From Bugula neritina (lineage: Eukaryota > Animalia > Bryozoa): a DNA stretch of 64,000 bases. The notes beneath the pieces were generated by a model. The model ran no database searches, was not told the DNA's origin, and worked only from the letters and a program-made list of their open reading frames with translations. The stretch is taken from contig OZ037765.1 in the NCBI GenBank assembly GCA_964035545.1, positions 19,654,995-19,718,994 of the forward strand, written 5' to 3'. A program made the translations under genes and the position numbers. Of the stretch, positions 1 to 64,000 are shown piece by piece (the stretch's first letter is position 1; each line of letters opens with the position of its first letter).

Positions 1-204
1 TTTCATTTCAAGATGCACTCCTTTCTGTACCAATCAATATAGAATTCCAAACATATTTAGAAGATTTATTATTTCAAGCCGTAATTTTAGATTCATTTGA
101 GAGTTCTAAGCATTGCATAACACTACTAGCTTAGATCAGCTTTCATGAGAGTGATCAGAATGTCCTACATTCCAGAGTATAATGTGAGAACATTTCTATT
201 ACAT

Positions 205-410
205 GCTGCAACCTATCCACCTCAGCTTAGTTTCTATCAGTATGCCAGCCAGGCACCATAAATTGGCACCCCTTGGCACTTCTGCATTCTTAACTTTATC
301 TTGTATTTATAATCTTTCCAAGTCTACATGTAAGTTCATTTTATCTGTGTTCTGTGTATTGTGCAAGCTTCAGCCCTGTAAAAGTACTATATTATGATAA
401 CTTCATATTT
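205..410 (-). mobile_element. Degenerate LINE (RTE-clade-like) ORF2 C-terminal fragment
   Basis: Minus-strand translation gives YRAEACTIHRTQIK* and, after a frameshift, QDKVKNAEVPRGANLWCLAGILIETKLRWIG. This resembles the LYGxExWT...WQDKxxNxEVL.RA.L....L....LRWxGHV block downstream of the RT domain in RTE-type LINEs. Stops and frameshifts are present. Confidence 0.55.
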
Positions 411-669
411 CCCTCTAATGGGGACAGCCTATTATTTCAATGCCACCTACTGGAGTACTCAACTTTCCTTCTTCTACCATTAATCCAACATTCCTTTGCT
501 CTTCCTTTGTAACTCTTTTGCTTTCACCTTATTTAATTTATCAGTCAGAGTATTCAATTCAACTAGTCCTTTTCTTCCTAATGTCATTTTGTGTTATTGT
601 AGCCCATAATTTTATTTATCTACTCCTAAAAAATTCTACTAAGCCATCAAGTAGCAACTTTGAAATTTT

Positions 670-932
<263 letters not shown>

Positions 933-1891
933 AGACAGTTTGTGTTAAAATCCATGTAAAACAAAGTTGCTGCTTTGATTGTAGTGCTGGAGCTGTGGTT
1001 CACTAGTATTTCTAAACTCATGCTGCATGTTGAAGTATTTAGCTATGCTTGTAAACCAATCTGTTAGGACTTGGCATAGTTTAAAATTACACATTGAGTG
1101 CCAACATTATGAAATTGGATCACCTGAGAATATACAGTGTCACATGACTTTGAATCCTTTGTGTACAAAGGCACTAGAAATCGAATAAAGGTAATTTTTT
1201 ATTAATGTTATCACAATGTGACCAATATTTTATTTTCATCGCTTAAATATTGATTGTTATTAGTTTTATTTACATGCATACAAAATTATTAGCTGTAGTT
1301 AATGTAACAGTTATAACGAGCTGTTTGAAGTTGTAGTAACCCTCATCAAAATTTATATTCAGTGAAAACTTTTAACTATAGTTTATATTCTTTAACGTCT
1401 TAACCATTAGATTTATTATAATAGATGGTAAAATGCTAGACTAAAATAAGTTACAAGATTCTTTTTACTGTTTCTGACATGTAAAAGTTGAACTGCTTTG
1501 AGTGGCTTTGAAATCATTACTGAACTAGTAGCAAGATGAAAATGGTACAATATGACACTTGTGACATCATGTCATACCAACAGATAAAAGCAACTGGGTG
1601 TCTTTAATTATGCTAGCCTACATTGAGGTGTACAGAATGCACCCAATAATTTACCTTTACAGCATACCCAATTACAATGCATTGCTATGTTGTGCATGTA
1701 TACTTCATACAGTAAAGGCAACAACTTAAAATTCTTCATTTAAATGTACGTGACAGGTGAATGAGGAACAACTTAAGTATCTAAAATGTGTTATCAATTT
1801 ATCCGTCAGGGTTAGTATTTAAGTGAACTAGCAGTAGTAAAGCTCGCATAAGTAACCTTTTAAAGCCCTGGGACAAATTCTACCTTCTAGT

Positions 1892-4800
1892 ATGGATGAA
1901 AGCAGCTTTCACTTCAAATGGGCAGACTATCTGGTATTTAGTTTGGTTCTGTTGCTGTCAGCAGCCATAGGATTCTACTATGCCTGTACTGGAGGGAAGC
2001 AGAAGACAACTAAAGAATATCTTCTGGCTGACAGGAACATGCATTGGCTTCCTGTTGCAATAAGTATGGCAGTGAGGTAAACAGTTACTCTAATATGCAT
2101 TCTAGTTGCTATATAACATAATAATATATTATTATAATGTGCTAAAGGTTTCATTTCTAGTAGCTAAAGAAAAGGAAAGAAACTCAGCAATATTGTGCTA
2201 ATTTAAAAACGTTGCAATTAAATTTAGCGTAGTATTTCAGGATTCAAACTGCAATTCCAGTTGTTTTGACCAAAATTTGTTGTATCGAACAATTCCCAGC
2301 TTGTTTTGATAGCAAAGCATATACAGATTTTATATAGCTAATAGTGACTATGTTTTTAGGTATAATATACCACTTTTTAAATTGATACTTGTAGAAATAG
2401 CAGCGATAAATAATATGCAACATGCCTTATTATGCTTTTGATTATAAACAAAAATATTGCCTGAGCTGTCACGATGAAAAAGTTTTCTTTGCACCTCAGA
2501 TTTCACGGTAAAATTTTCAACGATGTTGAATGACTTATAGCAAAAAGAACCAGCAATATCAATCTGACTTTACTTTACTTTTAACCTAATATCAATTTTA
2601 AGTATTTTAACAATGTAAGACTTTGTGCTAGTTACCACGATAATGCAGCTGTATCCTTTGATAACTAGAATCTGATGCCTATTATTACTGAAATAGAGAA
2701 AGTGTATTATTACTCAAGCTTATGTAGCCTCAAACTATTAGACTAATACATTTTGCTAGGACTTGGTGATTAAAACAAGTAAATTTATTCTGCAAGTCAT
2801 GCAAGTGATAGTTCTTCTGAGGCTTAGCACACTTTTGTATCAACGGAGTGCAACGAAGGGATCTTCCGTTTAGCGCATAAAAAGACCGAAGAGGCAAAAG
2901 CTTTATCTAATCAATATTTTGCATTTACTAAATAGCTTTACTCTTATATATTATATACTTAGATACATCCCAATAGCCACCTTTCTATACTATGACCAGT
3001 ACACTATAATAAAGCCTTGCTTCTATATGCTGTAAATTGTCCACGTCTATGCCTATGTCTATTGATCCTGTTAATTATCATGCACTGTACAGCCTGCAGC
3101 TTTTATCTATTCGGTAGATACATGTCTCACTAAACTTATAGATTGTTGTTATTAATAATCAATTACATACCTCTGAGCAATTTATGGCCCTAAAATGACG
3201 TATTATCTTTTATATATTTGTTATTTTGAACAACTCAATAGAAGTTATTTGAAAAGAGCTTTATTTTATGGTCGTATAAGAGCATAATTTTAAAAAAATA
3301 GCATTTTATAAATAGAAGTAAAAATTTAATGAAATTAAGCAGCTACCTAATAATCTCAAATACAATAGCTTCTACTAATAATCACCTTTACACACTTGAG
3401 ATTTAAATGCCCAAATATATACAAAAGTCAAAAAATAAGATATGTTGTTCAAATTTTTCTGTTGTGTTGTAAACATAAATCTATTGGAGTACCCGTCTAT
3501 GATTGTATGACTGGGTAAAGTCTAGGAGTTAGCAGTGAACCTAACTATTATCTATCACTCGAAAAGCATTGCTATGCATTATTACTGTTCAGAATTTAGT
3601 TTTATCTCCTCCTCATTTCTAATCAAACAACTATTAATAAATAACTTGAAAACTTGCGAGCCACGAGAGAGGTTTCCTATCATTTATGGTCTTCTTACCA
3701 GCAGCATTATCTACAGTTATCTATTCTGTTACATTTGTTATCTGTTGATCAACATTGTTTGTATTCCGATCATCCGTAGTTAGACCTTCATTTTAACCAA
3801 TAGCAATATGTGAATCTAACTTACCTTAATGCCGTCGTTTGCACTATCTGGTGAGCTAGAGAAAAATGACCTTATATTATAAATATGCTTGTAGTAGAAT
3901 TGACTTTTGCAGCTTTATTAGATACTAAAAAAACGTTAGTTTTCACATCTTCTAAGGGGTTGAGTATTTTAAAACTTGTTAAAATAAACTTAAGCTAGTG
4001 TCTTGCTGTAAAGATTCATTATCATTTTGTAATGCAAAGTAGTTATTTTCCCACCTGTTTTCTATTAAAATATAAAGTCACACCAACAGTTAGAATGCTT
4101 GCATTACACAGCACAGTTTCTTCTCTTTTTCTTGTAATTACCCATAACCCTTGGACAGAATGATTTTTTTACCATTTCAACATTTTCTTTAGCATCTTCT
4201 CTGCTTTTTCTCAGGTATCCCATTCACATTTCACAGTCATTTGTCTGCCTTTTGATAAAACTACGGGCTACCCTAAACCAGCCTGCAACTGTTTGCCACC
4301 TAAAGGAGACATTATTCTATTTGTTAATGACTACACATTACCCTCTATTACACAGTCTCTTCTTCATTTCAGCTCTCATTAGTCACTTTAACTACTATGA
4401 GTCGGAGTACCCTAGCACTATTTATACATTCTGGCTCTTCTGTGGCTAATTCATAGCCCTTTTCCAATATTTTGATTCTGATACCCAAGTTTCTTATTAT
4501 TGCTTGGTTTAAAGGTTTAAAAAGTTGTCAAAATATTTTACTTTTAACATAATTTCTTGTATAAAAAGCTAATATGATAGCATCTTATTTATAGTACAAT
4601 TAAATTAAATTTAAAAACAAGATAAATGCTATATAAAAAAAACGTTTTAGCTCCATTGTTATATTAATATTTATTACTTTAATAAAATCTGCAAAATATT
4701 ATTAGTTTTGTAGTAAAAGCACGGTAAGAAATATAGTTAACATCATGACACTTTATACAGCAGAGCTTAAATGATTATCCTGAATAAGATTTTCATGTGT

Positions 4801-7800
4801 GCTTCAACAGAGTTCTGTTAAATGTTATAGCTACATGTCATCGAGCACACTAGTTGGAGCACCAGGAGAGATCTATGCATTTGGAACCATCTATCTGTAT
4901 ACAGTGATAGGCAGACCCATTGCAGCTGTAATCTGTGTTAAATTCTTCATTCCAGTTTTTAAGAGGGTTGGCTCCATTAGTGTTTACGAGGTAAAATAAT
5001 ATACATTCTGCACCAAACTACTCATACGCTATAAGGTTCTAACAAGTATAATTGGTATATAAGAAAACATTAACTCTATAGATCATGCAACTTGTCATAT
5101 TGCAATTCAACAACATCATAATATTTAGATAAAATCATGTTTAGCTGTTACAAATATGAGTAATGTGTGTAAAATTTCAATGATCAAAGAGATTATATAG
5201 TGTTATATATTAGCCTAGCTACATTGCTATAGTAAATATTCAATCATTTTACAAAATAACTTAATAGAGGTTTTACAACAATTGTCAGCAGTCAGAATTA
5301 TCCTGAGGTTAGTTGAGGTCAGCTAAGGTGAATGATGCTGAGCTATGATATTGACTAGTCAGTTGTTAGCCTTCATCTATATGACATTTCAAACAGATTC
5401 TCCACTCTTTTTTTCAAATTTTTAAACTGAAATTGCCTCGCAGTCATGTTTTGGAATTTCTGTGTAATATTGCTTCTAATTTTTTTGTTTTTAGTATGTC
5501 TTGCAAAGGTTTGGCAAAACTATGAAAACTGTGGCCGTAATTGAGCTGCTCTTATTCTATGTAAGTTACAGAACTGCTTGATTTACTCTATGTAAGTTAT
5601 AATTACTAATACTGTAAAGCCTTAATTTATTTTTGAGCTACATATACCATCTGCATGCAGCCATGCAATGAATGAAATATGTTATATTTTTGATTAAAAA
5701 TTATCCCTAAAATAAATAAGATATTCCTTTATAAATAACCCTTTGCCCTCTGCCCTCTGCCCTCTGCCCTCCGCCTCCCCCCTCCCCCCTATACAAAAAG
5801 GTTACTCGCATATTTGAAATCAGTAGAATGTTAACTTTGTTTGATATATAGCAAAAAAGGTTAGTATCAATGTGCTCCACCTGCCCATTTTTGCATGTTA
5901 GCACCCCCACTAAAATATTTCACTGTTTAAATGGCTAAAGTCAATTAAAAAACTGTTAATACACATACAATTTTTTTTATAATTACAGATATGTTTTATT
6001 GGAGAAAAGTTCTTAATTAAATGTGTGCAGTTCTTAGTCTATAGTCAAAGCTAAATTATTTTTTCCAAATGAAATGACTTTTTCTAACATATTGAATTTA
6101 ACTTGAAACTTCTATATCATAGCATAATTATAGTGACCTCAATAACCGATGAAAGTACAATATTTCCTATCAAAATTTTAGTTGATGTACAGTTCTGTGG
6201 TAATATATGGTCCAGCGTTATCAATATCAGCAGGTAAATATCAATGGTCATAATAATAAGATATTTTTTAAAGCAAACACTTTCCACTATGTCATAATTA
6301 TTGTATCCAATTAATAATAGCCATTGCATGCATAAATGTTTATCTACAATTTGAATACTATTACTAAAAGTGTTATCATCAGTAGATTATCATTTGTGGA
6401 TTATAATTTGAACTTGCAGTTACTGGTGTGAACCTGTGGCTTGCTGTATTCTCTGTGGGTGCTATCGCTATGGTCTACACAGTCTTGGTAAGAAAATATT
6501 ACCTAAAAGTTACTTGCTCTATTTCTTATTTATAGCAATTGAACAATTCTGTTTCACATCAAATTGGTATGAAGTCTCATCAAAGCAATTAGCTGAAACA
6601 TATTTCTTAAAGTGTAAATAAAAATCTGCTTTAACTACAAAAAGGTAGTGTAGGTTTTTTTTTTCACTCAACATAATATATTGCAATGTAGAAATTTTAT
6701 GATTTGACCAACCTGCTATGAAAGTAAAATATCATAAATTAAAAACTACATCTGAAAATATATTGTTTGCAACTCCACTTATCGCCTTGTCTTATGCTGC
6801 TTTAATTCTTTTACCTTTCTTTTCCTTCCTGCAGGTTTTATGTAAATGATTCTACTTTAACAGTGGTAATGCATCATATATAGAAAAACTTTCATTTTTC
6901 CATCTTTTCTCACAGGGTGGTCTGAAGGCTGTTCTCTGGACAGATACTCTCCAGTTTCTCATCATGATAGTTGGATGTATAGTATTACTTATATTTGGAA
7001 CAGTTAAAGCTGGTGGAGCCAGTGAAGTTTGGAGCGTGAACAAGCTCAGTGGTAGACTGGATATACTAGAGTAAGTTACAAAGTATGTTGTAAGTTTGGC
7101 AGTGATCTAGACAAAATATACTAAAGAAGACAGTTACTGAGTGTAGGTTTTACAGTGGCTTGAAATTTTTATTTTTACTTTGAAAATATTAATTTTTTGT
7201 TAATAGCATTTCTATGTGTGTGTGCAGCTTCAGTTTTGTAATCAGGAAACTAAAACCAAACTGTTGAACTATTGCAGGCCTTCAAAATTTTTAAATTTTG
7301 ATCCTCGAGTCAGGCACACTCTTTGGACACAGATTTTCAATGGCATTTCAAACTCTATAACGGCTTATGGGACTAGCCCCGTAGCAGTGCAGAGAGTTCT
7401 TGCTTTAAGACCTGAGGCTAGCTATCTCAATCTGTGAGTCATATTTATTCAACATTAATTGCTAGATTGAATTCAATTTTTAATGACATATTCTACATTA
7501 AGTTGATCTTTAATAATACACTGAATCAGGAACAGTATTTTATTAATAATAAAATTATGTTTAAGACTAAACTTTTTAGGAAAAATGTACTCAATTCAGA
7601 AACATCTATGCCTTGCACAAACTAACTCAGTTGAGTTACAACTACTCACTTTTAGAATAAAAATAAATACAGATCATTGTGCTAGTAAGTGATGCAAAAT
7701 TCGAATCAAATAAAAGAATGAAAAAAATCATAATATATTTTTTTTAGCAGAAGGAATAAAAATGTGTTTTGCAACTATTCATTTTGATGGTTGAGATTCT

Positions 7801-10800
7801 CTTGATAGTGCAGTAGAAATACTTAAAACCTACTTTTTAAATGCATAACTCTAATTTTTCTTCAGAGGAACTAATCATTTTCAACAAAATCAATTGAGAC
7901 AGAAAGGCAGCACAAAATTTGCTTTATGAATCAACTTTAACATGTGTTTTATAAAAATAATAATTGATGAGTAAATAAACTGTTTTAAGCCATAGATCAA
8001 AGATCAAACACATATTTCCAAGAATAAATTGCTGAGTTGAGCAAATATTTCTATGTTATGTATTGGTGATTGATTGATTGATGGTAAAAAAGAGTTTAGT
8101 TTGAAAGTCTGCAAAGCTTTACGTCAACAATTCCAGTCCCAAAAACAGTAGCAGCTGAATATTATTTGAATTTAAGCTTATTTGCTTTTACAGGGCTTAT
8201 GTTGCTCTCATAACAATATCTATTGGATTTGAAATTATTTGCGCCGTCACTGGTTTAGTTGCTTTCGCATATTTCAAAATGTGTGACCCAATTTCTGTGG
8301 GAGACATAGCCAGTAAAGACCAGGTATTTGTACCTATTCTTGGTGTTATTGTGTTACCTATATAGAAGTTAAGTTTTCACAAGCTGAATATTTCTGAATA
8401 CATTGTTACTTTGCTTAAAAAGCATATCTTTCAAATTTACCATAAATTTACAAAAAAAACAAAAAGTTTGCAAGTTAATTCTAAAATGGCTCAAAATAAG
8501 TTAATATTTAAAATTATGTTTAAGTACCTTTTGATTGAAATGTTTAATCTACATGTGAATATCCTTTATGAGTATATATGATAGCCACGCAAACTACTTG
8601 GATTAAGATGAGCGTAAATTCTCTCACTGAAATAACTCATTTTGTTTTTTTAATAAATTTCAATATAATTTGCAGTTGCAGCCGTTGCTAGTTATGAAAC
8701 TGTTTGGACGTTTTCCTGGGTTACCTGGCTTGCTGCTTTCATCTGTATTCAGTGCTTCTTTAAGGTAGAACGTGTCTTATATATGAATATTCAAATCAAC
8801 TGCTAATCAAAAAGACATTTACATAATAAATAGTTGGTTTTGTTCATACATTAATTCTTTTCAAGTTGCTACTATTGGCACATACTTTGCTTGTAGCACT
8901 ATAAGCTCTGTGATAAGTTCTAGTGCTGCCATTATACTGAACGACTTTGTCAAACCCTGCAAACCGGATATCTCTGACAGGGCTTCAGCTGTAGCATCTA
9001 AAATAATATCTGTTGTTTTTGGAGCAGTAGCCATTTTATTTGTGGTGTTTCTAAAATTCTTCGGCTCAGGTCTATTATCGGTAAGCATAAAAATTTATTT
9101 ACACATTTTTGGGTGAAATTCAAGTATGTATGTGAGTACCTGCAGACACAATTCAAACAGGAACTATAAGTTGGATTTTGCCAAAAATTAGAAATAATAG
9201 TTTGGAAAGCATTATGAAGTTTTTATTTGTTTGTCAAAAAGTATTTTGCCTCCAACTACTGTAGCCTATTGAATAAAAATGTGAATCTATATTTCTAGAT
9301 GGTACTGGCTCTGATGGGAATTACTACAGGAATAAATGTTACACTATTTACTGTTGGAGTGTTCTTCCCATTTGTAGATGGCAGATGTGCCTTGATAGGA
9401 AACATTTTTGGGCTAGGTTAGTTATTATATAGCAACACCGACAATCTTGTTATTCAGAGTTTATAAGATGTAACTCTCTAGAATTATCAATTTCCTGAGA
9501 AATAAACTTACTAATTATATGATATAATTATATGATGTAATTTTGCATCTATATATTAACAAAATACCTTATGTTATTATCTAACTGTTTCTCTAAAACT
9601 TTATATTGTGTGTGGATTACTAAAAGCACTGTTAAAACTAGCTAAAAGGTTGAATTGCCATGATCATTGTCTATGCATATATGGAACGCTAGCACATTTG
9701 CAAAAAAGTTCAGAAAGAATCTACAAGATATAATCTTCAAACTGCATATTTATAAAATATAAGGCAATGATGACAAGGTTTCAGGTTTTAAGGAAAAAGT
9801 TAAAAATATTAATCAATTACAAAATATATTTTGTAAATCTTGCTTACGTTCTGCTATTTTTAGCATATGCTGGATGGTTGAGTTTTGGCGGACTGGTCAA
9901 CAGGCCGTATGTGTATTCCTACCCTGTAACTACAGCTGGTTGTAACATCACAGATGAGAATTTACTTGCTAATATATCATCTCCTGTATATGACCCCAGT
10001 ACATGGAACCCTCAGTCTCACTACAGGTATTTTTTAATAGTTATGACAATTGCTTGTTTGTTACTTTTGCCCAATACAATTGCCATATTAGAAAACAGTT
10101 TTAAAAAATGCACCATACACTTATAAGCAGCAATCTACTGACTGCAATTTTTTTTAATAATGTTTAGCGATTTGATGAGTTTAATCTGTGCAAAATATTG
10201 TGCATTCAGAACAAAATTTGACTTGGATTTTTGTTTGCAAATGTGGTATAAAATTCGAAAACTAAAACAGTTACAACCAGACAATAAAATGAAGATTAAA
10301 GTAGCACTAAAGAAATGTTTACAAAGCAACATTTCTTTTTTCTCAAGATGAATAATTAACTTTTTTTATGAGTTTTAAAGCTTATGCCAGCCTGGTTTTA
10401 GAATCCTAATTATTCACCGCGACCAGAATTTGATTTAGGTTGAATATCTTGTCTTTTAAAAACATGCCCATGTTGAGTTATTGTATCTAGAAATTACTCA
10501 CCAGCTAGTCAGGTTCTAAGTGATCAGCACCAATTGAGATTATCTACATTCTAGGCTAGTTATAGCTATAATACTTTATAGCTATATTGCTATACATGCT
10601 ATTGTCAACATCTGCAGCTTTTATCAGTGCTTGACCATATACACATAATACAGTTGACTATAACTATATGCATAAACAACATGCCACTACAGCAGAATGG
10701 ATATCAATATAAGTTATATTTTGAACCTGCATAAGTTATATGGCATGTTAAATTTTCTTATCAACACTATATTTATTATTGAACTTTCAACCAAAGCTTG

Positions 10801-12494
10801 TAGCTCATCAAATATTTGAATACATTTCTGAACCTTATTGTAAGTTCTACTGTTGAAAAGGTTAGGTATAGATGCGATGTATGACATTTCCTACGCATGG
10901 CTTGGACCTGGAGGAGTGCTCGTCAGCTTAATAATCTCTCTGAGTACGAGTCTAATATGTGAGTACAGTTTTTCATTCATACGTAGCAAAACTAAGAGGT
11001 GGAAACAACTCCTAGTTCAATATACAATCACATCTATAATCCAAATTGCAACGTCCTATTTTTTTGAGAAATATACTTGTTAATGCTTTTTATTGTTTGA
11101 ACTATGCACTATCTTCTATGCCTAGTATTTCCAAATATATATTGCAGACAACAATATGATTAATTTCCAATTTGTCAAGTGTCAATTTTAGTACATACTT
11201 CAAATTATAGAAAAATAGATCCTTATCAGCTAAACCAGACATGCAAAATGGTTTTTATAAAAACAGAGAAGAAAAGCTTATTGTCCAAACAAATATGAAA
11301 AAATGTAGTAGCTCAAAGTTTTTACTTTGTTAACCCAAAAAATTTGGTAGTTTCGGATTTTTTTCTAATATATTAGGGTTTGCTAATGACTGGTTAGTAG
11401 AGCAAACAATTTCTAATAAATATGTAAAGCTTGATCATAGGTTGTTTCTCTACTACTGCGTGCAGTTTTATAGGTATTTTTATATTTTAGTGAGAAACAA
11501 GAATCCTGTGAATAAAACGCTTCTGGCATCTTGTGTTGTTAATGGCCGTTTTACTCCACGGTATTGGAAGAAGTTTATTGATTACAGAGAAAATGGTGAA
11601 TTGAATGATGTTGCACTGGTAAGTAAAGTATTTAACATTAGAACTCACTGTACTTTTATAGTCACTATCTCTGTGAGAAACTTCTGATGGAAGGGGTTTT
11701 TTAAAGCAGGCTAAGGCTTCAATCACATGTGGCACAGGAGCAATCATGACTGGATGCTCTTCCTGACATTACCAATGGCCTTTACTGGGGATCAAACCGA
11801 CAACTTGGTGTTTACTAAGCCAAATGCTGTAACCCCTAGATTACGGCTGCTCCCTCTAAAATACTGTAATTATTATAGGCATGCAAAGAAAACTTTTATC
11901 TACTTTAATGTCGAGTTTACATAAATTTTGTACAGTATTTATTTATTCCTAGGCTTTTTTGCATGTAAAATTTTGCTTTTTTATGTCCAATATTATTGAG
12001 CTTGCTCATAATGTGTGTACAAATACATAGATATACAAAAAACTAGGCACCATATTTTGCTTTGCATGTTAACTTCAACATCGATATTCAATACCAATCA
12101 CTGTCGTGCCATTTATGAACATTTCAATATGTTTATTCCTAAATTCCACATTTTTAAAAAAGACTTTTGATTACACGCAGTTAAACTTGATTTCCAGTTA
12201 CCGTAATAGACTTATGTACTACATTTAAGGATCTCATTTTTACAATCCAGGTAGCATAAACTAATAATAGTGAATTTAAATTACAAATCTCAATAATGTG
12301 TTTGATTACTACCTCAGAAAAATAGGCATGCATTATAATAGTAGTAATATGTTTAAAAACAAATAGGCCTACATATAAAATCAACGGACACACATTAGCA
12401 CATCACCAAACTTGATTATCTTCATATGTTGGTTATTTTACAGAAAGCAGTTCACGATATTGAAGGCACAGAAAATATTCAAGATGATCTCTGA
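1892..12494 (+). CDS. SLC5 sodium:solute symporter, NIS/SMVT/SMCT (SLC5A5/6/8/12)-like, copy A (divergent paralogue, about 600 aa)
   Basis: join(1892..2076,4831..4990,5495..5560,6182..6233,6420..6487,6916..7070,7278..7433,8194..8323,8676..8764,8897..9080,9299..9416,9864..10026,10861..10958,11491..11618,12444..12494) = 1803 nt, open, all introns GT-AG. Motifs: DYLVF..SAAIGFYYA, EYLLADRNMHWLPVAIS, YGPAL, GGLKAVLWTD, FDPRVRHTLW, CDP...KDQ, PGLPGL..SVFSASLSTISS, YDISYAW. The last exon (KAVHDIEGTENIQDDL*) is less certain; unspliced read-through would stop at 11687. Confidence 0.9.
5744..5790. repeat. Short (TGCCCTC)4 minisatellite plus C-rich tract in copy A intron 3
   Basis: tgccctc repeated four times followed by cgcctcccccctcccccct. 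Confidence 0.7.
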
Positions 12495-15400
12495 ATATTG
12501 GAATATAGATTTAAGCGGTGATTCACGAGTAGACTCTTCAACTGGCACATGCACTATTTTGTATAACCATATTCAGGAAAAAACTAAATGTTTTGCAACG
12601 GATTTTTTACATTCACAAAAAGACTATTTTTGTTTGTTTGTTAGACAAAAAAATACAAACAGTTGAGGAAAATAAACAAAATGACAAGGCCTATGGCGCA
12701 ATAGCACTGCAGCTAGTAGAGGCATAGAGCCGTGAATGGTTGACAGTCAGCGTATTATTTTCTGTTATATAAGATTTTTATAGTTTTTTGTAAAGCTTTA
12801 GCAACTCAAAGAGTATTTTCTTTTATCTACATTCACAAGAAGACTATTTATAAAAAAGTTTATGAATATCAAAAGTATTTAGCATCAGTTTTAATTGGAA
12901 TGTTTTTATTTTATAAAAATTAAAGATATTGTTAGTCTTTATAACCACTGCTTTATATAAATTGCAATTCATCTTCATTGCAAAGTTAATTTACTTAATA
13001 TTGTGCTTGATTATAATAAAACCAAATGTTTATTATACTAAGTTGCTTTCATCTATTAGCTCAGTAGGCTACCAGTATGTAATTTTTAAGAATTTGAAAT
13101 CTTTGTTTGCAATTTAAGTTATAGGCTTACTATATTATATGACAAACTAAACACAATCTAAACTATAAATAAATGTATTCACGTATTAGCCAAAGTAAAG
13201 TAATAACATCAGCTCATTTTTTTCACTTTTAAAATAATTTCTTCACAAAGGAAGACATTTCGCTATCATTCTTTATTCATTATAATTGGTTTTCTTTACA
13301 AAAGTCATTATAATAATTATTTCAAGAAAAAACAATCTTTATGGATTACCATTAAATCATAGTTTTATATTATTTTTTCACTTGTTAGTAATTTTCAGTG
13401 ATGTATTTAGCCATTCTTCATCACATAAAATTAAACACTAATTGCCTATTAACCCTGACCCTTGATGTATTCTGTCAGCTCTTTAACTTGTTTTACTGTA
13501 TCACTGGTAAAGGAGGATGCAGTCTATTTAGTATTCAGAATTCCTGCCAGCCTTCCTGCCTAACGTTTGCTAGTGCACCGTTTCCTCTCTTTCTCCTATT
13601 AAGCTATTTCAGAGTGCACAGAAATTGTCTGGCTAAAAAAATGATTGTTTAAAAATAATAAGAACTTGGGGGTGATGTAGGGCTAATTGCAGACCATACT
13701 CGTGATCAATTTATCATCTGCTATAACAAGTATAACTGTTAAAATTTGAGTATAGCTGCCTGCGGTCTTTTTTTCTGCATGCAGACATCTTTTTTTAGTA
13801 GCTATCTGTAAGCAATAATGTAGAAGCCTGTCCCTGCGCGTATCCAGGGTACTGAAGCTGCTGAATGCACCTCATCTCGTAATAGTAATTAGTATGGATC
13901 TCAACAACTAAAAACTTAAGCTATTTAGCCTTGCAACTTAAGCATTTTACCCAAATATAAAACCCTAAAGCAGATACATGTTTTACCCTATAGATTGAGC
14001 ACTACGCACTTTAAGTAAAATAGATTTCAGTGATATTCAAAAGTTGACACCTTGAATTTAAAAAAACCTAAAGAAGCATGTAGCTGCATGTATTTATCGA
14101 CTGCAGTTCACTTTAACGTGTTACAGATTAGCAGCTGTTAAACCTCATGTATCACGAATTTGTCTGGTTTACTATAAAGATTTGACATAGCCGTAAGCTG
14201 CTTTTTATCTGTTAAACTCTTGGATCAATTATATGCTGGTTTATTTGCTGCAATAACAGTAAGGGGGTTCCCCAACACGATAAGTCTGCTAAAATCCCAT
14301 TTGGGCAGACTAGTGTACATAATCTTCAAACACTTGCTCAAGTCCATCTCTGAGTGTTAAATAATCACGATTAAAGAGTAACAATACTGTTCAAAATTAT
14401 TTATGTAAATAATCAAATATATAGAGCAGAAAATGCATGCAATTTTATTGCCTAAATAAATAAAGAGGACACAACTTCAAACATTGCCATTTTCAATAGT
14501 GTAAAAGTTTTATTCATTTATTATACATTTAAATACCATTGTTATAAGCTTTCCTCATAATCTGTAGAAGCTGAAAATGTTTTTAAAAAAAGTTCCAAAT
14601 GCAATAAAAACCAAATCTTCATTTGATCAGCTGCCAACTGGCTTTACTCATAATGAGGTTCAAAACTCTAAAATATAATAACCAAACAGTTTATTTATGA
14701 TTTCTCGAGGCTATTTTTATAGTGCAAGTATTTGTGAAAAGGACACATTTACATAGGTCATAGATGCATGTTCTAGGCAATCATTACTGGCTGTACTTAA
14801 TCATAGTAGGTGAAATTTTGGTACAAGACCTTTTTCAAAGTTTAATGAAGTAATATGATATATTCAAGCAGCTTTCATTTTATGCAGCATCTCCTTAGCT
14901 GAACTTTTTTGACGTCAACACAGTGATACTGGTATCAACATCTATTCAAAGTCTAAAAATAAAAAATTTTACTTACATCTACATAGATTAATTATTTTCC
15001 CATTACACATTATGTCTAAAACGCTGGTACATTTTTTGTTTAAATAGTTTATTGTAATAGTTGTATTAGGTTGATTAACAGCATCAATATGATAGGCAGT
15101 CCTCAAGACCAGCTTTAAACATGAAGATCCAAAGGCATTTTTGTTGCAAATGCAGCTGTTGAAAAGTACAATGACCTGGAGTTAGATCTTTTTAACATAC
15201 CAAAGTGGAGGTTACTGACAACACCAGCAGATTTAGTACATGGAAGTTCGAGGTAGACATTAAAAAATTACATTTCAAGATATTTATATGCAGCTGGATG
15301 TAAATACTGTATTTAATGAAAGGATTTGTGTCACACTCATTACTTCAAACAGGTGAAGCCCCCTTTTCCTAAATTTTCAAAACTTATGCCTGGAAAGAAA

Positions 15401-16643
15401 TTTCTATTAGCTGGCAACTCCTGACTGAAAACCTCTGGTTGGAAACCCTTAGTATAGTATTATGTTAAGAGTTGATAAGTACTTTTCAGTGAAATCATAT
15501 TTTTTATTGATAGGCTACATCGAAAGTGAGTGAAACAGCATTAAACTAATGAACCCTCTCAAATTTTATTACGACTTTATAGGAAGCAAGTAAAACAGGT
15601 AAAAGCATATATATTTTCTTTTGCAATTAGCAAAACAAATACTATTTATTCACTGCATATATGTGATATTATACTGTATATATAAAATTGGCAGACTAAT
15701 TTTAGCAGTAGCTATATTTATTATAATGCTCCTCATAACAATAAACATAATTCAAGCTATTAGACGTGACATGCTTAAAATGATGTCATCCACTTATTAA
15801 ATAATTTTGAGTATTTCCATTTTTGCATCATAAACATTGAAGTGCAGCTCTTACATGATAACAGAGTGCCTATCTAATAACCTGCATTGAATGTAGTGCA
15901 CAAATATCTCTCTTTAGTCTCTGTAAGTGCAGTACTCTGATTCTTCCTGCATTCCCTCCTAGGGTATTTGGCAGATTATCTGTAAAACAGGATAAACCTC
16001 TTCATCTGAAAATAGTTTAGATGTATACTAGGTTTTTAAACTTTTATATGGAAAGCTACCAAAAATACTAATTATACAGAGAATGAAAATAATTTCAATC
16101 ATGTTTGTTTATTTGTTTAGCTATAGATATAAATAATTCAATCTATTAGTCAGTTATGGTTGGGGAAACACACACCATGCCATACTTACATACATTATTT
16201 CCAAAATGTTTTTAATTCTTGCGTACACAAAGGTACACAGTGAATTTATTTGAGCATTTGCCTGTATTTGAAGCAGATGTGTATAACATATTTTTTGTAA
16301 CTACCGGACATTTATGTTGGTTAAACCAAAACTGCTTCTTGAGAAGGGTGTAGATATGCACTTACTTTAGTCGCCTGCAGTTGAAATTTTATCATTTTAT
16401 TTTTTTAAAGTCACTTCACATCACAGTCAACGTATTATTGTGTTGTGTGATTTAAATCAGCAAGTGCAATGACTAGTACCAGAATTAAACTTCCAATGCT
16501 GGCTGCATGCAACAGCTTGCTAACATCTATACTATCATGCACATTTATAGCCAAGCACTGTCACCAAATAATACAGCTATTTGAACAATGCTTTGCAAAT
16601 CATGTCTCTAAATCAGACCAGCTTTTGATTTGGCAAACTAAGA

Positions 16644-16842
16644 GTAAGTGAACACAACTTACAAAGCATTATCAGGAGATTAAGCCCATTCTGATTGGCT
16701 AATCTCAACCTCAAACAGCTTATATTGAATAACTTATTTCTGTGAATGTCATGTTTCATTTGAAAACTGAAGCTGGGGCTAGAGAACAGATTTTGATTTA
16801 TCATAAATTGATAGAACAAAGTATTTAGGAGTAATTTTACAG
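16644..16842 (+). promoter_or_regulatory. Putative 5'UTR intron upstream of copy B, conserved in C, D and E; contains an inverted CCAAT motif (CTGATTGGCT at 16691..16700)
   Basis: GA|GTAAGT donor at 16644 and TTTTACAG| acceptor at 16842, 15 nt before the ATG. Donor, acceptor and ATTGG are all retained upstream of copies C, D and E. Copy A also has CCTTCTAG| one nt before its ATG. Confidence 0.4.
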
Positions 16843-16857
16843 CTTTAAAACATAACC

Positions 16858-19800
16858 ATGTCTATAATGAACACTGGGATATATTTCAAATGGCCAGACT
16901 ACCTGGTGTTTAGCTTGTCTCTGGTATTATCAGCAGCCATAGGATTCTACTATGCCTGTACTGGAGGGAAACAGAAGACTACTAAAGAATATCTTCTGGC
17001 TGACAGAAACATGCATTGGCTTCCTGTTGCAATCAGTCTGGCAGTGAGGTGAATGATAAAATTCACTTTGTAATTGTAACTATATGGAGTAATAATTCTA
17101 ATTTATTTTCGCTCTGTTCAGAATGCGTGCAAATTGTGTTGAAGAAACATCATGTTGCACATAACTTACTTTACTTACTTTAGTTTTCTGTTGTTTAAAA
17201 TAGTATTATAAATGAATGAAAAGTGTAAAAGAAAAACTGGATTCATTACTGCAAAACAATGAAATAATTATTATTGTATTCTTTTGTTATACAAGTCAAC
17301 CTATTGCCTCTAAGTTTGCAAATCTTATAATCAGTTATAAATACCCAAAAGAGTTTTAAGAAAATTTGTTGTCTGTGAATATTGAATGACATGTTTTTAT
17401 TTTGCAGTTTCACATCTTCTGGCATTCTAATTGGTCTTCCAGCTGAGATATACACATTTGGTACAATATACATGTTTACTTTGGTTGGCAGACCAATAGC
17501 GGCTGTCTTATCTGCTAAATTGTTTATCCCAGTGTTTAAACAAATTGGTTCTATTAGCCTGTACCAGGTAATTTCAAACAGAGTATTGTAGAAAATAATA
17601 AAAGTTGTTCATTGTGTTTAAGTTCTCTTCAAGTATTTTTCTATAACTTATAAATCATAATCCATTAAAGTGTGAGTAAACTTATTGAATTTAGAAATAT
17701 AGAAATTGTTAGTGTGTATTGTTTTAATATTTGCTACTACAAGCACTACACAACACTACTTATGTATATCATCGTAACCATTAACCTTCTCTTTAATAGC
17801 ATGACAAATTGTTTAGTTTAAACATTACACTATTGTATTTTGAAGCTATGTATAATAACTCACAATGTATTTTTTGTTATCTAGTACATCTATAAAAGAT
17901 TTGGCAGACTCTTGAGTATTATTCTGCTAGTAGAGGGATTCTTTTTATCGGTGAGTCATTTAAATATTCAAGTTTGTGTTTGCTGACTTTCAATGCAGCA
18001 AAACTAGTGACTAATCTACTCATCGTGTTTTTGATTATAAAAAGCTAATAGGAATTGTCATCCCAAAACAAAAGCTTTTAAAATTATGCATTTGCAAATT
18101 TTACTTCTGGTGTTACAACTATGATTTTCTCAAATTATTAGCACTGTTTTGTAATTTGTATGCATTATACTACATTTATATGTTCTTCAAAAAGTATGTT
18201 ATAGAATATTTTTAAGATTGTCATAGTGCGCCAAAATAACACAGCTCACAACAAAAAATTATAATTCAATTATCAATTTGAATACTGTAAACTGATGTAG
18301 AATTATTAAAAAAATCTTCAACAATTGCCTTGCCTGCTAAATATTCTTATGCTTTGAATAGGTGTCACTACTATTTCTTGAAGCTAAGTAAGCTACTTTA
18401 ATAATTTTTTTAACAGATAAATATAGCTAAGCGGAATTTTTAAAGCTTTTAGCCTGTCCTGATGACTTTAGGTACCTAACTTATTAACATAATATGAAAA
18501 CCACTTTTTACTAACAAATATTTTTTATAGGACATTTAGACAGTAATTGAATGAATATGCTTTGATTAGAAGGTGGACTACTGATTCAACTGGAAATTAC
18601 ATAAGAAAAGATTGAAACGCATAAATCTTTATAAAATATGCATATCTCTGCTTACTAGTATAAATACAAGACTTTGATTTGACTGCTGAAATTATATCAT
18701 AAGCATATTGTACAGTTAGTAGGTCGCTACTAAACTATAGCTAGAATAATTGTATGAGAAGATAATCACCATGCAAAGCATATTATATATTATTACTAGC
18801 ATATAAGAAACAGGAACTGTAAGATTCAGCAAAGCTATAACTTTCACTTTTGCAGATGCTGTTTGGAGCACTAATAATTTATGGACCAGCATTGGCTATG
18901 TCAGGAGGTGAGCTATAGTGTGGTAAAACCAATGTTTTTGAACATATGTTAGAAGTCATGGAGGTATAAACTTCATTAGCTGTGCTGTTTAACTTAAATG
19001 ATCTACAAAAATAACATGTCTAATTTCTTATAAACTACTTGCTTTTTCATTACCTACCAGTATCATTCGATGTAATAATTTGGTGGTAACACTTTTGTAT
19101 GATATTTTTCAACTCTCTTATCTTGATATATAAAACTTTAATCACCTTTTTGTAAAAATGCAGGTATTGAAATATAAGCTATGTTGTCAACATCTATACC
19201 CTATCAACAACCAGTGAAATGTTACCCTCTGCTTCCCTTATTAATAGTGCCATAGTAAGTAGGCAGCACCAATTACTTACTTACTTTGTAAGTAGTGTAG
19301 AGCTCAAGCTAGCAAACTGTCTCATGATTCAAAAATTATTAGGATGCAATGGTAGTAAGGGAGCAGCCGTGGTTTTGGGGTTAGAGCGTTTCGCTTAGTG
19401 AACACGAAGTCATGAGTTTGAAACCCGGTAAAGGCCATTGATGTTAGGAAGAGCATCCAGTCATAATTGCTCCTGTGCCACATATGAATAAGTCCTTAGT
19501 TAATAAAAGTTTTTTCCATCAGAGGTTTTCTCGCAGGGATGGCGACCATAAACTCCCGTGAGTTTTGAGTAGTAATTTTTATATTTTTAGTAACTGGTTT
19601 GAACCTCTGGGTTGCTGTATGTTCCGTAGGACTGATTGCTATGCTGTACACAGTCTTGGTAAGTAGTTTATTCTTTGGTTTTCTAAATATATTGTATGAT
19701 AATTTCAACGACATTATGTAACTAATTTTAATTTAATCATGATAATACTGAATAGTTCTTAGTATTTAACTGGTTATCATAAGGTCGATAAGAAATATAT

Positions 19801-22800
19801 TATTTCGTGAAACATCTTCATGTAAAAATCTCTTAGTTTTCAGTTTATGGAAATGATGGATCTACCCATGAGTGGTTGCTTATAAAATTTTCTTTTCAAC
19901 TGTGTATAGCTGGATGCCTTCAGTAGATAAGGCTGTCACTTTTATTTACCAGAACCTTTGTTATAAAATTCTGTAGTAAAGCTGATAAAGCCTATGACCT
20001 ACTTTTGCCACAGCGAATTGGTCAATGACCTCAGAAACTATGTGATAACATAACCACTAATGAGATTTAAATTTAGCATGAAAAGTTATTACAAAACTAA
20101 TAAAAGTACTATTCTAAATATTATATGGTTTCAATAATTATAGGCATAGACAAAAACACAATTTTTAGTGCAATGATGATAACTGTCATATGAACTGTTA
20201 ATTAGATGTTATATCGAAATTATGACAATAGCATGAGTGTTATCAAAGTTAAAATATAGTGGTTGCTTATACTTGCATGTGATGGCACAACAAATATATA
20301 TATTAGTTATAAAATGAAAAATTAAGAGATGCAGCATAAAATAATGATTGATATTAGTTACAACTAAAACTTTTATACTTGTGTAAGCTTATATTGTATG
20401 AAGTGTTAAAAATCAAGTTTTGCTTTTACCTGTAATAATTCATGCACCATTACAGTTAAAATCAAAAGTATGCTAAACGAATTGTTGCTAAAAATACATC
20501 ATTTGCATATGGGTCAATTTACTTAATTTAGTATAAACTCGATATCTCTAGTTTTTAGTTAATTTTCACAATAGAACTGTTATTGTATATGGGTTTTTGC
20601 CCTAAATTAATAAATATTAACAAATACAACTAAATGAGTAAATTTTTTATGTTTCTTCGTAATCTACTAGTGAATTGGGATTTTCGGACCATAATGAAGA
20701 AAACCATCACAGTCCACACATATCTATTTAGGTCATATGACAACGGCATTGCACTTTAATGTTCCAGCACTCTCTTCCAGCCTTTGTTCGCTATGCATAG
20801 GTAGAATCAGAACATAACATTACCTCATTTAGTAAATTTTCATAAATCTTGAGCCAACTTTAAGTTTGGTCCTAAATTGCTGATGTTTACTAAAAAAAGT
20901 AAAATGACCTATATTGTGTTAGCTGGCTAAAAATATAATAGTGAATGGTACCCCTTCATGTACCGCATTTTTATGTTAGTTTAATTTTCTTATTTTTCCA
21001 TCTTTTCTCACAGGGTGGTCTGAAGGCTGTTCTTTGGACAGACACTCTCCAGTTCCTCATCATGATAGTTGGATGTATAGTATTACTTATATTTGGAACA
21101 GTTAAAGCTGGTGGACCCAGTGAAGTTTGGAGGGTAAACAAGCTCAGTGGTAGACTGGATATACTAGAGTAAGTTACTTAATATACTGTAGGTTTGGCAG
21201 TGGTCTAGGCTAAATAAATTATATCTATATCAAATAACAATATCTATAACATGGAGTAAGGTATATAGCTCACTTTTCTCATTGTGTTGCTAATATATAA
21301 TTAAAATAGTTGAATATTAATATATTACTTAATGCACCGCTGGCTTGCGAGCTGGCCGTTAACTATTACATCACAGGGACTACTGAGTTGTCTCAACACT
21401 ACACATCAGACATTGGTTTCATTGCTTTTGATTTTCTTGTGTTGTAATTGTATTATTCATGTTTTTTCCGTTTAAGATTTGTACCTTTTATAACAGACTT
21501 TATTGCAAAAGCTAATACTACTTTTAAAAAGATGATTATTTATTATTTTGCATTTTTGAAAATGCTTATAGTATTTTATTTTATTATTCAATATTGCTAA
21601 CATAATAAAACATTAGTATTCAGTATTTTAATTTTTTTGAACTTTTTATTTTAAGGCCAAGTAAATTTTTGAGTTTTGATCCTCGGAGTCGTCACACCTT
21701 ATGGACTCAAGTCTGTAATGCTATATTGATCTACATCAGCGCTTATGGAGCCTCACCAATTGCTATTCAGCGCATTTTGGCACTGAAGCCTGGACCTATT
21801 AATATCTTTCTGTAAGTATTTTGATATAAAAATATAATGTTTAGACATAGTAGAATAAATTAATATTCGCCATTACCATTTTGCATAATAAAGTTATCTA
21901 TAGATGTTTAATATACATTATATATAATGTGATGATGTTTTGAATTGTAATCAAAAACAATGTTTTTGGTGATTATAAAAAAAGTTTACGTAAATAAATC
22001 CTAAATGATTGACTAATATTTAAAAACACCTGGCATTGAGAAAAAAGCTGATCTTAACCATTCAAACAATTAAATAAGAAAGTTATTTAATTGCTACTTT
22101 TTTGATAATCATTTTCTCAACATCATATAAAAGTTAATTTGACATAATATGTTTAATAAAATTAAAATGATTAAAACTATTTCATTATATAATAGTAATA
22201 ACTTTACATAGAATGTTATTCATTATTAGACATATCAATATTCGACTAATAAGTATTATGTTTTCAATACTGTAGATGCTTCACCACTGTGCTACTAATA
22301 ACATTCTCCTTTGAAATAATATGTGCAGCTATTGGCCTCGTAGCTTTTACATACTACAAAACATGTGATCCAGTTGCCAGTGGAGTTATCTTCTCTAAAG
22401 ATCAGGTACACTTATTCTTTTAGGACTAATATTTTTGTAATAATTGTATTCTACATTTAACTTGTCATTCTTATTCAGAATAAGGGAGGGCATGTCAAAT
22501 GACACTACATGTTTGCTGTGGTAGTAGAATTTGCTTAATGATACGCTTTCACATATTTATTAGTAATAGCTCCAAAAAGCTCATGTGAGTTTACAGTATC
22601 TATCTCTTTCAGAACCCTTAATAGAAAAAGTTTGTTTTAAAGTTAAAGGTTAAAGATTTTTTAATGAAGCAATTATGACTGAATGCTTTTCTATTAACAC
22701 CACTGGCGTTTGAATTCAAACCACTGACCTGTATGGGTTTTACTAAAACAGCACTCTAATGGTTTAATGACTCAAGTAAACTTTTCATAGCTATTAATTT

Positions 22801-25800
22801 ATACGTAAAACAATGGCTATAGATAAATGAACACTTAACCCATACAAGCGCAACAGGCGAAAATTTTTCCTAAAGCGTTAATTTATTTATCTTCATTACG
22901 GGCCTTAGAAAGGGTTGAATAGTATAGATGAGCTATCCTTATAGTAATATTCCGTAATGCTAAAATTCCTAACAATATAAAATTATTTTTGCAATTTTCC
23001 ATCAACAATTGTCATAAGGTAGCTAGTCTGCTGCATAAAACAACATATTTGAATGCATACTTTAAAAATTGCGATAATTCCATATTAGTCATTTATGTAT
23101 ATTGCATATATTGAAGTAAAGGGAGAAGATAACCCTTTATAAAATTTTATCAGGGAATCTGAACGCTATCTTTTTGTACAATTCACCTGCTGCAAATTAG
23201 CTCTTTTCAACATCTATTTAAATTTTTTTAAGGGTATAAATAAAGATATTTAAATGGAAAAACTGGTTTATAGTTCTTACGCATTATTTTGGTTGTGTGA
23301 TATCTATAAAATTAAAAGCATATTACATAAGGTTTCATCAACTAGTATGCTTTAAAATTGTGCAGCTCCTACTTGGATTCCATAAAAGCTAGTTGGTTTA
23401 ACTACAGCATTCAACTGCATTGCACTAATACTGTGGAAAAGTATACACTATCTTGAAAACTAGTGATTTACTGTTAAATCTACTGCAAAAAGTTGACAAG
23501 AAGTAATTTAGGATCTAGGCAGTCGAAAAAATTTACACTTAATTGTCACAATGATATAATTATAGTCAGATAATTTAATGTTTTAGATTCAGCCGCTGTT
23601 TACTATGGAAATATTCCAAAACCTGCCAGGTTTATCTGGTCTCCTAATGTCTTCTGTGTTCAGCGCATCTCTTAGGTGAGTTACTATCACATTAAACTGG
23701 CTTTAAACATGTGGGGACAATCTCTTGGATTTGTCTACACTTTGCACACAATCAAGTTATGTGACTTGGTTTCACAATATAGTAAAGCAACTAACTAGAA
23801 TGTAGTTTATGTGCCATTCTCCTTTTTTCTGTCCAAACATTTACATTCTAAAATGTTTTTTCAACTTAGTTTCAGTTACATGGAGTAAGAAATGATGGCA
23901 ATGTTAATAAGAAGTTAGTTGATAGTAAATGTATTTCTCTATTCAAAGCCATAATAGTATATTAATCTTTTTAAATGGCTTTATTTTCTTGTTGAGACTG
24001 CATCAACAAAACTAATACTGGTTGTGCTACAGATATTTCATGCAAAATTAACAATCATCACTACAAAATAAATATTCTTTTCAGCATTTCTTTACTAAAT
24101 AGGTGGTCTAGTATAGCTACCTATTTTTTATAACTATATCATCATACTCAACACTGGTACTAAATACAGTTACTGTAACTGTAGCACAATTAGCTCTGGA
24201 ATGAATGCAGGAGCTGCCATTATTCTACAAGAAGTTATCAAGCCACTGAAACCTAACATGTCTGACCGAAGAGCGGCAGTCATTTGTAAACTACTTTCCA
24301 CTCTCACTGGAATTGTCTCAATTTTATTTGTCATTTTCTTGAGATTTTTTGGAAGTGGACTATTATCGGTAAGACAACTAAATATATGCATGTATTTATT
24401 TTCAAAAGAACTTTTTATTGGTAGAGCCTAGCATTAATAAGGGATTTAAACACAAATTAATTTGCAAAATAGATTTGAACATAATGTTTAAAAATCTTGA
24501 ACATAGAGTTTTCTTAGTGTGTCACGTTTTGAGTTTTTCAAGTAAGTACTAATAATTCGTAACATTTTTTGAGGAAAAAACCTTAACTTAAAAGAAAAAT
24601 TAATGTATGAGGTATAACTTTTCTTATAAATATTGATTTGTCTTGACAGTTGCCTGACACTTTTATTCATCTTTTTTTTAATTATAGCTTTTTGTGCATA
24701 AAAGTGTAATATTTCACGTGACAATACATTTAGCACAGTGGAAGTGTGCAATCTATAAAAGAATACTCCAAGTTATTAAAAAGATGACAACTTTGAACAT
24801 TAGAATACGAACACTATTTTTATTTGTTCAACTTCTGTTAAATATATCCTGAATAAAAATTTGGGCAAAAGTAAAAGGCCTGAAATGTTTTAACTCGATC
24901 ACCTAATTATTTAAATATACTGGTTATATATTTTACACATTTGTGTCAACTTAAAGCATTTCAGTTAGAGCCTAAAGGGATTGCAAGCGAAAATTGATCT
25001 ATTTAGCAACTGTTTAATATAGTGTCCAAAACAGCAAATACTCTATTAATTAAAAAGAATATTTACAGAAACCTGCTTGTTTGTAGGTAACTTTAGCATT
25101 AATTGGTATAGCAACAGGACCATCCGTAGCTGCTTTTACTGTTGGAATCTTCTTTCCATTTGTTGATGGTAGATGTGCTGTAATTGGAAACGTCATGGCA
25201 ACAGGTATGTTGATTGCAGTTTAGATAGTCAGTTTAAGCAGTATAAGGGTTTCTGGCATACATAAAACTGCTTATGCGTGTGTGCGCGTGTGTTAATACC
25301 ATTGCTATCTATTTTCATAGTCTTTACTACCTGGTTGAGTTTTGGTGGACTAGTCAACAAGCCATACGTGTATTCCTACCCTGTAACTACAGCTGGTTGT
25401 AACATCACTGATGAGAATTTACTTGCTAATATATCATCTCCTGTATATGACCCCAGTACATGGAACCCTCAGTCTCACTACAGGTATAATATCTATATTA
25501 TTTTTAGCTTCAACAATTGTATACATTCATATATTTGTATTATATCTGATTATATGTTTAAATTCCATGCTACATGCTACATATGGAATATATAAAACTA
25601 GGATCAACAAGGCACAGTAACATAGACTTATTTCTTTTACTTTGACTTATATTAGTACATACAATGTAAATATTTTATTCACTCTGTCAATATATATGTA
25701 GTCTTCAAAAATTATTGTAATGGTGTTTTATACTAATTAGCTACTAACTGCATGTTTACTATCAGCTCACCACATCACTAAACTGTGTGCCATTTAAAGT

Positions 25801-27224
25801 CTAATTTAAAATCTATAACTCAAGAACTTGTTGAGTTATTTTGTATTTTATTATAAGCACTGCAGGTTCTCATTACACACCTAGTTTTATTCAACAAATA
25901 TAACTATGTTAGGTTTAAAATAAAATGTTGAATAAGCTGCTTTATATTATATTAAAATTTCTTTATCTATAGACTAATTGAATAGTTAGGTGTTCCTTAA
26001 CTATCCATGGGCTTTCAAAGTGTCATTTAATTGGCTATAATTTACCATACATTAAAGAATCTCTGTGCAACACACTTCATTTATGCAGTACTAAAATATT
26101 CTTATATACCTATGTTAGTTTTCATTTGCATATTGTTTTAAGGTTGGATGCCTAAACAATTTTGTTTTATAATGAATTTTGTGCGAGTATGTACTGAAAT
26201 TATTTGGGATTGCTGATTGCCTCGAAATGAAATTTTCCGCTACTATAAAACTTATACTAATTATAGCTAACTTTCATTGCATGCTCATTGATATGGTTTG
26301 AAAGTTCAAAGTTTAAAGCTTCATTTCCAGGAGATCAGAAATCTCAAATCATTTCAGTACATACTCACACAAAGTTCATTATAAAACAAAATTTTTTAAG
26401 CATCCAACCTTAAAACAGTATGCAAATGAAAAGTAACATATATAAGAATACTTTAGTACTGTATAAGTGAAGTGTGTCAGGGATTCTTTATGCTATCAAT
26501 GAGCATATTTTAAATGCATTATGTTATAATCATCATTATTCTAATATGCTTTTATAGCACTTTTAACCAACTTACACACAGTAGAATATTGTAGTGCAAA
26601 ATTGTAGCTAATGATATTGTTTGAATACTACATTTATAATGTTTTAAGTACATGAAACCGTAATGATATTCAAAATTATAGGACGCTAATTGCAATTGCA
26701 TGTATATATAAACATGATGACTTTTACAAAAACATACTTCAAAAAACACACTTCATTTGACAACCATAATTATTATCAGGCTTGAACTACTCAAAAGTTA
26801 TTATCACAGTTTCCCAAATGTAATTTTAGAGAAGGGGTGTCTGCTATGTATGACATATCTTATGCTTGGCTGACCACAGAAGGATTTCTACTTTCTATCA
26901 TTATTTCCTTAACCTCTAGTCTGATTTGTAAGTTTACACTATCTTCCAGACACTTAAGTTCAATGCTTAGAGCTTCAACTTAAAATTAAGTAAAAAAATT
27001 GTTATTTTCTAAATTTATTCTTTTGAATATATATATATATTCTATTGCTTTATATTGTTAATTTCTAACATCTTGTGTTTTGTTTTGCAGTGAAGAACCG
27101 AAATCTTGTTTCAAAGGATCTTTTAGTTTCTTGTGTTGCCAATATCTCATGCACCCCACAGCTTTTTAAAAAGTATATCGACTATGGAAAAGATGAAGAT
27201 GATAGAGAAAGCACTAAACTGTAA
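16858..27224 (+). CDS. SLC5 sodium:solute symporter, NIS/SMVT/SMCT-like, copy B (587 aa, C-terminal STKL)
   Basis: join(16858..17048,17408..17567,17885..17950,18856..18907,19591..19658,21014..21168,21656..21811,22276..22405,23587..23675,24185..24368,25087..25204,25321..25483,26830..26927,27091..27224) = 1764 nt, open, GT-AG introns, same phases as copy A. Confidence 0.93.
19363..19566 (+). mobile_element. tRNA-Thr(AGT)-derived SINE in intron 4 of copy B
   Basis: tRNA-like head GCCGTGG..GGTTAGAGCG..TTAGTGAACACGAAGTC..GTTTGAAACCC followed by a roughly 130-bp body. Same family as the TSD-flanked copy at 47797..48005. Absent from copy A. Confidence 0.8.
21338..21402 (-). mobile_element. Truncated tRNA-like solo LTR remnant in copy B intron 6 (same in copy E at about 58884..58948)
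   Basis: ctggcttgcgagctggccgttaactattacatcacagggactactg...ctaca aligns with the LTRs at 43163 and 43381 and with the solo LTR at 47199. Confidence 0.55.
26056..26486. mobile_element. Foldback/MITE-like DNA element with roughly 180-bp inverted arms, TTAA-like flanks (Kolobok-like), intron 12 of copy B
   Basis: The left arm (agaatctctg..cacacttca..cagtactaaa..ttcatttgcata..gttttaaggttggatgc..ttttgttttataatgaa..gagtatgtactgaaat) is the reverse complement of the right arm ending gtcagggattct. Flanks are ttaa and ttat. Confidence 0.75.
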
Positions 27225-30200
27225 AATATCTAATGTCCATGTTATTGATTATTACATACTATTTATGTTGTCTGAATGTCTATATATTTATACTTTATGT
27301 ATACTAATTTATTTGTCTTTCACCAATTTGCCAACTTTTAAAGGGGTTTGGGAGCATTGCGGGTAGCTGGTATAGCTGATAATTATCTTAATAATCAAAA
27401 TTGCAACTGAATAACTTATTGAAAGACATTATACTTTCTCTTTATAATGAATTATCACTGTGTGGTAAAATGTGCTATAGTTTAATTTAGATACAACGAA
27501 TACATCTCATCAGACGCATGTGTTGTTGATATACTCAAAATGAGGCCAGCAATAATACAGTAAAAAGCAAACATGAAAATACTTAAATGCCATTCAAGTT
27601 TAATTTATTTATGTTTTATATACTTTATGAAAAATGCACATCTTTTAATACTGTTATATATAATGTCATTTGCCAGCCAACTTCGAAATTAGAGTACATT
27701 TAATAATTGATATGTCCCAAATGGTGGGTATTGTGGTTTTATGCTAAACTGCAAAATAATCATATATAAAAACCTTTCCTGTTTCAACATTCAACATTAA
27801 TTTATTGTATTTTGCAAATCATGTCTTTAAATCAAATTAGTTTTCTATTTGGCAAGCTAGGAGTAAGTGAACATAACTTGCAAAGCATTATCAGAAGACT
27901 AAGTCCATTCTGATTGGCTAATCTCAACCTCAAACCTTATATTGAATAACTCATTTCTGTGGATGTCATGTTTCATTTGAAAACTGAAGCTAGAGAACAG
28001 ATTTTGATTTATCATAAATTGATAGAAAAAAGTATTTAGGAGTAATTGTACAGCTTTAACACATAACCATGTCTATGATGAACACTGGGATATATTTCAA
28101 ATGGCCAGACTACCTGGTGTTTAGCTTGTCTCTGGTATTATCAGCAGCCATAGGATTCTACTATGCCTGTACTGGAGGGAAACAGAAGACTACTAAAGAG
28201 TATCTTCTGGCTGACAGAAACATGCATTGGCTTCCTGTTGCAATCAGTCTGGCAGTGAGGTGAATGATGAAATTCACTTGGTAGTTGTAACTATGAAGTA
28301 ATAATTCTAATTTATTTTCCCTCCGTTCAGAATGCATGCAAATTTTGCTGAAGAAACATCATGTTAACGGATGTTTTGTGCATCATTTCTTTGATTTACT
28401 TTAGTTTTCTGTAGTTTAAAAGAGTATTATAAATTAATGAAAAGCATAGAAGAAAAATTGGATTTATTACTGCAAAACAATGAAATAATTATTGTTGTAT
28501 TCCATTCCGCTAAATGTTATGCAAATCAATTTATCGCCTCTAAGTTTGTAAATTTATTAATCAGTTATAAATATCCAAAAAAGTTTTGATAAAGCTTGTT
28601 GTCCATGAATATTGAATCACATGTTTTTATTTTGCAGTTTCACATCTTCTGGCATTCTAATTGGTCTTCCAGCTGAGATATACACATTTGGTACAATATA
28701 CATGTTCACTTTGGTTGGCAGACCAATAGCTGCTGTTTTATCTGCTAAACTGTTTATCCCAGTGTTTAAACAAATTGGTTCTATCAGCCTGTACCAGGTA
28801 ATTTTAACAATAATTTATTATAAGCAATAATAAATTTTTGTCATTGTGTTTAAGTTCTCTTCAAGCATTTTTCTATAACATAAAAATGATAATCCATTAA
28901 AGTGTAAGTGAACTTATTGGCTTTAGAAATATAGAAATTGTTAGTGTGTATTGTTTTAATATTTGCTACTACAAGCACTACACAACACTACTTATGTATA
29001 TCATCATAACCATTAACCTTCTCTTCAATGGCATGACAAATTGTTTAGTTTGAACATTACACTATTGTATTCTGAAGCTATGTGTAATAACTCACAATAT
29101 ATTTTTTTGTTATCTAGTATATTCATAAAAGATTTGGCAGACTCTTGAGTATTATTCTGCTAGTAGAGGGATTCTTTTTATCGGTGAGTCATTCGAATAT
29201 TCAAGTTTGTGTTTGCTCACTTTCAATGCAACAAAACTAGTTACTCACCTACTCATTGAGTTTTTGATTATAAAAAGCTAATAGGAATTATCATCACAAA
29301 GCAAAAACTGTTAAAATTATGCATTTTCAAATTTTCAAGTTTCAAATTCTACTGCTGGTGCTATAACTATGATTTTCTCAAACTAATATCTTGTTTTGTG
29401 ATTCATACTGCATTTATTTTATGTTCTTCAAAAGTATGTTATATAATTTTATTAAGGCTGTCATAGTGCACAGAAATAACACAGCTCACAAAGAAAAATT
29501 ATAAATCAATTATTGATTTGAATACTGTAAACTAATGTAAAATTAATAAAAAAAAACTTCAATAATTGCCGTGACTGTTGAATGTTCTTATACTTTGAAT
29601 AGGTGTCACAACTATTTATTAAAGCTAAGTTGGCTATTTTAATAATTTTTTTAGCAATAAATATAGTTAGGCAAGTTGTTTAAAGCTTTCAGCCTGTCCT
29701 GATGACTTTAGGTAACTCAAATCATTAATATAATATGTGCTAAAAACCACTTTTTAATAACAGATAACTTATAGGAAACTTAGACAACAGTAATTGAATG
29801 AATATGCTTTGATTAAAAAGTGGATTACTTTTTCAACTGAAAATAGATCTTTATAAATTAAGATATTTCTGTTTCCCAGCATAAATACAAGAATTTGATT
29901 TGACTGCTGAAATTATATCATAAGCATATTGTACAGTTAGTAGGTTGCTACTAAACTATGGTATAAAAAGATAATCACCATGCAAAGCATATGTATTACT
30001 AGCATATAAGAAACACCAACTGTAAGATTTAGAAAAAGCTACTTTCACTTTTGCAGATGCTGTTTGGAGCACTAATAATTTATGGACCAGCATTAGCTAT
30101 GTCAGGAGGTGAGCTATAGTGTGGTAAAACAAATGTATTTGAACATATGTCAAAAACCACGGAGGTACAAATTTTATTAGCTGTGCTGTTTAAAGTAAAT

Positions 30201-30543
30201 GATCTACAAAATTAGCTGTATAATTTCTTGTAAGCGATAGCAAAAAATACTTGCTTATTCCTTACGTACCAGTATCATTTGGTGTATTAATTTGATGGTA
30301 GCACTTTTGTATGATGTTTTGCAAATCTCTTATCTTGATATATAAAACTTTAATCACCTTTTCGTAATAATGCAGGTACTGAAATATAAGCTATATGTTG
30401 CCAACAACCATACCCTAGCAACACCCTTTGTTTCACTGGTTAATAGTGTCTTATAGTGAGTAGGCAGCGCTGAGTACTTACTTACTTTGTAAGTAGTGTA
30501 GAGATCAAGCAAACCATCTCATGATTCAAGAATTAGTAGGAGA

Positions 30544-30756
30544 GCAGCCGTGGTCTAGAGGTTAGAGGCTTTGGCTTAGTAAACACAAAGTCACTTGTTC
30601 AGACCCCAGTAAAGGCCGTTGATGATGTTAGGAAGAGTATCAAGTCATAATTGCTCCTGTGCCATATATGAATAAGTCTTTAGCCCAATTTAATAAAACC
30701 CTTTCCATAAAAGGTTTTCTCACAGGGATGGCGACCATAAACTTCAGTGAGTTTTT
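30544..30756 (+). mobile_element. tRNA-Thr-derived SINE in intron 4 of copy C
   Basis: Same position and sequence family as 19363..19566. Confidence 0.8.
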
Positions 30757-32035
30757 AGTAGTAATTTTAATACTTTTTAGTAACTGGTTTGAACCTCTGG
30801 GTTGCTGTATGTTCCGTAGGACTGATTGCAATGCTGTACACAGTCTTGGTAAGTAGTATTCTATTATTTTCTAAACATATTGTATGACAATTCCAAAGAC
30901 ATTATGTAACTAATTTTAATTTATTCATGGCAATGCTAACATAGTTCTTAGGATTTAACTGGTTGCCAAAAGGTCTATAAGAAATATATCTTCAAGTAAA
31001 AATCTCTTGATTTTCAGTTTATGAAAGAATGATGGATCTACCTATGAGTGGTTGCTTAAAAAGAAGCCTTCTATAAAAAAAAACGTTCTTTTCAACTGTA
31101 TAACCGGTTGGCCTCAGTATATAATGCTGTCACCTTTATTCACCAAAATCCTTGTTATGAAATTCTGTAGTAAAGCTGATAAAGCTTATGACCTACTTTT
31201 GGCACAGCGAATTGGTCAATGACCTCAGAAACTATGTGATAACATAACCACAAACAAGATTTAAGATTAGTATAAAAAGCTGTTACAAAACTAATAAAAA
31301 TGCTATTATAAGTATCAAATAACATCGATAATAATAAGCATAGACAGAATATAATTTTTAGTGCATGCAATAATGATAACTAGCTGTCATGAACTGTTAA
31401 ATAGATGCTATATCGTTATCACAAGAGCATGAGTGTTATCAAAGTTACAATATAGTGATTATTACTTGTATGTGATGGCACAACAAATATGTATATTAGT
31501 TTCAAAATCAGCAATTAAGAGGTGCAGCAGAAATTAATGATAGATTTTGTAGATTAAACACTTTTAGTTACAACTGAAACTTTTATGCTTGTGTAAGCTT
31601 ATATATTATAAGAAGTGCTAAAAATAAAGTTTCACTTTTAACTGTAATAATGCATGCATCATTACAGCTCAAATTTTTGCTGAAAATATATCGTTTGCCA
31701 ATAGGTCATTTTACTTAATTTAGTACAAACTTGATATCTCTAGTTTTTAGCTATTTCTCACAATGTAGCTGCTATAATTGTATGGGTTTTTGCAGTAAAC
31801 TTATAAAATATTAACAAATACAACTAAATAAGCAAGGATGCTTTTAATTTGGCCTGATTTTCTATGTTTCTTCCTAACCTACTAGTGAATTGGGATTATA
31901 AGACCATGATAAAAAACCATCACAGTCCACACATATCTATTTAGCTCATACGACAGTTGCATTGCCCTTTAATTTTCCAGCACTCCCTTTCAGCCTTTGT
32001 TAGCTATGCATAGTTAGAATTAGCACATGAATTGC

Positions 32036-32038
<3 letters not shown>

Positions 32039-32066
<28 letters not shown>
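32039..32066. repeat. (AT)14 at the exon 6 deletion junction of copy C
   Basis: cctc(AT)14cacaggg; the flanks correspond to copy B positions 20828 and 21372. Confidence 0.95.
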
Positions 32067-32069
<3 letters not shown>

Positions 32070-33617
32070 AGGGACTACTGAGTTGTCTCAACACTACACA
32101 TCAGACATTGGTTTCATTGCTTTTATTTTTCTTGTGTTGTAATTGTATTATTCATGTTTTTTCGTTTAAAATTTGTACCTTTTAGAACAGATTTTAATGC
32201 AAAAGCTAATACTACTTTTAAAAAGATGATTATTTATTATTTTGCTTTTTTGAAAATGCTCACAGTATTTTATTTTATTATTCAATATTGCTAACATAAT
32301 AAAACATTAGTATTCAGTATTTTAATTTTTTTGAACTTTCTATTTTAAGGCCAACTAAATTTTTGAGTTTTGATCCTCGGAGTCGTCACACCTTATGGAC
32401 TCAAATCTGTAATGCTATATTGATCTACATCAGTGCTTATGGAGCCTCACCAGTTGCTATTCAGCGCATTTTGGCATTGAAACCTGGACCTATTAATATC
32501 TTTCTGTAAGTATTTTGATATAAAAATATAATGTTTAGACATAGTAGAATAAATTAATATCCTCCTTTACCATTATGCTTAATAAAATTATATATAGATG
32601 TTTAATATATATCATATATAATGTGATGATGTTTTGAATTGTAATCAAAAACAATGTTTAGAAAGTATAAAACAACGTTTTTCGTGATTATATAAAAAAG
32701 TTTACGTAAATAAATCCTAAACGATTGACTAATATTTAAAAACACCTGGCATTGATTTGAGAAAAAAACCTGATCTTAACCATTCAAACAATTAAATAAA
32801 AAAGTTATCTAATTGCTACTTTTTTGATAATCGTTTTCTCAACATCATATAAAAGTTAATTTGACACAATATGTTTAATAAAACAAAAATGATTAAAGCT
32901 TTTTTATTATATAATAGTAATAACTTTACATTAGACATATTATTATTCGACTAATAAGTATTATGTTTTCAATACTGTAGATGCTTCACCACTGTGCTAC
33001 TAATAACATTCTCTTTTCAAATAATATGTGCAGCTATTGGTCTCGTAGCTTTTACATACTACAAAACATGCGATCCAGTTGCCAGTGGAGTTATCTTCTC
33101 TAAAGATCAGGTACACTTATTCTTTTAGGATTACTATTTTTGTAATAATTGTATTCTACACTTAATTTGTCATTCTTATTCAGAAAAGGAGAGGCATGCC
33201 AAGTGACACTACATGTTTGCTGTGGTAGTAGAATTTGCTTAATGACACAATTTCACATATTTATTAGTAATAGCTCCTAAAAACTCATGTGAGTTTACAA
33301 TAACTATCTCTTTGAGAACCCTTAATAGAAAAAGTTTTTTATTCAAATTAAAGGTTAAAGATGTTTCTAATGAAGCAATTATGACTGAATGATTTTCTTA
33401 ACATCATCGTTGTTTGGACTCAAACCACTGACCTGGTATTTATTAAGACAGCACTCTAATGGTTTAAAAACTCAAATTAACTTTTCATGGCTATTAATTT
33501 ATACGTAAATTAATGGCTACAAATAAATGAATATACTTAACCCATACAAAAGCAATTTTTTTCTGGAACATCAATTTATGTATCTTTGTTACGGACCTTA
33601 GAAAAGGTTGAATAGTA

Positions 33618-34423
33618 GTGGTAACGAGGGCACAACGGGCGACTTTTGTGTTTTTTGCTCTCATTCTTCTGTTTTTTAAGTTAATAGTTCAATAATCTCT
33701 AGTCTAAATGCTGCATCTGTTGTCTATTACAGGTATCAGTTTGTTATTTCTATCTCTCCCACAATTTTCAGAATAATGAAATTTTCGTGACGAAAAAATC
33801 GGCTTATTGTGCCCCGGTACCGGGGTACAATGAGCCACTGGTGGGACACAACAAATATATTGAAACTTTGTTGATTTGGTTGCATCTGATCTTAATTTAA
33901 TTAATATGCACAAATAAATAAGAATACTCTTTCAGATCTACAGTAAAAATCATGTTTTAGCTGTACAGTTTGTACCACCACAGATAACGAGGACAGGCAA
34001 AATCAAACGCACATCACTCATTTCTACGGTACCATTTTCATTACCGTTTAGAACTAAAAGTGTTTTTTTCTATTTCCACTTCACAGGAACTTTCATTAGA
34101 AAAACTTTTAGTAACGTGTACTACAAAATTCCGAGTGAACTTTTTTCTATGAACTGAAGCTAAGGTGCATGGCTGAGGTTTGTGACTGGAATAAGGAAGG
34201 GGAGGGGGGAGGAAATGTGCAAATCAGAATTTATTTTAGTCAAATACATGTATAATCCCTCAATGATATAATTTATAATGAATATCATGACTATCAATTA
34301 GTAGCAACAGCAGAGTGTTTTGTATAATGTATAAAATGGCAAAGCTATAACCTCACCAAATTTATGTAGGCCTATTAGGGGAGCTTCACCTTGTAGTTTG
34401 GTAGTCTTACCATGATGTCTTTG
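33618..34423. mobile_element. Copy C-specific insertion of about 0.8 kb in intron 8, probable non-autonomous DNA transposon fragment
   Basis: Absent from copies B, D and E, where about 130 bp of other sequence lies at this site. Starts after a TA with GTGGTAACGAGGGCACAACGGGC and contains the palindrome GGCTTATTGTGCCCCGG-TA-CCGGGGTACAATGAGCC (33801..33836). Confidence 0.55.
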
Positions 34424-36648
34424 ATACTTTAAACGTTGAGATAATTCCATATTAGTCATTTATATTGCATAAATTGAAGTAAAGGGAGAGGATAACCCTT
34501 TATGAAATCTTACCAGGGAAATTGAACTCTACCTTTTTGTACAATTCACCTGCTGCAGACTACCTCTTTTCAGCATCTATTTAAGATATTCTAAAGGCAT
34601 AAATAAAGATGTTTAGATGGTAAAACTGGTTTATAGCTCCTACGCATTATTATGGTTGTGTGATATCTATAAAATTAAAAGCATACTACATAAGGTTTCA
34701 ACAACTGGTATGCTTTAAAATTGTGCAGCTCCTACTTGAATTTCATGGAAGCTAGTTGATTCAACTACAGCATTTAACTGCATTGCATTGTGGAAAAGTA
34801 TACACTATTTTAAAAACTAGTGATTAACTGTTAAATCTACTGCAAAAAGTTGACAAGAAGTAATTTAGGATCTAGGCAGTCTATAAAATTTACACTTAAT
34901 TGTCACAATAATATAATTATAGTCAGATAATTTAATGTTGTAGATTCAGCCGCTGTTTACTATGGAAATATTCCAGAACCTACCAGGTTTATCTGGTCTC
35001 CTAATGTCCTCTGTGTTTAGTGCATCTCTTAGGTGAGTTACCATCACATTAAACTGGCTGTGAACATGTGGGGACAATCTCTTGGATTTGTCTACACTTT
35101 GCACACAATCAAGTGATGTGACTTAGTCTTACAATAGTAAAACAACTAACTAGAATGTAGTTTATGTGCCATTCTCTTTATTTCGGTCTAAACATTTACA
35201 TTCTAAAATGTTTTTTCAACTTAGTTTTAGTTACATGGAGTAATGGTGGCAATGGTGGCAATGTTAATAAGCAGTTAGTTGATAGTAAATGTATTTCTAG
35301 CTATTTAAAGCCATAATATTATATTAATCTTTTTAAATGGCTTTATTTTCTTGTTGAGACTGCATCAGCAAAATTAATACTGGTTGTGCTACAGATATTT
35401 CATGCAAAATTAACAATCATCACTACAAAATAAATATTCTTTTCAGTATTTCTTTATTAAATAGGTGGTCTAGTATAGCTACCTATTCTTTACAATTATC
35501 ATATTTAACACTGGTATTAAATACATTTACTGTAACTGTAGCACAATTAGCTCTGGAATGAATGCAGGAGCTGCCATTATTCTACAAGAGGTTATCAAGC
35601 CACTGAAACCTAACATGTCTGACCGAAGAGCGGCAGTCGTTTGTAAACTACTTTCCACTCTCACTGGAATTGTCTCAATTTTATTTGTCATTTTCTTGAG
35701 GTTTTTTGGAAGTGGACTATTATCGGTAAGGCAACTAAATATATGCATGCATTCATTTTCAAATAAGCTTTTTTATTGGTAGAACATAACTTAATTAGGG
35801 ATTTAACCAAAAATTAATTTGCAAAATAGATTCGAACATAAATGTGTAAAAATCTTAAACGTAAAGTTTTCTTAAGAGTGTGTCACGTTTTGAGTTTCAA
35901 GTAAGTACAAATAATTCATAACATTTTTTTATGAAAAAAACCTTAACTTAAAAGAAAATGCATGATGTATAACTTTTCTTTTAAACATCGACTTGTCTTG
36001 ACAGTTGCCTGACACTTTTATTTAAGTTTTTTTAATTATAGCTTCTTGTGCGTAAAAGTATAATACTTTACATTTAGCACAGTGGAAGTGCGCAATCTAT
36101 AATAGAATGCTCCAAGTTATTAAAAAGTTGACAACTTTGAACAATAAAATGAGAACACTATTTTTATTTGTTCAGTTTCTGTTAAATGTATCCTGAATAA
36201 AAATTTGGGTAAAAGTAAAACACCTGAAATGTTTTAACTTGATCACCTAAATTTTTAAATATACTGGTTATATATTTTACACATTTGTGTCAACTTAGAG
36301 CATTTCAGTTAGAGCCTAAAGGAATTGCAAGCGCAAGTTGATCTATTTAGCAACTGTTTAATATAGTGTCCAAAACAGCAAATACTCTATTAATTTTAAA
36401 AGAATATTTACAGAAATCTTATCTGCTTGTTTGTAGGTAACTTTAGCATTAGTTGGTATAGCAACAGGACCATCTGTAGCTGCTTTTACTGTTGGAATCT
36501 TCTTTCCATTTGTTGATGGTAGATGTGCTGTAATTGGAAACGTTATGGCAACAGGTATGTTGACTGCAGTTTAGATAGTCAGTTCAAGCAGTATAAGGGT
36601 TTCTGGCATACATAAAACTGCTTATGCGTTTGTGCGTGTGTGTGTGCG

Positions 36649-37209
<561 letters not shown>

Positions 37210-37958
37210 ATGCCATTGTTATTTTTCATAGCCTTTGCTACCTGGTTGAGTTTTGGTGGACTAATCAACAAGCCATACGTGTATTCCTACCCTGTAACTA
37301 CAGCTGGTTGTAACATCACAGATGAGAATTTACTTGCTAATATATCATCTCCTGTATATGACCCCAGTACATGGAACCCTCAGTCTCACTACAGGTATAA
37401 TATCTATATTTTTTTTAGCTTCAACAATGGTATACATTCATATATTTGTATTATGTCTGATTATATGTTTAAATTCTATGTTACAAGTTACATATGGAAT
37501 ATATAAAACTAGAATCAACAAGGACTTGTTTCTTTTACTTTGACTTATATTAGTACTTACAGTGTAAATATTTTATTCACTCTGTCAATATATGTAGCCT
37601 TTAAAAATTATTATAATGGTTTTGTATACTAATTAGTTACTAACTGCATGTTTACTATTAGCTCACCACATTTTTAAACTGCGTGCCATTCAAGTCTAAT
37701 TTAAAATCTATAACTCAAGAACTTGTTGAATCATTTTGTATTTTATTATTTTATTATATTATTACTGCAGGTCCTCATTATTCACCTAGTTTTATTCAAC
37801 AAATATAACTATGTTAGGTTTAAAATAAAATGTTGAATAAGCTGCTTTATATCATATTAAAAAAATTTTATCTATAGACTAATTGAATAGTTAGGTGTTC
37901 CTTAACTGTCCAGGCTTTTAAAGTGTCATTTAATTGGCTATAATTTACCATACATTAA

Positions 37959-38127
37959 AGAATCCCTGACACACTTCACTTATATGCAGTACTAACATAT
38001 TCTTATATATGTGAGTTTTCATTTGCATACTGTTTTAAGGTTGGATGCCTAAACAATTTTGTTTTATAATAAATTTTGTACAAGTATATGTACTAAAATG
38101 ATTTAGAATTTCTTATCGCCTGAAAAT
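37959..38127. mobile_element. Left arm only of the intron 12 foldback element (copy C)
   Basis: ttaa|agaatccctgacacacttcac... matches the arm in copies B, D and E; the spacer and right arm are deleted. Confidence 0.7.
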
Positions 38128-41100
38128 CATCATTATTCTAATATGCTGTTATAGCACTTTTAACCCACTTAAGCACAGCATATACAGTGGAATATTGTAG
38201 TGCAAAATTGTAGTTAATTGTATTGTTTGAATACTACATTTATATTGTTTTAAGTATATGAAACCGTAATGATATTCAAAATATGACACTAATTGCAATA
38301 GCATGTATATATACACATGATGACTTTTACAATAGCTCAACAAAACATACTTTATTTGACAATCACAGATATTATCAGGCTTAAAGTATTCAAAAGTTGT
38401 TATCACAGTTTCCCAAATGTAATTTTAGAGAAGGGGTGTCTGCTATGTATGACATATCTTATGCTTGGCTGACCACAGAAGGATTTCTACTTTCTATCAT
38501 TACTTCCTTAACTTCAAGTTTGATTTGTAAGTCCATACTATCTCTCAGACACTTGTTCAATGCTTGAAGCTTCAACTTAAAATCAAATTAAAAAAATTGT
38601 CATTTTCTAAATTTATTCTTTTAAATATATATATTCTATTGCTTTATATTGTTTATTTCTAACAAATTATAATACGTTATGTTTTGTTTTGCAGTGAAGA
38701 ACCGAAATCTTGTTTCAAAGGATCTTTTGGCTTCTTGTGTTGCCAATAGCTCATGCACCCCACAGCTTTTTAAAAAGTATATCAACTATGGAGAAGATGA
38801 AGATGATAGAGATAGCACTAAACTGTAAAATATCTAATGTCCATGTTATTGATTATTACATACTATTTATGTTGTCTGAATGTCTATATATTTATACTTT
38901 ATGTGTACTAATGTATTTGTCTATCACGAATTTGCAAGCTTTTAAAGAGATACATGAGCATTGGGGGTAGCTGGTAGCTGATGATTATATTATTCATCAA
39001 GATTGCGACTGAATAACTTTTTGAAAGGAATTGTATTTTCCTGTTATAATGTATTATTTATTACTGTGTGATAAAACGTGCTGCAGTTTATGTTTAGATA
39101 TAATTAATACATTTAGCCAGAAGCATGTGTTGTTGCTACTCAAAATATGGCCAGTTATAATACAGAAAATTACAAACATGAAAATAGTTAAATGCCATTC
39201 AAGTTTGATTTATTTATGTTTTATTAACTTTATGAAAAGTGCACATCTTTTAATACTGTTAAATAATGTCATTTTTTGCCAGCCAACTTTGAAATTAAAG
39301 TACTTTTATTAATTGATAAGCCCTAAATAGTGGGAATTGTGGCTTTATGCTAAACTGAAAAATAGTCATATATAAAAATCTTCCCTGTTTCAACATTCAA
39401 TATTTATTGTGTCCAACTGGGCAATTAGAAATAATGCAATTGTAGGTAAAAACTAGAAGCTATGACATAATTTGCTACATGGCATACAACAGCCTTGATT
39501 GAACCTAGAAAATTATTTCTATATGGTTTTTGCTTACACCATTGGGCAGGAATATAGGTTTAATTGTTAGCAATTTGTGAATTCATGAACTGTTTAATAG
39601 AAAATAAATGAGCAGTTAAAAACAGTGATAGCTTTTCAAGTTTTATTAATAGTCAAGTAAATTGAGGCTTGTATTTTCAACATGATTTCAAAGCTGTGTA
39701 ATAATCTAAAGTTGCAGAGATATCTCATTCACAGCAGATAGTGGCAATAGTTTGTAACCTGACAGCGTGGGGCTAGGTGAACCACACAGGAAGTGGGATG
39801 AGTTGAACCATGCAGGTACAGCTTGCCCCACTAATTATTTTCACTATGTTCATAATAATTGATCATAAAACTTTGCATTTAATTTTTTTGCCTGTAATTA
39901 AAAGTTTTCTGCCAGCAATATATAAACACAAGCATACATTTAGTTCTGGAACAAATGAAAATTTAGGTCAATGGTAAAATTATCTAAATTTACATTTTTA
40001 AAGTTGTCACATAAAAATTTGTGCAGATGCAAAACAATTCAGCAAAAAATAATACTACGACAATAATTACACTTTCATACTGTTTATATGGCGTCTCAAA
40101 AAGGCTTGACTCTATCAAGTTTTATTTATAGCATTTAATCATATAACAGGTTTAATGAAAGAGATCAGGAGAAGTAGCAACAATCTTTCATTTGGAAACA
40201 TGCTTGTATTATTTTAATATAAGTTATGGATTAACTTAAATAATTACAGGCAATAGTATGACATTAGGAAATTAGGAAACCAATCTACCTGAGATAACAG
40301 GTTAAGATAAATAGTTTTATAGATGGTTATAATTTACATGACTTATAAAAATGTATAGTTTAATTAAAGTTAAATGCTATTTCAGTTTAATTATTATTAT
40401 TTAAAGCTTACTACAAAGACTGTATCATTAAGTTATATTATGGTGGAGGTCTGAATTCTTACGGAACAGCTTATTTTATTGATATACGACAGAAAACTGC
40501 AGAACAGTGAGTCTAAATCTAATTAAATATTTTATATCATTTAAGCTAGTTTTATGAGCTAGCTTATTACTTAAATCCAAATATACTGTGCAATATTTAT
40601 ATTTTGCAGTGCATAGTTAAAATTCTTTTGGGAGTTTTCAAATATTTTAAAATTTTTATAATTTATTAATTATTAAAAATATAGTTTTTTTTACTTTTAC
40701 ATGTTTTACTTAAAATAATTTTGCTGACGAATATGAGTAAAGTCTACAGCTATGACAATGCCATTGAGTAATGATGCGTACGAGTTTCAGAGCAAAAAAC
40801 TATTGACTATCTGACAAAAACAGAATATATTGAATTAATAGACAGCTTCTCAAAAGTAATAATATAGTTATAAATGTTGCCATCATAACATGGAAAACTA
40901 AGCTATCTTCCTTATTCTCTAGTTTTCAGCTGTATATGTTCATTTTCTTGAGTGCCGATTTTTTAAATATTTCTGTATACTTATGATTAATTTAGTGTGT
41001 ATAAATAGTTAGTTTTAGGTTTTTTTTATAGATAGTAGCTTTTACTTGCTGCCTAATTTAGAAAGAAAAGTTTAAAAAATTGATTTCCTTCAACAATTTT

Positions 41101-41467
41101 GTGTTCTTACCTAGTTGTCTTAAACTTTTAACATTGGTAGTAAGAAATGAAACATTATATATGCAACCGAGTAAACTATAGTGTAGATAGCTTATTTTCG
41201 GAAAAGATGTTTTTTAGTAAATGAAAAATAATTTTGAAGCATCTAATTTTGAATTGTATATATACATTGAACATAGTAATTAATTTAAAATATTATATTT
41301 AAAGGCATTTTAATTACAGTCAAGCATATTTTAATATCCTGTATAAATGTTGCTTTATTAAATAATTTTTATTTTATCATATTTCAATTATTGAATGTTT
41401 GTATCTCTGTAGAGTGTATAGAGCGTTCAAGTAAAAACTAATTTTTTCACTTAAACAAAAAACTGTT

Positions 41468-41547
41468 TACACACACCATACACACACAACACACACAACA
41501 CACAACACAACACACATAACACACAACACAACACAACACTACACACA
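41468..41547. repeat. Imperfect CA/CAA-rich repeat upstream of copy D
   Basis: acacacaccatacacacacaacacacacaacacacaacacaac...; the homologous site upstream of copy B (about 16169) has only a short cacacacca seed. Confidence 0.8.
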
Positions 41548-42201
41548 TTCTCGAAATGTTTATAACTCCTGCGTACACAAAAAGGTACATAGTAAATTTA
41601 TTTGGGCAATTGCCTATATTTGCATCAGATGTGTATATTATTTTTTGTAACTACCGGATCATTTATATTGGTTAAACCAAATCTGCTTCTTGAGAAATTT
41701 GCAGATATGCACTTACTTTGGTCAGCTGCAGTTGAAATTTTTTATCATTTTATTTGTTGCAATTACTGATATCACAGTAAACAAGTTATCTTGTTGTGTG
41801 ATTTAAATCAGTAAGTATAATGACTATTATCAGAATTTAACTACCAATGCTGGCTGTATGCAACAGCTTGCTAACATCCATACAATCATGCACGTTTATA
41901 GTCAAACACTGTCACTAAATACTACAGCTATTTGAACAGTGCTTTGCAAATCGTGTCTCTAAATCAGACCAGCTTTCTATTTGGCAAGCTAAGAGTAAGT
42001 GAACATAACTTGCAAAGCATTATCAGGAGACTAAGTCCATCCTGATTGGCTAATCTCAACCTCAAACAGTATGTTGAGTAACTTATTTCTGTTAATGTCA
42101 TGTTTCATTTGAAAACTGAAGCTGGAGAGAATAGATTTTGATTTATCATAAATTGATAGAAAAAGTATTTAGGAGTAATTGTACAGCTTTAAAACATAAG
42201 C

Positions 42202-45200
42202 ATGTCTATGATGAACACTGGGATATATTTCAAATGGCCAGACTACCTGGTGTTTAGCTTGTCTCTGGTATTATCAGCAGCTATAGGATTCTACTATGCA
42301 TGTACTGGAGGAAAGCAGAAGACAACTAAAGAATATCTTCTGGCTGACAGAAACATGCATTGGCTTCCTGTTGCAATAAGTATGGCAGTGAGGTGAATGA
42401 TAAAATTCGCTTTGTAATAGTAACTTTGGAGTAATAATTCTAATTTATTTTTGTTGTGTCGAAGAAAAATCATATTGAGAGATGTTTTGCACATAACTTA
42501 CTTTACTTACTATAATTTTCTGTTATTTAAAATAATATTATAAATGAATGGAAGGTGTAAAAGAAAAATTGGATTTATTACTGCAAAACAATGAAATAAT
42601 TATTATTGTATTCTATTGTTATACAAGACAATCTATCGCCTCTAAGTTTGTAAATCTATTAGTCAGTTATGAATACCCAATAGAGTTTTAGGAAAATTTG
42701 TTGTCTGTGAATATTGAATCACATGTTTTTATTTTGCAGTTTCACTTCTTCTGGCCTTCTAATTGGTCTTCCAGCTGAGATATACACATTTGGTACAATA
42801 TACATGTTTACTTTGGTTGGCAGACCAATAGCGGCTGTCTTATCTGCTAAACTGTTTATCCCAGTGTTTAAACAAATTGGTTCTATCAGCCTGTACCAGG
42901 TAATTTTAACTAAAATTTATTATAAACAATAATAAAAGTTTTCATTGTCTTTAAGTTATATTCAAGTATTTTTCTCCTAATAAATAATAATCCATTCAAG
43001 TGTGTGTAAACTTATTGTCTTCAGAAATATAGAAACTGTTTGTTATTATTGCTTTTAATATTTGCTACAAACGTTGCACAACACTACTTATGTATGTCAC
43101 CATAAGTATCAACTCTCTCTTCAATGGCATGACAAATTGTTCAGTTTGAAAATTACACTATTTGTAAAATAATCGCCCCCACCGAGATTCAAACCACACA
43201 CCTCTGGCTTGCAAGCAGGCGCGCTAACCAATTACGCTACAGGGGCTTCGATATTCCAAACAACATCCCACCCAGTTTTCTCCAGAACTGCGCTGGTCCC
43301 CACGTACTCTGTCAGTTTATATGCTTGACTTGCCACTCAACTTCCTAAGAGTACTTCCACAAGACAAGGCCAAAATAGCTTGTAAAATAATTGCCCCCAC
43401 CGGGATTTGAACCACAGACCTCCAGCCTGCAAGCAGGCGCGCTAACTAAGTACGCTACAGGGGCTTCAGTATTCCAAACAACACTATTGTATTCTGAAGT
43501 TATAATAAATGATGTATATTTCTGTTATCTAGTACATCTATAAAAGATTTGGCAGACTCTTGAGTATTATTCTGCTAGTAGAGGGATTCTTTTTATCGGT
43601 GAGTCATTCGAAAATTCAAGCTTACGTTTGCTCACTTTCAATGCAGCAAAACTAGTGACTAACCTACTTATTGTATTTTTTATAATAAAAAGCTAATAGA
43701 AATTATCATCACAAAGCAAAAGTTTTTTAAAATTATTCAAATTCTACTGCTGGCGTTAAAACTATGATTTTCTCCAATTAATAATGTGTTTTGTGATTTG
43801 CATGCATTATACTGCATTTAAATATGTTCTTCAAAAAATATGTTATAGAGTTTTATTAAGATTGTCATAGTGCACAAAAATAACACAGCTCACAAAGAAC
43901 AATTATAATTTAATTATTGATTTGAATACTGTTCTTATTAAAAAAAAACTTCCACAATTGCCTTTACTGTTAAATTTTCTTATGCTTTGAATAGGTGTCA
44001 CTACTATTTCTTAAAGCTAAGTTAGCTACTTTATTAATTTTTTTTAACAGATAAATATAGCTAGGCAGAATGTTTAAAGCGTTCAGCCTTTCCTGATGAC
44101 TTTAGGTAACTTAACTAACTTATTAATATTATATAAAAACCACTTCCTATCAACAAATATTTTATAAGACATTTAGACAGTAATTGAATGAATATGCTTT
44201 GATTAAAAGGTGGACTACTGATTCAACTGGAAATTACATAAGAAAAGATTGAAACGCATAAGTTTTTATAAAATATGCATATCTCTGCTTCCTAGTATAA
44301 ATACAAGATTTTGATTTGACTGCTCAAATTATATCATAAGCATGTATTGTACAGTAAGCCTAGGGCCACGCTGTGCGTATTTTCGCATGCAAAAATTGAA
44401 ACCACGAGTAGCAAAGGTGTCCACTGTATGCGTTGAGAAAACATTCGCACTTGTCGCTCAGCATTCTGAACGCAAATGCGAATCGTCTCTGTCGTCGTCA
44501 CCTAATTGGCTGGTAGTTATTTAGCGAGCCCAATTCTTTCATTTTAGTGCTATATTCCAGTAAATTGCGTTTTATTAAAAGCGAGTGGGATTTAAAAATG
44601 AAAGCTTTATTTATCCTGCATTACTGACGCTACAGTGGACACCTTTGCTACCTGTGGTTTCAATTTTCGCATGCGAAAATACGCACAGTGTGGCCCTAGG
44701 CTTAGTAGATTGCTACTCAACTATAACTAGAATAATTGTATGAGAGGATAATCACCATGCAAAGCATATGTATTACTGGCAACAACGTGTGGCATATAAG
44801 AAACAGGAACTGTAAGATTCAGCAAAACTACTTTCACTTTTGCAGATGCTGTTTGGAGCACTAATAATTTATGGACCAGCATTGGCTATGTCAGGAGGTG
44901 AGCTATAGTGTGGTAAAACAAATGTCTTTGAGCATGTGTCAAAAACCACGGAGGTACAAATTTTATTAGCTGTGCTGTTTAAAGTAAATTATCTACAAAA
45001 TCAGTTGTCTAATTTCTTGTAAACAACTTGCTCTTTTATTACCTATCAGTATCATTTGATGTATTAATTTGATGGTAAAACTTCTGTATGATGTTTTTTT
45101 CAAATCTAGCTTTTATCTTGATATATAAAACTTTAATCACCTTTTCGTAATGATGCAAGTATTGAAATATAAGCTATGTTGTCAACTCAAGAATTAGTAA

Positions 45201-48200
45201 GAGAGCAGCCATGGTCTTGGGGCTAGAGCATTTCGCTTAGTAAACATGAAGTCATGGGTTCAGAGCCCAGTAAAGGCCATTGGTGATAGTAAGAAGAGCA
45301 TCCAGTCATAATTGCTCCTGTGCCATATATAAATAAGTCCTCAGCTCGATTTAATAAAAACCCTTTCTGTCAGAGGTTTTCTCTACAGGGATGGCGACCA
45401 TAAACTTCCGTGAGTTTTGAGTAGCAATTTTTATATTTTTTAGTAACTGGCTTAAATCTCTGGGTTGTTGTATGTTCCGTAGGACTGATTGCAATGCTGT
45501 ACACAGTCTTGGTAAGGAGTATTCTATGGTTTTCTAGACATACTTTATGATAATTCCAACAACATTATGTAACTAATTTTAATTTAATCATGGTAATGCT
45601 TAATAGTTCTTAAAAGTTAACTGGTTGCCAAAAGATCTATAAAAAATATATTGCTTTGTGAAACATCTTCAAGTAAAAATCTCTTGATTTTCAGTTTATG
45701 AAATAATGATGGATCTACATGCATGAGTGGTTCTTTAAAAAAAGGTTTTTTTATAGAAAATGTTTTTTTCAACTGTGTAACTGGTTGGCCTCAGTAGATA
45801 AGGCTGTCACTTTTAATTATTAGAGTCCTTATTATGAAATTCTGTAGTAAAGCTGATAAAGCTTATAACCTACTTTTGGCACAGAGGACAATGACCTGAA
45901 AAACTATGTGATAACATAACCACAAATAAGATTTAAATTTAGTATAAAAAGCTATTACAAAACTAACTAAAGTACTATTATAAGTATATTAAATAACTTC
46001 AATAATAACAAGCATAGACAAAAATGTAATTTTTAGTGCAACAATGATAATTGTCATGAACTGTTGAAGAGATGCTATATCGTTATCACAAAAGCATGTG
46101 TGTTATCAAAGTTACAATATAGTGATTATTACTTGCATGTGATGGCACAAAAAATATGTACATTAGTTTGAAAATGAAAAACCGTGAAATGCAGCAGAAA
46201 GTAACGATCAATATTGTAAATTAAGCGCTTTTAGTTACAACTGAAACTTTTATGCTTGTGTAAGCTTATATTATAAGAAGTGTTAGAAATCAAGTTTCGC
46301 TTTCAACTGTAATAATACAGTTAAAATCAAAATTATGCTAAACGAATTGTTGCTAAAAATACATCATTTGCATATGGGTCATTTTACTTAATTTAGTAAA
46401 AACTTGATATCTCTAGTTTTTAGTTATTTTTCACAATGTAGCTGCTATTGTATATGGGTTTTTGCTCTAAATTGATAAAAAATATTAACAAATACAACTG
46501 AATAAGTAAGGCTCTTTTTAATTTGGCTTAATTTTCTATGTTTCTTTGTAATCTACTAGTGAATTGGGATTTTCATACCATAATGGAGAAAACCATCACA
46601 GTCCACACATATCTATTTAGGTCATGTGACAACGGCATTGCACTTTGATGTTCCAGCACTCTCTTCCAGCCTTTGTTCACTATGCATAGTTAGAATCAGA
46701 ACATAACATTACCTCATTTAGTAAATTTTCATAAATCTTGAGCCAACTTTAAGTTTGGTCCTAAATTGCTGATGCTTACTAAAAACGAGTAAAGTGGCCT
46801 ATATTATATTAACTGGCTAAAAATATAATATTATTATTAAACACACTCATCTATGTACCACATTTTATGCTACTTTTATTTTCTTGCTTTTCCATCTTTT
46901 CTCACAGGGTGGTTTGAAGGCTGTTCTCTGGACAGACACTCTCCAGTTTCTCATCATGATAGTTGGATGTATAGTACTACTTATATTTGGAACAGTTAAA
47001 GCTGGTGGACCCAGTGAAGTTTGGAGAGTAAACAAGCTCAGTGGTAGACTGGATATACTGGAGTAAGTTAGAACATATTAACATCTACATCGGTAAGGTA
47101 TATATAGCTCACTTTTCTTATTTGGTTGCTAATACATAATTAAAATAGTTTACCATTATTATATTACCTAATGCATCTAAGAGTTATTATTTACTTCATG
47201 TAAAACTTTTGCGTCCACTGGGATTCGAATTCTCAAACTCAAACCTCAAATTTGCAAGCAGGCACACTAACCTTTACACCACAGGGGCTACTGGGTAAAC
47301 TCACCATTACTTGTCAGACTTTGATTTCATTGCGTTTGATTGTATTGTAGCTTTGTAATCAATTTTTTAAAAGTTCACTTTTTTGGAAAAAATTAAACAT
47401 GTACCAATACATTATAATGCAAAAGCAAACACTGTTTTTAAAAAACATGAACATTTATTAGTTAGTTTTTCAGCAATGCTAGTACTTTTGTTTTATTTTT
47501 AAATATTACAAGCTTGATAAAACATTAGTATATAGTATTTTAATATTTTTCAACTTTCTATTTCAAGGCCAACTAAATTTTTGAGTTTTGATCCTCGGAG
47601 TCGTCACACCTTATGGACTCAAGTCTGTAATGCTATATTGATCTACATCAGTGCTTATGGAGCCTCACCAGTTGCTATTCAGCGCATTTTGGCATTGAAG
47701 CCTGGACCTATTAATACTTTTTTGTAAGTATTTTGATATAAAAATATAATGTTTAGACATAGTAAAATAAATTAATAGTCTCCTTTAACATTATGCAGCC
47801 GTGGTTTAGGGGTTAAAGCGTTTGCCTAGTAAACACGAGGTCATAGGTTCGAGCCCTGACAACGGCCATTGGTGATGTTAGGAAGAGCATCCAGTCATAA
47901 TTGCTTCTGTGCCTCATTTAAATAAGTCCTTGGCGAGCTTTAACAAAAACCCTTTCTATCAGGGGTTTTCTCACAGAGATAGCGACTATAAACTTGCCTG
48001 GGTTTTTTAACATTATGCGTAATAAAATTATCTATAGATTTTCGATATAATATATGCAGCTCATGTAGTTTATTATATATAGTGGGATAATGTTTTGGAT
48101 TGAGAAATGCTTAATTTTAGTTTTATTATTGAAAGAATTTAAACTTTTGCAATTATACAAAAGTTTAAATAAATAAGTCCTAAATGATTGACTAATATCT

Positions 48201-51200
48201 AAAAAAAACTGGCAATAATTTGAAAAAAAGTGATAATTTGAAGCTGATTTTATTTAAATAACTCAATAAAAAACTTATTTAATTGCTACTGTTTGATACT
48301 CGTTTTCTCAACAACTTATAAAAGTTAGTTTGACATATGTTCAATAAAACTAAAATGATTAAAACTATTTCACTATATAATAGTAATAACTTTACATAGA
48401 ATGTTATTTATTAATAGAAACAATAATATTTGACTAATAAAGTATTATGTCTTCAACACTGTAGATGCTTCACCACTGTGCTACTAATAACATTCTCCTT
48501 TGAAATAATATGTGCAGCTATTGGCCTCGTAGCTTTTACATACTACAAAACATGTGATCCAGTTGCCAGTGGAACTATCTTCTCTAAAGATCAGGTAAAC
48601 CTATTCTTTTAGGATTAATATTTTTGTAATAATCGTAATCTACATTTAACTTGTCATTCTTATGCAGAATAAGGGAGGCATGTCAAATGACACTACATGT
48701 TTGCTGTGATAGTAGAATTTGCTTAATGACACACTTTCACATATTTATTAGTAATAGCTCCTAAAAACTCATGTGAGTTTACAGTATCTATCTCTTTCAG
48801 AACCCGTAATAGAAAAAGTTTGTTTTTTCAAGTTAAAGATCTTTTTTAATGAAGCAATTATCACTGAATGCTTTTCTTAACATCTCCATTGTTTGAATTC
48901 AAACCACTGACCTGTATGGGTTTTACTAAAGCAGCACTTTAATGGTTTAATGACTCAAGTGAACTTTTCATGGCTATTAATTTATGTAAATTAATGACTA
49001 CAGATAAATGAACACTTAACCCATACAAGCGCAACAGGCAGACATTTTTTCCTGAAGCATTAATTTATTTATCTTCATCACAGGCCTTAGAAAGGGTTGA
49101 ATAGTATAGATGAGTTATCTTTATAGTAATATGCCAAAGTACTAAAATTCCTAATAATATAAAGCTTTTTTCAATTTTCCATCAACAATTGTCATAAGGT
49201 AGCTAGTCTGCAGCATAAAGCAACATATTTAAATGCATATATATGTTAAACAATGAGATAATTACATATGAGTCATCTATATTGCATAAATTGAAGTAAA
49301 AAGAGAGGACAAATCTTTATCAACTCTTGCATGGGTAAATTAAGATCTATCGTTTTGCACATTTCACCTGCTGCAAATTACCTGGTTTTAACATCTAGAA
49401 ATATTCTTAGGGTCGTATAAATGAAGATATTTAGGCAATAAAAACGCTTATGCATTATTATACTTGTGTGATACCTAAAGTAAAATTATACTACATAAGA
49501 TTTCACAAACTAGTAGGCTTTAAACTCATGCAGTTCCTATTTACACTCCATGAGAGCTAGTGGATTTCAATAAAACATTTAACTTCATTGCATTGCAGTG
49601 CAATAAGCATCATATTTTTGAGAATTAGCTATCTACTGTTAAACCTACTGCAAAAATTGACAGAAATTAGTAATCTATAGAGTCTAGGTAGTGTATAGAT
49701 TCTACACTGCATTGTCATTATAATATAATCATATATTTGAATGTTTTAGATTCAGCCGCTGTTTACTATAGAAATATTCCAAAACCTGCCAGGTTTATCT
49801 GGTCTCCTAATGTCTTCTGTGTTCAGTGCATCTCTTAGGTGAGTTACCATCACGTTAAAATGGCTGTAAACATGTGGGGACAATCTCTTGGATTTGTCTA
49901 CACTTTGCACACAATCAAGTGATGTGACTTGGTCTTACAATAGTAAACCAAATAACTAGAATGTAGTTCATGTGCCATTCTCTTTATTTCGGTCTAAACA
50001 ATTACATTCTAAAATTGTTTTTCAACTTAGTTTCAGTTACATGGAGTAAGAAATGATGGCAATGTTAATAAGCAGTTAGTTGATAGTAAATGGATCTCTC
50101 TATTCAAAGCCATAATAGTATATTGATCTTTTTAAATGGCTTTATTTTCTTGTTGAGACTGCATCAACAAAACTAATACTGGTTGTGCTATGAATATCTC
50201 ATACAATCAACAATCATTGCTAAAAAATAAATACTTTTCTTTAGCATTTCTTTACTAAATTATAGGTGGTCTAGTATAGCTACCTATTCTTTACAACTAT
50301 CATCATATTCAACACTGGTATTAAATACATTTACTGTAACTGCAGCACAATTAGCTCTGGAATGAATGCAGGAGCTGCCATTATTCTACAAGAGGTTATC
50401 AAGCCACTGAAACCTAACATGTCTGACCAAAAAGCCGCAGTCATTTGTAAAATACTTTCCACTCTCACTGGAATTATCTCCATTTTATTTGTCATTTTCT
50501 TGAGGTTTTTTGGAAGTGGACTATTATCGGTAAGACAACTAAATATATACATGTATTTATTTTCAAAAGAACTTTTTATTGGTAGAGCCTAGCTTAATAA
50601 GGGATTTAAACACAAATTAATTTGCAAAATAGATTTGAACATAATGTTTAAAAATCTTGAACATAGAGTTTTTTTAGAGTGTGTCACGTTTTGAGTTTCA
50701 AGTAAGTACTAATAATTCGTAACATTTTTTGAGGAAAAAAACCTTAACTTAAAAGAAAATGTATGAGGTATCACTTTTCTTATAAATATCGATTTGTCTT
50801 GACAGTTGCCTGACACTTTTATTCAAGTTTTTTTTAATTATAGCTTTTTGTGCATAAAAGTGTAATATTTCACGTGACAATACATTTAGCGCAGTGGAAG
50901 TGTGCAATCTATAATAAAATGCTCCAAGTTATTAAAAAGTTGACAACTTTGAACAATAGAATAAGAACACTATTTTTATTTGTTCAATTTCTGTTAAATA
51001 TATCCTGAATAAAAATTTAGGCAAAGGTAAAAGACCTGAAATGTTTTACCTTAATCACCTAAATTTTTAAATATACTTGTTATATATTTTACACATTTGT
51101 GCTGACTTGAAGCATTTCAGTTAGAGCCTAAAGGGATTGCAAGCGCAAGTTGATCTATTTAGCAACTGTTTAATATAGTGTCCAAAACAGCAAATACTCT

Positions 51201-51948
51201 ATTAATTAAAAAGATTATTTACAGAAATCTGCTTGTTTCTAGGTAACTTTAGCACTAATTGGTATAGCAACAGGACCATCCGTAGCCGCTTTTACTGTTG
51301 GAATCTTCTTTCCATTTGTTGATGGTAGATGTGCTGTAATTGGAAACGTCATGGCAACAGGTATGTTGACTGCAGTTTAGATAGTCAGTTCAAGCAGTAT
51401 AAGGGTTTCTGGCATACATAAAACTGCTTATGTGTGTGTGTGTGTGTGCGTGTGCGTGTGCGTGTGCGTGTGCGTGTGCGTGTGCGTGTGTGTGTGTGTG
51501 TGTGTTAATGCCATTGTTATCTATTTTCATAGCCTTTACTACCTGGTTGAGTTTTGGTGGACTAATCAACAAGCCATACGTGTATTCCTACCCTGTAACT
51601 ACAGCTGGTTGTAACATCACAGATGAGAATTTACTTGCTAATATATCATCTCCTGTATATGACCCCAGTACATGGAACCCTCAGTCTCACTACAGGTATA
51701 ATATCTCAGTCTCACTACAGGTATAATATCTATATTATTTTTAGCTTCAACAATTGTATACATTCATATATTTGTATTATATCTGATTATATGTTTAAAT
51801 TCCATGTTACATGTTACATAAGGAATATATAAAACTAGGATCAACAAGGCACAGTAAAATAGACTTATTTCTTTTACTATGACTTATATTATTACTTGCA
51901 GTATAAATATTTTATTTATTCTGTCAATATATATGTGTGTGTGTGTGC

Positions 51949-52003
<55 letters not shown>

Positions 52004-53539
52004 TGTGTGTGTGTAGTCTTTAAAAATTATTGTAATGGTTTTGTATACTAATTAGTTACTAACTGCATGTTTATTATCAGCTCACCACATCACTAAACCG
52101 TGTGCAATTTAAAGTCTAATTTAAAATCTATAACTCAAGAACTTGTTGAATTATTTTGTATTTTATTATAAGCACTGCAGGTTCTCATTACACACCTAGT
52201 TTTATTCAACAAATATAACTATGTTAGGTTTAAAATAAAATGTTGAATAAGCTGCTTTATATTATATTAAAATTTCTTCATCTATAGGCTAATTGAATAG
52301 TTAGGTGTTCCTTAACTATCCATGGGCTTTCAAAGTGTCATTTAATTGGCTATAATTTACCATACATTAAAGAATCTCTGTGCAACACACTTCATTTATG
52401 CAGTACTAAAATATTCTTATATACCTATGTTAGTTTTCATTTGCATATTGTTTTAAGGTTGGATGCCTAAACAATTTTGTTTTATAATGAATTTTGTGCC
52501 AGTATGTACTGAAATTATTTGGAATTGCTGATTGCCTCGAAATGAAATTTTCCGCTACTATAAAACTTATACTAATTATAGCTAACTTTCAATGCATGCT
52601 CATTGATATGGTTTGAAAGTTCAAAGTTTAAAGCTTCATTTCCAGGAGATCAGAAATCTCAAATCATTTCAGTACATACTCACACAAAGTTCATTATAAA
52701 ACAAAATTTTTTAAGCATTCAACCTTAAAACAGTATGCAAATGAAAAGTAACATATATAAGAATACTTTAGTACTGTATAAGTGAAATGTGTCAGGGATT
52801 CTTTATGCTATCAATGAGCATATTTTAAATGCATTATGTTATAATCATCATTATTCTAATACGCTTTTATAGCACTTTTAACCAACGTACACACAGTAGA
52901 ATATTGTAGTGCAAAATTGTAGTTAATGATATTGTTTGAATACTACATTTATAATGTTTTAAGTACATGAAACCGTAATGATATTCAAAATTATAGGACG
53001 CTAATTGCAATTGCATGTATATATAAACATGATGACTTTTACAAAAACATACTTCAAAAAACACACTTCATTTGACAACCATAATTATTATCAGGCTTGA
53101 ACTACTCAAAAGTTATTATCACAGTTTCCCAAATGTAATTTTAGAGAAGGAGTGTCTGCTATGTATGACATATCTTATGCTTGGCTGACCACAGAAGGAT
53201 TTCTACTTTCTATCCTTATTTCCTTAACCTCTAGTCTGATTTGTAAGTTTACACTATCTTCCAGACACTTAAGTTCAATGCTTAGAGCTTCAACTTAAAA
53301 TTAAGTAAAAAAATTGTTATTTTCTAAATTTATTCTTTTGAATATATATATATATTCTACTGCTTTATATTGTTAATTTCTAACATCTTATGTTTTGTTT
53401 TGCAGTGAAGAACCGAAATCTTGTTTCAAAGGATCTTTTAGTTTCTTGTGTTGCCAATAGCTCATGCACCCCACAGCTTTTTAAAAAGTATATCGACTAT
53501 GGAAAAGATGAAGATGATAGAGATAGCACTAAACTGTAA
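42202..53539 (+). CDS. SLC5 sodium:solute symporter, NIS/SMVT/SMCT-like, copy D (587 aa, C-terminal STKL)
   Basis: join(42202..42392,42740..42899,43533..43598,44846..44897,45444..45511,46908..47062,47568..47723,48465..48594,49750..49838,50346..50529,51243..51360,51533..51695,53145..53242,53406..53539) = 1764 nt, open, GT-AG introns. Confidence 0.93.
43163..43483 (-). mobile_element. Miniature non-autonomous LTR retrotransposon (TRIM) with tRNA-like Pol III units inside both LTRs
   Basis: 103-bp direct repeats 43163..43265 and 43381..43483 (TGT...ACA, 12 mismatches) around a 115-bp core. CTATT is duplicated on both sides (43158..43162 and 43484..43488); the empty site ttacaCTATTgtatt is seen in copies B, C and E. 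A purine-rich tract GGAGAAAACTGGGTGGGA abuts the 3' LTR on the minus strand. 72-nt tRNA-like units lie at 43175..43246 and 43393..43464. Confidence 0.85.
44358..44701. mobile_element. MITE with roughly 70-bp TIRs, TAA/TTA flanks (PIF/Harbinger, Tourist-like), copy D intron 3
   Basis: gcctagggccacgctgtgcgtattttcgcatgc...aaaggtgtccactgta is inverted at tacagtggacacctttg...gcatgcgaaaatacgcacagtgtggccctaggc. The empty site cagTTAgtag is present in copies B, C and E. Confidence 0.85.
45205..45418 (+). mobile_element. tRNA-Thr-derived SINE in intron 4 of copy D
   Basis: Same position and sequence family as 19363..19566. Confidence 0.8.
47199..47311 (-). mobile_element. Solo tRNA-like LTR related to the TRIM, copy D intron 6
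   Basis: tgtaaaac..gcgtccactGGGATTCGAA..ttgcaagcaggcacactaacc..tacaccacaggggct.. aligns with the LTR at 43163..43265. Confidence 0.65.
47797..48005 (+). mobile_element. tRNA-Thr(AGT)-derived SINE with 13-bp target-site duplication, copy D intron 7
   Basis: Head GCCGTGGTTTAGGGGTTAAAGCGTTTGCCT-AGT-AAACACGAGGTCATAGGTTCGAGCCC resembles eukaryotic tRNA-Thr(AGT). TSD tttaacattatgc at 47784..47796 and 48006..48018. Empty site in copies B, C and E. Confidence 0.9.
51431..51504. repeat. Compound (TG)n/(TGCGTG)n microsatellite, intron 11 of copy D
   Basis: Same site as the long TG run in copy C. Confidence 0.95.
51680..51729 (+). repeat. 25-bp perfect tandem duplication spanning the exon 12 donor site of copy D
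   Basis: ctcagtctcactacagGTataatat occurs twice; it is single in all other copies. Confidence 0.95.
51934..52014. repeat. (TG)n(GCGT)n(GT)n microsatellite, intron 12 of copy D
   Basis: Copies B and E read atatatatgtagtc at this site, with no repeat. Confidence 0.95.
52371..52802. mobile_element. Intron 12 foldback element, copy D
   Basis: Near-identical to 26056..26486. Confidence 0.75.
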
Positions 53540-54383
53540 AATATCTAATGTCTATGTTATTGATTATTACATACTATTTATGTTGTCTGAATGTCTATAT
53601 ATTTATACTTTATGTATACCAATTCATTTGTCTTTCACCAATTTGCCAACTTTTAAAGGGGTTTGGGAGCATTGGGGGTAGCTGGTATAGCTGATAATTA
53701 TCTTAATAATCAAAATTGCAACTGAATAACTTATTGAAAGACATTATACTTTCTCTTTATAATGTATTATCACTGTGTGATAAAATGTGCTATAGTTTAT
53801 ATTTAGATACAACGAATACATCTCATCAGACGCATGTGTTGTTGATATACTCAAAATGAAGCCAGTAATAATACAGAAAAAAGCAAACATGAAAATACTT
53901 AAATGCCATTCAAGTTTGATTTATTTATGTTTTATATACTTTATGAAAATGCACATCTTCAATACTGTTATATAATGTCATTTGCCAGCCAACTTTGAAA
54001 TTAGAGTACATTTATTAATTGATATGTCCTAAATGGTGGGTATTGTGGTTTTATGCTAAACTGCAGAATAATCATATATAAAAACCTTTCCTGTTTCCAC
54101 ATTCAACATTAATTTATTGTATTTTGCAAATCATGTCTTCAAATCAAATTAGTTTTCTATTTGGCAAGCTAGGAGTAAGTGAACATAACTTGCAAAGCAT
54201 TATCAGAAGACTAAGCCCATTCTGATTGGCTAATCTCAACCTCAAACAGCTTATATTGAATAACTTATTTCTGTGAATGTCATGTTTCATTTGAAAACTG
54301 AAGCTGGAGAGAATAGATTTTCATTTATCATAAATTGATAGAAAAAGTATTTAGGAGTAATTTTACAGCTTTAACACATAACC

Positions 54384-57300
54384 ATGTCTATGATGAACAC
54401 TGGGATATATTTCAAATGGCCAGACTACCTGGTATTCAGCTTGTCTCTGGTATTATCAGCAGCCATAGGATTCTACTATGCCTGTACTGGAGGGAAGCAG
54501 AAGACAACTAAAGAATATCTTCTGGCTGACAGGAACATGCATTGGCTTCCTGTTGCAATCAGTCTGGCAGTGAGGTGAATGATGAAATTCACTTGGTAGT
54601 TGTAACTATGAAGTAATAATTCTAATTTATTTTCCTTCCGTTCAGAATGCATGCAAATTTTGCTGAAGAAACATCATGTTAACGAATGTTTTGTGCATCA
54701 TTTCTTTGATTTACTTTAGTTTTTTGTAGTTCAAAAGAGTATTATAAATTAATGAAAAGCATAGAAGAAAAATTGGATTTATTACTGCAAAACAATGAAA
54801 TAATTATTGTTGTATTCCATTCCGCTAAATGTTATGCAAATCAATTTATCGCCTCTAAGTTTGTAAATTTATTAATCAGTTATAAATACCCAAAAAAGTT
54901 TTGATAAAGCTTGTTGTTCATGAATCTTGAATCACATGTTTTTATTTTGCAGTTTCACTTCTTCTGGCATTCTAATTGGTTTTCCAGCTGAGATATACAC
55001 ATTTGGTACAATATACATGTTTACTTTGGTTGGCAGACCAATAGCGGCTGTCTTATCAGCTAAACTGTTTATCCCAGTGTTTAAACAAATTGGTTCTATC
55101 AGCCTGTACCAGGTAATTCCAAATATAATGTATTATAAACAAAGATAAAAGTTGTTCATTGCGTTTAAGTTCTCTTCAAGTGTTTTTCTATAACTTATAA
55201 ATCATAATCCATTAAAGTGTGAGTAAACTTATTGAATTTAGAAATATAGAAATTGTTAGTGTGTATTGTTTTAATATTTGCTACTACAAGCACTACACAA
55301 CACTACTTATGTATATCATCGTAACCATTAACCTTCTCTTTAATAGCATGACAAATTGTTTAGTTTGAACATTACACTATTGTATTCTGAAGCTATGTAT
55401 AATAACTCACAATGTATTTTTTGTTATCTAGTACATCTATAAAAGATTTGGCAGACTCTTGAGTATTATTCTGCTAGTAGAGGGATTCTTTTTATCGGTG
55501 AGTCATTTAAATATTCAAGTTTGTGTTTGCTGACTTTCAATGCAGCAAAACTAGTGACTAATCTACTCATCGTGTTTTTGATTATAAAAAGCTAATAGGA
55601 ATTGTCATCCCAAAACAAAAGCTTTTAAAATTATGCATTTGCAAATTTTACTTCTGGTGTTACAACTATGATTTTCTCAAATTATTAGCACTGTTTTGTA
55701 ATTTGTATGCATTATACTACATTTATATGTTCTTCAAAAAGTATGTTATAGAATATTTTTAAGATTGTCATAGTGCGCCAAAATAACACAGCTCACAACA
55801 AAAAATTATAATTCAATTATCAATTTGAATACTGTAAACTGATGTAGAATTATTAAAAAAATCTTCAACAATTGCCTTGCCTGCTAAATATTCTTATGCT
55901 TTGAATAGGTGTCACTACTATTTCTTGAAGCTAAGTAAGCTACTTTAATAATTTTTTTAACAGATAAATATAGCTAGGCGGAATTTTTAAAGCTTTTAGC
56001 CTGTCCTGATGACTTTAGGTAACTAACTTATTAACATAATATGAAAACCACTTTTTACTAACAAATATTTTTTATAGGACATTTAGACAGTAATTGAATG
56101 AATATGCTTTGATTAGAAGGTGGACTACTGATTCAACTGGAAATTACATAAGAAAAGATTGAAACGCATAAATCTTTATAAAATATGCATATCTCTGCTT
56201 CCAAGTATAAATACAAGATTTTAATTTGACTGCTCAAATTGTATCATAAGCATATTGTACAGTTAGTAGGTTGCTACTCAACTATAGCTAGAATAATAGT
56301 ATGAGAAGATAATCACCATGCAAAGCATATTATATATTGTTACTAGCATATAAAAAACACCAACTGTAAGATTCAGAAAAAGCTACTTTCACTTTTGCAG
56401 ATGCTGTTTGGAGCACTAATAATTTATGGACCAGCATTGGCTATGTCAGGAGGTGAGCTGTAGTGTGGTAAAACAAATGTTTTTGAACATATGTCAAAAG
56501 TCATGGAGGTATAAACTTCATTAGTTGTGCTGTTTAACTTAAATGATTTACAAAAATAACATGTCTAATTTCTTATAAACTACTTGCTTTTTCATTACCT
56601 ACCAGTATCATTTGATGTAATAATTTGATGGTAAAACTTTTGTATGATGTTTTTCAACTCTCTTATCTTGATATATAAAACTTTAATCACCTTTTTGTAA
56701 TAATGCAGGTATTGAAATATAAGCTATGTTGTCAACAACTATACCCTATCAACACCCAGTGAAATGTTAACTCCTGCTTCACTGTTTAATAGTGCCATAG
56801 TAAGTAGGCAGCACCAATTACTTACTTACCTTGTAAGTAGTGTAGAGCTCAAGCAAACCATTTCATGATTCAAAAAATATTAGGATGCAACAGTAATGAG
56901 GGAGCATGCAGCCATGGTTTGGGGTTAGAGCGTTTCGCTTAGTGAACACGAAGTCATGAGTTTGAAACCCGGTAAAGGCCATTGGTGATGTTAAGAAGAG
57001 CATCCAGTCATAATTGCTCTTGTGCCACATATGAATAAGTCCTTAGTTAATAAAAGTTTTTTCCATCAGAGGTTTTCTCGCAGGGATGGCGACCATAAAC
57101 TCCCGTGAGTTTTGAGTAGTAATTTTTATATTTTTAGTAACTGGTTTGAACCTCTGGGTTGCTGTATGTTCCGTAGGACTGATTGCTATGCTGTACACAG
57201 TCTTGGTAAGTAGTTTATTCTTTGGTTTTCTAAATATATTGTATGATAATTTCAACGACATTATGTAACTAATTTTAATTTAATCATGATAATACTGAAT

Positions 57301-60300
57301 AGTTCTTAGTATTTAACTGGTTATCATAAGGTCGATAAGAAATATATTATTTCGTGAAACATCTTCATGTAAAAATCTCTTAGTTTTCAGTTTATGGAAA
57401 TGATGGATCTACCCATGAGTGGTTGCTTATAAAATTTTCTTTTCAACTGTGTATAGCTGGATGCCCTCAGTAGATAAGGCTGTCACTTTTATTTACCAGA
57501 ACCTTTGTTATAAAATTCTGTAGTAAAGCTGATAAAGCCTATGACCTACTTTTGCCACAGCGAATTGGTCAATGACCTCAGAAACTATGTGATAACATAA
57601 CCACTAATGAGATTTAAATTTAGCATGAAAAGTTATTACAAAACTAATAAAAGTACTATTCTAAATATTATATGGTTTCAATAATTATAGGCATAGACAA
57701 AAACACAATTTTTAGTGCAATGATGATAACTGTCATATGAACTGTTAATTAGATGTTATATCGAAATTATGACAATAGCATGAGTGTTATCAAAGTTAAA
57801 TATAGTGGTTGCTTATACTTGCATGTGATGGCACAACAAATATATATATTAGTTATAAAATGAAAAATTAAGAGATGCAGCATAAAATAATGATTGATAT
57901 TAGTTACAACTAAAACTTTTATACTTGTGTAAGCTTATATTGTATGAAGTGTTAAAAATCAAGTTTTGCTTTTACCTGTAATAATTCATGCACCATTACA
58001 GTTAAAATCAAAAGTATGCTAAACGAATTGTTGCTAAAAATACATCATTTGCATATGGGTCAATTTACTTAATTTAGTATAAACTCGATATCTCTAGTTT
58101 TTAGTTAATTTTCACAATAGAACTGTTATTGTATATGGGTTTTTGCCCTAAATTAATAAATATTAACAAATACAACTAAATAAGTAAATTTTTTATGTTT
58201 CTTCGTAATCTACTAGTGAATTGGGATTTTCGGACCATAATGAAGAAAACCATCACAGTCCACACATATCTATTTAGGTCATATGACAACGGCATTGCAC
58301 TTTAATGTTCCAGCACTCTCTTCCAGCCTTTGTTCGCTATGCATAGGTAGAATCAGAACATAACATTACCTCATTTAGTAAATTTTCATAAATCTTGAGC
58401 CAACTTTAAGTTTGGTCCTAAATTGCTGATGTTTACTAAAAAAAGTAAAATGACCTATATTGTGTTAGCTAGCTAAAAATATAATAGTGAATGGTACCCC
58501 TTCATGTACCGCATTTTTATGTTAGTTTAATTTTCTTATTTTTCCATCTTTTCTCACAGGGTGGTCTGAAGGCTGTTCTTTGGACAGACACTCTCCAGTT
58601 CCTCATCATGATAGTTGGATGTATAGTATTACTTATATTTGGAACAGTTAAAGCTGGTGGACCCAGTGAAGTTTGGAGGGTAAACAAGCTCAGTGGTAGA
58701 CTGGATATACTAGAGTAAGTTACTTAATATACTGTAGGTTTGGCAGTGGTCTAGGCTAAATAAATTATATCTATATCAAATAACAATATCTATAACATGG
58801 AGTAAGGTATATAGCTCACTTTTCTCATTGTGTTGCTAATATATAATTAAAATAGTTGAATATTAATATATTACTTAATGCACCGCTGGCTTGCGAGCTG
58901 GCCGTTAACTATTACATCACAGGGACTACTGAGTTGTCTCCACACTACACATCAGACATTGGTTTCATTGCTTTTGATTTTCTTGTGTTGTAATTGTATT
59001 ATTCATGTTTTTTCCGTTTAAGATTTGTACCTTTTATAACAGACTTTATTGCAAAAGCTAATACTACTTTTAAAAAGATGATTATTTATTATTTTGCATT
59101 TTTGAAAATGCTTATAGTATTTTATTTTATTATTCAATATTGCTAACATAATAAAACATTAGTATTCAGTATTTTAATTTTTTTGAACTTTTTATTTTAA
59201 GGCCAAGTAAATTTTTGAGTTTTGATCCTCGGAGTCGTCACACCTTATGGACTCAAATCTGTAATGCTATATTGATCTACATCAGCGCTTATGGAGCCTC
59301 ACCAATTGCTATTCAGCGCATTTTGGCACTGAAGCCTGGACCTATTAATATCTTTCTGTAAGTATTTTGATATAAAAATATAATGTTTAGACATAGTAGA
59401 ATAAATTAATATTCGCCATTACCATTTTGCATAATAAAGTTATCTATAGATGTTTAATATACATTATATATAATGTGATGATGTTTTGAATTGTAATCAA
59501 AAACAATGTTTTTGGTGATTATAAAAAAAGTTTACGTAAATAAATCCTAAATGATTGACTAATATTTAAAAACACCTGGCATTGAGAAAAAAGCTGATCT
59601 TAACCATTCAAACAATTAAATAAGAAAGTTATTTAATTGCTACTTTTTTGATAATCATTTTCTCAACATCATATAAAAGTTAATTTGACATAATATGTTT
59701 AATAAAATTAAAATGATTAAAACTATTTCATTATATAATAGTAATAACTTTACATAGAATGTTATTCATTAATAGACATATTAATATTTGACTAATAAAG
59801 TATTATGTCTTCAACACTGTAGATGCTTCACCACTGTGCTACTAATAACATTCTCCTTTGAAATAATATGTGCAGCTATTGGCCTCGTAGCTTTTACATA
59901 CTACAAAACATGTGATCCAGTTGCCAGTGGAGTTATCTTCTTTAAAGATCAGGTACACTTATTATTTTAGGACTAATATTTTTGTAATAGTTGTATTCTA
60001 GATTTAACTTGTCATTCTTATTCAGAATAAGGGAGGGCATGTCAAATGACACTACATGTTTGCTGTGGTAGTAGAATTTGCTTAATGATACGCTTTCACA
60101 TATTTATTAGTAATAGCTCCTAAAAGCTCATGTGAGTTTACAGTATCTATCTCTTTGAGAACCCTTAATAAAAAAAGTTTTTTTTAAAGTTAAAGGTTAA
60201 AGATTTTTTAATGAAGCAATTATGACTGAATGCTTTTCTATTAACACCACTGGCGTTTGAATTCAAACCACTGACCTGTATGGGTTTTACTAAAACAGCA

Positions 60301-63030
60301 CTCTAATGGTTTAATGACTCAAGTAAACTTTTCATAGCTATTAATTTATACGTAAAACAATGGCTATAGATAAATGAACACTTAACCCATACAAGCGCAA
60401 CAGGCGAAAATTTTTCCTGAAGCGTTAATTTATTTATCTTCATTACGGGCCTTAGAAAGGGTTGAATAGTATAGATGAGCTATCCTTATAGTAATATTCC
60501 GTAATGCTAAAATTCCTAACAATATAAAATTATTTTTGCAATTTTCCATCAACAATTGTCATAAGGTAGCTAGTCTGTTGCATAAAACAACATATTTGAA
60601 TGCATACTTTAAAAATTGCGATAATTCCATATTAGTCATTTATGTATATTGCATATATTGAAGTAAAGGGAGAAGATAACCCTTTATAAAATTTTACCAG
60701 GGAATCTGAACGCTATCTTTTTGTACAATTCACCTGCTGCAAATTAGCTCTTTTCAACATCTATTTAAATTTTTTTAAGGGTATAAATAAAGATATTTAA
60801 ATGGAAAAACTGGTTTATAGTTCTTACGCATTATTTAGGTTGTGTGATATCTATAAAATTAAAAGCATACTACATAAGGTTTCATCAACTAGTATGCTTT
60901 AAAATTGTGCAGCTCCTACTTGGATTCCATAAAAGCTAGTTGGTTTAACTACAGCATTCAACTGCATTGCACTAGTACTGTGGAAAAGTATACACTATCT
61001 TGAAAACTAGTGATTTACTGTTAAATCTACTGCAAAAAGTTGACAAGAAGTAATTTAGGATCTAGGCAGTCGAAAAAATTTACACTTAATTGTCACAATG
61101 ATATAATTATAGTCAGATAATTTAATGTTTTAGATTCAGCCGCTGTTTACTATGGAACTATTCCAAAACCTACCCGGTTTATCTGGTCTCCTAATGTCTT
61201 CTGTGTTCAGCGCATCTCTTAGGTGAGTTACCATCACATTAAACTGGCTGTAAACATGTGGGGACAATCTCTTGGATTTGTCTACACTTTGCACACAATC
61301 AAGTTATGTGACTTGGTTTCACAATATAGTAAAGCAACTAACTAGAATGTAGTTTATGTGCCATTCTCCTCATTTCTGTCCAAACATTTACATTCTAAAA
61401 TGTTTTTTCAACTTAGTTTCAGTTACATGGAGTAAGAAATGATGGCAATGTTAATAAGAAGTTAGTTGATAGTAAATGTATTTCTCTATTCAAAGCCATA
61501 ATAGTATATTAATCTTTTTATATGGCTTTATTTTCTTGTTGAGACTGCATCAGCAAAATTAATACTAGTTGTGCTACAGATATTTCATGCAAAATTAACA
61601 ATCATCACTACAAAATAAATATTCTTTTCAGTATTTCTATATTAAATAGGTGGTCGAGTATAGCTACCTATTTTTTATAACTATATCATCATACTCAACA
61701 CTGGTATTAAATACATTTACTGTAACTGTAGCACAATTAGCTCTGGAATGAATGCAGGAGCTGCCATTATTCTACAAGAGGTTATCAAGCCACTGAAACC
61801 TAACATGTCTGACCGAAGAGCGGCAGTCATTTGTAAATTACTTTCCACTCTCACTGGAATTGTCTCAATTTTATTTGTCATTTTCTTGAGGTTTTTTGGA
61901 AGTGGACTATTATCGGTAAGACAACTAAATATATGCATGTATTTATTTTCAAAAGAACTTTTTATTGGTAGAGCCTAGCATTAATAAGGGATTTAAACAC
62001 AAATTAATTTGCAAAATAGATTTGAACATAATGTTTAAAAATCTTGAACATAGAGTTTTCTTAGTGTGTCACGTTTTGAGTTTTTCAAGTAAGTACTAAT
62101 AATTCGTAACATTTTTTGAGGAAAAAACCTTAACTTAAAAGAAAAATTAATGTATGAGGTATAACTTTTCTTATAAATATCGATTTGTCTTGACAGTTGC
62201 CTGACACTTTTATTCATCTTTTTTTTAATTATAGCTTTTTGTGCATAAAAGTGTAATATTTCACGTGACAATACATTTAGCACAGTGGAAGTGTGCAATC
62301 TATAAAAGAATACTCCAAGTTATTAAAAAGATGACAACTTTGAACATTAGAATACGAACACTATTTTTATTTGTTCAACTTCTGTTAAATATATCCTGAA
62401 TAAAAATTTGGGCAAAAGTAAAAGGCCTGAAATGTTTTAACTCGATCACCTAATTATTTAAATATACTGGTTATATATTTTACACATTTGTGTCAACTTA
62501 AAGCATTTCAGTTAGAGCCTAAAGGGATTGCAAGCGAAAGTTGATCTATTTAGCAACTGTTTAATATAGTGTCCAAAACAGCAAATACTCTATTAATTAA
62601 AAAGAATATTTACAGAAACCTGCTTGTTTGTAGGTAACTTTAGCATTAATTGGTATAGCAACAGGACCATCCGTAGCTGCTTTTACTGTTGGAATCTTCT
62701 TTCCATTTGTTGATGGTAGATGTGCTGTAATTGGAAACGTCATGGCAACAGGTATGTTGATTGCAGTTTAGATAGTCAGTTTAAGCAGTATAAGGGTTTC
62801 TGGCATACATAAAACTGCTTATGCGTGTGTGCGCGTGTGTTAATACCATTGCTATCTATTTTCATAGCCTTTACTACCTGGTTGAGTTTTGGTGGACTAA
62901 TCAACAAGCCATATGTGTATTCCTACCCTGTAACTACAGCTGGTTGTAACATCACTGATGAGAATTTACTTGCTAATATATCATCTCCTGTATATGACCC
63001 CAGTACATGGAACCCTCAGTCTCACTACAG
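54384..63030 (+). CDS. SLC5 sodium:solute symporter, NIS/SMVT/SMCT-like, copy E (3' partial; exons 13-14 lie beyond the window)
   Basis: join(54384..54574,54953..55112,55432..55497,56401..56452,57138..57205,58560..58714,59202..59357,59823..59952,61134..61222,61732..61915,62634..62751,62868..63030); open frame, GT-AG introns. Confidence 0.92.
56908..57113 (+). mobile_element. tRNA-Thr-derived SINE in intron 4 of copy E
   Basis: Same position and sequence family as 19363..19566. Confidence 0.8.
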
Positions 63031-63602
63031 GTACAATATCTATATTGTTTTTAGCGTCAACAATGGTATACATTCATATATTTGTATTATATCTGATTAT
63101 ATGTTTAAATTCCATGTTACAAGTTACATATGTAATACATAAAACTAGGATCAACAAGGCACAGTAAAGTAAACTTATTTCTTTTACTTTGACTTATATT
63201 AGTACATACAATGTAAATATTTTATTCACTCTGTCAATATATATGTAGTCTTCAAAAATTATTGTAATGGTGTTTTATACTAATTAGCTACTAACTGCAT
63301 GTTTACTATCAGCTCACCATATTACTAAACTGTGTGCCATTTAAAGTCTAATTTAAAATCTATAACTCAAGAACTTGTTGAGTTATTTTGTATTTTATTA
63401 TAAGCACTGCAGGTTCTCATTACACACCTAGTTTTATTCAACAAATATAACTATGTTAGGTTTAAAATAAAATGTTGAATAAGCTGCTTTATATTATATT
63501 AAAATTTCTTTATCTATAGACTAATTGAATAGTTAGGTGTTCCTTAACTATCCATGGGCTTTCAAAGTGTCATTTAATTGGCTATAATTTACCATACATT
63601 AA

Positions 63603-64000
63603 AGAATCTCTGTGCAACACACTTCATTTATGCAGTACTAAAATATTCTTATATACCTATGTTAGTTTTCATTTGCATATTGTTTTAAGGTTGGATGCCT
63701 AAACAATTTTGTTTTATAATGAATTTTGTGCCAGTATGTACTGAAATTATTTGGGATTGCTGATTGCCTCGAAATGAAATTTTCCGCTACTATAAAACTT
63801 ATACTAATTATAGCTAACTTTCATTGCATGCTCATTGATATGGTTTGAAAGTTCAAAGTTTAAAGCTTCATTTCCAGGAGATCAGAAATCTCAAATCATT
63901 TCAGTACATACTCACACAAAGTTCATTATAAAACAAAATTTTTTAAGCATCCAACCTTAAAACAGTATGCAAATGAAAAGTAACATATATAAGAATACTT
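63603..64000. mobile_element. Intron 12 foldback element, copy E (cut by the window end)
   Basis: Near-identical to the element starting at 26056. Confidence 0.75.

Follow-up and report, generated by a model that had tools for sequence, protein, structure and literature searches.

The 321-bp element at positions 43163-43483 of the window (the 64,000-nt stretch of DNA that was analysed, to which window positions refer) is, together with the whole mechanism proposed for it, very probably a TRIM of the Helenus type, that is, a non-coding, non-autonomous LTR retrotransposon. Judged from its sequence, the bryozoan family to which it belongs has the defining features of Helenus and differs in the length of its target-site duplication (TSD), its primer type, its partner and its host. 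In the proposed mechanism, the template RNA would start within the 5' LTR, at its tRNA-like module, which would act as an internal Pol III promoter, read through the weak T4 run of that LTR and end at the T4 run of the 3' LTR. Such a transcript would define a U3 of about 19 nt, an R of about 80 nt and a U5 of about 3 nt. The primer would be a 5' fragment of tRNA-Phe ending at nucleotide 12, and the gag and pol (protease, reverse transcriptase, RNase H, and integrase) of autonomous elements would copy and integrate the TRIM in trans.

Structure and age of the window copy

A repeat search of the window returned two direct repeats, spaced 218 bp apart and 88% identical. Exact delimitation confirmed what an earlier, sequence-only reading had described: an LTR-core-LTR arrangement of 321 bp on the minus strand, with 103-bp TG...CA repeats identical at 91 of 103 positions and a core of 115 bp. 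In element orientation, the 5' LTR lies at 43381-43483 and the 3' LTR at 43163-43265; both have TGT...ACA ends, and each is composed of a 19-nt leader, a degenerate tRNA-like module of 73 nt, and ATTATTTTACA. The non-coding core (43266-43380, minus strand) opens with a primer-binding site that adjoins the 5' LTR (43369-43380) and reads AGCTATTTTGGC here but AGCTATTTCGGC in most copies. It closes with a G-rich polypurine tract (43266-43283) adjoining the 3' LTR, where ...CTGGGTGGGA stands beside TGT, as it also does in a sister subfamily, B.

The tRNA-like units, again on the minus strand, occupy 43392-43464 in the 5' LTR and 43174-43246 in the 3' LTR. By motif position, the A and B boxes fall at 43446-43457 and 43403-43413 in the former and at 43228-43239 and 43185-43195 in the latter, with a decayed CpG in both B boxes. 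A T4 run (43166-43169), a candidate Pol III terminator, is separated from the end of the 3' LTR by 3 nt. The A box, the B box, the T4 run, the purine tract, and a string TGGCCTTGTCTTGTGGA were all found where the sequence-only reading had placed them. The same holds for the CTATT duplication that it reported: CTATT flanks the element at 43158-43162 and 43484-43488, and three paralogues (17780-17897, 29005-29130, and 55327-55444) each run through a single CTATT without the insert.

The 12 differences between the two LTRs comprise 10 transitions and 2 transversions. Several of them fall at decayed CpGs, and in some cases the same CpG has decayed on opposite strands in the two LTRs, which points to an old copy in methylated DNA. 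To judge from these differences, the window copy is old and inactive.

Four paralogous stretches of about 85% identity are found 11-14 kb apart in the window (17526-18140, 28756-29388, 42858-43790, and 55071-55687), and this spacing indicates that the window contains a tandemly duplicated unit; only one of the four carries the TRIM. Elsewhere in the window, a 59-bp piece of a tRNA-like LTR of subfamily B (80% identity) lies on the minus strand at 47252-47310. The stretch 36579-37506 has ORFs of 190-290 aa in several frames on both strands, a strong GC skew (0.24) and no Pfam match, and is probably a compositionally biased repeat. For ORF 440-1006 of the window, all matches were of low complexity.

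The family in the genome

A scan of the 216-Mb genome reduced 714 first-look candidates to 46 scored matches. At least 12 of the copies are full members of a subfamily A, 296-333 bp long, and every one has the LTR-core-LTR layout, which upholds the claim of a TRIM family of the LTR type whose LTRs each carry a tRNA-like module of the Pol III type. Six of these copies have perfect 5-bp TSDs (AATAG, ATTTA, TAATA, TTAAT, ACTCA, and CTTAC), and most of the remaining ones match at four of five positions when the ends are set as TGT...ACA. Subfamily B differs in its leader, which is 22 nt long, while its tRNA-like body is related; the LTR end, the primer site, and the purine tract are common to A and B. 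Its TSDs are again of 5 bp, perfect in six of nine cases and matching at four of five positions in the other three. The length of the TSD is thus constant in both subfamilies. The base that follows ACA is A, T, C or G among copies and repeats the upstream flank each time, as expected for the canonical ends with a 5-bp TSD that the sequence-only reading had preferred. The 4-bp TSD with TG...AA ends that it had kept as a second option is ruled out by the copies in which T, C or G follows ACA.

The two LTRs of subfamily A copies are 79-97% identical to each other, which makes this subfamily an old one with no young copies. The LTR copies of subfamily B are 92-98% identical to a reference B LTR, and B is younger than A. 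Pattern counts in the genome, made with up to three mismatches and with a reversed-pattern control of zero, gave 92 matches for the LTR 5' end, 21 for the internal region, and 177 for the junction of LTR and primer site. By these counts, tRNA-bearing repeats outnumber cores by about 4:1, and with 92 LTR 5' ends to 21 cores many LTRs are probably solo; a tandem arrangement is possible for L002/L016. The copy counting that had been suggested at the outset thus gave full elements and an LTR surplus, with solo LTRs probable.

On one contig (G000 C8:9468378-9500714), six LTR matches of subfamily A lie on one strand within 32 kb, and some copies accordingly spread by segmental duplication, not by transposition. 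A hairpin beside another TRIM copy (L002, 2258-2395) matched several miRNA families far below their gathering thresholds (best 51.5 vs 110 bits) and is probably an unrelated inverted repeat. Five small contigs of the assembly (C87, C95, C291, C58, and C31 of G000) match HSP70 over its full length, with numerous TAA and TAG codons in frame and no TGA; their source seems to be an organism with a ciliate-type genetic code rather than the host.

One insertion can be followed outside this genome. The flank of the copy at locus L007 contains a nuclear-receptor zinc-finger exon, a mark of animal DNA, and the best match to this exon (96% identical) comes from a contig in JGI sample 3300003318. Over 3.3 kb the orthologous loci align at 87.5%, and they hold an orthologous TRIM insertion with the TSD GCAAC in both. 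The family probably predates the split from the animal of that sample, to go by this shared insertion. One scan of metagenome contigs for the junction of LTR and primer site found none.

tRNA-like units and proposed transcription

The tRNA-like units of the two window LTRs match the Rfam tRNA model end to end on the minus strand, with 39.8 bits for the 5' LTR and 25 bits (model positions 1-71) for the 3' LTR (gathering threshold 29), in keeping with the tRNA-like unit that had been read in each LTR. Better-preserved LTRs of subfamilies A and B reach 35-47 bits over the full model, and most LTR copies in the alignment retain an intact B box, GGTTCGAATCC. The only Rfam matches in the region of the element are to tRNA, and none is to a 5S-derived module. 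ARAGORN called no tRNA at either window unit, and the anticodon arm of both units is degenerate; the tRNA-like units are hence at most promoters.

Several features of the LTRs fit a Pol III transcript running from the tRNA-like unit to the second T4 run. Only about 19 nt of LTR lie upstream of the tRNA-like unit. Subfamilies A and B retain the A box, the B box, and the T4-ACA end despite their different leaders. In the less decayed copies, the sense strand has just two T4 runs, each 3 nt before an LTR end. A different reading accepts the same TRIM and ascribes its template to Pol II or to read-through transcription that begins in a host gene; the tRNA-like module would then be left over from a SINE or tRNA that inserted into an LTR long ago, and would no longer drive transcription. 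The T4 run of the 5' LTR, which precedes the primer site and would halt much of Pol III transcription, speaks for this reading, as does the statement by Kojima (2024; PMC10886601) that the promoters of Helenus are unvalidated. It has to accommodate the short upstream segment, in which a Pol II promoter would hardly fit, the retention of boxes and T4-ACA end beside divergent leaders, and the lack of any further sense-strand T4 in the less decayed copies. This alternative is unlikely overall, with an appreciable weight nonetheless, and transcription by Pol III is the reading preferred here.

The primer site

In the aligned copies, the core opens with AGCTATTTCGGC immediately after ...TTTTACA. 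This 12-nt sequence is the exact reverse complement, at 12 of 12 positions, of nucleotides 1-12 of the host tRNA-Phe(GAA), of which five genes start with GCCGAAATAGCT; it does not match the tRNA-Phe 3' end, and the match ends exactly at tRNA nucleotide 1. It takes the same position in TRIM subfamilies A and B and in two autonomous families, whose LTRs are unrelated. In the window copy, the site has TTTTGG as a result of CpG decay. The candidate primer-binding site of the sequence-only reading, TGGCCTTGTCTTGTGGA, did not survive the comparison of copies. It is present in the window copy, but its TGG is a CpG-decay product of the CGG found in most copies, no tRNA 3' end fits it in the comparison that had been suggested, and the conserved 12 nt adjoin the LTR instead.

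From this complementarity, reverse transcription appears to be primed from the first 12 bases of tRNA-Phe. It is conceivable that the 12-nt site is no tRNA-Phe primer site, that the element primes itself as Tf1 does or uses another RNA, and that the match to tRNA-Phe reflects packaging or coincidence. A primer ending at nucleotide 12 requires a cleavage without documentation: a literature search found no precedent for such a primer and no paper describing one, and searches on tRNA-fragment priming and on tRNA-Phe primer sites yielded nothing relevant. Moreover, on visual inspection the 5' end of the TRIM-A tRNA-like unit pairs with the site at 8 of 12 positions. The corresponding end in subfamily B has almost no pairing with the site, however, and self-priming by this part of the TRIM was rejected; nor was a complement of the site seen in the LTR of an autonomous element, L043, on visual inspection. 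These observations, the perfect match that stops exactly at nucleotide 1 of the mature tRNA, and the identical position of the site in four families or subfamilies make the alternative rather improbable, and a tRNA-Phe 5' fragment stays the favoured primer.

In copia and Ty5, priming is by an internal fragment of the initiator methionine tRNA, and Tf1 is self-priming. The bryozoan TRIM resembles these elements in that its primer would not be the 3' CCA end of a tRNA and that a cleaved RNA would supply the 3' OH. It differs from copia and Ty5 in pairing with nucleotides 1-12 of tRNA-Phe, which would imply a cut in the D arm, and from Tf1 in that the 5' end of its own transcript has no complement of the site. 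In another assembly, a relative of the autonomous element with 57% identity (L053) has a 5-bp TSD and carries AGCTATCCCGGC right after its LTR, at 2196-2208; this resembles the complement of the 5' end of another tRNA.

Autonomous partners

A search for further LTR ends followed by these 12 nt led to two autonomous families with intact elements. Three copies of the first (L043, L045, and L047) are 4307 bp long with 271-bp LTRs that are identical within each copy, and the second (L044) measures 5152 bp with 445-bp LTRs. All four elements have TGT...ACA ends, perfect 5-bp TSDs, the 12-nt site adjoining the LTR, and a G-rich tract ahead of the 3' LTR. Their gag has a zinc knuckle, and the domains of their pol follow the order PR-RT-DUF7047-RNase H-IN, with Pfam matches to RVT_1, DUF7047, RVT_3/RNase_H, and rve. 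A look-up of the partner gag for exact matches gave none.

This domain order excludes Copia as the class of the partner, and the domain search of the partner pol found neither Peptidase_A17, the signature of BEL, nor RT_RNaseH, the usual signature of Gypsy. The sequence-only reading had pointed to an autonomous Gypsy, BEL or Copia partner with the same termini, primer site, and purine tract: the shared termini, 12-nt site, TSD length, and G-rich tract were found, whereas Copia was eliminated and neither the BEL signature nor the usual Gypsy one appeared. Among solved integrases, those closest to that of the partner are retroviral. The partner has 749 homologues at E <= 1e-10, the best of which is just 57% identical, and among the best 120 of the 749 the sole informatively named one comes from the bryozoan Watersipora. 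A literature search on DUF7047 found nothing relevant.

Hybrid elements

Two loci, L041 and L042, combine an autonomous-type 5' LTR with a core of subfamily B and a tRNA-like B 3' LTR, within one perfect TSD (ATATG). The whole locus is present twice, about 170 kb apart on contig C5, and the two represent a single event that was later duplicated. The hybrid (L041, 1566-5009; L042, 1584-9254) contains a nested insertion with TGT...ACA ends. It is the sole hybrid with an autonomous LTR, and involves the sister subfamily B and not A. Two further loci, L008 and L018, have a B 5' LTR followed by an A core and an A 3' LTR, with perfect TSDs.

Normal reverse transcription gives two like LTRs. Unlike LTRs in one integration would arise most simply if plus-strand strong-stop DNA made on one template moved, at the primer site that both have in common, onto the minus strand of another template packaged with it. 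The hybrid at L041/L042 suggests that the TRIM and the autonomous element were reverse-transcribed together. If transfer of this kind did take place, TRIM and autonomous RNAs would be copied in the same particle. The full scheme, in which a 12-nt tRNA-Phe 5' fragment primes both the TRIM and its partners, Pol III reads through a weak terminator, and elements with unlike LTRs arise by plus-strand strong-stop transfers between co-packaged RNAs at the shared site, is put forward tentatively, as one that may quite possibly be correct.

Mosaics are also seen within LTRs. Three of them (L031, 689-796; L023, 1705-1809; and L011, 2991-3092) have a B leader and a tRNA body resembling that of A. The change from one to the other coincides with the 5' end of the tRNA-like unit; a U3/R boundary at this point would predict such a position, and shared ancestry could give the same pattern. 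A mixed tandem array at L012 (1459-2019) runs from a B LTR through an A core, an A LTR and a B core to a B LTR.

Relation to known elements

TRIMs with tRNA-derived LTRs have been described as Helenus (TRIMp3) from fungi, one plant, and six animal phyla, among which Bryozoa are absent (Kojima 2024; PMC10886601). The earlier remark that such elements are rare in animals was thus overstated. The comparison with described elements that the sequence-only reading called for assigns the bryozoan family to the Helenus type and finds no 5S module of the Cassandra or Ajax kind. Like Helenus, the family has two LTRs around a short non-coding core, TG...CA ends and a TSD, and in each LTR a tRNA-derived sequence with A and B boxes, matching the whole Rfam model at 25-47 bits. 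It also has a primer site after the 5' LTR, although one of an unusual kind that corresponds to a tRNA 5' end, and a polypurine tract before the 3' LTR. Probably solo LTRs in surplus, possible tandem elements, and several co-existing subfamilies are further points of likeness, as are a tRNA-like part that is not a functional tRNA and a length of 321 bp, within the published range of 311-1263 bp (PMC10886601).

There are also differences. According to the text of the same paper, animal Helenus elements have a 4-bp TSD, primers from tRNA 3' ends, and Gypsy-like partners (PMC10886601). In the part of its Table S1 consulted, the animal families have a 4-bp TSD wherever this was determined, with two entries not determined (PMC10886601). 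By contrast, the TSD is of 5 bp in subfamilies A and B and in the partners of the bryozoan family, its primer site pairs with a tRNA 5' end rather than with a 3' end or an anticodon loop, the partner pol is without the usual Gypsy RT_RNaseH signatures, and the host phylum is Bryozoa. The 103-bp LTR falls below the minimum of 104 in the same part of Table S1. Four motifs of the bryozoan family were absent from the sequence file of Kojima (2024; PMC10886601).

Cassandra, a plant TRIM with 5S rRNA in its LTRs, and the nemertean Ajax, also with 5S, share with the bryozoan TRIM the internal Pol III promoter of a small-RNA gene in each LTR; their module is 5S and their primers are tRNA 3' ends, whereas the bryozoan module is tRNA-derived. 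Kojima proposed a SINE head as a possible ancestral source of the LTR module (PMC10886601), and tRNA-derived SINEs (SINE2) do have a similar tRNA-like head with A and B boxes, but in them the head is single, the tail is of the LINE type, and the TSD varies. That the element is itself a dimeric tRNA-derived SINE, or two adjacent SINE or tRNA-pseudogene copies moved by a LINE, deserves almost no credence: a T run behind the A and B boxes would suit it, but the variable TSDs and tails that the sequence-only reading had named as the mark of a SINE are absent from the copies. These end uniformly in TGT...ACA, have TSDs of a constant 5 bp, lack any A-rich or LINE-derived tail, and carry a primer site and a purine tract between the repeats; the layout is identical in all full copies, and tRNA-bearing repeats are about four times commoner than cores.

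Significance

The family extends the recently defined class of TRIMs with Pol III promoters to another animal phylum, and it breaks the published rule for animal Helenus of a 4-bp TSD and dependence on Gypsy. The shared unusual primer site and the one hybrid between an autonomous LTR and subfamily B provide evidence at the sequence level for the partner of a TRIM. For annotation, tRNA-like units of this kind are liable to be miscalled as tRNA genes or SINEs. Finally, the primer site hints that a tRNA 5' fragment may be used in a way perhaps not described before, and a genome in which partners retain open reading frames would allow this to be tested.
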